DNA of 64,000 nt from Octopus vulgaris (taxonomy: Eukaryota): NCBI GenBank assembly GCA_951406725.2, contig OX597830.1:50468001-50532000 (forward strand), read 5' to 3'. Each line of letters starts with the position of its first letter. Position 1 is the stretch's first letter. Below are positions 1-64,000 of this stretch, piece after piece. Under the pieces are notes generated by a model. It was given only the letters and a program-made list of their open reading frames with translations, had not been told where the DNA came from and did no database searches. The position numbers and the translations under genes were made by a program.

Positions 1-330
1 AAAGGTGATAGGGTCTTAGTGAGTAGCCTATTATTATGGGAGGCGATTATCTGGGCGAGGTTTTTAGTGTTGGAGAAAGCTATCCTAACTTTATGCGAGT
101 TAACCGTGGAGTAATATTTGGAATTTCTGGGGAAGTTATTGGCGATGGCTTGTCTAAACATGAGGGGGAGGTTAGTTCTAATCTGCTTACCAAAGGGGAT
201 TACAAACCATATATGCTTATTCCTATCAGTGTGATGGATCGGGACGCCAGGGGAATTACTCCTGTAAGACAAACGGGGCTTGGTTTTTTCACAGCGGGGG
301 GTTTCCTTGACAAGGCAGGCTTAGATGAAC
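1..330 (-). mobile_element. Penelope-like retroelement ORF fragment (linker between RT and GIY-YIG), runs off the window start
   Basis: Minus-strand translation of 227-1: DRNKHIWFVIPFGKQIRTNLPLMFRQAIANNFPRNSKYYSTVNSHKVRIAFSNTKNLAQIIASHNNRLL. This matches the PLE linker pattern IWF-P...TN...FP...N...KISYS...N...I.SHN and is homologous to the ORF at 62111-62398. Confidence 0.75.
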
Positions 331-496
331 ACACACACACATAAAACATGATATATATTTTTTTTTTTTCTGCCACCCAACGGTTATCACGGCAGTAGCC
401 ACTGACAGCCGAACGATCAAACGCACACACGTACACAAAAAATGTTTTCTACCCCTACGCCAACACACACATATATAGAACAGTATACACACACAC

Positions 497-1053
497 ACGT
501 CTCTAAGTAGATTTTTTCTCGCCCCTTATAAAACATCCAATATTCTTTAAATAGTCAGAACTTTATTCTCGGTCACAAAGAACATCTACGCACCCTCACC
601 CACATGATTGACCGATGCTTGACCCGTTGAATTCTTCAGCCACCGGTTCTCAACATACACTGATAAACAGTTTCGCCATGGGCTCTTAGGAGCATAGTTC
701 GATTTGTTTTTGCTCCGCCTCTGTTCTGTTTTTGTTTTTCCAACGGATTTCCTATTTTCTTCCTGAAGAGAAAGACACAATATGGTCCCATTATTCCATC
801 GGATTTTGGTAATTTGTGCCTTTCGAAACACGTGTAGAATGAAATAAAACGATTTCTGTTCAATCTGCGTTCAGCTCCATTTCTTCAATTCACCAATAAT
901 GTTCTAATTTCAATTATCCGCACCAACGCACGGTTGCAACACCATATGGTTGTACCTCCAACCGTGCTGTTTTACTGCTGTGATTTTTGCTACTAAGGTA
1001 TCGGTTAAACTTTTGATTAATCTACTACAAGATTATTCATCTTTCTATTTCAC

Positions 1054-1056
<3 letters not shown>
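497..1056 (+). mobile_element. PLE pseudo-LTR-like 3' terminus, inverted relative to the PLE body at 1-330, ending in (TA)n
   Basis: Contains a hammerhead at 753-846. Its tail (TTTGCTACTAAGGTATCGGTTAA...AAGATTATTCAT) is homologous to 60650-60715. Faint GIY-YIG C-terminal traces (TSLSRF, APYK, LN.SEL) near 498-575. Confidence 0.6.
753..846 (+). ncRNA. Type I hammerhead ribozyme with canonical core, predicted cleavage after GUA at 836
   Basis: Stem I TATTTTCTTC/GAATGAAATA (9/10 pairs); CTGAAGA 763-769; stem II GAAAGACACAA/TTGTGCCTTTC; GAAA 825-828; palindromic stem III ACACGTGT. Confidence 0.8.
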
Positions 1057-1095
<39 letters not shown>

Positions 1096-1101
1096 AAGGA
1101 T

Positions 1102-1648
1102 AAAGACCCCCTTCAGTCATGAATGACCATGGGATTGCACCTAGAAAGTTACCCTCCTAGACACAAGTCCGGGCAAGGTTGTTTATGGAAGACCAGCAGT
1201 TGCCCATGCATACCAGCCTCCCTCTCCACGCCACCAGTGTTATCCAAGAGAAAGACAAAGGTCGATACAGCTTGGCACCAGTGACGTCGCAACTCATTTC
1301 TACAGTTGAGTGAACTGGAGCAACGTGAAATAAAGTGCCTTGCTCAAGAACACAACACGCAGCCCGGTCCGGAAAGACCCCCTTCGGTCATTAATGACCA
1401 TGGGATTGCACCTAGAAAGTTACCCTCCTAGACACAAGTCCGGGCAAGGTTGTTTATGGAAGACCAGCAGTCGCCCATGCATACCAGCCTCCCTCCCCAC
1501 GCCACCAGTGTTATCCAAGAGAAAGACAAAGGTCGATACAGCTTGGCACCAGTGACGTCGCAACTCATTTCTACAGCTGAGTGAACTGGAGCAACGTGAA
1601 ATAAAGTGCCTTGCTCAAGAACACAACACGCAGCCCGATCCGGGATTC
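1102..1648 (-). mobile_element. SINE family C, two tandem ~271-bp units, 5'-truncated
   Basis: 1102-1372 and 1373-1648 are near-identical direct repeats; reverse complement matches the tRNA-headed copy at 4026-4283. Confidence 0.8.
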
Positions 1649-1684
<36 letters not shown>

Positions 1685-1696
1685 GTATATATAAAA

Positions 1697-1925
1697 GGCG
1701 GCGAGCTGGCAGACACGTTAGAACACCGGGCGAAATGCTTAGCGGTATTTCGTCTGTCGTTACGTTCTGAGTTCACATTCCGCCGAGGTTGACTTTGCCT
1801 TTCATCCTTTCGGAGTCGATAAATAAAGTACCAGTTTCGCACTGAAGGCGATGTAATCGACTTAGTCCCTTTGTCTGTCCTTGTTTGTTCCCTCTATGTT
1901 TAGCCCATTGTGAGCAATAAAGAAA
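1697..1925 (+). mobile_element. tRNA-derived SINE family A, full length
   Basis: Head GGCGGCGAGCTGGCAGA, B-box-like GAGTTCACATTCC, core CTTTGCCTTTCATCCTTTCGG.GTCGATAAA..AGTACCAG, tail AATAAAGAAA; many copies in window. Confidence 0.9.
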
Positions 1926-1934
1926 AAAAAAATA

Positions 1935-1990
<56 letters not shown>

Positions 1991-1994
<4 letters not shown>

Positions 1995-2195
1995 ATCCAA
2001 ACAAGAAAACGCAAAAAACACAACAACGCGAGGACGTAGAACAAATATAGTATTATTGGACGCTCAGGAAAGAAGGAAAGAAGGAGGGTTTAACGATTCG
2101 AGCGGAGCTCTTCGTCGGAAACATATGAGAAGGAAAGCTCCAGAGAAGGGAAGACAGAGGAAAAAAATCGCCAACGGTACACACGAGGTCACATT
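1991..2195 (-). mobile_element. ~205-bp HHR-bearing element in (TA)n, copy 1 (degenerate minimal HHR at 2088-2122)
   Basis: Same termini (GTTAATCCAAAC...GGTCACATT) as 22263-22473; minus strand GTTT-CCGACGA-A-GAGC-TCC-GCTC-GAAT-CGTT-AAAC (GAAA mutated to GAAT). Confidence 0.65.
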
Positions 2196-2205
2196 TTTAT
2201 ATATT

Positions 2206-2236
<31 letters not shown>

Positions 2237-2303
2237 GAACGTATGGCGTTACATATATGTATGTATTTGTATGTATATGTAGTTACACTTATGTATATAT
2301 GCT

Positions 2304-2334
<31 letters not shown>

Positions 2335-2384
2335 ATCTGTCTGTCTGTCTGTCTGTCCGTCCTTCCGTCCACGATCCGTCCGTC

Positions 2385-2416
<32 letters not shown>

Positions 2417-2661
2417 GCAGAGTAACAATTATAAAGTACTTTAAAATATATTCGCATAGTGCATACAATATGTTGGGTAAAATAAAAAAAAAAAGCCACA
2501 CAGCCGTCAACCCACAGACACACAGACACACCAACAAATACAGCTATTTGTGTCTATGAGTGTGCCTGCGTGACCAACAGATCTAAGCAGTCGGTGGAGG
2601 ACCAGGTGAGATAGTGTGAACCACAGACCAAGTACCGCTCACCCATCCTGCGACAACTACC

Positions 2662-2894
2662 TATTTCTTTACTACCCACAATGGGGCTAAACACAGAGAG
2701 GACAAACTAGGACAGACAAACGGATTAGGTCGATTATATCGACCCCAGTACGTAACTGGTACTTATTTAATCGACTCCGAAAGGATGAAAGGCAAAGTCG
2801 ACCTCGGCGGAATTTGAACTCAGAACGTAACGGCAGACGAAATACCGATACAGCATTTCGCCCGGCGCGCTAACGTTTCTGCCAGCTCGCCACC
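2662..2894 (-). mobile_element. SINE family A, full length
   Basis: Reverse complement of the 1697-1925 consensus. Confidence 0.9.
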
Positions 2895-3257
2895 TTTTCT
2901 TACCACAACTACCACCGCCACTGTTAACATCACCTCTACAACCACCACCAATTTACCGAAGATTATACTGCTGTCATCAGTTGTCCATGTTTGCTGTTGT
3001 TTAGCATGGAGCGAATTATGACCGTATACAGAAATTATGAAAGACTTTCAAGCCATCACCATCCCAACTTCATTTCCACGTATTGTGCATCTTAGACTAC
3101 ATTAGATCATGCCTGCTTCCCATTGTTATAAGATAAACTTCTTTCAAAAGAAAACAGACATAAAATGACTTAAGGGGCATTTAGCGGCCTTTTCTAGCAG
3201 AGTAACAACCCCAGAAATGTTCCTTATTTATGTCTATTGTTGTTGTTGTTGATGTTG

Positions 3258-3406
3258 TCCGCCGAGGTTGACTTTGCCTTTCATCCCTTCGGGGTCGATT
3301 TAGTAAATACCAGTTATGCACTGGGGTCGATGTAATCGACTTAATCCCTTTGTCTGTCCTTGTTTGTACTCTCTGTGTTTAGCCCCATGTGGGTAGTAAA
3401 GAAATA
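3258..3406 (+). mobile_element. SINE family A, 5'-truncated
   Basis: Starts at TCCGCCGAGG and continues through core and tail. Confidence 0.85.
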
Positions 3407-4025
3407 TATTGTTCTTGTTGTTGTTTGTGTTTATCACAAAGAGTCGGTCTCTAATGCAATCGTACATCTTTCTCCGCCCTCTTTCTATATGCCCCCAGAC
3501 ACTCATTATTTTTATAAATATTAATTAACGGTATTACTTAAAGCTATTATTTTGGAATATTGCTTAAACAGCAAAATAATTTCATATTTTGGACCTTATG
3601 GCGTTTATGACGTTTTTATAATAAATATCACCACGAGAAACAGAAATGAATTAAAAAACCATGAGCTTGAAGCAACCGCTTTCGCACGTGTCATTCACAA
3701 AGGTTTCTAAACAAATCATAACTTTCATTTCATATTTAAAAAATAATAATTCAGAAAGTGAATATTCCAAATAGAACTAGGCTCGGTTTACCAGGTGATG
3801 TTCGGAAAGGAACAAGTCTAACTGTTAGAGATCGCATTAAGGTTTTATCAAACAGCTTCGTTCTGTGAGTTTATCTCGCCAAAGAAAGAATGTTTCACGA
3901 GGTTTGTTCCATGTGGCTCTTCGAGTTCAGTTTTACATCTTATTTCTAGCAATTGCAAATGCTATTTTTCACCATCATTTATATATAAGAAGCCCCTCCT
4001 ATATCAATCTATCTTATCTATCTGT

Positions 4026-4283
4026 GAAAGTACATGGCTCAGTGGTTAGCGCGTCGAGCTTACGATCGCGACGCAGTGAGCTCGAATCCCGGACCGAGCT
4101 GCGTGTTGTGTTCTTGAGCAAGACACTTTATTTCACGTTGCTCCAGTTCACTCAGCTGTAGAAATGAGTCGCGACGTCACTGGTGCCAAGTTGTATCGGC
4201 CTTTCACCAAACGTGTGCCTGGGAGGGTAACTTTCTAGGTGCAATCTCACGGTCAGTCATGACCGAAGAGGGTCTCAGCAGCA
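4026..4283 (+). mobile_element. tRNA-derived SINE family C with 15-bp TSD and internal deletion
   Basis: A-box TGGCTCAGTGG, B-box-like CTCGAATCCC; TSD ATCTTATCTATCTGT at 4011-4025 and 4284-4298. Confidence 0.85.
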
Positions 4284-4354
4284 ATCTTATCTATCTGTCT
4301 CTCTCTCCTCCTCCTCCTCCTCCTCCTCCTCCTTCTCCTCCTCCTCCTCCTCTC

Positions 4355-4432
<78 letters not shown>

Positions 4433-4436
<4 letters not shown>

Positions 4437-4511
4437 GGGCTTCTTTCAGTTTCCCTCTACCAAATCCACTCACAAGGCTTTGGTCAGCCGGAGGCTATAG
4501 TAGAAGACACC
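4433..4511 (-). mobile_element. SINE family B fragment
   Basis: CTTCTTTCAGTTTCC.TCTACCAAATCCACTCACAAGGCTTTGGTC matches 13687-14028 and 53125-53403. Confidence 0.75.
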
Positions 4512-4643
4512 ATATACATTATATATATGTACATATATATACATGTATATATATATATATACACACACAAACATATATACATATACATACATATTATATA
4601 CATATATATAGATATACATACATACATTCATACATACATACAT

Positions 4644-4714
<71 letters not shown>

Positions 4715-4754
4715 TATATGTATATATATATATATGTATAGGCAAATGTATATT

Positions 4755-4957
4755 TATTTCTTTATTGCCCACAAGGAGCTAAACACAGAGAGGACAAACA
4801 AGGACAGACAAAGGGATTAAGTCGATTACATCGACCCCAGTGCGTAACTGGTACCTTATTTATCGATCTCGAAAGGATGAAAGGCAAAGTCGTCCTCGGC
4901 GGAATTTGAACTCAGAACGTAATGGTAGACGAAATACAGCTAAGCATTTCACCCGGC
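4755..4957 (-). mobile_element. SINE family A, slightly 5'-truncated
   Basis: Reverse complement of the family A consensus. Confidence 0.88.
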
Positions 4958-5821
4958 CAGAAAAACAAGAAAAGCCAATTAGACGTAGACAGTGATTGTA
5001 TTAGATTGACGCTCAGTGAAGGTTTTAGGGATGGGAAAATAGGGGACGAAATGACGTTTCGGTGGTGGCTGTTTCGAAAACAGGTAAAAGTCCAGAGGTA
5101 TATTTTGAAACACTGGGGGCGATGTGATTGACTATTCCCCTCCCCACTAATTTCAGGTCCTGTGGCCTTATTAGAAAGGAATATTAACAATGTGTTACCA
5201 GAGCAATCACAGGAGAAGTCGTGAAGTATGGGTGGTGTGGAGTGGCTTCACCCAATTTTTAACAGTGGTTACCATTTTTGGAATCAAGTTGAATGAAAAT
5301 TCTCTTCAGTTGTCGAAGACTATTTAACGTTATTCTGGCTCGGTTCTTAATTTCGTGGCAGAACGAATAAATCGAACTGGCTGACCGAAACAAGCCAATG
5401 GCGTTGCAGAGTTTATTTCCCAAAGGGCGACAATCTGTTACGATGATAGAAAACACCGCCACCACAACCACCACTACCACCACCACCAACAACAACAACA
5501 AGAACAACGCTATCGATTATGACTATGATGCTTGTGATGATTGTGATTGTGGTGATGATATCGATGATAAAAGAGATTCTGAAAGAAATAGGATGAATGA
5601 GCTGTAGAGTTCATTGAAGTGGTTAATTAATCTGGGACCAATTCTAATTTTTCTTTCCTTTAATTTGTTTCTTCTTTGGGAGGAAGGAAACTAGGAAATC
5701 TTTCTGATATTTTCCAAATACTGAAAACTTCAATTTGGAATTGGATGTTAGAATGGACAAATTACACGTGTGTATGTGTGTGTATGTATGTGTGTGTATG
5801 TATGTGTGTGTATGTGTGTGC

Positions 5822-5991
<170 letters not shown>

Positions 5992-5992
5992 A

Positions 5993-6035
<43 letters not shown>

Positions 6036-6317
6036 GCCATACACATGCACATGCATTAATACATATGTGTGTATGTGTGTTTATGTGTGTACATCTGTGT
6101 ATGTGCGCGCGTGGGCGTTCGTGTGTGTGTATTTATACATATATGCATATATATGTGCAGGTATGTGTATACATATAAATATGTATATATATATTTACAC
6201 ATACATACATTCATACATACATACACGTATATATGTGTGTGTGTACATATAATAGAAAAACATACAACAGCAAAAGCAGAAATAATGAAGATAGTATCGG
6301 CTCCTCCGCCATTACGG

Positions 6318-6417
6318 NNNNNNNNNNNNNNNNNNNNNNNNNNNNNNNNNNNNNNNNNNNNNNNNNNNNNNNNNNNNNNNNNNNNNNNNNNNNNNNNNNN
6401 NNNNNNNNNNNNNNNNN
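6318..6417. other. Assembly gap (100 N)
   Basis: Run of exactly 100 N; truncates the left TIR of the Tc1 element. Confidence 0.99.
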
Positions 6418-8016
6418 TGTTTTTGTCAGAAAAGTAGATATAAGTTTTTATCAAAGTTGTTATATATTCTATAATTTTCAACGACAATAAACACGATATT
6501 AATTGGTATTGTCTGAGATTTTGGTGTAATTTGAGAGGATAATACAAAAGTTATGAATGATATAGTGATTTACTGCAAAACGCATGGTGGCCAAAATGAT
6601 CAAAACGGTTGAAGAAATAACAAAATAATCAAAAACTGACAGAGAATGCTGGAATTATTTCATATTTAGTGTGAAGCCCTTTAGCTTCAATCAAAGTTTG
6701 ACATTTTCGACTGCATGGGGAAATTAAATGTTCAATTTCTTGCTGGGTGATCTTATTCCATTCTTCCTAAAGGGCATTCCATAATTGCTCGGTTGTTTTA
6801 GGATTTCTGGCTTTCAAACGTTCTCCGAGAATATTCCACACATTTTCAATAGGAATGAGATCTGGGCTTTGAGCGCAGGCCAATCGATAACAATAACCTT
6901 TTCAGCCTTGAGGAAGTTCATGACCACCTTAGCCTTGTGACATGGGGCATTGTCTTGCATGAATATGGGTGGTCGCTTAGTTGAATTTCTCAGCACAAGC
7001 AAGACATGATCTTTTACAAGTTGTTTATAAACTCCTGCATTTACCTTTCCATGTAATCGCACCAAAGTTCCTACAACATCTCCAGATATCATCCCCCAAA
7101 CCATGTCACTTCCTCCACCGAATTTAACACTAGTCTTAAGGCATTTAGGTGACAATTTTTCACCTGCTTTTCGACGAACGTACCTTTTCCCATCTGAGCC
7201 AAATAACATAGACTTAGATTCATCACTGAAATGCACCGTTTGCCATTTTTCTTGAGACCACAACACATGTTCGGTTGCAAAGGTAAGACGACAACTTTTT
7301 ATTCTTGGAGCTGATCAGTGACTTCACTGCAGGTGCTCTTGCTTGTAGGTCATGTTCAACTAAAGGACGAGACACAGTTTTTCGAGATAAAGTTTACTTC
7401 AGTACAATGCTCATTTCCCGAGAAACAGCAGCAGCAGTTTTAAATCTGTCCTTTTTAACCAACTTTACCATAGCACGATCTTCTCTCTTGATCGTTTTTC
7501 TTGGCCTACCTGTAGACTTTCTTGCTTCACACGAACCACAATCATCGTAGACCTTAAGAATACCGTGAACAACATTTTTTGACTTGTTAACAATCTTTGC
7601 AATTTAATACTTAAATTATCCTTCTTTCGAAGCTTAATAATCTGCTGACGAATTGGTAACGGAGTAAGTGGCATTATATTAACAAAGTACACTGCAGATA
7701 TTCTTACTAATGTTTAGTAAACGAACTGTCACGTAAACAAATTCAAAACATTAGAGTTCGACGGTTAAATATACTAAAACATGGAGTAAAAGCAACTGTT
7801 CTGATCATATTGGCCGCCATGGGTTTTGCAGTAAATCACTAAATCATCAATAACTTTTGTATTATCCTCTCAAATTACACCAAAAGCTCAGACAATAACA
7901 AATAATATAGTATTTATTGTCTATGAAAATTATAGAATATAAAACAACTTTGATAAAAACTTATACCTACTTTTCTGACGAAAACAACGCCGTTCTGAAC
8001 ATTTTGGCCGCAACTA
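6418..8016 (-). mobile_element. Tc1-family DNA transposon with ~220-bp IR/DR-type TIRs
   Basis: 6418-6611 is an inverted copy of ~7793-7986. The right TIR has direct repeats at its inner and outer ends (CTGTTCTGATCATATTGGCCGC and CCGTTCTGAACATTTTGGCCGC). Confidence 0.92.
6659..7674 (-). pseudogene. Tc1 transposase pseudogene (DD34E), frameshifted
   Basis: N-terminus MPLTPLPIRQQIIKLR; motifs WQTVHFSDESK, VKFGGGSDMVWG, FMQDNAPCHKAK, DWPA, then frameshift to SPDLIPIENVW; C-terminus IEAKGLHTKY. Confidence 0.92.
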
Positions 8017-9025
<1,009 letters not shown>

Positions 9026-9070
9026 ATTTAAAGCTGCATCTACGCAAAACAGTGGCTAGCAATAAACGAC

Positions 9071-9369
9071 CTTTAGGCTAGTGAAAATATGTGACATATT
9101 TCAACATCTAAAGGCAAAATCGCAACAGGGAACATGGAGAAAAATCGATCTCTTATGGTAAAAGGTGTAAAAACATGATATCTGCCCGCCTTGTAGCTAC
9201 TGTGTAGGGTGATTTCTCTCCGTCATTTCCCATTCAGGACTGCTACAGAGCAGGTTTGGTGTTTTTACACTTTTTAATATGTGAGATAATTTTTTACTCT
9301 ACGGTAACCGCAGTGAATTTGACTTTAAATGTTAAAATATGGTATAAAAATATTGTGACTAACCTAAAG
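9071..9369. repeat. Degenerate ~300-bp fold-back (MITE-like or PLE hairpin) between TA tracts
   Basis: Nested inverted matches: CTTTAGGCTAGTGAAAATAT/ATATTGTGACTAACCTAAAG, CATATTTCAACATCTAAAGGCAAAATC/GAATTTGACTTTAAATGTTAAAATATG, GTGTAAAAACA/TGTTTTTACAC. Confidence 0.65.
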
Positions 9370-9371
9370 TT

Positions 9372-9406
<35 letters not shown>

Positions 9407-10760
9407 ACTCTCTCAATACCTCTATTTCTCTCCCCCTCTTTTTCTTTCGTTGTAGCTAGCTAACTTGCTTTCTATATTCATATATGTACATACATATATC
9501 TTCATATTTATTAATTTACAAATGTATAAGTGTGTATATACAAACATGCATATACGCACGCACGCGCACATATGCATACACACACATACACTCACACAAA
9601 CACACACACGTTTATATATACACATATATCAACAAACAAACATTATATACATAGACATACGCTTATTTTGTGTGTTACATGTGAAGTCTACAGACCTGTC
9701 ATCACTATGCCGTTCATCTGTTGTTGCACCTGAATAACAATTTAAAAGAGTTAAGCAAACCCCTTGGAATAATAATTACATTCATCGTTTTGATGCCCTT
9801 TTTATTCTCCCTCATCACTACACAAATTTATATTCTATAAAAGTTTCCTTCGTGTTATGCTAATCCGTTTCCGATTCATTTCTCTTCATTATTTCCATAT
9901 AATAAAACTTTCTCCAAAGACCTTTTATAGAAAATACTTAGTTCTTTGTATCAGATTTATCGTTGTTTTCGTTTTTCGCAATGAGAACTAATCATTTATA
10001 TTTATTTGTTAATTATCGTCTTTTTGTAAATGATACATTGTCAAGGCGCGGAGTTTAAATTATTCACATTAACGGGTTCATCACTGTTCTTTAAATAAAA
10101 TCAATCAGTTATGTCTTTGAGAGGTGTTAAAGACATTTACATTTCGTAGTAAATTAGCTTAAAACAAAACAAACCATTGAACTTTCTATAAATAGAGAAT
10201 ATAACAATGGCTTAACGATTTCTGAAAACATTTTCTAAACACTTGAAACGGTATTAGGATCATCAACAGCAGTATCAACAATGATGATGATAATGGCAGT
10301 TCTTCCTGTCCCAGGACATGGAGAAGAGAAGCAAACACTTATGTGGCTACGTAAACCGATCCTTGAGAGACAGGTTCTGGGTCACTCGTTTAAATATTTC
10401 GGCTTTGGTCAGATGGAAATTGCGACGATGACGCTCAGTTTTTGGCGTTTTTCGTCAGCCGCAGTTGCTCTGACCTTCTCGAAGTTGCTCGTAACAGTCT
10501 GCAAAATTATTTATAAAACTGTGAGAAATAGTAGCTAAACCTCTTTCAACCTGCAAGCTTTCAATTTAGAAAAAAAAGGTAAGACACATTATATAATATA
10601 AAACTAAATGCGTAATAGGTTATAAAAAACAGAATGGTCAGAGCGCAAACTAAGACTTTCATGTTATGTTTTTCTCTCTTTTGGACAGTTTTGAGGAGAA
10701 ACTGATGATGATGATCATGATGATGATGATCATGATGAAAATGAATGAATAAATAAAGAA

Positions 10761-10827
<67 letters not shown>

Positions 10828-11151
10828 TAATAATAATAATAATGATATTATTATTTTTATTAGCCATAAGGGCCCAATTGTTACTAAGGGTACACAGGAA
10901 GAAAAAAACTGGATAACAGCGAACAAGAAATAATGGACGTTTTACATGGAGTAAATGTGTGAGATCAATGATAAGAATAAAGAATAAAGAAGAAAAAAAA
11001 ACTGAAATCAGGATGAATGAAAGAAAACAACAATACAAGGACACACAGACACATAACACATGCAGAAGCACACACAGAGAAAGAAACTCGTACACAGAGA
11101 AGCATTCACGTATACACAAACACGCACAAACGTACGCATAGAAGAACACAC

Positions 11152-11208
<57 letters not shown>

Positions 11209-11649
11209 ATACGTGGAACTTCCCAAAACTTGGCTTTTCAAAGACATTTTAGAACACAGCATGAAAACTGGTTTTAACGCGTAACTCTCCACGTCGAGAA
11301 AACCTGCCATTTTAAGACAATCGGAATAACATAAAAAATCATTGGAAACGTTACCGAGAAGAAGAAGTAGAAGAAGAAGAAGAAGAAGAAGAAGAAGAAG
11401 AAGAAGAAGAAGAAGAAGAAGAAGAAGAAGAAGGAGAAGAAGAAGGAGAAGAAAAGAAGAAAAAACAGAACACGAAGGTATGTAAGACTGGCGTACCGAT
11501 TCTAACGTGTCTTCCAGCAAATAATGGTATTCTCTGCTGTGATTTAGCAGCAGACCATGCTTTCACGACCCCACTCATTCCTGTGTCCACCCTCTTTTTT
11601 CTAGTTCTCCTTCAGTACCTTTCTTTCTTTCTTCCTTCCTTTCTTTCTG

Positions 11650-11684
<35 letters not shown>

Positions 11685-11821
11685 ATCTATATTTAACTCT
11701 CTCTCACACTCTAATTCTACGTGTGCCTTGTGAATATGTATATATACATATATACATATATGTATGTATATATATATATTCATAAATATATCCGTATATG
11801 TATATATATCCGTATATATCC

Positions 11822-11912
<91 letters not shown>

Positions 11913-13326
11913 TATACATATATATACATATATATATATATATACATACATACATACATACATACATACATACATGTATATGCATATATATACACGTCAA
12001 AGTTGATACGTAAATATATCATACATATATATATATAATTACCTCCACCACCACCAACACCACCACACACACACACACACACACACATATCGTTTGGAAA
12101 TATGAGAGATATATAGAGAGGAAAGGTAGATGCAGAGGAAAAATAAAAGTATAATACTCATACACACACACAGATACACACACACACACACGCAAATTCT
12201 CTTTCTTTGTCTTTCTTTCTCTTGCTCTCTCTCTTCCCTACCCACAATCCTTACTTCGCTTCTGTAACTTCGACAGAACCACATATATTTTGTGCTTTAG
12301 CGAAAGGACATGGACATTCTTCTCCATCTCTTCTTTATTCATCCCCAACGTTTCATCGCCATCTTACATTCCCTTCTCCTTCTGCTCCTTCGCGTACTTC
12401 TTCTGTCTCTAACGTAAGAAAGATCTTTTGAGATGCCAGATAACGCAATGGATTTCTCAATGTGTGTTGCCGGAGGATGTAATAATGATAGGTGATCAAG
12501 TCGACCCTTCTATACAGCCACACAATTAAACAGATCGAAATACAATCGCCACTATTGCAGATCACGCATGCGCATGAACGCTTTCTTACTTTCGTGTTGG
12601 CATGTCTTTGTTCCTTTCTGTTGCTTATTTATTGTTTGTGTTTTTGTATGGTCTGTTTGCTTTTGTTTCCTCATTTTTTTTGCTCTCTTTTTGTTTTCTT
12701 TTCGTCATTTCTTTTTTCTTTTCGATTATCTTCTGCAATATATAGAATATATAATTAATTGGCTGTTTCAGCGTCTGACGTCATATGGGAGGAAGAGAGA
12801 GAGGGGAGGAAGGTGAAGCGAGAGAGAGAGAGAGAGAGAGAAGGAGAGAAGGAGAGAGAGAATGAGGAAGAGAGAACAGAAACGTACCAGAAATAACTAT
12901 GTATGTATACATATATACAACAGAACCATACATACAAATGTACTTTCGTATATACATATGTATGCCCGTGTGTGTGTGTATGGTCAGGACGCATACAAAT
13001 ATATAAATGAATGAATAAGTAAATAAATGAATGAATAAAGAAGGAAAGAAAAAAAGAAAGAAAGGTTTTTGTGTCGGCAGCAATGGCTGCCTGACTAACA
13101 ATCAAGTTAGTTGCACGAAAGTCTAGGAATAGTTTTTCTACTCCGAGTTGACACATAAAGACTTCAGAAACAGCACAACTCTAATAGAAAGTAGAATGGG
13201 AGACTTTTCATGGGTTTTTGTAACGAAAAAATACCGCCCTAAAGATATACATACTTACATATACACGCTTATATATACTTAACCAACACATACACATATA
13301 TACACGTGCAAACACACACACACACA

Positions 13327-13382
<56 letters not shown>

Positions 13383-13686
13383 CATATACATACGCACACA
13401 AGCACATACATATCTGTACACAGGTGCCTGCGTGAGCGAAGGCATGTTTTTATGATGTTTTCCCGAATATTTCAAGAAATCAATACACTTTGCAAAGTGT
13501 ATAAATTACGCCATTAAATCCATACAAGCTCACATATACACAAATACTGTATATATATATATACATATACATACATATATATATATATACATATACATAT
13601 ATATATATATATATACATGTACATATCTACTTACCCCCCGCACACACAAACGCATGCATACACACAGATACACGAATATATACCAA

Positions 13687-14028
13687 CTTTAGTCGAGCAA
13701 TTCTTTGTAAGCCTAGTACTTATTCTATCGGTGTCTTTTGTCGAACCTCTAAGTTACTGGGACGTAAGCACATCAGCATTGGTTGTCAAGCGAAGTTGGG
13801 GGGACACACATAGACACACAAACATATACATCTCTCTCTCTCCCCCTCTTTCTCTCTCTCTCTCTCTCTCTATGTATTTCCGTTTCCATCTACCAAATCC
13901 ACTCACATGGGTTTGGTCGGCCCGAGGGTATAGTAGAAGACACTTGCCCAAGGTGCCACGCAGTGGGACTGAACCGGGAACCATGTGCTTGGTAAGCAAG
14001 CTACTTACAACACAGCCGTTCCTGCGCC
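13687..14028 (-). mobile_element. tRNA-derived SINE family B (CORE-like CCTTGGGCAAGTG) with internal microsatellite
   Basis: Minus strand head GGCGCAGGAACGGCTGTGTTGTAAG, B-box GGTTCAGTCCC; homologous to 19836-20170 and 55193-55582. Confidence 0.88.
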
Positions 14029-14030
14029 TA

Positions 14031-14087
<57 letters not shown>

Positions 14088-14142
14088 GTCTATAAGTATA
14101 CGTATGTGCATATTTATATGCATATATATATATGTATATATG

Positions 14143-14211
<69 letters not shown>

Positions 14212-14250
14212 ACATATAGTTGTATATATGCATTTGTATATATATATATG

Positions 14251-14324
<74 letters not shown>

Positions 14325-15195
14325 TACTTATATATGTGTGTGTGTGTGTGTGTGTTTGTGTATATCGCTCATTCCCTTTTCTCTCGTTCTTTTATGCAAC
14401 ACAATTACAGACACATGCAAGCTCAAATGCAAACACAAACATAAACTAACACTCTCACACAAGCACAAACACCTACACACAACCATATTTATGGCCAAAG
14501 AAAGCACCTCGTCACGTGAGCGAGCGGCTGAAATTAGTGCATTAGATGGCCATTTTACAGTCGTTTAATGTGCGCTGATGAGAGACGAAGCTTTATGGCC
14601 CTAAAATCACCGTCGCCCTCTCCACCATTCTTAAACATCACACGAATATTAGCATGAAGGGATAACCTTCCTGTTGAAGCTGTTTATGTTTTTGAACTGT
14701 AGACTTGTTTCTCTGATGAATGAGGCATTATGGTTGAAGAGTGGCGTCTACAGAAACTCACTTTGGTTATATATGGGTGTACGATATAGGACCTTCCTGA
14801 AAAGGTGTGTAAACAACAACACAAACACTAACAACAACAGCAACAACAGTTATGGAAACAGCAGTAAACGAAATAACAGCGATAGCAACAAATACCACCA
14901 CGACGATCTCCACTCCCGCCACCACAACTATTATATCCACCACATTCACCAACACCCCCCAACCACCACAGCCCCTAAAACCATTGCAAACGCAGCCACT
15001 ACTACAACCACTACCAACACTACTTCAACCACCACTATAACTACCATCACCACTATCCATCACTATAAACACCAATAATGTAATTACTGCTACAACCTAA
15101 GCATCACCACGAACACAACCACCACTACAACTACCATCACCACCACCACCACCACTACCACCACCACCACCACCACCACTACCACCACCACCACC

Positions 15196-15645
15196 ATATA
15201 AACGTATCTGTCAGGACCTACCAAAAACTGAGCAAATATAAAGATCTTGAAATAGAAATCAGCAAAATGTGGAAGCTGAAGACTAAAACAATACCTGTTG
15301 TCATAGGTGCCCTGGGAATGATAGCAAAAGGGCTGATAGCTACCTAACTCAGATACCAGGAAACCCAAAAATGGCAGAAGTTCAAAAGATAGTGCTCATG
15401 GGAACTGCTCATATCCTACGCAAAATACTCTCTATGTAACCTCAAGGTTTAAAACAACCATAATTTTCGGTTTAAAAAAAAAAAAAAAACTTTTTTTTTA
15501 GACATTCATTAGTACAACATCCCCCCCCCAATATATGGCACACTAGGCATAACAACAACATGAACTTCCAACCCTGTTGTCTCTTGAGGTCTCTGGGTGA
15601 GACTTGGAGCCAACTTGTACAAATATAAAGCAAAAGTCAAACATA

Positions 15646-15646
<1 letters not shown>
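15196..15646 (+). mobile_element. Dong/R4-type (restriction-like endonuclease) LINE 3' fragment ending in (AAT)n
   Basis: Translation INVSVRTYQKLSKYKDLEIEISKMWKLKTKTIPVVIGALGMIAKG/ADSYLTQIPGNPKMAEVQKIVLMGTAHILRKILSM* (TAA 15437-15439); 3'UTR abuts (AAT)n at 15647. Confidence 0.85.
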
Positions 15647-15708
<62 letters not shown>

Positions 15709-15746
15709 TAATCATAATAATGATAATAATAATAATAATAATGATC

Positions 15747-15822
<76 letters not shown>

Positions 15823-15860
15823 TAATCATAATAATGATAATAATAATAATAATAATGATC

Positions 15861-15930
<70 letters not shown>

Positions 15931-16030
15931 TGATGATGATGATAATATTAATAATACTGATAATAATAATAATAATAATAATGATAATAATAATAATAAT
16001 AACAATAATAATAATAATAATAATAATAAT
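15647..16030. repeat. (AAT)n microsatellite with ATG/ATC variants
   Basis: Direct inspection. Confidence 0.97.
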
Positions 16031-16199
16031 GCAGTACCATGCCCTGATGCAGTACCATGCCCTGATGCAGTACCATGCCCTGATGCAGTAAATGCCCTGA
16101 TGCAGTAAATGCCCTGATGCAGTACCTAAATGCCCTGATGCAGTACCATGCCCTGATGCAGTAAATGCCCTGATGCAGTAAATGCCCTGATGCAGTACC
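16031..16199 (+). repeat. Nine tandem 17-21-bp units containing GCCCTGATGCAGTA
   Basis: GCCCTG at 16041, 16059, 16077, 16094, 16111, 16132, 16150, 16167 and 16184. Confidence 0.95.
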
Positions 16200-16737
16200 A
16201 GGCAGTGGCTCTCATGGCTTCTGATCTTAACTGATTGGAAGTGTTATCATGTACATTGTTTTGTCTTGGTATAAAAGATGGGCTACAGCAAATATTCTGC
16301 TCAATACCACAGATTTGCTTGTCAGTTGTTTGACCTTAACCAGTTGAGCATGTCCCTTAGTGGCTGACGATATGTGCATCTCTGATCACGAGCAGAAGTA
16401 GTGGGGGAGCATCATAGCCATGTGTTGAGAATAATTCTTTGGGGTTTGAATAATTTACCTCTGGAAACATGGGTGTTTCGTTCAACGTCCTTAAACAACC
16501 CTTATTCAGGGACCGTTTGAGCGGGATGGGTTACTCGATCTGAAGAAAATTCTAACTGGGCTCCACCTGCAAGGTCATGTGCTGTTTATCTTGATATGAG
16601 ATCACCATGTCGCGCACATATGGTTCTGATGCATGTGCCTGGTGTACCCTTATCAGACGGGTAGTCATGATGGGTATACTGGGCTTCGTATATTTTACCC
16701 CAGTGTCACTTTGATGGCATGCTCTGCTCGCTCACTC
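16184..16737 (+). mobile_element. Non-coding ~550-bp dispersed repeat embedded in (AAT)n
   Basis: (AAT)n lies on both sides (beyond the tandem array on the left); a diverged partial inverted copy is at 48905-49060; no credible ORF. Confidence 0.7.
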
Positions 16738-16780
16738 AATAATAATAATAATAATGATAATAATAATAATAATAATGATG

Positions 16781-16817
<37 letters not shown>

Positions 16818-16855
16818 TGATGATGATAATAATAATAATAATGATAATAATGATG

Positions 16856-16915
<60 letters not shown>

Positions 16916-17095
16916 TCAAGAACAATAACAACAGTAGCAAAAAAAAAAAAAGAAGAAGACTGCAACAGCAACAAGAGGAAGGAAAATTATAGGAATCAGA
17001 ATGATGGAAGAGTTGTGAGGAAAAGTGAGAATTATGACCAAGAAAGTGTGTCTTGTTGACATCTAGAAAATATAACTGTCAAGCGGTTAATTGCA

Positions 17096-17300
<205 letters not shown>

Positions 17301-17404
17301 GTAGATAGATATATTCCAACTTGTATAAACAGGTATGCGTATACATATATAAATACAAATATATGTATAAATGAATATACATCTCTCTCAATATACGTAT
17401 TACA

Positions 17405-17451
<47 letters not shown>

Positions 17452-17538
17452 ACATATATATGTGTGTGTATATATATGTATCTATATATACACACACACG
17501 CGTGCACATGCACACACTCATACATGTATATATATGTG

Positions 17539-17595
<57 letters not shown>

Positions 17596-17898
17596 GCAGT
17601 ATTTCGTTGCATTCACTCAAAATGACGTTTTCTTCAGATTTTGTTTCATTACTACTAGTTTTCAGTTCGAATAAAGCTCTGCGCAATGCAAGATGACGTC
17701 ACCGTGTTATTGACGAATGACTGCCTCGAGTCACCTAATTCTCAATTTTAAACTCGCAAATTCTATTGCAAATGGCGTTATGTGTTATATACTTCGTTTG
17801 ATTTATTAAATGACGGTGTATTTTCAATGGAATACCAGAGAATTTACTGGAAAAGAATAAGAATGTAATAGTTATTATTTGACATCACCACTAAAATG

Positions 17899-18340
17899 CA
17901 CATTATCAGTACTATTATACATTATCAGTAATAACAGATAGTATTAATGATATAAAACTTATAATTGATATTAGACATTATAAACTGATAATACCGGTGA
18001 TGGTGGGCGCTATTTGTCATCATAGATAATATAGGAAATAATAGACATTATTAGTGAAATTGGATATTATCAATGATATTGTACATTATGAGTGATTATT
18101 AGACATTATAATATATATAAATATTATCAGTGATATTAGATGTAATAAAATGATAGTGGACATTATGAGTGTTATTAACCATTATCAGTAATAACTGACA
18201 ATATCAGTGACAGGAGACATTATTAATAATAATTGATATTATCAGTAAGTACAGACATTATCAATATTAATTGACACCATCAGTGATAACAGACACAATA
18301 AGTGATAACAAATATTATAATTAATAATTGATATGATCTG
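17899..18340. repeat. Degenerate ~19-bp minisatellite, consensus about GACATTATCAGTGATATTA, roughly 20 or more units
   Basis: Recurrent GACATTAT/GATATTAT at ~19-nt spacing. Confidence 0.7.
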
Positions 18341-19835
18341 AGTTGATGGATTTTACAAATGATTTTGGACACTGTCTGTAATATGGGGCATTGTATACCT
18401 TGTTGCAAACATCTAATGTATTATAACTGATTCCCAAGACATCAAGAGTATTCGCTGAATGAAGACCAAATGAAGGCATCTTCTCGTGGTCGCTTGATAT
18501 GTTAGAAATAGCAACTAATTAACCCTTCTCCCTCTCATTTTGCCATAACGTATTATCAAAGAAGAAAAGTATATATTTGATAACTTATGTGCGAATGTAG
18601 TTTGTCTGGACAGCTGGAACACCTCAGTTATTAGGTCTGCTCGATTAAGGATTAAATCGGAGGTAGACAACCACAATGATAATAACAACAATAACAACAA
18701 CATCAACATCAGCGTCACCACCAATCACAACTTTCGCACTAACACCACCACCACCACCACCACCACCACCACAGCAAAAACAACAACAAAGAAAACTGAA
18801 GCATCATCATCATCATTATAATCATTAACAACAAGCGCGGCAAAAAAAAACAAACAATAGCAACGATAAAAACATGTCTCGGAAATAATTAAACTGCTAA
18901 TAAGGTAATATCCGATTGTTTACTTAGATTTCAGATTAATGGCGGCAAAGGTTTCCTTAGAAGGTCGTCATGATTCCAAGATCAATAATTCCTTAGAGAC
19001 TGACAGTAGCAACAACCAAATTGTTGAATAGGGAACACACAAGCAAGAGTGTCACCCCCACCAACGTTGACTGTGAATGTCAAAACAGTTTTCCATTCCA
19101 TTCATCAATAGATATATTTTGATAATAACCACATCGCTCTACATACTTTAATGGGTAAAAACACCCATTAAAAAAGGGAATGAGAGTGGAAAGGTTTGAA
19201 GATAGAACAAAAATAAGACACACACACGCAAAAAAAAAAATATCTACGTATTTTCTTCGTATTTTTATTGAAAAGAAAATACGAAGAGGAAAATACGTTT
19301 GACAAATATAAAGTAAAGAAACAAACTGAAAATATGAACTTACAACGAAGGGAGAAAAATCGATGAAGCTAAAAGTTTGATATAAAGATAAATAAAAGAA
19401 ACACAGAAAAAATTTTTTTTTACATGTGAAAGTAATCGATAGTAGAAGCATCTGTCTGGTTTGATATCAGCGAGATCAAGTTATGGTAAATGGAATTGGA
19501 AAGAGATTTTGTTTCCGACCTTAAGATTAGTCAACGATTCAAATAAATGATGTAAACCTGGTTAAGAGCATGTTAAAGACGAAATCGTGATAGAAAAAAA
19601 AAATGCCTTCGTCTACAAAATGGCGAGTTTTATGTATTTATGAAGGAACAAAGTCTGAATGTATGTCTAGGTTAATAATGAAAACGTAGCAACAGAATAA
19701 GGGTAGGGAAAAAGAAGAGAGTAAGCAGAATGGTGAACTAATTAGGGCATGATATGTATATATGTGTGTGTGTATGTATGTATGTATGTATGTATGTATG
19801 TATGTATGTTTGTAAGTATGTATGTATGTGTGTAT

Positions 19836-20170
19836 ATGGCTCCGGGTTCAGCCCTGCAGCGTAGCACCTTGGGCAGGTATCTCTTACTATAGCCTCGGGC
19901 CGACCAAATTCTTGTGGTTGGATTTAGTAGACGGAAACTGGAAGAAGTCCGTCGTATATATACATATATATATGTGTGTGTGTGCGTCCCCCCACCATCG
20001 CTTGACAACCAATGTTGGTGTGGTGTTTACGCCCCGGTAACTTAGCGATTTCGGCAAACGATACCGATAGAATAAGTATAAGGCTTACAAAGAATAAGTC
20101 CTGGGGCCGACTTGTTCCACTAAAGGCGGTGCTCCAGCATGGCCACATTCAATTGACTGAAACAAGTAAA
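19836..20170 (+). mobile_element. SINE family B, 5'-truncated
   Basis: GGTTCAGCCC...CACCTTGGGCAGGT...GCTCCAGCATGGCC...GACTGAAACAAGTAAA. Confidence 0.88.
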
Positions 20171-20199
20171 CAAACGAAAAGAAAACTATGAATGTATAC

Positions 20200-20268
<69 letters not shown>

Positions 20269-20297
20269 TGTATAGAATTTAATATAAAATATAAATT

Positions 20298-20590
20298 ACA
20301 AAGTGGGACAAGAACGCAAAACACACAAGGAGACGACACAAAAAACCGACGGGTCACTCGAAGCCTCTAATCTTCAGTCGGGAACCGGATCATCTTAGTG
20401 ATTTCGGCTGTTTAAGCTCGATATCACTCCGATCCGGCCAGCCCCAAGGAAAATCCAAGCCACAGGCATTGGATTTCTTGGAAGGAGGGTCGAATGTATA
20501 CGGAACAAAGACAGGATGCCACATGTATGTAAAAGAAGAAACAAAATTATATATAAAACAGAAATAAAAAACACGAAGGACAGGAGCCTC
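20298..20590. mobile_element. (TA)n-embedded repeat, probable PLE terminus (same family as 42960-43200)
   Basis: Shares GACGGGTCA, GGCCAGCCCCAAGGAAAA and CGAATGTATACG with 42960-43200. Confidence 0.5.
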
Positions 20591-20641
20591 TTACGACTTT
20601 ATATATATATATGTGTGTATGTATGTATGTGTGTATGTGTA

Positions 20642-20707
<66 letters not shown>

Positions 20708-21210
20708 CCAACGATTATGCCAGCTCACTGCCTTGACGACAACGACATCATAATCAACAAGAACAATATTTAACCATAGTACTACATGATAAGATTTTCC
20801 CTGCTTCATTATCAATGGTCTGCTCGAGGTCGGCCCCTTAATTGTCAGCTAACATCTTGATTTAAGTGTTTCCTTTACCAAATCTCATGATATTGCTTCT
20901 AATAAATCTTGATTTTTATGACTATACCCACTATGATTTCTGTCGACTCCCTCAGCCCTACTCCAAACAGACACAGCCCTTGTTCTCTCGACCTTAGATA
21001 TACAAGGATTTGATAAAACTAGTCTATAAATTAAAACTGACCCCGCAAAACAGTGACTAGCAAAATCTGTAACAAGCCTTTCTTCCTAATACCTTAGTAG
21101 ATTCTAAGCTGAAGTGAAGGCAGCATGTTCTTTGTCTATCTAATTTTAAGTAAAATTATAAATTATACTAATGTGTCCATCTGTTTTAATCTAATTAAAT
21201 TCTGTCTTTG

Positions 21211-21296
21211 TGCAGCTGGGGATTGCTTTGCATTTAAATTGATGTAATGGTTGCATTGCTCAATTAAATGAAGTTGCATGAAACGATCGTACTGCA
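21211..21296 (+). ncRNA. Type I hammerhead relic (core CTGGGGA, A6G)
   Basis: Stem I TGCAG/CTGCA; stem II includes CATTTAAATTGA/TCAATTAAATG; GAAA 21280-21283; palindromic stem III ACGATCGT; GUA cleavage triplet. Confidence 0.6.
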
Positions 21297-21420
21297 TTAC
21301 CTCTGGATATACTTGTTGCCTATTTTGATTATAATCACCTTATTTTGAAATTGTCTGGATAATACCATAGTGCCTCGACTCAAGTACCATATTCATCTGA
21401 ATCTAAATTTTTACTATATG

Positions 21421-21453
<33 letters not shown>

Positions 21454-21499
21454 GTGTGTGTGTGTGTATGCATGTACATATTTATGCGTGTGTACATAT

Positions 21500-21670
21500 G
21501 TCTGTGTTTGTATCCTTCTACCGCTTGACAACCTATACTGGCATGGTTATGTTAACGTTAACTAGCGGTTCGGCAAAAGTGACCGTTAGAACAAGTATTT
21601 GGTTTGCAAAGAATAAGTCCTGGGCGGTTCCTTAGCATTGCCTCAGTCAAATGACTGAAACAAGTAAAAT
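21500..21670 (+). mobile_element. SINE family B, diverged 3' half
   Basis: CGCTTGACAACC...AGCGGTTCGGCAAAAG...AGAATAAGTCCTGGG...GACTGAAACAAGTAAA. Confidence 0.75.
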
Positions 21671-22024
21671 AATAAACGAATAGAAGAACATGTATATATC
21701 CACATATCCATATGTACGTTTACATTCACACTCACACAATTACAAGTATAATGATTTTTGCTGGAATAAAATTGAAAGATTATATTTTCCCAAGAAAAGC
21801 AAAACATCGAAGCAACATAAATAAAAAAAAACAGGCAAAAAAAAAAAAATAATAAATAAATGAGATTAAATAAAAGAGACTTCCAAGACATGCTTTTCTG
21901 CTGCTTGAGTAATATTGTATGGACTATTTTGATAAGGATTACTTCAGAGTTCTCTTCGATAGTATCTCAACAATATTTTACTAGTATTGTTATCTGATGA
22001 TGGTCTATAGAGATATTACGGTGT

Positions 22025-22055
<31 letters not shown>

Positions 22056-22060
<5 letters not shown>

Positions 22061-22214
22061 ATATGTGACAATTATTCGGTAGCCATGATAAAACTCCGAG
22101 ATTCGGACGCCGAGGTGGAGTTTTATCTTGGCTACCAAATAATTGTCACATATTACATTTACAGATAAATTCCTCTATTTACATAGTATTCTTGTGTTGT
22201 CTTACCATTTTTAT

Positions 22215-22216
<2 letters not shown>
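22056..22216. mobile_element. Fold-back element in (TA)n, internally shorter relative of 38283-38571
   Basis: Palindrome 22056-22158 (ATGTAATATGTGACAATTATT...AATAATTGTCACATATTACAT); shared right tail ACAGATAAATTCCTCTATTTAC...GTCTTACC.TTTTTATCAAT. Confidence 0.75.
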
Positions 22217-22262
<46 letters not shown>

Positions 22263-22473
22263 GTTAATCCAAACATAAAAAACACAAAGAGAAAACAGAA
22301 CAACGCGAGGACATGGAACAAATATAGTATTAATGGACGCTCAGGAAGGAAGGGAAGAAGGAGGGTTTAACGTTTCGAGCGGAGCTCTTCGTCGGAAACA
22401 TAGGAAAAGGAAAGATCCAGATAAGGGAAGACGGAGGAAAAAAAATCGCCAACGGTACACACGCGGTCACATT
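22263..22473 (-). mobile_element. ~210-bp HHR-bearing element in (TA)n, copy 2
   Basis: Same termini as 1991-2195. Confidence 0.7.
22365..22399 (-). ncRNA. Minimal type I hammerhead (U4C core variant), GUU cleavage triplet
   Basis: Minus strand GTTT-CCGACGA-A-GAGC-TCC-GCTC-GAAAC-GTT-AAAC; stem III reduced to the palindrome ACGT. Confidence 0.6.
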
Positions 22474-23440
22474 ATATATACACGATCGGACTTCCAGAAC
22501 TAATTCTTTGTAATCATTTGTCTCTCGATTTCACACATTGGAAAATAAGGCCATGCTGGGCCACTGCCTTTGAGGGTTTAGTCAAACTTTTTGATCTCAA
22601 TACATGTTATTATGTAAATGTAGAACCGAAAACAGGCAGCTTATACAAAGAACAAGCTAAACCAGGGGCATGAAGCCAAGGATGTAAGCATATATACATA
22701 CAACCCAGCATATATACTCACACACATGCATATAAACATACACACAAATGCAGTCATGCATGCATACATGCACACATACATTCGCATACATATGACATAT
22801 ACATTTGCATACATACACACACAAATACACACATATACGTATGTATTCACACATGAAAACGATTTTGTTTTATGTCTGCTACAAAGCGCATGGAATTATA
22901 AACATTTAAAATATGAAAATAACCAAGAGATGGTGTTCGGAATGTTGCATTAGAAATGTTTGTTAGTTTCTTATATTTCGGGTAAAATACCCCTTGAGGA
23001 AGTAAAACTTTTTAAAGCAACATAAAAAAGAAATAAGAGTTATAAATCTATGCCAGTGCATCGGTTACAAAAAGGATTGACAATACGTGGGAGATTATAT
23101 ATGATGTGTGTATTTGAGGAATTAAGTAAAACCGCCATTCACAACTGTAGAAGTAGTAGTTCCAGAGGTTGTAGTACTCTTAGAAGCAGTAGGATGCACC
23201 TTCATTCAATGTCGTTATGAAAGTATTAATACTAATACTAGCATAAGTGGCAACAGCGGCGGTGGTTGTGGTTGTGGTTGTGGTGGTGGTAGTAGTAGTA
23301 ATACAAGCAGCTGTATTGGTTGTAGTGGTGGTAACAGGTCCTGGTGGCATTGGTAGAAACTGCAATGACTGCAGGACCAATAGTAGTAGTAGAAGCAGAA
23401 GATGGTTAAATTAGGAACCCTGCATACACAGATACATATG

Positions 23441-23491
<51 letters not shown>

Positions 23492-23876
23492 TTTATGTGT
23501 ATATGTATTATATATGTATAAACATGACTGTATATACCTATACACTTATGTTTATTTTATGCATCTAATATACAGTGTACATGTGTATGTAATAAATATT
23601 TATACACATACGTGTGTGTGTGCTTATTTATGTGTGTGTTTGCATGGGTATGTATGTTTGTACGTGTGTGTGTATGTGTTCGCTTCAGTTATGTACATTT
23701 GGCCCTACATCCTCGATAATGGTTTAAAGTGATGAAATATGACGATGTGAGTGTGGCTTTGCATATTTTAACATCTCCAGGACAACAGTATCAGAGCAGC
23801 GAAGATATGTTATGAATCTGTTCAACAAGCATCACACACACGTACACACACACACACACACACGCACAAATACAAA

Positions 23877-23971
<95 letters not shown>

Positions 23972-24760
23972 GTATTCGGACGCACACCATTTGCTGACAT
24001 CAATACTTCCTAAACCATAATTCCTTTCTCTTTTTCATTATTTATTTTGGTTCATTTATTCGTATTTATGTGATCATCGATATAAATTTTTCCTCCCTTA
24101 AATTTTGATATTATTTGATTGAAATTATTTTAAAGCAATTAGATTATAATTTTCACTTTGACATTTTAAATTAATTATTTTTCCAGACGTTATTATGTAA
24201 AACAATGGCAGCCTTGCTCTCTTACAGAAATTCTAAAGTTGGCAGGAAACACTTAACATTTTCTCTCCTACAAGAGAAGTGATTATATTTAACTAGAAAC
24301 TTCGATTTAAACGAACATAGCAATTAACGAACAATCTCGATGAATAGCAAAAAACAACAAACAAAAAAAATTAACGTGCAGAGTCACTCTCAAATAAATG
24401 GGACACACTCTAGGTCGATCCTTCCTAGATATGCTTCATGTTTGCTTTGAAAAGCAAAACCCGGATGTTTAATGATTTTTTATTTATTTTTGTATTTATT
24501 CCTTTTTGATTATTTTGTTTTGTGTATTTTGTTGTATTATTCATATATTTTTGTTTGTTTTATTTTTTTGTTTTCAGTTTTCGTTATATATTTTTTTTTC
24601 CATTAAACTTGATCCAAGGTCTTTTTTTTTTTAATTAAATTAAGGAACGGAGTGTCGTTTTAGTACATACACCAAGTAAGACGCATACAGAAATGCATAT
24701 GAACATCTGTACACACAGATTCACACACACACACACACAGACATGCACATACACATGTTG

Positions 24761-24813
<53 letters not shown>

Positions 24814-25296
24814 ATGTATGAATATGTATATGTATATATATGTATGTATATGTATGTATGTATATGTATATATATGTATGTATGTATATATGCATGTATG
24901 TATGTATATGTATATGTATATATATGTATATATACATATATATATGTGTGTGTCTGTTTGTGCCCGTGTGTGCATGACTATCTATCTAACTATATGTCTG
25001 TCTATCTGCATATCAACATGCACGCATGTACATACTTATACTAACACAATACTCACACATACACATTTATACACATATACACATACATAAGTACACTTGT
25101 CATTGATTACATTTTAGAACAGCTTTCAGCATGATATCGATCCAGGCTCACTATATTCAACTAACCTACACACCTTGCCATACCAAACGTTCTTCGCATC
25201 ATTCCTCACCATTCTTACACCATTCCTTATCATTCTTACTTTTACATCAATGACTTTCACTCGTCACAGGAACATGACACACAGCATTTTTGCATG

Positions 25297-25328
<32 letters not shown>

Positions 25329-25389
25329 TCAACGTTTGCCTCCTTTTTCACTTCTGTCTTTCCTTTTCGTCTGCATTTTTTATCGAAGG

Positions 25390-25522
25390 TCTTCTTCTTC
25401 CTCTTATTCTTCCTCTTCTTCTTCTTCTTCTTCTTCTTCTTCTTCTTCTTCTTCTTCTTCTTCTTCTTCTTCTTCTTCTTCTTCTTCTTCTTCATGCTGC
25501 TGTTATTGTTGTTATTCCTACC

Positions 25523-25597
<75 letters not shown>
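25390..25597. repeat. (CTT)n followed by (ATT)n microsatellite
   Basis: Direct inspection. Confidence 0.95.
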
Positions 25598-26834
25598 GAC
25601 TCTCTTAGTGTGAAGACGTTTATTTGATTCCCTTTGCGAAAGACTTTTTTTTATTTCAAGGATTATCAAATTGTTTTTTTTGTTTTTGTTTTTGACTACT
25701 TGCTAAAACAGACTATGATTACATAAGAAAAGCCTACCCACAGTATCTGGTAGGTAGAGAAAAAGCAAACCCAAACTGTTTGTTTTATGAACTTTTAAAA
25801 TGTATTTATTGACAGACATTACATTCTCACATCCAAAATGGCCGCCAAACATTGATATGCCACAGGACCGAACACCGAAACAGGAAACGACGAAAAAAGA
25901 AACCAACTCAAAATCAAAAGAGAAGAGAAGGAGACAGTGAACAATTTATTGGCCGATTGTTAGATAAAAATAAAAATACCTCCAATACTCGAACAAGTAA
26001 CTTTGAAGAAAACGATAATAATAATAATAATAATAACGACTACAACAAGTCCTTTCCACAAAGTTAAACACTGTAACTCGTTCATAAAATACTTGTGTGA
26101 GAGTGAATGTTCTCTCAATACAAACTGAATAAACAAACTTTTTGACCTGTCACAGTTTCTAGAAAAAAAATGTGGTTGGGAAAATTTTGTTTGGTGAAAC
26201 AGTATTTCTTTGCTACATGGTCTATTCCAGGAGAGTAAGAGAGAATAAGAAAGAGAAAGAGAGTGGAGGAGAGAGGGAGAGAGGGAGAGAGAGAAAGAGA
26301 GAGAGAGAGAGGTGAAAAATTATATAACTGTGCTGCTGTAAGGACGGGTGTGAACTAAAACTGCTCTCACAGTAAGTGTTCAATAAGTACTTCGAGTGAT
26401 CTCGGAAGAAATAATCTCATCAGAAAAAGGCAAAATTTATGGCACAATCAGAGATATTTCTGACTATACATTTGGACCCCAGTACATAAGTTGTTAAAAT
26501 ACGAGAGTGACGAGAATGATACTGGACATGGCGTAGCTCCATGACGTGTGGTGACTTAGAAATGTAGTATAGGCGAGTGGGTGAGCCAGGCAGAGAGCAT
26601 GCGGTTGATAATAGACGACATGACAGTCTTGTGGTCTGCATTTGTTGAAGTATGAATCACTAAAGAGCTAATTGCATTTAGGAAACTGAAATGATCAAGG
26701 ACAACTGAGAGAACATCAAGAACAACGATGTCATTTTCCAGAGCACTATCACCCAAAACCTTTCAAGATGGAATGAGAAATCTCTTTCTGATTAATAATA
26801 AGAATTAATAATCAAACAAGCCATTATCTAATAT

Positions 26835-27070
26835 TCTTTTCTACTCTAGGCACAAGGCCCAAACTTTTTGGGAGAAGGGGCCAGTCGATTAGATTGACCC
26901 CAGTGCGTAAATGGTACTTAATTTATCCACCCCGAAAGGATGAAAGGCAAAGTCGACCTCGGCGGAATTTGAACTCAGAACGTAGCGGCAGGCGAAATAC
27001 CTATCTCTTTACTACCCACAAGGGGCTAAACACAGAGAGGACAAACAATGACAGGTAAACGGATTAAGTC
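26835..27070 (-). mobile_element. SINE family A variant (alternative tail) with partial tandem unit
   Basis: Family A core; junction GAAATAC|CTATCTCTTT at about 27000. Confidence 0.8.
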
Positions 27071-27965
27071 TCTCCCTTACACTCTCCTCCTTTCCCCCTA
27101 CACTTTCCGACGCTCACCTACACTCTCCTCCACTCATCTACACTCTCTTACTCTCCTCAAAACTATCTTCCTCTCCCATTTCTTTCGTGTCCGAATCTAC
27201 AGAAATACCTAAGATTTGTTGCATAACAAACAGGAACAAACTTTAAAAAGCCCACAAGACCTGAATAAAGATATAAAAACAAGCAACAACGAAACCGAGC
27301 AAATGGAATAAATAACGTAAAGAATTCTCTAACGATTTCACTAATTTACCGCCTTCAGTCATGTCTGGAACATCTTTGATCAGCTCGAGTGGATCAAGTT
27401 TTAGGCTCGGGGCTAAACAACAACAGGGAAGGACACATTTAGCTAATGCAGTATTAGATTTGATCTGTCTGATTAAATAGAAAAATGAGGTGGCCATGTT
27501 TTAGAAACCTTTGATCAAGAGTTTGCCGTGTCAAGGAGACTCGGGGCTAAAGAAAAATAACGGTAACAATAACAGCAACAACAGCTGTAGTAATAACAAC
27601 AACAACAACAACAAAAACAAAAGCAACAGCAGCAGCAGCAACAACAACAACAAGATGAGTAAAAACCAACAAAAGATTGATGTCATCAAAAGATAAACTA
27701 AAGCCTTAACCACGTGTTTATTTCGATTCTTTAATGTGCTTTTGTAATAATATGACGGATATTACGCAGGCAGGCTGTAGAAAGACAATAATGTCGGAAA
27801 TATAACAGCTTTGAGAAACTAATATATTCTCTTCTTGATAATAAATTGCTGTTGTTGTTGTGTCCTTAAATTTTCCATTTTATAGTTTTTCTTAAAAAAA
27901 GTTACTTCTTTTAGCAAATTTTTCGGCTTTCATTTGATATTTATCTTCTCTATTAAACTGACGTA

Positions 27966-28051
<86 letters not shown>

Positions 28052-29348
28052 CATTTTCTATCTCACTATCTTGCCTTTACATCTCTCCTTTATAGTGTAT
28101 TTTTTTTCGTTCAAATTTCTTTTCTATCGTATCTTCTCTCCACTTTCTCACTCTCTCACTTCCCTTCCACTTAGCCTCTCATTTTGTTTTGAATATATTT
28201 ACTGAACATCATAGAATAAAAAATGACATATTTCACACTAATAAAACTTATCTTAAATATACACAAGGAGCCAATAAATAAACGAAACAAATATATACAT
28301 ATATATATATACATATATATAAATATATAAGCAGAAAACAACTCACACGCACTACAACACACACAGACACACGCCACACACACACACACATTCACACACA
28401 CACACATACACACACATTCACACACACACACATACGCATAAATCTATATAAAAGCAGGAAAAAACATCAGAAAATATGTTGGAAACGAGTTTTATCGTCG
28501 TTCAACTGTAAGACAAATATTTGGTTTCTTATAAGTTTTTCGTTTCATGTAAGACATTTTAGTTCGACATGACAGTCAATTGAACAACAACAGCAGCAGC
28601 AGCAGCAGCAACAACAACAATAACAACAACATAAGCAACTAAAATAACAGTATCGACATCAATAATATCACAACCAACATCAACAACCACAACAACAAAA
28701 GCGACAGTTTTTAGAAGTGATCGTTCTCTGCCGTTGTGTTTGTTTAGCGAGTGGTATAACAGTATTTCTGTGAGATCGGTATCGCAGGGTTCTGAGTTCA
28801 AACCGAACAGCGTGTGATCTGTCAAATAAACGAAGGTAATGCACTTGGGAGCTTTTCTGTTGTACAGTACAGGATTTCATGAAGGAGCATCGGCCTGGTC
28901 TCCCAGCCCCCTAAAGTGTCTTCGGAGTATATTTTGAATAATGTAGTCTTAGATGCACTATGAATGAATAAAAGATGGCGTAGTCACCGCTGAAATCGTT
29001 TTGATAAGAGGCCTGCTTAGTTACGGTTGACCTGGGGTTAAAAAACAACCAGGGAGAATAAATTACATAACGTAATTTGAAGATAAATAATCTGAAAAAA
29101 AATGGAATGGTCACGGATGGAACATTTTAAACCATAGATCTGCAGGATAAGAAGTAACTTGGAACTAAATAACAAGGAGGGACTCGATAACATTGCTTCA
29201 GATATTGCTTCTGAAAGAAAAGAACAAAATGTATGTCCCTAGTCACGTGATGGATAAACGCTCATTCGAGACTGAACAAGAGCAACAACGACAAATCAAT
29301 GACAATCAGAGCATCATTATATATACTACCATTGTTCCTTACAATAAA

Positions 29349-30180
29349 GCAGCGAGTTGGCAGAGCCGTTAACAGGCAGGGCAAAATGCTTATTTGTTTA
29401 TTGCCCACAAGGGGCTAAACATACAGGGGACAAACAAAGGGGCTAAGTCGATTACATTGACCCCAGTGAGTAACTGGTACTTATTTAATTGACACCGAAA
29501 GGATGAAAGGCAAAGTCGACCTCGGCGGAATTTGAACTCAGAACGTAGCGGCAGACGAAATACCTATTTCTTTACTACCCACAAGGGGCTAAACACAGAG
29601 AGGACAAACAAGAACAGACAAACGGATTAAGTCTATTATATCGACCCTAGTGCGTAACTGGTACTTAATTTATCGACCCCGAAAGGATGAAAGGCAAAGT
29701 CGACCTCGGCGGAATTTGAGCTCAGAACGTAGCGGCAGACGAAATACCGGTAAGCATTTCGCCTGGCGTGCTAACTTTTCTTATTTCTTTATTTCCCACA
29801 AGGGGCTAAACATAGAGGGGACAAAAAAGGACAGCCAAAGGGATTAAGTCGATTACATCGACTCCAGTGCGTAACTGGTACTTATTTTATGAACCCCGAA
29901 AGGATGAAAGGCGGAATTTGAACTCAGAACGTAGCGGCAGACAAAATGCCGCTAAGCATTTTTCCCGGCTGCTAACGATTCTGCCAGTTAGCGGCATTTA
30001 GTTTGTTTATTCATTTTAAGTTCAATATCCGCCGAGATGTATTGAATATATGTGTAGTTGTGCACATATACATGTGTATATGTATATATACACGTATGTT
30101 TCACTGTTTCAATATCAATAAAATAAGTACCAGTTGAGTACTGGTGTCGATATTGCAGGCCCTGTGCTGAAATTTGGCAC
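29349..30180. mobile_element. Three minus-strand family A units (about 29390-29988) nested in an older plus-strand family A copy
   Basis: Plus-strand head 29349-29392 resumes as GCGGCATTT...AAGTTCAATATCCGCCGAG near 29991; internal junction GAAATAC|CTATTTCTTT near 29563. Confidence 0.8.
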
Positions 30181-30833
30181 CGTTATTGTTCCGTATACAA
30201 TGTGATAGTGTATCTATACGAGGAGAAAGTATTACAACACTGCAAAAGTCTTTGGAGTGGTGAAATAAGTAAAGCTAGTAGTGGTAATGGTGGTGGTGGT
30301 GATGGACGTGAATAATATGACACATTCTTAAAGAAAAAATATTACCGCCACGGAGGGAAGGTCTTTTTTTTTTAACAGCAAGATCTCATATGCATCGAAG
30401 TAATAACATGAATTGTCAGTACATATCTATTTAACCTTGTAGATATAACAGCTGAATTTCTATCGAAATTACACGTTATTACCTCAAATAAGAATGTACA
30501 ACGTATTCCTAGTGGCTATTGCTGGAGCGTATCGGATCATAGACCTGCTCAAAAGAGGTCGGCCTGGTAGCAATAAACAACCACCACCACAACAACAACA
30601 ACAAAAGCGGCCGCAACAACAACAACTACAGTATAATCACGATAGAAGCAATAAGAACAACAATAAAGATAATAACGAGTGAAGTTATCTTGTATAGGAG
30701 AGTCGATGACCAAATCGAATTTGCGTTAAAATATGATACACAATCTCTTACCAATGTTAAATACCCAGCGTCTATATATGGAACACACACACACACACAC
30801 ACACACATCTGTCTACATCTCTCTCTCTCTCTA

Positions 30834-30877
<44 letters not shown>

Positions 30878-31598
30878 AACATATGTATGTATATTCCATG
30901 TATGAGTGTTGTATGTGTGCATGCATATATATACTTATATATATATATATGGAATATATGCGTAGTTGTGCACATATACACGTGTATGTGTATATATATA
31001 TACGTATGTTTTAAAACACTCAGACATACATATGCACACACAAGCACACACATATACAGACACACACACATGCACACACGCACCGCACCGCACGTACGCA
31101 TGCTCACAATATTACACACATATAATTGACGGAATTTTTAGTATAGAAATGTGATTTGCAAGTTTCACAAGGAATTTGCTGGCAAAAACTGAATTAAACA
31201 GGAAAAGCCAGGAGAGTGGCTTCTTTTCAACTAATGACATTCCTTTAGTGGCTGTATCCAATTCCATTGTAGGAAAAGTTGGTTGTAAAACGATTCTTGA
31301 CTGATTTTTGATATTCTTTTATGTTAGATTGTTCTGTATTGTGTTAAGTTGTGTTAGACAGAGTGTTGAGACGACCGAGAAACTGGAGAGTGCGGATAAG
31401 GGGAGAGAATGGGTGCTGAGAGTAGTGACACATGATTAAAGAGAGAGGTGAGGGAGAGAAGTTGAGATCGTTAGACAGTGAGTAGAGGAGGGCAGAAAAA
31501 AGAAAAAAAGAGGGGCAGACAAAGAATCAAAGTTGAGTGCCTGCACTCAGACAGAGACTGCGGAGAGAGAAGGATGGTGAAATATATACATACATACC

Positions 31599-31671
<73 letters not shown>

Positions 31672-31836
31672 TAAAAGGAAGAGAGGCTGAAGAATGCATA
31701 CAGTGAGTCAAGTGTGAAAATGAAAAATAAGAGAGATAAAAGGCTGAGAAAGTGAAAATAATTTGAGTTGACAAAAGGAGTTGAGTAAGACAGAACCAAT
31801 GCTGAATGAATGACATACAGTCAGTCAATCAGTCAG

Positions 31837-32112
<276 letters not shown>

Positions 32113-33220
32113 GCGCTTTCCTGCAGCTCGTCTCCATGACCGAACTACGCTCTTAGATCAAAAAGAGGCCGAAGAAGGGCGAATGTGACCGCGAGTGTCG
32201 CATTGCTCTCAAGCAAGTATGCCGTTCCGGGTCGACTTTGAGCGACTTCAACACAATCAAAGCATTCTATAGGGGATTAGTGAAGGAGAGGTACGACTAC
32301 GATCTCAGGGCGAACCTGAGCGTCGACGAGAAATACCTCACCCGCCTGTTCAAGACGACTTTCGGGCCGGGACCTATGGACAACTTCCAGAGATCCCTGG
32401 CCTGGCAGTGCTATCGAGAAGCGCTACCCGTTCGGGATAAGCTCTACAGGCATGGCTCAAGAAACACGGGGCCGACCTGTCCGAGATGCGGTCAGAGCAA
32501 CGAAACAGTTCTGCACGCACTCGTACAGTGTCCAACTATTTCCGGCCTGTGGGCCTATGTCGAACGACTGCTATCGCGTGTGGGGCGCGTCAGTTTATCA
32601 ACCGAGTCTATCGTGAATATTGTCGCGTCTCCTTCCTTGAAACGAGAAGGAAGAGCCATTTTCATCATACTTGTGGCTATGGTGAAAGAATGTGTATGGT
32701 AGACGCGTCTGAAAGGTCTAGAGACAAACACTTTCCTCTCTGGTGAATCTCTCATCAACTTCTTCAAGTATCACTTGAAGAGGAAGGTGAGACTAGAGAG
32801 GGAAGTTTTGTCTAGTGAATGTTTTAAAAAAAGATGGGTGAATGTAGCAAGGATGGCACGTGGGAATGACGGAGCCAGCTTGAGCATAATCCTATCAACC
32901 AAAAAAAGAAAGGAAAAAAGAGAGCTACTTACTGTAATGTGTTTTCTTGCATGACACTATTGCCCGAGGGCCCCGTGGTCTTTTCCGTAGGCTTTTCTTT
33001 CCACAGATAAACCTAATCTGTTTCCCTTTTTACATTGACATTTCTGTGATACACGATCACTAATGATCAGCCCCACTTTTTTTCTCACGGTCCCTTTTGA
33101 TCGGAATTCGATCCACTTTTTTCTTTTCTTTTTTTTCTTCGCTTCTCCCCCCCGCCACCAAAGCTCTTCTTTGTATTTTGTCCCCTCTGTATTCAACCCT
33201 GTGTGGCCAATAAAGAAACA
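32113..33220 (+). mobile_element. Tx1/L1-group LINE, 5'-truncated ORF2 C-terminus (zf-RVT-like CCHC) plus 3'UTR
   Basis: LAWQCYREALPVRDKLYRHG...TCPRCGQSNETVLHALVQCP...LW; in-frame TAG at 32700-32702 then TRLKGLE...FKKRWV; AATAAA near 33209; flanked on both sides by (TATC)n. Confidence 0.9.
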
Positions 33221-33286
<66 letters not shown>

Positions 33287-33451
33287 CATGGACTTCGAAG
33301 TCAGTCAACTTTTATTATTCTACAAGACAGTGCTGCGTAAATCCTGAACTTAATTCTAAATTAGTTTTACGTATAACTTAACATAGAAATAAACATTTTG
33401 ATACGTGTGCCTACATATATTAGTATATTATTATTATCTATAATACGACCC

Positions 33452-33655
33452 GGCGAGCTGAGAAAATCCTTAGTACGCCGACCAAAATGCTTAACGGCAT
33501 CTTCTTTGCCCTTACGTTCTATGTTCACATCCCGCTGCGGTTGATTTTGCCTTTTATTCTTTCAGGGTCGATAAAATAGGTGTCACTTGAAGACTATGGT
33601 CGTAATCAAATGAACCCCTTCACCAAAACTACTGGCTTTGTGCCGAAATTTGAAA
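33452..33655 (+). mobile_element. Old diverged SINE family A-related copy
   Basis: GGCGAGCTG...AAATGCTTAACGGCAT...TTTTGCCTTTTATTCTTTCAGGGTCGATAAAATA. Confidence 0.7.
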
Positions 33656-33794
33656 TGATTCTTATGAATAATTCGGAGTGACTGAAGGGCCCGATATTTC
33701 GTGCATTGGTACTTATCAAGCTAGTTTCATAAGAGCCACTGCACGAACACTTTAGTCACTCTGTAACGTCTGCCGATTATCCATAATAAATGCA

Positions 33795-33875
<81 letters not shown>

Positions 33876-33904
33876 GTCTGTCTATCTGTCTGTCTGTCTG
33901 TCTT

Positions 33905-33949
<45 letters not shown>

Positions 33950-34039
33950 TTGTCTGTCTCTCTCTATATATATATATACACACATACACACATATACATG
34001 TATACATACACGCACGTATATATATATATATATATATAT

Positions 34040-34090
<51 letters not shown>

Positions 34091-35573
34091 TGCATAAACA
34101 TATAGATATAAATATATATACATATATATATATAAATAGTTCATGTATATATATACTTATGTGTATGTATATATACACACACTTATACATACATATATAT
34201 GCACATAATACATATGTGTGTGTGTGTATACATATGTGCGTGTGTGTGCGAGAGAGAGAGAGAGTTTAGTGATACAAGCAGGAAAACATGGTGTATTTAC
34301 TGATAGGATAGAAAATCGGTGTACCATTGAAACCGAATCTCTGGCAATCTACAGTCTTGAAGTGGAACGTTGAAGGAAACGCAAAGTTCATTGGTGCAGA
34401 GACTTCATGTAGTTCATTAATAAAGACTGTGTGTAAGTCATATGAAGCGTAACGTGTAATGCAATGAGGACATTATCTAAAGGGCAACGTTGTTGGTGAC
34501 AGCAGCATGAAAGATCAAGAGAAGCTGCGAGCGATTACAACATATACATCTTGTGTATAGAATAAAGGTTGTTATTCACCATGGGTAAATATTTGAGGGT
34601 CGTGTCTGCAATGCGCAATTACACAAGGCGTGTAATTTCTCTAGTTTTGAAACATCCGGATAAAACGAAATAGAGAGGTTGAAATTCCCCTGTTCCCTGA
34701 CGTGCAGTTATGTACATGCTAAGTTAAAATTCTTTTGAAGCTTTTAATTGCATGTCCCGCGTATATCCTCAGAATAGGATAAGATAGGAGAGAATCATTT
34801 GGTAAGCCACTGTCCTAAAAATATTGATCACCCTCATTAAATAGCCATATTAATTTAGGCAGTTGCAGGTTTGTGTTTGAAATAAAGGCTTCATAGATGT
34901 CAAGGCAAATGTCAAGGTAAAAGCAACTAATTTTAACGTTATGTGTATTAAGATAGTTGCTGTATTTATGTGTGTTTGGAAGTGTTTCTAATTCTGGATA
35001 ACAACCAAGGTAAGTTCTTAGAAACATCTAGAAAAATATCAGAAGAAACAAAACATTTTTCTATTCCTAATTCTCTTCGGAGGTGGTACTTAGGAATCTG
35101 CTGTATAAAGTGACTTCTCATTAAATACAAGCCCCAACAATGTCTTCTAATGCAGTACAATAATTTCCAGTCTATTTCTACATGACGATAACATGGAGAG
35201 CCGTTTAGAGATTCCATCTATCAAGTTTCTAATTATAGCTAGTGGGGTGGAATTCTACAATACTCGCCTCAGGGTTTCTATAAGGACGGCAATTGTTTCA
35301 CTTACAGTCTAAATTAAAGCACAAAACGTTGAACGTGGTTTGAAGTATAACGAAGCAGAGATTGTGGACTTCGTTGGATTAATTATTCTGAAATGCGTCA
35401 AGAAATGCACATTCCCCTCGCAGCTCAGGTTTCTACAGAGACGATGGCTCCTCAATTTCAAGTAAATTGAAGGTTACACCATGGATAGATTTCGGGAAAT
35501 TTTAATAAGATTTTTCAAGTTAGCTTTAACATCACTGTCATTTCATACTCTCGTACAGACAAACATTCATATA

Positions 35574-35614
<41 letters not shown>

Positions 35615-35850
35615 TATGTGTGTGTGTGTGTGTCCACATATACACATATACATATATACAAATAATGTGTAAATGCATGCATACATATGTGTGTATATAT
35701 ATGTATATATATGTGTGTTTGTGTGTGTATGTACTAATACCGTTAATGTGCATATGTATTTACATATGTATGCATATACGCACACGTATATACACACATA
35801 TACATGCATACACACTTACAAGTATGCAGTATGCAGGCATGTATGAGAGT

Positions 35851-36066
35851 ATACATACATACACACATACATACATGCATGCATACATACATACATACAT
35901 ACACACATACATGCATGCATGTATGCATACATACATACATACATACATACATACATACATACATACATACATACATTCATACATATACACATACATACAT
36001 ACATACATACATACATACATACATACATACATACATACATACATACATACATACATACATACATAC
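35851..36066. repeat. (CATA)n microsatellite
   Basis: Direct inspection. Confidence 0.95.
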
Positions 36067-36543
36067 ACACTAACACACGCCTACGTTCTGAGTGCAAAGA
36101 GTCTCACTCCATCCTCACCATGGTAACGGAAGTATGTTATTTACTAACAAAGTGCTTCCTAACCGTTTGCCAAATTTTCTTTTACTTATGTAGTCTTACA
36201 ACACTGGAATCGGGTTTACCAAACACTCAGCAGACTTAGTAATTGGAAGCTTGCAGTGCAGTCTCTGCAATTCCGATAGTCAAGAAGATCTGAAGAATGG
36301 TTATTGGTTTTATATCTCTCTGCCTCTCGTATAGATGTTGTAATGTTGTTTGGTTTCATAAACTTATCTCTTTATCTATCTCACTCCTTACTCCCTCTCC
36401 CTTCCTCACTCTCCCTTTTTCCCTCTTCCTTCCTCCCTCTCTCTTCCTCCCTCTCCCTCTCCCTCTCTCTCTGTTCTTCCCCCACTTTCTCATACACAGG
36501 CAAGGAAATATTCACTCATACACTCAGTATCTCTCCCTACCTT

Positions 36544-36593
<50 letters not shown>

Positions 36594-36766
36594 AGACACA
36601 CAGATGTGATATCGCAAGAAAATGTGTGAGTCGGAAAGAGGGAGCGATGGCTTGTTATACATTAACAATAGTTTGTACGTCTACTTATATTTTGAACCAG
36701 GAAATGATAATGTAGAATAGATAGATAGACAGACAGATAGGTAGGTAGGTAGGTAGAGAGAGAGAC

Positions 36767-36799
<33 letters not shown>

Positions 36800-37700
36800 A
36801 AAGTAAATAGATAGATAGACAGACAGACAGACGGATAGATAAAAAGTAAAGGGAGGTTCCACCATTTATGATTCAGCGTGAGATCATCGATGTAGATTAG
36901 AAGGAGCGTTTGTGTGCCTACGTTTGTTTAGTGTGGTTTGCTTTTATGTTTGAAGGAGTGGGCGATGGTGTTGCGGTTTCAAATACGCTGTAGAAAAAAG
37001 TGATTTCTGATAAATCAATGATTAAAGATGTTCTAGTATAATGGGTTGGCGATTATACGCACCTCAGTACATTACTGGCACTTGATAGTTACTCGAACCC
37101 AGAACAATAAACAAATGGATTCATGGCATAAAGAGAGATGATACCGTAATTTATTGTGACACGCAATGGTCTCTCTTACTGCGTTGGATAAATATGGTGG
37201 CCATGTTGGAACAACATAGGGAAACAATATAAAATATCCAGAGCATATTAGGAGAGCCAGAGACTCATACACACACTTGAGCGCGTGCGCACACAGACGC
37301 TAGACACACAAATGTGATAAGATAGTGAGTTGAAAAACTTCATTTAACTAAGGTTATCGTTGCAATTAAAATAAAAAAATACCCACTAATTAGAGGTGAT
37401 TAAGGTCTATACACACAAGAAGCAAGGGGAATAAACTCAATATTACAAGTGCCCTCGAAACGCAGAAAAGAAATGCAAAGCATTCAGGAGTGTTACAATA
37501 AGCTGATGGAATCAACAGGTTCCTATCTCGTAGATCTCATCAGCGGAGCATATTTCCCTGAGCGGTTAAGATGGAAAATTGAAAAGTCGATACTTCGATG
37601 TCACTACAAACTTTTCCTGCCCAAATCAAATTAAACATACACTCTACCGAGAAGTATTGCGTAAACCTTCACTTTAATAGTTAATTGATTTTATATATAA

Positions 37701-38081
37701 CTAGCAGTATCGTCCGGCGTTGCTCGGGTTTGTAAGGGAAATAACTATATAATCATTTTTAGAGATGTAAAGTATAATAACCATCTCAATATGGCTAACT
37801 ACAAAGGGGGGTGTTACTGTAGCTTTTTACGTTCTGAGATTTAATAATACATTTTTAGAGAGTTACTTCCCTTATAAATGCCAAAAAAGCATTAAAAATG
37901 GGAAAAAATGATGGTAAATTTTTTTTTTAATCGTAGACACATCGTACCCAGAAGGGCTCGATATGAATCACGACTATAAGATACCCGCTTTTGGTTAAAC
38001 TGCACCGCAAAATGTGGGAGTAGTTAGGAATCTAAATCGTAGGAGACCGACACCACACAACCTCACTTTTATATATATAGA
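37701..38081 (-). mobile_element. Non-autonomous Helitron
   Basis: Minus strand begins TCTATATATATAAAAG and ends with hairpin CCCGAGCAACGCCGGA then CGATACTG-CTAG; inserted between A and T with no TSD. Confidence 0.85.
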
Positions 38082-38137
38082 TTTGACATAAAAACGAGCG
38101 ACACACACAAGCATCGACACATACATACACATACGTC

Positions 38138-38181
<44 letters not shown>

Positions 38182-38238
38182 CATATATATATATTTGTAT
38201 ATATATATATATATATTATGCGTATATATATATGTATG

Positions 38239-38282
<44 letters not shown>

Positions 38283-38287
<5 letters not shown>

Positions 38288-38569
38288 GTAAATGTAATAT
38301 GTGACAATTATTCGGTAGCCATGATAAAACTCCGATTTTCGGATGCCGAGGTGGAGGTTCACGCCACCATCTCTTCAGTTATCTGGCCATCGGGAAAAAA
38401 TAGCCGGATAACTGAAGAGATGGCGGCGTTGATTTCCACCTCGGCATCCGAAACTCGGAGTTTTATCGTGGCTGTAGAATAATTGTCACATATTACATTT
38501 ACAGATAAATTCCTCTATTTACGTAATATCGAGGTCTCTTTCATTCTTTTGTTGTCTTACCGTTTTTAT

Positions 38570-38571
<2 letters not shown>
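38283..38571. mobile_element. Fold-back element in (TA)n with inverted HHR pair (38323-38383 minus, 38407-38467 plus)
   Basis: Imperfect palindrome 38283-38507 with short spacer; plus-strand GATAA-CTGAAGA-GATG...CATCC-GAAA-CTCGGAG-TT-TTATC. Confidence 0.75.
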
Positions 38572-38626
<55 letters not shown>

Positions 38627-38794
38627 ATAAAAACATATGCATATATATAAACATATATGTACGTACCTACCTCTACATGTATATATACACGCATATATGA
38701 GTACAGGACACCCAAAAAAACCGTCGAACACAATGAGAAACGAAAACATAGACACAAACCCAAGGAACTGGACATTTTTTTAAACAACAAAATA

Positions 38795-38837
<43 letters not shown>

Positions 38838-38937
38838 GTATTTATATATATATGTATATATATATATACCTGTATATGTATATATATAAATATCTATATA
38901 TATATACATACATGCGTACACACACAGACACATATTT

Positions 38938-38978
<41 letters not shown>

Positions 38979-38981
38979 CAT

Positions 38982-39032
<51 letters not shown>

Positions 39033-39721
39033 AACGTGTGTCTAACAGAGAGAAAGTGGGAATGAGAGCGGGAGAGGGGGAATGAGAGAGAGAGAAACGG
39101 ATAGAGAGAGAAATAGTGAGAGAGTGACCGACCGTAAGTGTTTTCAATACACGGAGCACTTAATGCGCAAAACTGAAGAAGAAGTGATATGTTCATGTGT
39201 TCTGTTCTTGTTGATGTTGAAGTGTCTTTAATAGTGACCAGATGAGAAATCACCATCTGCTACTCTGGCAAATTGGTCACCAGTAAGTAACTCTTAGAAA
39301 ATCTCTTGATTCCAATTATCTTGGACTTTTTACATTCACAACAAAATACGTTTCGCTAATGGTTTTCACACTATCATTAATTCTGTACTTAGTGCGGTTT
39401 TTTTTTTTTTTTTTGATAAAATGAATATATGTGTGTGCACATAAATTCATCCATCCATCCATACATACATACATGCATACATACATATGTACATACACAC
39501 GTACTTCCATGCATGTATGCATACATACAAACATTCATACATACATGCATACAGACGTAAAAATATGTATGTATCTACGAATATGTACATCTAACTATAA
39601 CATACTTATCTAACTTTAAACCGTTTGCATTTTGACCAATGCATTAGTTTGTCTCTGTTCCATTTTATTTTTGTCTCCCCCACACATACACACTCACACA
39701 CAGGAATGTATGTGAGTGTGA

Positions 39722-39760
<39 letters not shown>

Positions 39761-39866
39761 CCTATATATATATATATATGTGGATGTCTATATACACATA
39801 TGATTCTCAATGACACCATTACCTCTTATATACATATACATATATACATGTATATGCATAAATATA

Positions 39867-39954
<88 letters not shown>

Positions 39955-40610
39955 AAGAGAGAGAGCGAGAGAGAGAGAGAGAGAGAGAGTTAGAGAAATA
40001 TGTAAACACATATGTGTGTGTATCCATTTGTTATTTTACAAACGCATTCATATATACACATACATGCCTCGTTGTATATGCGCACCCACCAGCGCATGTG
40101 CATTCATCTATGTATATATATACATTTACATACGCCCATATTTGTATTCTCAATATATCGGCGCGAACGTATAATAGAATTTTCTGGTCCATTCTCTTCA
40201 ATTTAGTTTTGAAGTTTGTTAATGGTAAACCCTTGTAATAGATTTTGATTCATGTGTAAAACAGGGTTTCTCTTCCGATTTATGTACACACTCATATACA
40301 AACACACGCACACATGCGCACACACACATACACCAAATGTTTTATTGCTATACCACACAGCCCACCGTATTGCCATGCGGTGTGATTGTGTGAACATACT
40401 TTCCTCTAATCACATAAATAACGGTTTGTGAAAGGAACGTCTTGCAAAGTTCTCTTCCCTAATGTTGAAGAATCGCTACAGACCACGACTAAATGCATTT
40501 ACGTGTTTACTTCTAAACATCTGAGATGAGATTACACCGGGTCGAATTTTAGTTCATTACTTGGTCGGTAAAATAAGTTCTTGTTTTCCATACACACGTC
40601 AATACTGCTC

Positions 40611-40790
40611 CACTGGTGCCAAGCTGTATCGGCCTTTGCCTTTTCCTTGGATAACATCGGTGAAGTGGAGAGTGGAGGTTGGTGTGCATGGGTGAATGCC
40701 GGTTTTCTCTAAACAGCTTTGCCCGGACTTATGCCTGGGAGGGTAACTTTCCAGGTGCAATGCCATGGTCATTCAGGACTGAGGGGTGTC
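40611..40790 (+). mobile_element. SINE family C, 3' part
   Basis: CACTGGTGCCAAGCTGTATCGG...GGGTAACTTTCCAGGTGCAAT matches the reverse complement of 1102-1372. Confidence 0.8.
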
Positions 40791-40858
40791 CCTTACATGC
40801 ATATGTATATGTATGGCAGCAGCCATACATTACATATTTCCATACATACATACATACA

Positions 40859-40894
<36 letters not shown>

Positions 40895-40897
40895 TGT

Positions 40898-41187
40898 GGG
40901 GACGCAATAGCCTAGTGGTTAGGGCAGTGGACTCGCAGTCGGAGGATCGCGGTTTCGATTCTCAGACCGGGCGTTTTGTGTGTTTATTGAGCGAAAGCAT
41001 CTAAAGCTCCACGAGGCTCCGGCAGGGGGTGGTGGCGACCCCTGCTGTACTCTTTCGCCCCAACTTTCTCTCACTTTTTCTTCCTGTTTCTTGAGTAACG
41101 CTGCGATTGATTGGAGTGGGGAACACATACGCCATATAAACCGGGAAACCGGGTCTATGAGCCTGGCTAGGCTTGAAAAGGACGCAT
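40898..41187 (+). mobile_element. tRNA-derived SINE family D
   Basis: A-box TAGCCTAGTGG, B-box GTTTCGATTC; tail AAACCGGGAAACCGGG...GGCTAGGCTT; homologous to 53690-53955. Confidence 0.85.
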
Positions 41188-41455
41188 ATATATATATATA
41201 TATATATATATGTTTATACATAACAAGAAAGGGGATTAAAACATCCAGGCAGGTATCAATAAAGCACTTAGTTTAAGAAGAATTTGTTTAACAATATCCA
41301 ACTAGACACAAGTAAATCTAAGTAGAATACACATCGAAGGTAAATTCTCATGTATGACAAGTAAATCGAAATATAAGGATATAATTATATTCTCAAACGC
41401 AGGATAATGTTAATAATATAGCACAAACAGGATAAACTATCCGAATTTGTCGTTG

Positions 41456-41529
41456 GGTCTGTTTAGCTTAATGGTAAAGCTCTTCACGCATAATCACAAG
41501 GATGTGTGTTAAAGTCTCATGGCAGGCCG
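41456..41529 (+). pseudogene. tRNA-Met-like pseudogene (anticodon CAT)
   Basis: 7-bp acceptor stem GGTCTGT/GCAGGCC (with G-U pairs), D-arm TAGCTTAATGGTAAAGC, CAT at positions 34-36; anticodon and T arms are decayed. Confidence 0.5.
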
Positions 41530-41842
41530 CCGACAAACTTTTTCGGTGGTACTAGCATCTTTAGGCGTCTAGTTTTCTAGCGCGTGGAGAGACTCATAGC
41601 CAATCACTTGTTATAATTATGTATATAATTATTAAAATATTTGTAAAATTTACCTGTAAGGTTTTTATTTCTGCGCTGACCCCTTGGTAAAATCATTAAT
41701 GAGTTTTACCCTTTATTATAATTAATAGATAGATATAATTATAATTAGTAGATACAATACGATAAATTTATATTATTTAATCTCAACCGAAGCAAGGCTC
41801 GATAACCTCACATACATACGTATATATATCTACACACATATA

Positions 41843-41924
<82 letters not shown>

Positions 41925-42883
41925 CACATACATATATACACACATATATACATGCAGACATATATATGTACACACACACGCACACATATATGAATAATAA
42001 AAGAGAGAGGGAGAGGTTGAGTGTAAGACAGAGACAGAGACAGAGAATGTATAGCAATCTATAGAGTTCGAAGTTAAAATGGATGTCCACTTGGGGTAGT
42101 GATGAAAGAGACAGAAGACAAGAAGATTTAAGAACTAATAATAAATAAGAAAAGGTACTGAGTTTCCCAAGAAGACAAATAATGATGATGATAATTATGA
42201 TGACTATGAAGAAGAAAGATAAAAATTATAGTAAGAAGAAGTGTGATGGTAATAAATTAAAAGTAATAATAATTATGATGACGATGATGACGAGGAGGAG
42301 GAGGAGGGGGAGGGGGAGGAGAAGGAGGCGGCGGAAGTTGATGGGGATGATAATTACAAGGAGAACAAAGAAAGAATCTAAAAAAGTGCATTGTTGATTT
42401 GGGTTATTTATGGTCGATGTGGTGGGTATGGGAAAAGGGAAATGCTTGATGGGAACATCAAATAAATGTCAACAAATGAAACTAGAGGATTAAAGAAGGA
42501 AGAACAACAGTATGGCTGTCGATATTTCTGGTTTATCAGTTAGTGTCAGGTGAGGGAGAGAGAGAAAGAGAGATAGATAGAGACACACAGAGAGAGAGAG
42601 AGAAAGAGAAAAAGAGATAGAGAGGGGAGGAGAGAAAGAGAGAGCTGGTGAGTCACAAGGGAGCGAGAGAGAGAGAGACGGTGGTGGAGAGTGTGAGGGT
42701 GAGGTGAAAGAAGAAACATAGTAAAAATGGTCATCAGAGGTTTCAGGCTGCTGCCCAGCGGAGGTATTTACTATTAGAACTACTGCCTGACCAACAACGG
42801 TTATCATGACAACTAGTGCTATTATCACTGATATCACCATTGCTACTACCACCGCATAAAACACCACTACTTAATATATATAC

Positions 42884-42924
<41 letters not shown>

Positions 42925-42959
42925 ACAGTGCACGTACGCCGCAATATGTTTTATATATA

Positions 42960-43695
42960 AAAAATACAAAAAAGGGACGACAAAATATCCAGATAGATGA
43001 TACAATGAAAACAAGGACGGGTCATTTGGAGTTTTCTGTCCTCAATCAAGTTCCATATTATCTTTGCAATTTTGGCTGGTTATACTCGAGATTGCTCCAA
43101 TGTGGCCAGCCCCAAGGAAAACAAAGTTAGAGCATTAGATTCATTGGAAGAAAGCAGCGAATGTATACGAAAGAACAACAGAAAAAGCGGAGAATGTTAC
43201 ACAAATACAAATAACAGGACATAACAACAGGTGTCTTTCGACTAAGGACGAATTAAATTAAGCTGGCGTGTGTGGAAGTAAAGCCTTACGGCAAGGATAC
43301 AAAATTCCAAAGGCAGAGGGGGGAATATAGATGTTGCACTGACGGCTGCCGAACCAAGAAAGAAAGATTAAGCTTGGCCGAACACCGGTCACGTGGAGAG
43401 AGAAGAGGGAAAGGTAGTGACAGAGGGACAGAAGAAATAAGGAGAGGCGAGAAAAAATGACAGGGACACAGTAAAGTGAAAAGAGGAGGAAATTGAGCAT
43501 GAAGGGAAGGCAAGGAAATGTGAGAAAGGGGAAACGAAAGAACGAAGAGTGGAATGAACGAAGTAAGCGTAACATTATCCGTTTATTCCGTCCTTGGTTT
43601 CGTATTCATTCGCTGCTTTCTTCCAAGGAATCTAATGCTCTTAGCTTAGTTTTTCCTTGGGGCTAACCAGATTGGAGCAATCTCGAGTATAACCA

Positions 43696-43696
<1 letters not shown>
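42960..43696. mobile_element. Probable PLE terminus with inverted partial pseudo-LTR
   Basis: 43076-43200 is an inverted copy of 43569-43696 (CTGGTTATACTCGAGATTGCTCCAAT...); right end abuts (TA)n; related to 20298-20590. Confidence 0.6.
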
Positions 43697-43730
<34 letters not shown>

Positions 43731-43828
43731 CAAATATACGTGTATATATATATGTACAAAGGTATATATATATGTATATATATATATACACACATATATA
43801 TGTACGTATATACGTATATATGTATATA

Positions 43829-43881
<53 letters not shown>

Positions 43882-43922
43882 GTATATATAAATATATATA
43901 TATATATATATGTATATGTACG

Positions 43923-43970
<48 letters not shown>

Positions 43971-44353
43971 CATGTGTGTATGTATGCGTATGTATATGCA
44001 TGTGTTAACATATAGATATAGGAATAGATAGATAGGCATATATATGCGTGTGTGTATGTGTGTGTTGTTGACAAACATGTACTCTTATGCAAATTAGACA
44101 GATCTGTGTACCAGTTTGTACACACTATAAATAGTAAGAAACGACAAGTGATTCAGTGGAGACATTGAGTGTAAGTCGTTGAAGTTATAGAAACACAACG
44201 AACAATTTCTGCTCTCATCACTTTCCTATTGGGAGCCGCTGTAGAATAGTATCTTTATAACAAAATGTACACTAGATTTAAAATTATGTATTTATATACC
44301 TCTGTTTATGTCAGTATATAAGTATGTACATACGTTCACATACACACACACTC

Positions 44354-44557
<204 letters not shown>

Positions 44558-44563
44558 GTATAT

Positions 44564-44627
<64 letters not shown>

Positions 44628-44885
44628 CTTTGTGTAGATAGAGAAGAGACACCAAGAGAGATATATAGATATATATGTATATATATATATATAGTTACAG
44701 ACACGCACACACAGGCGTACAGAAACATGCACACAAGAGTATAAATGTATGTGTGTATGTGTGTGTGTACGTGCAGTTATATGTGTAAATATTTCTATAT
44801 ATTCCCCTCTTTCTATACTCACATATATATGTACATGTTTATGCATATATTCATGCAGATATATGCCTAGACATACATACATACA

Positions 44886-44959
<74 letters not shown>

Positions 44960-45842
44960 CATGTATACACACATACACATATAAATAAACAAATGCATAT
45001 ATATACATGTATGGATAGTAACATACACATTCAGTGTACTCATATATATTTATATATAGACATAAAAAGAGAACGGCAAACCTAGAGGGACACTGCTACC
45101 CACACAGCCACCTCTACACATCCAAACACTCCCGCCCACCCACACACGGACATGAGTATTGATAAGTAATTAAAGAACTGAAGAGGAACGGTCGATTATA
45201 TAATTGGTCTATATTTAGACAATGGTAAGTTGAAGTGCCATTAATAATGATTGGAGCTCTGTAGAATGGTTTGGAATGAAGTCAAAGTTGGATAACCAAT
45301 AAAGGCAGCCAACAGACCAACTCATATACGGCTTCGATATAAATATATATATTTTGGAGATTTCGGATTGTCTGCGAGTTTATCTTTGGAAATTAATGCC
45401 CATCTTTGGCTCTGGTGAATTTAGCACTGCCTTTTTATAACTTCTAAGAAATTCCATGATGAATTGTGATGTCTAAGAGAACGTTTTGATACATACATCA
45501 TATTTATCTATGCACGCACACGCACACACACACACAAACACACTCACACACATACACACAAATGGACACACATATATTTAAGCACGAATATAAATGTGTA
45601 TGTATATGCGTGTGTCTATATATATATATAAATATCAATATATATATGCAAATACACACACACGCACATACTCACACATAACACACACACACACACATAT
45701 ACGAAGTGTGTGTATACATCAATACATATGCAGAGACTTAGTCATAAGTATATCTGTATATTAGGATATACATAAATACATTGTCCATATTTATATGTGT
45801 ATATATTAGCGAACGAAACTGGTTCTCCGGTTCCGAAGATGA

Positions 45843-46138
45843 TTGCTCCAGCTGGTCCCATCAACGGTACAACCTGCTCTGGAAATTAGTGATCAAGTAG
45901 CAGAGCACTCCATAGACACGCGTACTCTTAGTATAGCTCTCGGAGAGATTCAGCGTGACACAAAATGTGACAAGGTTTTTTCCCATTTATATTACAGGTA
46001 CTAACCTTTTTTTGTCAGCTGAGTGGACTGGAGCGACGTGAAATAAGATGTCTTGCTCAAGGACACAACGTGCCGCTGGGAATCGAACTCACAACTTGAC
46101 GATCGTGAGCCGGCTGCCCTAACGACTAACCCACAAGC
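45843..46138 (-). mobile_element. tRNA-derived SINE with family C-type head and a different tail
   Basis: Minus strand GTTCGATTCCCAG...TGTGTCCTTGAGCAAGACA...CCAGTCCACTCAGCTG. Confidence 0.7.
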
Positions 46139-46166
46139 ATCAAATATGTATATATTTATGTAGATA

Positions 46167-46474
46167 CGAGCAAAACGCCCTCCGTCCAATGGACAGTGCT
46201 AAGTTGTCAAACATTTAACCAAATTTTTTGGTCTCTTAAATTTACCGCATTTTGTGGCATTATTTCAAGCCAGCCGGCATTTTTTGCGCAAACTGCACGT
46301 GCATTTTTCTCGCGTACGCGTAGTATCGATCGCAACAGCTGATGTACTTGCGCGTACAAATGCACGTCACCACGGCTTGATCGATCGCATTCTCAAATTT
46401 GAGCGCAATCGGATGGAGGATGCCCGAGATCCTAGAAGGCACACAAACAGACAGAACGGATTTTATATAATAGA
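46167..46474 (-). mobile_element. Non-autonomous Helitron, second family
   Basis: Minus strand begins TCTATTATATAAAATCCG; subterminal hairpin GTCCATTGGAC; end CTCG (from CTAG); A|T insertion. Confidence 0.65.
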
Positions 46475-46523
46475 TGTATCTATTGAGCACACACACATAC
46501 ACACACATATACATATATATATA

Positions 46524-46645
46524 TACGACAGTTTCTGTCTACCAAATCCACTCACAAAGCTTTGGTTAGCCTGAGGTGCCACGCAGTGGGATTGAATCCA
46601 GAACCATGAGGTTATGAGGAAATCTTCTTACCACACAATCTCGCC

Positions 46646-46646
<1 letters not shown>
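46524..46646 (-). mobile_element. SINE family B, deleted 5' half
   Basis: CTACCAAATCCACTCACAAAGCTTTGG...GGTGCCACGCAGTGGGA. Confidence 0.75.
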
Positions 46647-46676
<30 letters not shown>

Positions 46677-46707
46677 ATATAGATACATATATATACATAT
46701 GCATATG

Positions 46708-46743
<36 letters not shown>

Positions 46744-46749
46744 AAATAC

Positions 46750-46805
<56 letters not shown>

Positions 46806-47176
46806 ACAATAATCCTTGAATAAAATTTATAAACATTTAATGCAACTCTACGTGATGAGACATGTGGCTTGCGGGAACGCAGGTAGCGATGCATTATAAA
46901 TACCATCCAAGGATCCCTGTTATCATAACTATACCTATCCTACACTATATGTCCGTACAGCTCGATGCAACCCCAAAAAACTGGTTCACCGGTCAGCATC
47001 TTTAGAATGTGGCCGGCATAATGGAATAGGAGCTTTATTTACCTGTTCAAAACGTTTCCCCGCAAGCAAGTTTAAAAGATACATACATGCGCACGCGCAC
47101 ACATACACGCACACACACACACACTTATATGTACTATAGATGTACATTAATATGATATATATAATACATAAAAGAT

Positions 47177-47525
47177 CACTGCGTGGCACCTTGGGCAAGT
47201 GTCTTCTACTATAGCCACGGGCCGACCAAAGCCTTGTAAGTGGATTTGGCAGATGGAAACTGAAAGAAGCTTGTCGTAAAACAAAAAAAGATAAGACGGC
47301 GAGCTGGCAGAACCGTTAGCACGCCGGGCGAAATGCGTAGTCGTATTTCGTCTGTTGTTACGTTCCGAGTTCAAATTCCGCCGAGGTTAACTTTGCCTTT
47401 CATCCTTTAGGGGTCGATAAACTAAGTACCAGTTACGCACTGGGGTTGATGTAATCGACTTACTCCCTTTGTCTGTCCTTGTTTGTCTCCTCTGTGTTTA
47501 GCCCCATGTGGGTAGTAAAGAAATA
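47177..47525 (+). mobile_element. SINE family B fragment (47177-47278) followed by full family A copy (47295-47525)
   Basis: Direct matches to family consensus sequences in this window. Confidence 0.85.
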
Positions 47526-48904
47526 TATAATGCATAAAAGATACAATGTGTGCGCGCATGAGTGTGCTCAAGTGTGTGTGTATGTGTGTGTGTCTGTGTG
47601 CGTGTGTGTCTATGTGTGAGCGCGTGCGCACGTTGTAGCTACACAAATTATTTTCCGAAAGAAATTCTTCGCATATATCCTGCGAAGAAGACAGAGATAA
47701 GAGAGGGAGAAGGAAATGAAAGAAAAATGGTAGCCACACTGGTAGGTAGGGGTTTGGAATGTGGTGGTGTAAAGGTTTGAAAAGAGGTCCGTTAACTTCT
47801 ACACTGGGTTTGGATTTAATAAGATTAAGAAAATTTTAGTTTATTCAAAACTCCTGTAACTTAATACTAATATTTAAATGGTTAAATATTTCTAAACCGA
47901 CGAGTGTATCAATGAAAGCTTAGAGTTAAACTTAAACGAATAATAAGTTTAAAAGTGTGTGACGGTAATAAGTATAAATGTATTTATGGATAATAAAATT
48001 TAGTTGATGTAATTGAAAGTTGTGAAGTAATACGAAATGGTATACTTCAGATATCACAATGATATTATTAAATTTGCTATGTCTGTGTTGGATTAGCTGG
48101 AAGAGAGATGGCTTAGTGAAAATAACCACGGAGAATGGAACTCATCAAACTAGAACTGCGGAAGGGAACGGTAGATGTCAGAATAATATTATTAACTTAG
48201 TAGAGTTTGTAAAGAGATGACACAAGGTGAAGCGGTTGTATATTGATGTTCATGAGACACAGGTTATTATTATATAATTTGAATAAAGAGAATAGGTGGA
48301 GAAACAGTTTTAGAAGTCGGACAAATGTTGTTGAATCAATTTAGGTGGAATGGAAAACAGAACAAATGGACATCACATGACATTGGGAGGAATTGTGTAA
48401 TATCGTGTGGTATTGAATAGTATTGCGTGCTATTGAGTGATATTCTATGACATCGGTTTGTGTTCTGTGATATTGTGTGGCATGACGTGTGTGATACTAT
48501 ATCACAATGCGTTTCATCCTATGATATTGTGAGGTCTGCGGGCCTGTGAGTGATATCGTGTGTTAATGTGTGATATCGTATGGCACTCAGTGAGATTGGG
48601 TCGCGAGGCTGGTTGATGGCATTGGGCAGCATTTATTAACTTTGGATGGAATACTCTGATATTGCGTTGTATTTGATGGCACTGTATAGCACAATGTGAC
48701 ATTAAGGGACATCAGGGGACCAAATATATACTTCATATGACTTATATGAATAATTAGTATGACCACACACACACCACACACACACACACACACACACGCA
48801 CACACACACACACTCACGCACACACGCACGCACACCCACATCCTCCCATACAAACACACATACACATTTCTGTTACGTGTCACGTTAAATAGTACCCATT
48901 GTAT

Positions 48905-49060
48905 ATGAGACGGCAGCGCATGCCATCATAGTGACACACGGGTACAAATATACGAAACTCAATATACCCATCATGACAACCTGTCTGATAAGGGTACAGC
49001 AGTCACATGAATCCCGACCATATACGCGCGACATCACGACCTCATATTAAGATCTAAACA
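48905..49060 (-). mobile_element. Diverged fragment of the 16184-16737 repeat
   Basis: GCATGCCATCATAGTGACAC...TATACCCATCATGAC...TCTGATAAGGGTACA is the reverse complement of about 16585-16737. Confidence 0.75.
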
Positions 49061-49144
49061 CACGCGCACACACACACATACCTACACACATGCACGCACA
49101 CTCACACCCACATATAGACTGCAAACTTTGGTGCCTTGTACCAC

Positions 49145-49183
<39 letters not shown>

Positions 49184-49209
49184 GGACAATTAGTAAGTTG
49201 TCATAATAG

Positions 49210-49627
49210 AACTCAGAGTTTCAAATGCAGGGGCCAAAAGCTTCGAGGCATTTTCATCGGCTATTTTGACGACAGACGCTATGAAAAATCCGTTGAATAA
49301 AAGGGAAGTTACTCCAAAAGGCATAAAAATATAAAACATAGGATATAAAAATATTTAAAAAGACGGTATAATATGCCCTGTCCATAAATTGTTTCACTTT
49401 TAATACGTAATACTGAAATACTGTAAGAGAGAAGAGATTGCTTCGGGTTCGCATTAGGCAAGAAGTTGAACTTTTTTTGGCCCATGACACTGCATGGACC
49501 ACAAATAAATCATGTGTAAAATTTGAATGAAATCGGTTGAGTAGTTCTCGAGTTTCAGGGATTCACACAGTCATATAGACAGATAGACTTACAGACAGAC
49601 ACACATTCTCGGTTTTATGTATTTAGA
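49210..49627 (-). mobile_element. Helitron-like 5' portion, left boundary uncertain
   Basis: Minus strand starts TCTAAATACATAAAACCGAGAATGTGTGTCTGTCTG; plus-strand AAATTTGAATGAAATCGG parallels AAATTTGAGCGCAATCGG in the 46167-46474 element. Confidence 0.5.
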
Positions 49628-49932
49628 TTTTATATATTAAGATATATATATCGTAGGATAGGTGTCGTATTTGATTACATTTGCTTTCTTTTAACATTTT
49701 ATAATATCAAACTCACCGGTGATTAACCAGAACTCCTTCTTAATAAATTAAATTAATAAAGCAACTATTTAATCTAGATACAGACTACGTGACATGACTA
49801 TAAAGACCTGTATTGTTGTAAAACTTAAATGAATGTAATTAACATTGAATATTTGAAGCACAACGGCCAAGATGTAAAGGCAAAAATATATTGGAACGTA
49901 TTCAAAACGAATAAGTGAACATTACCGCACAT

Positions 49933-50005
<73 letters not shown>

Positions 50006-50094
50006 ATATACATATATATGCACGCACACACTCACATATATATGTACAGAGAGAGGTAGATATATGCACGTATATATCTATCTATATATTATTG

Positions 50095-50159
<65 letters not shown>

Positions 50160-50730
50160 CTGTGTGTGTGTATACAAAACACAAGTATTATCTACATATC
50201 AATGGATGTATATCTATGTAACAAAAATGGAAGCAAGAGACCGCACGTGTTCTCTCTTTCCCGCTTTGTTTGTTTGGTTCTTTCTGTCTTTCTTTCCATC
50301 TCCCTATCTATATTCTATAACAAAGAGACAATTGGTAAACAAGGCTGGCATTGTATTCAGTGGAAATACTGATTATCTTTATTTGGTTCGATTCTCTTCA
50401 TGTCCTCTTTTATTGCGTAGAATTTCTGTTTAGCTTCGACTCAAAGGCCCCTCGCGAGAAATAAAATGCAAGGAAAAAGAAAAACAATAGCAAAAAAAAA
50501 AAAGGATTTAGACACGCGCAGACACACACACCATACATAATTACATATACATATGTATATACATACATTCATACAAATCTATACAGACACACTCACACAC
50601 ACACATGTACACTCACACACACACACACAGATATATATCTACATATGTATACATGTATGTATACGCAGACACTTATGCAGAGTATATATAAATATCTGTA
50701 AACGCATATATATACATGTATGTATATAAC

Positions 50731-50880
<150 letters not shown>

Positions 50881-51025
50881 ACATATAATACACACACATA
50901 TGTATATATACATATGGACACAGAGAGATGTATGTGCATGAATATATGGATACAGGTATGTATATGAATGCATAAGTACTTACACCCATACACACACTTA
51001 CACCCAACCACACAAACCCACTCCG

Positions 51026-51110
<85 letters not shown>

Positions 51111-51597
51111 GCATATGTGCGCATATCAAAAATATTAAAAATTACAGTGTAAAACAACAGGACCAATACAATCACCTCCTTTTCCACTACCACCACTACT
51201 ACCACCACCACCACCACCACCACCAGGACCACCATCACCACCACTACCCCACCCGACCCCCACCACTACCGTTCTATAACTGCTGCTGCTGCTGCTGCTG
51301 CTTTTGCCGCTGCAAACAATAGGAGCCATAAGATGTGTTCAAGAAAAATTAGGGCAGCTGAAATTTTAATGTCATGTCACGGTTGAAGAGAAAAACTAAT
51401 GTCTTTTTGTTGTTTTGTTAATTTTTATTGTCATTGTATTTGTTGTTATTGTTGCTGTTGTTATTGTTGTTGTTATTGTCTTTGTTGATATTGGAGAAAA
51501 TGTCTCCTGTTGCAGGTGGAAACCTTTCCTCCTTCACTGTCTCTCTGGTTTTGTTCCTTGGTGTCTTGCTTTCTTTCTTTCTTTCTTTCTTTTTTTT

Positions 51598-51635
<38 letters not shown>

Positions 51636-52685
51636 TTTCTCTGCCTCTCTCATCCTCTCTCTATCTCCTACTGCGTATTTCTCCCGGCTATTCACTCTCC
51701 CCCCTAGACTCGTCTCTTTCTGACACACCTACACACACTCTCTCCATCTCCGTCTCTCACTTTTCTCTCTCTCTTTCTCTCTCTCTCTCAATTGCTTTCT
51801 CTTTGTCCCTTTCCAGTTAGCCTCTCTCTTCATTCCATTATATCTGTCTATCTCACCCCTATCTTCACAACTGTTTTCTTTACCCTCTCACCCATCTCAC
51901 CTGGGATCTCCTTCGTACTCCGTACCCCCACCTTACACTTTGTATCCTGGTCATTCTCCCTATTCTGTTCTTCTCCCATCTCTCTCAATCTCTTTTCCGG
52001 TCTCATTCATGTTCCCGATGTAGATTATTGGTTAAATTAATAATCTCTTTCTCTCTCTCTCCCACGCACAATTCTCTCACTCTCTCACATTCATTTACAC
52101 AGAAAGCAGGAGAAAAGAAGATTGTATAAATTTAGAGTTGATTCTTCGTTCTATGAATATTTAATGAATATACAATAGTTTGATCAGACTACTAAACAGA
52201 TGAAGATGTTGGAAAAACCATCCTGAGAGGTCACAAAAGTTTGACCTACTCAACACCAGAGTTAAACGATAACTATCATTGCGATTCATACCCAACCTGG
52301 GCTCCTTAGTCCTGTGTGAACTGAACGGTATGTGGGCCCTTCATTGACCTTCTGTCCTCTCTCGTCTATCAATTTAGGTTCACTGTAGCAAACATCCCGA
52401 TAATACTTTTATTATATTTACAGAGATTCCATTTTCGGCATTTTGAGCTTTTTTTCTTCTCCCATATCCTTCGAAATTTGGTCCTCGGACATTGTATGAT
52501 ATATAATACAATGCAATAAAATACAATACAATATGATATAATATAATATAATATAATATAACATCATATAATATAACAAAATATAACTTAAAGATATAAT
52601 ATATCTTTAAGAAAATGAGATGACAAAATGATGAATAATTATTTTATGGAAGTCATTGGCTTATGTGCAGTGCTTTCATATTCGA

Positions 52686-52766
52686 GGCTCCGATGAAGCT
52701 ATAATGCGTTACTCAGGAACTCAACTATGAGTCCACTGCATCTTATAACAGAAACAGCTGTAAGCC
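52686..52766 (+). ncRNA. Type I hammerhead (U4C variant CCGATGA), GUA cleavage, inside an imperfect inverted repeat 52609-52817
   Basis: Stem I GGCT/AGCC; stem II GCTATAA/TTATAAC; GAAA 52751-52754; palindromic stem III ACAGCTGT; flanking GTCATTGGCTTA/TAAGCCAATGAC and AAGAAAATGAGATGA/TCATCTCATTTTCTT. Confidence 0.6.
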
Positions 52767-53124
52767 AATGACGGTCATAAGGTAATGGTTTATTCCTTTG
52801 TCTCATCTCATTTTCTTATAACCACTCTGCACTCGACTAACGCTTCATTGTGAGGCATACGTATATTGAGTTCTACACCACGTTATCAGTATCGCAATGC
52901 GTAAGCGAAATATTCAAGGTGTAGACAAATTTCAGTCTGAAATCCCAGATGAACCCACATTGCGGCAGGAGGCTCGAAGAAGGGGACCTTCATCCAACTA
53001 GGTTTCTTTAGCAAAAACAATAACGAAAGGAGACCTCAAGACACTGAAAGACGGTGCTGCAGCATGGCTCCAGCCTCTGGTTGAAATCAGCAAAATAATA
53101 AAAGAAAAAATATATGTATATACA

Positions 53125-53210
53125 TTTGCCGATCCGCTAAGTTACGGGGACGTAAACATACCAGCGTCGGTTGTCAAGCGATGTTGGGGGAGACAAACAC
53201 AGACACACAA

Positions 53211-53247
<37 letters not shown>

Positions 53248-53403
53248 TATATACGACGGTCTTCTTTCAGTTTCTGTCTACCAAATCCACTCACAAGGCT
53301 TTGGTCGGCCCGTGGCTATAGTAGAAGATACTTGTCCAAGGTGCCACGCAGTGGGACTGAACCCGGAACCATGTGGTTTGTAAACAAACTACTTACCACA
53401 CAG
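53125..53403 (-). mobile_element. SINE family B
   Basis: Homologous to 13687-14028. Confidence 0.87.
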
Positions 53404-53562
53404 TAGCTTGTCTACTTTTCGTTAGCTATCAGAAATTCTGTTATTCTTGAGGAAAGTCCAGTGGAAACGGTTGACACATCAATGGTTTATTTCAGAGTTT
53501 CAAGACCAGTATCATGGTGCACCTCATCGGTATGATGTAATGATATGTTTGATGATATATAA

Positions 53563-54162
53563 TAGTGGCTGCTGTGAGTCGGAGTCCATATGATCCCTGG
53601 GTGGCCACATAAGATTTTTGGGGTCCACGCTAGCAAAATAGTAGATTGGGGACCCACAGTAGTATTTCAAGTTTCTATGAAGAGTATTGTGGAGGCGCAA
53701 TGGCCCAGTGGTTAGGGCAGCGGACTCGCGGTCGGAGGATTGCGGTTTCGATTCCCAGACCGGGTGTTGTGTGTGTTTAGTGTGCGAAAACACCTAAAAG
53801 CTATTTCGCCACATCTTTCTCTCTCACTCTCTCTTTCTGTTTCTTGAGTAACGCTTTGATGGATTGGCGTCCCCTCCAGCTGGGGAGAATACATACGCCA
53901 CAAAAACCGGGAAACCGGGCCCATGAGCTTGGCTCGGCTTGAAAAGGGCGACGAAATGAAGAGTATTGATTTAAGTGAATGTATTGCAAGAAGCAGCTAG
54001 ATTTCTTTCTCTAACATTTTACATAGTTGAACCTATACAAGTAAATGAAGGGCTAACAAATAAAAATTTGTTAGTTTTGAAACATCAAATATCAATGGCG
54101 GTCCACCAGAATAAAGTAGTAATCAATGGAGTCCATAAGTGAAAAGTGGTTGAGATCGGCTG
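53563..54162. mobile_element. Degenerate hAT (Charlie-like) MITE interrupted by a SINE
   Basis: Ends TAGTGGCT... and ...AAAAGTGGTTGAGATCGGCTG; repeated subterminal GG(G/A)GTCCA motifs at both ends. Confidence 0.45.
53690..53955 (+). mobile_element. SINE family D with 13-bp TSD
   Basis: Head GGAGGCGCAATGGCCCAGTGGTTAGGGC; TSD ATGAAGAGTATTG at 53677-53689 and 53956-53968. Confidence 0.9.
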
Positions 54163-55192
54163 TTATATTCAGTTGTATCGTTGATCACACGCAAAAGAAA
54201 GCTACTCTTGTGAACGTCAGCGATTCACTCATCATATTTTTATATTCTCTGATCCACAGTCTTACTGTTTCTCACTATCTTTTCTATTATTTCTTTCACA
54301 AATACCCCTATCGCTAGCAAATGCTGTGTCTACCAGCTATATGAAGCCTACCCAACAAGTCATGCCTCTAGGACAGAAATCTCTTGGAATTCAATTCTCA
54401 GCTCCACTTTTGCTCACACATTAAAGAATAGTTAGCACAGTTGACCGTAGAAATGAAAGAGGGATTCGTCGAAATCGACAGAGGTCCATTATTTTTTTTA
54501 CTTATAAATCCCTGTATCCGTGTTAATGTAAGCCACTGCAAATCTGTTTTTGTCGTGTGTGTTTGTGTATCTCCGTGCGATCGTATGCGTACGTGTTTGT
54601 GTTTAAGTGTAAGTGTATGATGATGATGTGTGTGTGTGTATGCGTGCATGCATGCATGCGTGTGCGCATGCGGGCGAATGTGTGCTTGCGTGTGTGTGCA
54701 TGTGTGTGTGTGTGTATGTGTGCATGTGCGTGTGCACGTGTGTACTTTAGTGAAAGACCTCCAACCCAGCCACACTCGTTGGCATCTCTCCATACCTTCA
54801 CAAACCTTCATCAGTCGCTCCAATCTACAAACATAAATCGCCGTCCCTGCCGCCACCGCCGCCGCCACCTTTAACAACATTACCAGCTCTACCCCACCAC
54901 CACCACCTCAACCTACCGCTACCCCACCACCCCATCGCCACTACTGATCGATTAAATAAACAACAGGATGACAGCGACTTCGATCCAACTGGGCTGTTGT
55001 TTTATCATTGATTCATTGATGTTGTTTTTGGAAGGCATTGAGCGGTATTGGGTGGTGTTGGATGGTGCAAGGTGGTATTGTATAGTATTATTGGTTGGTA
55101 AAGCAGGGTACTGGATGGTATTGGTGGCATTGAGTGGTATAGTGCGGTGTTTGGTGGCATTGGATTATATTGCATGGAAATGGGTGTTATAC

Positions 55193-55582
55193 TTTTATTC
55201 TTTTATTCTTTTCGTTGAAGCACCGCCTTAAAGGGTTTTAGGCGAAGAAATCGACCCCAAGACTTATTCTTTGTAAGCCTAGTACTTGCTCTATCGGTCT
55301 CTTATGCCGAACCGCTAGATTACGGGGACATTAACGCATCACCATCGGTTGTCAAGCGATGTCGGAGTGACAAACGCAGGCACACTCACACACACATACA
55401 CACACACACACAAAATATACGACAGGATTCTTTCAGTTTCCGTCTACCAAATTCACTCATAAGGCTTTGGTCGGCTCAAGGCTGTAGCAGAAGACACTTG
55501 CCCAAAGTGCCACGCAGTGGGACTGAACCCAAAACCATGTGGTTGAGAAGCAAGTTTTTTAGCACTCAGCCACGCCTGCACC
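55193..55582 (-). mobile_element. SINE family B, near full length
   Basis: Homologous to the other family B copies. Confidence 0.87.
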
Positions 55583-55794
55583 CGTTAGTTTATAATTCCA
55601 GAAATATTAAATCGTATACCAGTAATTTATGTAGGGCTCAATGTATATGTGCGTCCAAAGATCTATTAGAGAAAACACCATTTCCCAATTCACTATAACT
55701 GCTGTTTGTTGCTGTTGTTATTGAAGTCGTGCTTGTTATAAAATGGTGTTGTTCTTGTTTAGCTCAAGTCTGGCCTCTGAAGAAATTATCATAA

Positions 55795-56024
55795 GGCGGC
55801 CAGCTGGCAGAAGCGTTAGCACGCCGGGCGAAATGCTTTGTGGTATTTCGTCCGCCGCTGCGTTCTGAGTTCAAATTCCGCCGAAATCGACATTGCCTTT
55901 CATCCTTTCGGGGTCGATAAATCAAGTACCAGTCATGCACTGGTGTCGATGTAAACGACTTAATCCGTTTGTCTGTCCTTGTTTGTCCCCTCTATGTTTG
56001 GCCCCTTGTGGGCAGTAAAGAAAT
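55795..56024 (+). mobile_element. SINE family A with 16-bp TSD (1 mismatch)
   Basis: AAGAAATTATCATAAG 55780-55795 and AAGAATTTATCATAAG 56025-56040. Confidence 0.9.
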
Positions 56025-56403
56025 AAGAATTTATCATAAGATTTCCATGACCATCATATTAATTTCTTTCAACGGATGAAATACTTTGATATTGTGTTGT
56101 ACTCGATGTCACGGTATGGTACGAATTGACATAAGGGGCACCAAGTGACCTAATATAATATAATATAGCACTCCATCTGACCTACTAATGACTAGTATAT
56201 AATCCTACACGTGCGCGCCAACACAAACATGTTTCTGTTACGTGTCACATTAAGCAATCACCCTTATGTGTGAGCGAGTATTTTAGCGATTGTTCTGCTT
56301 GCCCTTTCTTCGTTATTCGTAGCCGGTTGAGCAACAAGGAGCTACTCAGAGGAGCGGAAGTTGTCGTCGTGTCGTTGTTATTGCTGCTGTTTATATACTG
56401 AAA

Positions 56404-56679
56404 GTGGAGGCGCGTGGCTTAGTGGTTAGAGTGTCAGCCTCATTATCGTAAGATTGTGGTTTCCATTCCTGGACCGGGCGACAGGTTGTGTTCTTGAGCA
56501 AAACACTTCATTCCACGTTGCTCCAGTCCACTCAGCTGGCAAAAATGAGTATTGCAGCGATGGACTGGCGTCCCGTCCAGCTGGGGAGGACATACGCCAT
56601 TGAAACCAGGAAACCGGGGCCATGAACCTGGCTAGGCTTTAAAAGAGCGCATTTATTTATTTATTTATTTATTTATTTA
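56404..56679 (+). mobile_element. Chimeric SINE (family C-type body, family D tail, TTTA tail) with 13-bp TSD
   Basis: TSD TTATATACTGAAA at 56391-56403 and 56680-56692; contains GCGATGGACTGGCGTCCCGTCCAG. Confidence 0.85.
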
Positions 56680-57007
56680 TTATATACTGAAACTGGAACG
56701 GGGACCGCTGCAGTTACTGATGGTACTGTTCTTGCTGCGATGAATGCTGCTGTTGTCATGAAATACTGCTGTAACTATCAGTGCTGCTGCTCTTTCTGCC
56801 ACAAAGTGCTGCTGTGGTTCCTACTGCCGATGTTGTTGTTGCTATAAATCCTGTTACATTTTGTTTCTGTTGCTGTTGCTGTTACTATTTCTGTTGTCAC
56901 AGAGTGCTGCTGTTCTTGTTTATACCACGAAGTGCTGCTGTAGCGGCCACTACGACTGTTGCTCGTATTGTTGTTATTGCTGTTGTTGCTGTTACGAAGG
57001 CCATTTC

Positions 57008-57420
57008 TTATTTCTTTATTGCCCACAAGGGGTTAAACATAGAGGGGACAAATAGGGACACATAAAGGGATTAAGTCGATTACATCGACCCTAGTGCGTA
57101 ACTGGTACTTAATTTATCGACCCCGAAATGATGAATGGCAAAGTCGGCCTCGACGGAATTTGAACTCAGAACGTAACGGCAGACGAAATACCTATTTCTT
57201 TATTACCCACAAGGGGCTAAACACAGAGAGGGCCAAAAAGGACAGACAAACGGATTAAGTCGATTATATAGACCCCAGGGCGTAACTGATACTTAATTTT
57301 ATCGACCCCGAAAGGATGAAAGGCAAAGTCGGCGGAAATTGAACTCAGAACGTAACGGCAGACGAAATACCGCAAAGCATTTTGCCCGGCGCGCTAACGT
57401 CTCTGCCAGCTCGCCGCCTT
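57008..57420 (-). mobile_element. Dimeric SINE family A within one 16-bp TSD
   Basis: Perfect TSD TTACGAAGGCCATTTC at 56992-57007 and 57421-57436; one head and two bodies joined near 57190. Confidence 0.9.
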
Positions 57421-57982
57421 TTACGAAGGCCATTTCCATTCGCGGTTCCTGCTTTCGATGTATGCCATGTCAAATGAAAGACTAAACTCTCTTGTTTACA
57501 TCGCTGCCAGCAACACGGTTCTCATGTTGATATATTTTATCAGATTATCAGTTTTCAAACATGAAGTCTTGCCAAAAATTGATACGAGGTCATTGGCTGA
57601 TGAGCAGAGGTCAAACTGGTGTACTCGCTCTTACCAAATATAACCGCTTCCTAACACATTCAGTTTGTTCTTTTGTCTATATGTGCATCTGTAAATATAT
57701 ATGTATGTGCGCGTGTGTGTGTGTGTATGTGTAGTTTTGTAATTATGCCTGTGTGTGGCTGTAGGTAAGCGTGTATATGTGAGTGTGTGTATGCTGTTAC
57801 GTGTTAATGTGTGTAGGAGTGTATGTGACTCTATATACACAAACCTATATATCTGTATGTACGTATAACTGTCTCCCTGCCAGTTTGTACATATAAATAT
57901 ATGCATGTGTCTGTGCACAAAGTTGTATATGAGTGTTTAAGTGTGATGCGTGCGCGCGCGCGTGTACATACACACAGATATA

Positions 57983-58025
<43 letters not shown>

Positions 58026-58260
58026 AATTATATATACAGATGAGAGTGGATACACTACCCTATGCACACACAAGTATATATAGATGTATATATACATAAA
58101 TATATAAATATTAAGGTGTATGCATATATATATATATACATACATGCATAGATATATGTATATATATGTATATACACACATATATATCCATCTATCTATC
58201 TATCTATGTACATATATATATATATATATATATATAAATATATATATGACAGCAGGTATG

Positions 58261-58299
58261 TATTATCATTAGTATTATTGTTATTATTATTATCATTAC

Positions 58300-58377
<78 letters not shown>

Positions 58378-58410
58378 TATCATCATCATTATTATTATTA
58401 TTATCATTAC

Positions 58411-58446
<36 letters not shown>

Positions 58447-58610
58447 CATCATCATCATCATCATCATATCATTATTATTATTATTATTATTATCATCATC
58501 ATCATCATCATCATCATTATCATCATCATCATTATTATTATTATTATCATTATCATTATTATTAGTAGTAGTAGTAGTAGTAGTAGTATCATCATCATCA
58601 TCATCATCCT

Positions 58611-58642
<32 letters not shown>

Positions 58643-58685
58643 CCATCATCATTATTATTATTAGTATTATTATTACTATTATTAT
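58261..58685. repeat. (ATT)n/(ATC)n compound microsatellite
   Basis: Direct inspection. Confidence 0.95.
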
Positions 58686-58805
58686 TTATAATCAATTTCT
58701 AAGTTTGCAGTAAATAACAAAAACAAACAAAATCAATATGAAAGTAACTATTGATTTATTATAGGAGCGGAACACAAGTGTATGGTAGTAAATAGCGAGT
58801 GGTCA

Positions 58806-59224
58806 TGACAATGATGATGATGATGTTGTTGGTGATGAGGATGTGGTGATCTTCACGATGGCAGAGACGATATGGGGATGTTGATGTTGCGTTCATGATG
58901 ACATCGAAGTCCTCGAGGACGACGACGACGAAGACGAAGACGAGGTCAATGATGATGATGATGATAGTGGCGATGATGATGATTGCAATGACGGGGATAC
59001 GATGATGCAGTGATAAAGATAATGATGAAGAATTTGATGTTGATGATGACGACGACGACGATGACGACGGCAATGGAGATGATGATGATGATGCGGATGA
59101 GGATGATGAGAATGATGAGGATGATGATGGTGATGATGAAGATGATGCTGATAATGACGACAAAGTCTATGACGACGGCGATGATGACGACAATGACGAC
59201 GTAGGAGGCGGTTATGACAATGGC

Positions 59225-59287
<63 letters not shown>

Positions 59288-59306
59288 GATGATGACGACG
59301 ACGATA

Positions 59307-59352
<46 letters not shown>

Positions 59353-59626
59353 CGATGATGGTGATGATGAAGATGATGCTGATAATGACGACAAAGTCTA
59401 TGACGACGGCGATGATGACGACAATGACGACGTAGGAGGCGCTTATGACAATGACGATGATGATGATGATGATGATGGTGATGATGGTGATGATGATGAT
59501 GATGTCGATGACGATGATGATGATGATGATGATGATGATTTTGATGATGATGACGACGATGATGATGATGGTGTTGATGATGGTGCTGCTGCTGCTGCTG
59601 CTGATGATGATGAAGATGATGATGAT
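58806..59626. repeat. Degenerate (GAT/GAC)n tract with internal duplication
   Basis: About 59123-59210 is repeated at about 59354-59441. Confidence 0.9.
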
Positions 59627-60156
59627 ACCAGCTTGTACCACACAGACTGGTGTGTCACAATGGAATTCGGGACCGCATCCCCGGCAGAAATGGAATAAAA
59701 GGAATTACAATCCTCCTCTAGAATTGTTGAATTAAAAACAATTTCACAACAGCAGCGTCACAACACGAAAACAATGTTGCATTAGCATGAACAACATGGA
59801 AACGGGTCTGACAAAGTGTTTCTCGACAGGAAACCATGTTTAACATTGTTTTCTTGATTCGTGGTTCTGAGATTTACATTCGAGAGAAATATTTTGTCGG
59901 TGTGATAATGTAAAAGAGACTTAGAGTGACCAGGTCATAGATGTAGTCTGCGGTCTGGTGGCAATTGAATATAAGCAGATACAATAGAGTGTCAGTGACC
60001 AGATCGTAGGGGTACACCATAAGATAGGCGGTTTATAAGAACTGGGCAAAGGTCATCTTCGGTCAAACATTTTCTGCAATAGTTTCAGTTCGGCTTAACT
60101 AGTGTTTTGATAATAGAATTAATTAGTACATGAGAACTAGGGAACTGCAGAAATAA

Positions 60157-60230
<74 letters not shown>

Positions 60231-60270
60231 AATAAATGAAAGAATGGAGTTGAACGACGAATTAACGAAA

Positions 60271-60369
60271 TTCCTTTATTCTCGACATATGTTTCGAAGG
60301 TTGCAAATTCTTAATTTCGAAGGAATAAAGGGTGCATTATGCCGCCTTCTCATCAGGAAAAACAAGGAA
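60271..60369 (-). ncRNA. Type I hammerhead ribozyme (mirror copy)
   Basis: Exact reverse complement of 60426-60524. Confidence 0.85.
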
Positions 60370-60425
60370 CTTATGTCAGCATCAAGATGAACAAAAATTT
60401 TTGTTCATCTTGATGCTGACATAAG

Positions 60426-60524
60426 TTCCTTGTTTTTCCTGATGAGAAGGCGGCATAATGCACCCTTTATTCCTTCGAAATTAAGAATTTGCAACCTTCG
60501 AAACATATGTCGAGAATAAAGGAA
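60426..60524 (+). ncRNA. Type I hammerhead ribozyme with canonical core, predicted cleavage after GUC at 60511
   Basis: Stem I TTCCTTGTTTTTC/GAGAATAAAGGAA (11/13 pairs); CTGATGA 60439-60445; stem II GAAGG/CCTTC; GAAA 60500-60503; palindromic stem III ACATATGT. Confidence 0.85.
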
Positions 60525-60715
60525 TTTCGTTAATTCGTCGTTCAACTCCATTCTTTCATTTATTTGTATAAAAAAACACACAAATTTCCACACGAAAGCA
60601 CGTGATCTCTGCCCTTGGCATGTAGCTTCAACCGTATTTTTCTGACGTGAATTTGCTACCCAGGTATCGGTTAACCGAATTATCCATAATAAGATAATTC
60701 ATTCAACTACTCAAA

Positions 60716-60768
<53 letters not shown>

Positions 60769-60837
60769 TTATATTTACACAAACAGATGTACTTATATAT
60801 ACATACATATACATATACACAAATATGTATGTGTATA

Positions 60838-60954
<117 letters not shown>

Positions 60955-61719
60955 TTGTCTGAGAGAGTCATTTTCTTTTAGTGCCTTATTACTTAACACA
61001 CACACACACACACACGCCCACATACTTTATTATCAAAGCTGCAAAAACATCAAAAAGTTATCACAAAAATCGGAGTTGAATAAAAAATCAGTTATAAAAT
61101 TAAATCTAAAGTACTAAAAACGCTAATATGAGTAAAGTTTTACATGGAATAAGGCAAAACCGAGTTCGGCGAAATTTGAATCAGAACTTAGCTACATCTC
61201 TAACCGCTTTGTCCTGTTCGCTAAGGTTCTCTGAGCATCGCTGCCGTATGAACAATAACGATAATAAAAATGATAAATAAATGGGATAATAGTAAAATAA
61301 TTAAGTAATCGAAATAAAAAGATAAAATAAAACAAGAAAAAATAACTAAAAAATATATAACAAAAAAAAAAAACGATTCGGATATTAGATATCTTTAATA
61401 CACATTTTGGTCGATGGTAGAAGCTCTCTTTAATGTGTGCATTAAAAATCAATGTTCAAAGGTTTTATGGGCGAAGTTACGATGTAAAAATACTTTCATT
61501 TTGTTTATAAAATGTGTGTTTAAGAGTAAAATTTACATTAATATAATGAATATGAACATAAAAATATAAAGGTAAATAGTTTGTATCCGGTCGAAGGTTT
61601 TCTCGGAAGGTGAAAATGTAAAATGAATGTTATACAAAGTGGTGCCGGTTTAAAATGACAACAAAAAAAAAAAACAACCTGAAATTGCGAAATCAATGTT
61701 ACCCCTATGGTATTTTTCG

Positions 61720-62398
61720 CTCGATATTTTATAATTCCCGGCGAGTCCGCAGGAATTTAAAAGTTCTAACCTTCGGTCCAGAGCGTATTTATCCTGGAAA
61801 AGAATGACAATTTTTCAGTCAGGTACAAATTTGACCTCATTGGGCTTCTATGCACTCCATGTTTATATGGTGCTGCATTCTTCAAGATTTCTCAGTAGAT
61901 TTTGGAAGGACGTGTATCAGATTCTTTCAACTGCCAGACATGCTTGGCGAGATCCGTTGCTGTCCTATTTTCATAGTATCGAAATCAATTTCAATGAGAA
62001 TACAGCTTTGTCTCGAAGAAATTTTTCGTGGCCCTTGTATATGTTTTGTATGTTTGTGAGCCATCGTTTTGCACCTTAGCTGTATATACTATTCCTTTCT
62101 CTAGACAATTTCATCCCAGTGGACAACAGCTATGGTCTTTACAATTACAATTTTTCTTCTTAATTCCGGCACTGTAGTTATTTCTAATAGTTTTCGCAGA
62201 GGGCTGGTTAATTAAAGAAGTGAAGTTCTTGCAACAAGAACAGCTAATCTTCAGCGTTCTCCTATTAAAAATTCTATGGAACTTATGATCTACTTGAAAG
62301 TGCTTAGAAACTAGTTTCAAGAATTCCCTACCAATATTAGTTTTTACGGCTATGTTAAATGTCGGATTGAACCACATGTATTTATCATGTTGAGTCAA
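61720..62398 (-). pseudogene. Penelope-like retroelement C-terminal GIY-YIG endonuclease region, decayed
   Basis: WFNPTFNIAVKTNIGREFLKLVSKHF...IFNRRTLKISCSC...CNCKDHSCCPLG*NCLEKGIVYTAKV...ATDLAKHVWQLK...AAPYK...LTEK/...LDRRLELLNSC, with stops and a frameshift. Confidence 0.88.
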
Positions 62399-62573
62399 AT
62401 GTTATTTGGATTTCCACCGATGATCTTTGACAACTTGTATCTTTATGTTATATAATTAAGTTGATACATCGTGTTGAATGAATATTTTATTATTTAATTC
62501 CAGATACAACACATAAACTTAACCTAAACGTTAATTGTTTATACTTTATTTTGTAGCTTTGATAATCAGTAAA

Positions 62574-63181
62574 ATGACCAATTTTACGCTACTTGTGGGA
62601 GAAAAGACTAAGTGCAAGGACAGCAGCAAGAGAAATTAATGATGTGGAATTCCCAGGAACTTTCAACGAATGTGTGGCACAAACATGGTTGAGACCTATC
62701 AAGGAAGGTGACGCCAGACTTGGTGACAAACCAGGGTTAGGGAGACCTCGCGTTAGGGAAGATGACGCTTTGGTCGAACTACAGTCAAGCACTAGCATTC
62801 ATACATTATCAGCAGAACTTGGTCCATCTCAAAGCACCATCAGTCGGCACCTCCATAAGCTTGGCCTTCTGAACAGATGCTGTTGCGAAGTTCTTCATGA
62901 ACTAGCCAATGACCAAGCTCAATGACGTGGGATTTTTTGCAAACAACATCGTGGCATTCTTTGTTGGCATATGAAGCTTCACCGTTTCTACAGTCCAGAC
63001 GTTGCACCATCAGATTACCAACTTTTCCGAATCATGACTCCTTTCTTGGAAGGACTTAGGATCAACAATGAGGATAAGATTGAAAGCGTGTGCCTGGAGC
63101 CTAATGATATAAGAGTGGAATTGAACTTCTGACACACAGATGGCAACAATAGAATATGATGGGATATAATTTAATGAATAA
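62574..63181 (+). pseudogene. Mariner transposase pseudogene with large internal deletion
   Basis: HTH region (TAAREIN, DKPGLGRP, LSAELG.SQSTISRHLHKLG), EVLHEL (WVPHEL motif), YSPDVAPSDYQLF from 62989, and GIELLTHRWQ near the end. Confidence 0.9.
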
Positions 63182-63311
63182 ATGATTTGGCTGTCTGGTA
63201 TACCTTTACCCTATGTGTTCAAACATACATACATACGTACATCAAGACATATATAAGTGTGTGTATATATATATTAGTATATATACATATATATCTGTAT
63301 ATATATGTTTG

Positions 63312-63364
<53 letters not shown>

Positions 63365-63589
63365 GATATAATATATATTACACATAATATAGTGAAAGAA
63401 GTTAGGGTAACTTTCAACCGTTTCTTCTTCAAGCACATGACGATGTTCCTTATTACAATTCAGTACGTAGTCTCAGTTGTTGCTGTATGTTAGTCAACAT
63501 ACATATTGAAATTGAGACGTATGGAAATATGATTTGCTGATTTATTTTATAACAAAACAGGAAAATGGGATGTTCTTTGATATTATTTA

Positions 63590-63692
63590 TTCTTCATTAC
63601 ATATGTTTCGTTTGCTAATAGGAAGTACAAAGTTTTATCTGTTCGATAGATATATAAGGAATTTCCTATTAGAAGTCCTTCAGGCAGAAAAG
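63590..63692 (-). ncRNA. Type I hammerhead relic
   Basis: Minus strand CTGAAGGA...CTAATAGGAA/TTCCTATTAG stem...GAAACATATGTA; core and stem I degenerate. Confidence 0.45.
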
Positions 63693-63899
63693 AGGTTTCT
63701 TAATGTTTATCTTACTTGCGCTCAGGACTTACAATAGCTGAAGACGTGCACTAATCATCGAATTGTTGAAACAGAAACTTAAAGTTCCAAGTGTAAGTCC
63801 CCATTACTATATCATTCAATGAATATACTCTTCTATTTCCGATGAAATTGAGGTCTACCTCTCGTGTCGTCACTCGAGATTTGTCGATATATATGCGTG

Positions 63900-63992
<93 letters not shown>

Positions 63993-64000
63993 GTATGTAT

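Follow-up and report, generated by a model that had tools for sequence, protein, structure and literature searches.

The non-coding insertion at positions 60225-60718 (494 bp in its whole length) of the window, by which we mean the entire 64,000-nucleotide stretch of DNA analysed here, is probably a 5'-truncated Penelope-like element (PLE) insertion in a (TA)n microsatellite, in which two 3' ends of the element are joined head to head and the two ends of the cut target primed reverse transcription at two different sites of the element RNA, E2 and E1. The features are listed below with their coordinates and strands.

60158-60228, no strand: left flank, (CA)n followed by the (TA)n target microsatellite
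60225-60397, minus strand: tail-less, inverted 5'-truncated PLE end, with its 3' terminus at the family's E1 site, where it adjoins (TA)n
60269-60371, minus strand: mirror of the plus-strand hammerhead motif, with cleavage predicted between 60284 and 60283
60393-60402, no strand: apex AAAAA/TTTTT at the near-self-complementary AAAAGTTTTT of the family; unique in the genome
60398-60570, plus strand: direct 5'-truncated PLE end (3' UTR/pseudo-LTR, pLTR) up to site E1
60424-60526, plus strand: type I hammerhead with CUGAUGA (60439-45), long stem II (60446-60499), GAAA (60500-03), palindromic stem III (60503-10) and a predicted cut after C60511
60571-60718, plus strand: one-sided 148-nt tail ending at site E2; its sequence recurs upstream of the ORF, at the 5' end of the full element
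60716-60762, no strand: right flank, (TA)n

The insertion and its parent element

Exact base-by-base extension from 60397/60398 revealed 173 complementary pairs and a spacer of 0 (173+173 bp, 346 bp, 60225-60570), so that the perfect spacer-less palindrome described in an earlier, sequence-only reading of this DNA was confirmed. The same is true for the tail, which is present at one side of the palindrome only (60571-60718, 148 bp), and for the (TA)n at both borders of the insertion; the first four bases of the palindrome (TATA) are common to the insertion and the flanking (TA)n. This is the sole non-simple palindrome in the window (arms of at least 15 bp, spacer of 10 or less) and the longest perfect zero-spacer palindrome among the loci examined. 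A genome search found its apex once, i.e., the count of copies sharing this apex, which the same reading had proposed to make, is one (its own locus). As the apex is single-copy in the genome, the palindrome is not an amplifying unit. A MITE or another self-propagating palindromic unit was rejected on the same ground and because the centres vary among loci. The apex lies at the family sequence AAAAGTTTTT, which becomes self-complementary once its G is lost or changed, as in locus L005, the only other insertion carrying such a variant (G of AAAAGTTTTT lost).

The window consists of microsatellite-rich animal DNA. Elsewhere it contains a tandem duplication with a 271-bp unit (1102-1643, 97% identical), a fragment resembling a Tc1-type transposase (6814-7314, minus strand) and one resembling the C-terminal part of LINE ORF2 (32157-32702, plus strand), both judged by eye from the translation. 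A long degenerate (GAT/GAC)n tract at 58893-59704, with an internal 231-bp duplication and several open frames, is probably a microsatellite.

Right arm and tail together (60398-60718) gave 3213 first-look candidates in the genome; the best 40 were scored, and all of them are full length and, apart from the locus itself, 96-97% identical. We estimate the family at no fewer than hundreds to thousands of copies. Longer copies continue into an ORF for RT and GIY-YIG endonuclease (EN), which is open over 833 aa in locus L063 and has 296 homologues; this frame, aligned with 14 homologues, carries the YRDD and IY...YIG motifs. Pfam and PDB sequence searches with the parent protein returned no informative match. 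The full unit (~3.54 kb) starts with the tail sequence, followed by a candidate splice acceptor and ATG (CATATACAG, just past E2, L063 oriented 4570-4615); a candidate splice donor, CAG/GTATCG, is located within the tail (window 60662-60669). In L054 (oriented 2218-3222), an intronless 335-aa frame resembling a biogenic-amine GPCR lies ~1.2 kb from a near-full-length family insertion. The family possesses the features of EN+ PLEs, namely a pLTR formed by partial tandem, an inverted 5'-truncated copy, a one-sided tail and a hammerhead motif on the sense strand of the pLTR. The sequence-only reading had been right in proposing a Penelope-like origin and a coding-free insertion with an inverted pLTR and a type I hammerhead in the pseudo-LTR.

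Within the PLEs, the Hydra clade is characterized by DKT, an RW motif, CxxC and CxH, no CCHH, a CxCX5C linker and a (TA)n target (Craig et al. 2021, PMC8557442, available text). The parent carries a C-terminal GIY-YIG, SDKTRN, RIRWL (L for K), CGVC and CMH, and no CCHH. It shares with the clade, as far as the available text describes it, the C-terminal GIY-YIG, DKT, the RW motif, CxxC/CxH around E and N, the lack of CCHH, the (TA)n target and the sense hammerhead in the 3' repeat, but differs in its unit length (3.5 kb vs under 3 kb) and in the linker. Indeed, the CxCX5C linker zinc finger is absent in 8/8 readable family copies and present in all 14 aligned homologues; the linker before EN (P0002 residues about 565-710, 146 aa) is Asn-rich and contains 0-1 Cys in the eight copies. 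The ORF of a sister family (see below) likewise has no CxCX5C linker and possesses an Asn-rich or low-complexity one, yet this family inserts into (TA)n. As the CxCX5C linker is missing, the parent is filed as a Hydra-like PLE rather than as a typical Hydra member, an assignment made by motifs against the published description. The parent also has, in common with EN+ PLEs, inserts rich in Asn that surround the RT thumb and precede EN (PMC8557442, PMC3846280, available parts). The available text of PMC8557442 reports for Penelope-13_HM of the Hydra clade an inverted 5' copy with a hammerhead on both strands; the stem II loop has 3-10 nt in the Hydra hammerheads listed there vs 44 nt in the 60225 family. 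Identity with Hydra-1_Obim was rejected, its hammerhead sequence being different, and the accessible part of PMC13282606 contains nothing on the 60225 family.

One E1 and one E2 end per inverted insertion

Family copies end at either of two 3' sites, E1 (corresponding to 60570) or E2 (about 60718), and (TA)3 or more adjoins 56/63 ends at E1 and 82/89 ends at E2. We examined 112 loci (91 distinct), 56 of which contain head-to-head pairs; three complex loci, L059 (E2+E2), L069 and L104, were left out of the pair counts. E1 is paired with E2 in all clean head-to-head insertions (53/53). The locus samples are best-scoring matches and no random draws, and for two of the four locus sets the presence of a tail was a condition of selection. 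In the tail-independent sets, E1+E2 was found in 15/15 (hammerhead query) and 6/7 (ORF query, L069 included) cases, i.e., 21/22 in total, and E1+E1 in none. Independent choice of the ends would yield E1+E2 in at most half of the pairs; by hand arithmetic, the chance of 21/22 is then about 1e-5.

The arm reaching farther 5' is the tail-less one in 24 of the 53 pairs and the tailed one in 21, and the two stop within 5 nt of each other in the remaining 8. In the 24 pairs with the tail-less arm longer at the 5' side, neither arm can have been copied from the other, and two separately primed cDNAs are needed. The arms share no sequence at all in 4/53 pairs, the junction shows an overlap of at least 1 nt in 35/53, and the tailed arm extends no farther 5' than about E1 in 8/53, as in twin priming; the two-ended extension of target strands proposed below also resembles L1 twin priming. 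The near-symmetric centres (8/53) are more than independent truncation would suggest, a point against the two-ended model proposed below. Besides 60225, zero-spacer centres were found in at least 10 loci, at TTTAAA, ACATATGT (4 loci), AATT, AATATT and TTCGAA. Pattern searches at self-complementary motifs gave 14 loci, including 12 new ones. A spacer is absent from 9 of these 12 and from L117, and 10/12 are E1+E2, the other two carrying internal deletions. As the zero-spacer loci were sought at self-complementary motifs, the link between the two is partly circular and shows recurrence, no frequency. The zero-spacer centre of the insertions L141-L144 coincides with the palindromic stem III of the hammerhead itself (ACATATGT), at a distance of two bases from the predicted cut. 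A second perfect palindrome of the family (212+1+212 bp) is present in L104 (G000:C1:137075520). Its centre lies at the 5' hotspot described below, and it includes two hammerhead regions, both complete (core CUGGUGA). We rejected a reading of L104 as a tail-less pair because another piece of tail follows beyond a TA run, which makes the locus complex.

The 5' truncation hotspot, A/TTATCGC (A/TTATCGCTATGGGCTC), lies ~40 nt upstream of the position of the window's apex, and 12/15 stops there fall at one base; L011, L013, L014, L016, L025, L029 and L030 are among the loci truncated at it. The sister family echoes it at A/GTTTCGC (A/GTTTCGCCATGGGCTC). The hotspot resembles an initiator consensus and is a candidate internal transcription start; a search for a non-templated cap-G at this site revealed no consistent extra G.

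The sister family (59% protein identity) has the corresponding two termini, 157 nt apart, and E1+E2 was read by eye in 10 inverted insertions among 31 loci. At least 40 of its copies are 100% identical over 161 nt, and it forms tandem arrays with an intact 899-aa ORF, showing how a very recent family looks. One such array (L182/L183, G000:C1:119512500-119530900; period 3624 bp, intact 899-aa RT-GIY-YIG frame) is likely an active source locus of this family. A head-to-head sister insertion is also present at window 1-1063 (continuing into L184 6470-9063), with an E1 arm of ~1.8 kb, an E2 arm of ~0.8 kb, a junction with a 5-nt overlap at 246-250 and a long-stem-II hammerhead at 745-855.

The parent element, the two fixed 3' termini, the presence of one of each per inverted insertion and the (TA)n flanks were observed directly; we infer the steps that would connect them. 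The GIY-YIG endonuclease would cut both (TA)n strands, and the TA-ended strands would pair with UA-rich RNA sites (UUUAU/GUAU at E1, CUACU(C/U)A at E2; the TA pairing is assumed) and be extended. Both cDNAs would stop about 170 nt upstream of E1 and be joined by microhomology, and a self-complementary joining point, here the A/T run, would leave no spacer. The E1/E2 rule, repeated in the probably active sister family, is better explained by two cDNAs primed separately than by a single snap-back. In its general form, i.e., that in both sister families each broken (TA)n end primes a separate cDNA, using two fixed RNA sites ~150 nt apart with one site for each end, followed by microhomology fusion, with perfect palindromes as the self-complementary special case, we regard the proposal as evenly balanced between right and wrong. 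For the 60225 copy itself, it counts against two-ended priming that the apex requires the loss of the AAAAGTTTTT G, a rare variant.

A PLE protein was shown in vitro to nick and extend both strands, with two internal RNA starts that bracket the tail (Frangieh et al. 2024, PMC11167929, available part); the start sites described there have no homology to the target, whereas our model assumes pairing with TA. This Poseidon PAc mechanism is similar to our model in the extension of both target strands and in the two internal RT starts bracketing the tail. In contrast, the sites of the 60225 family are ~150 nt apart and both UA-rich, and the duplicated arm and the strict one-of-each pairing are not described in the accessible part of that paper. 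In the literature searched (subscription papers and Repbase entries aside), we found no statement of a one-E1, one-E2 rule or of twin priming in PLEs.

The sequence-only reading had interpreted the locus as a snap-back insertion. As a family mechanism this fails, since snap-back cannot yield the 24/53 pairs with the tail-less arm farther 5', nor the 4 pairs without common arm sequence. It could be retained for the symmetric 60225 copy, where an E2-primed cDNA would fold back at the A/T run and extend itself to E1, or an antisense RNA would prime itself as proposed for rotifer Penelope (PMC3846280, available part). The arms are identical even in three rare variants, 8/53 pairs have symmetric centres and L014 and L030 show short fold-backs (5-10 nt) at the 5' hotspot, all of which would suit such an event. 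However, snap-back gives no reason for the copying to halt exactly at E1, the normal priming end of the family, and even for this copy we consider it unlikely.

The hammerhead motif and a possible RNA function

In the plus arm, stem I (60424-38/60512-26) has 13 pairs and a 2x2 internal loop, and the core (CUGAUGA 60439-45, GAAA 60500-03, GUC) is followed by a predicted cut after 60511. Stem II is unusually long, its GAAGG (60446-50) and CCUUC (60495-99) forming 5 bp around a 44-nt insert, and stem III (ACAUAUGU, 60503-10) is self-complementary. CUGAUGA is present in 83/90 family arms and GAAACAUAUGUC in 84/90. In the sister family (65% identity, window 745-855) the core is kept, and the comparison of these two sequences reveals that one base pair in each of stem II (G-C to A-U) and stem III (U-A to C-G) has changed in a compensatory manner, a covariation that lends support to the predicted fold. 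The Rfam scan suggested in the sequence-only reading found no hammerhead on 59500-61500, nor on the single arm with tail at E <=10; only generic hairpins under the gathering scores were matched. What that reading had called a canonical type I hammerhead on each strand is therefore present as motif and core, but "canonical" was an overstatement.

Metazoan PLE hammerheads are of type I with a short palindromic helix III, which implies dimeric activity, and their in vitro activity is low; pairs of such motifs on opposite strands, 100-700 bp apart, have already been reported (Cervera and De la Pena 2014, PMC4209133, available text). The 60225 motif is similar in type, palindromic helix III and opposite-strand pair but, compared with those in the available text, has a long structured helix II extension that is unmatched by the Rfam models. 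Both hammerheads at 60225-60570 appear to be passengers of the pLTR. The sequence changes of the 60225 copy have weakened its long stem II: the probability of the correct stem II register is 0.13 (family median 0.99), and the ribozyme fold is less stable in only one of the 90 arms and more stable in all others. The z-score of the single-arm MFE is -1.55.

The locus could also be regarded as a functional RNA device, either a self-silencing ribozyme switch, as proposed in the sequence-only reading, or a hairpin used by the host as siRNA or ADAR substrate. The catalytic core is intact, and transcription, if it occurs, would produce a perfect hairpin of 173 bp (-299.9 kcal/mol) well suited as a dsRNA substrate. 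However, a read-through RNA would contain the antisense arm before the ribozyme arm in either direction and would fold into the 173-bp duplex, with the decayed dimer-type ribozyme staying off. With the antisense arm transcribed first and the active single-arm fold (about -18 kcal/mol) some 280 kcal/mol less stable than the duplex, the predicted state is off, and a switch is unlikely. Furthermore, the insertion starts ~40 nt downstream of the likely transcription start of the family, so that host read-through would be needed (if the hotspot is a promoter, this copy is without one). The low stem II register probability and the dimer-type stem III with its low in vitro activity (PMC4209133, available text) also argue against a device, and dozens of sibling insertions yield similar hairpins, so 60225 is not singled out. 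We consider such a function very improbable; for the hairpin to serve as a dsRNA substrate, the host would have to transcribe it, and the same applies to the hairpins of many siblings.

Age, known relatives and significance

That the palindrome is a fold-back read or an assembly artefact is hardly credible, as its arms, although 100% identical and spanned across the apex by none of the contigs listed from four other runs (k-mer contigs break at palindromes), end on the left at the natural E1, followed by (TA)n(CA)n and unique DNA with no mirror of the right flank, the unique left flank being present in all four runs and an equal layout with differing arms in 53 loci. Contigs from the four runs, which are DNA or of unclassified type, showed neither the apex nor an empty site nor this allele. 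The k-mer share is too noisy to be of use, the value to be expected if the insertion were absent (0.80) being higher than the best one observed (0.69).

The insertion had been called very recent, which was not supported. Its arms are identical to each other, and they differ from the family majority at 5 sites, 3 of them rare; T60489 and C60528 are private to the locus. No scored copy other than itself (best 40 of 3213) exceeds 97% identity to 60398-60718, and, as noted above, all but one of the 90 arms have a more stable ribozyme fold. The arms of other pairs differ by 2.6%, and at this family average zero differences have a probability of ~0.02, which fits youth but also chance among ~50 pairs. 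The insertion may be young and derived from a divergent template. Homogenisation of arms by gene conversion was rejected: the difference first seen between 6 symmetric loci (12/1036) and 28 others (104/4020; P=0.005, class set post hoc) was not replicated with 12 independently fetched symmetric loci (19/880, P=0.55).

Insertion units of EN+ PLEs have inverted 5'-truncated copies and one-sided tails of 30-40 bp (Craig et al. 2021, PMC8557442), and palindromes at head-to-head junctions, a self-priming proposal and Asn-rich inserts have been described for PLEs (Arkhipova et al. 2013, PMC3846280; available parts of both). The 60225 insertion agrees with these units in the 5' truncation, the head-to-head inverted copy, the junction palindrome and the tail at one end. 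Unlike the usual unit, the whole insertion is a stump of 494 bp whose centre is fully symmetric, and the tail (148 nt, and 157 in the sister family) is longer than the usual 30-40 given in the available text of PMC8557442. Non-LTR retrozymes (bioRxiv 10.64898/2026.07.22.740005, available part) are likewise non-coding, PLE-derived and equipped with a type I hammerhead, but are head-to-tail tandem units, whereas 60225 is a single head-to-head insertion with a unique centre and itself no amplifying unit; identity with them was rejected, since there are no hammerhead-bearing tandem units.

Inverted pLTRs, junction palindromes, one-sided tails and opposite-strand hammerheads are already published PLE features, and the 60225 locus is real and ordinary in kind, one of many dead stumps. 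The single locus matters little; the family statistics are of modest importance, and whatever is of value here comes from the pairing rule of the family, its long tail and long stem II, and the lack of the linker finger. Craig et al. 2021 (PMC8557442, available text) explicitly ask how PLE head-to-head repeats with a one-sided tail arise. In two families, one E1 is strictly paired with one E2, with a long tail telling the ends apart; at the genomic level, this speaks for two-ended priming and defines the start sites exactly. That (TA)n targeting has persisted after the loss of the linker finger speaks against a requirement for the linker in targeting. If true, the two-ended rule would replace the idea of antisense self-priming and imply (TA)n targeting without a linker zinc finger, and it could be tested with the intact 899-aa ORF of the sister family.
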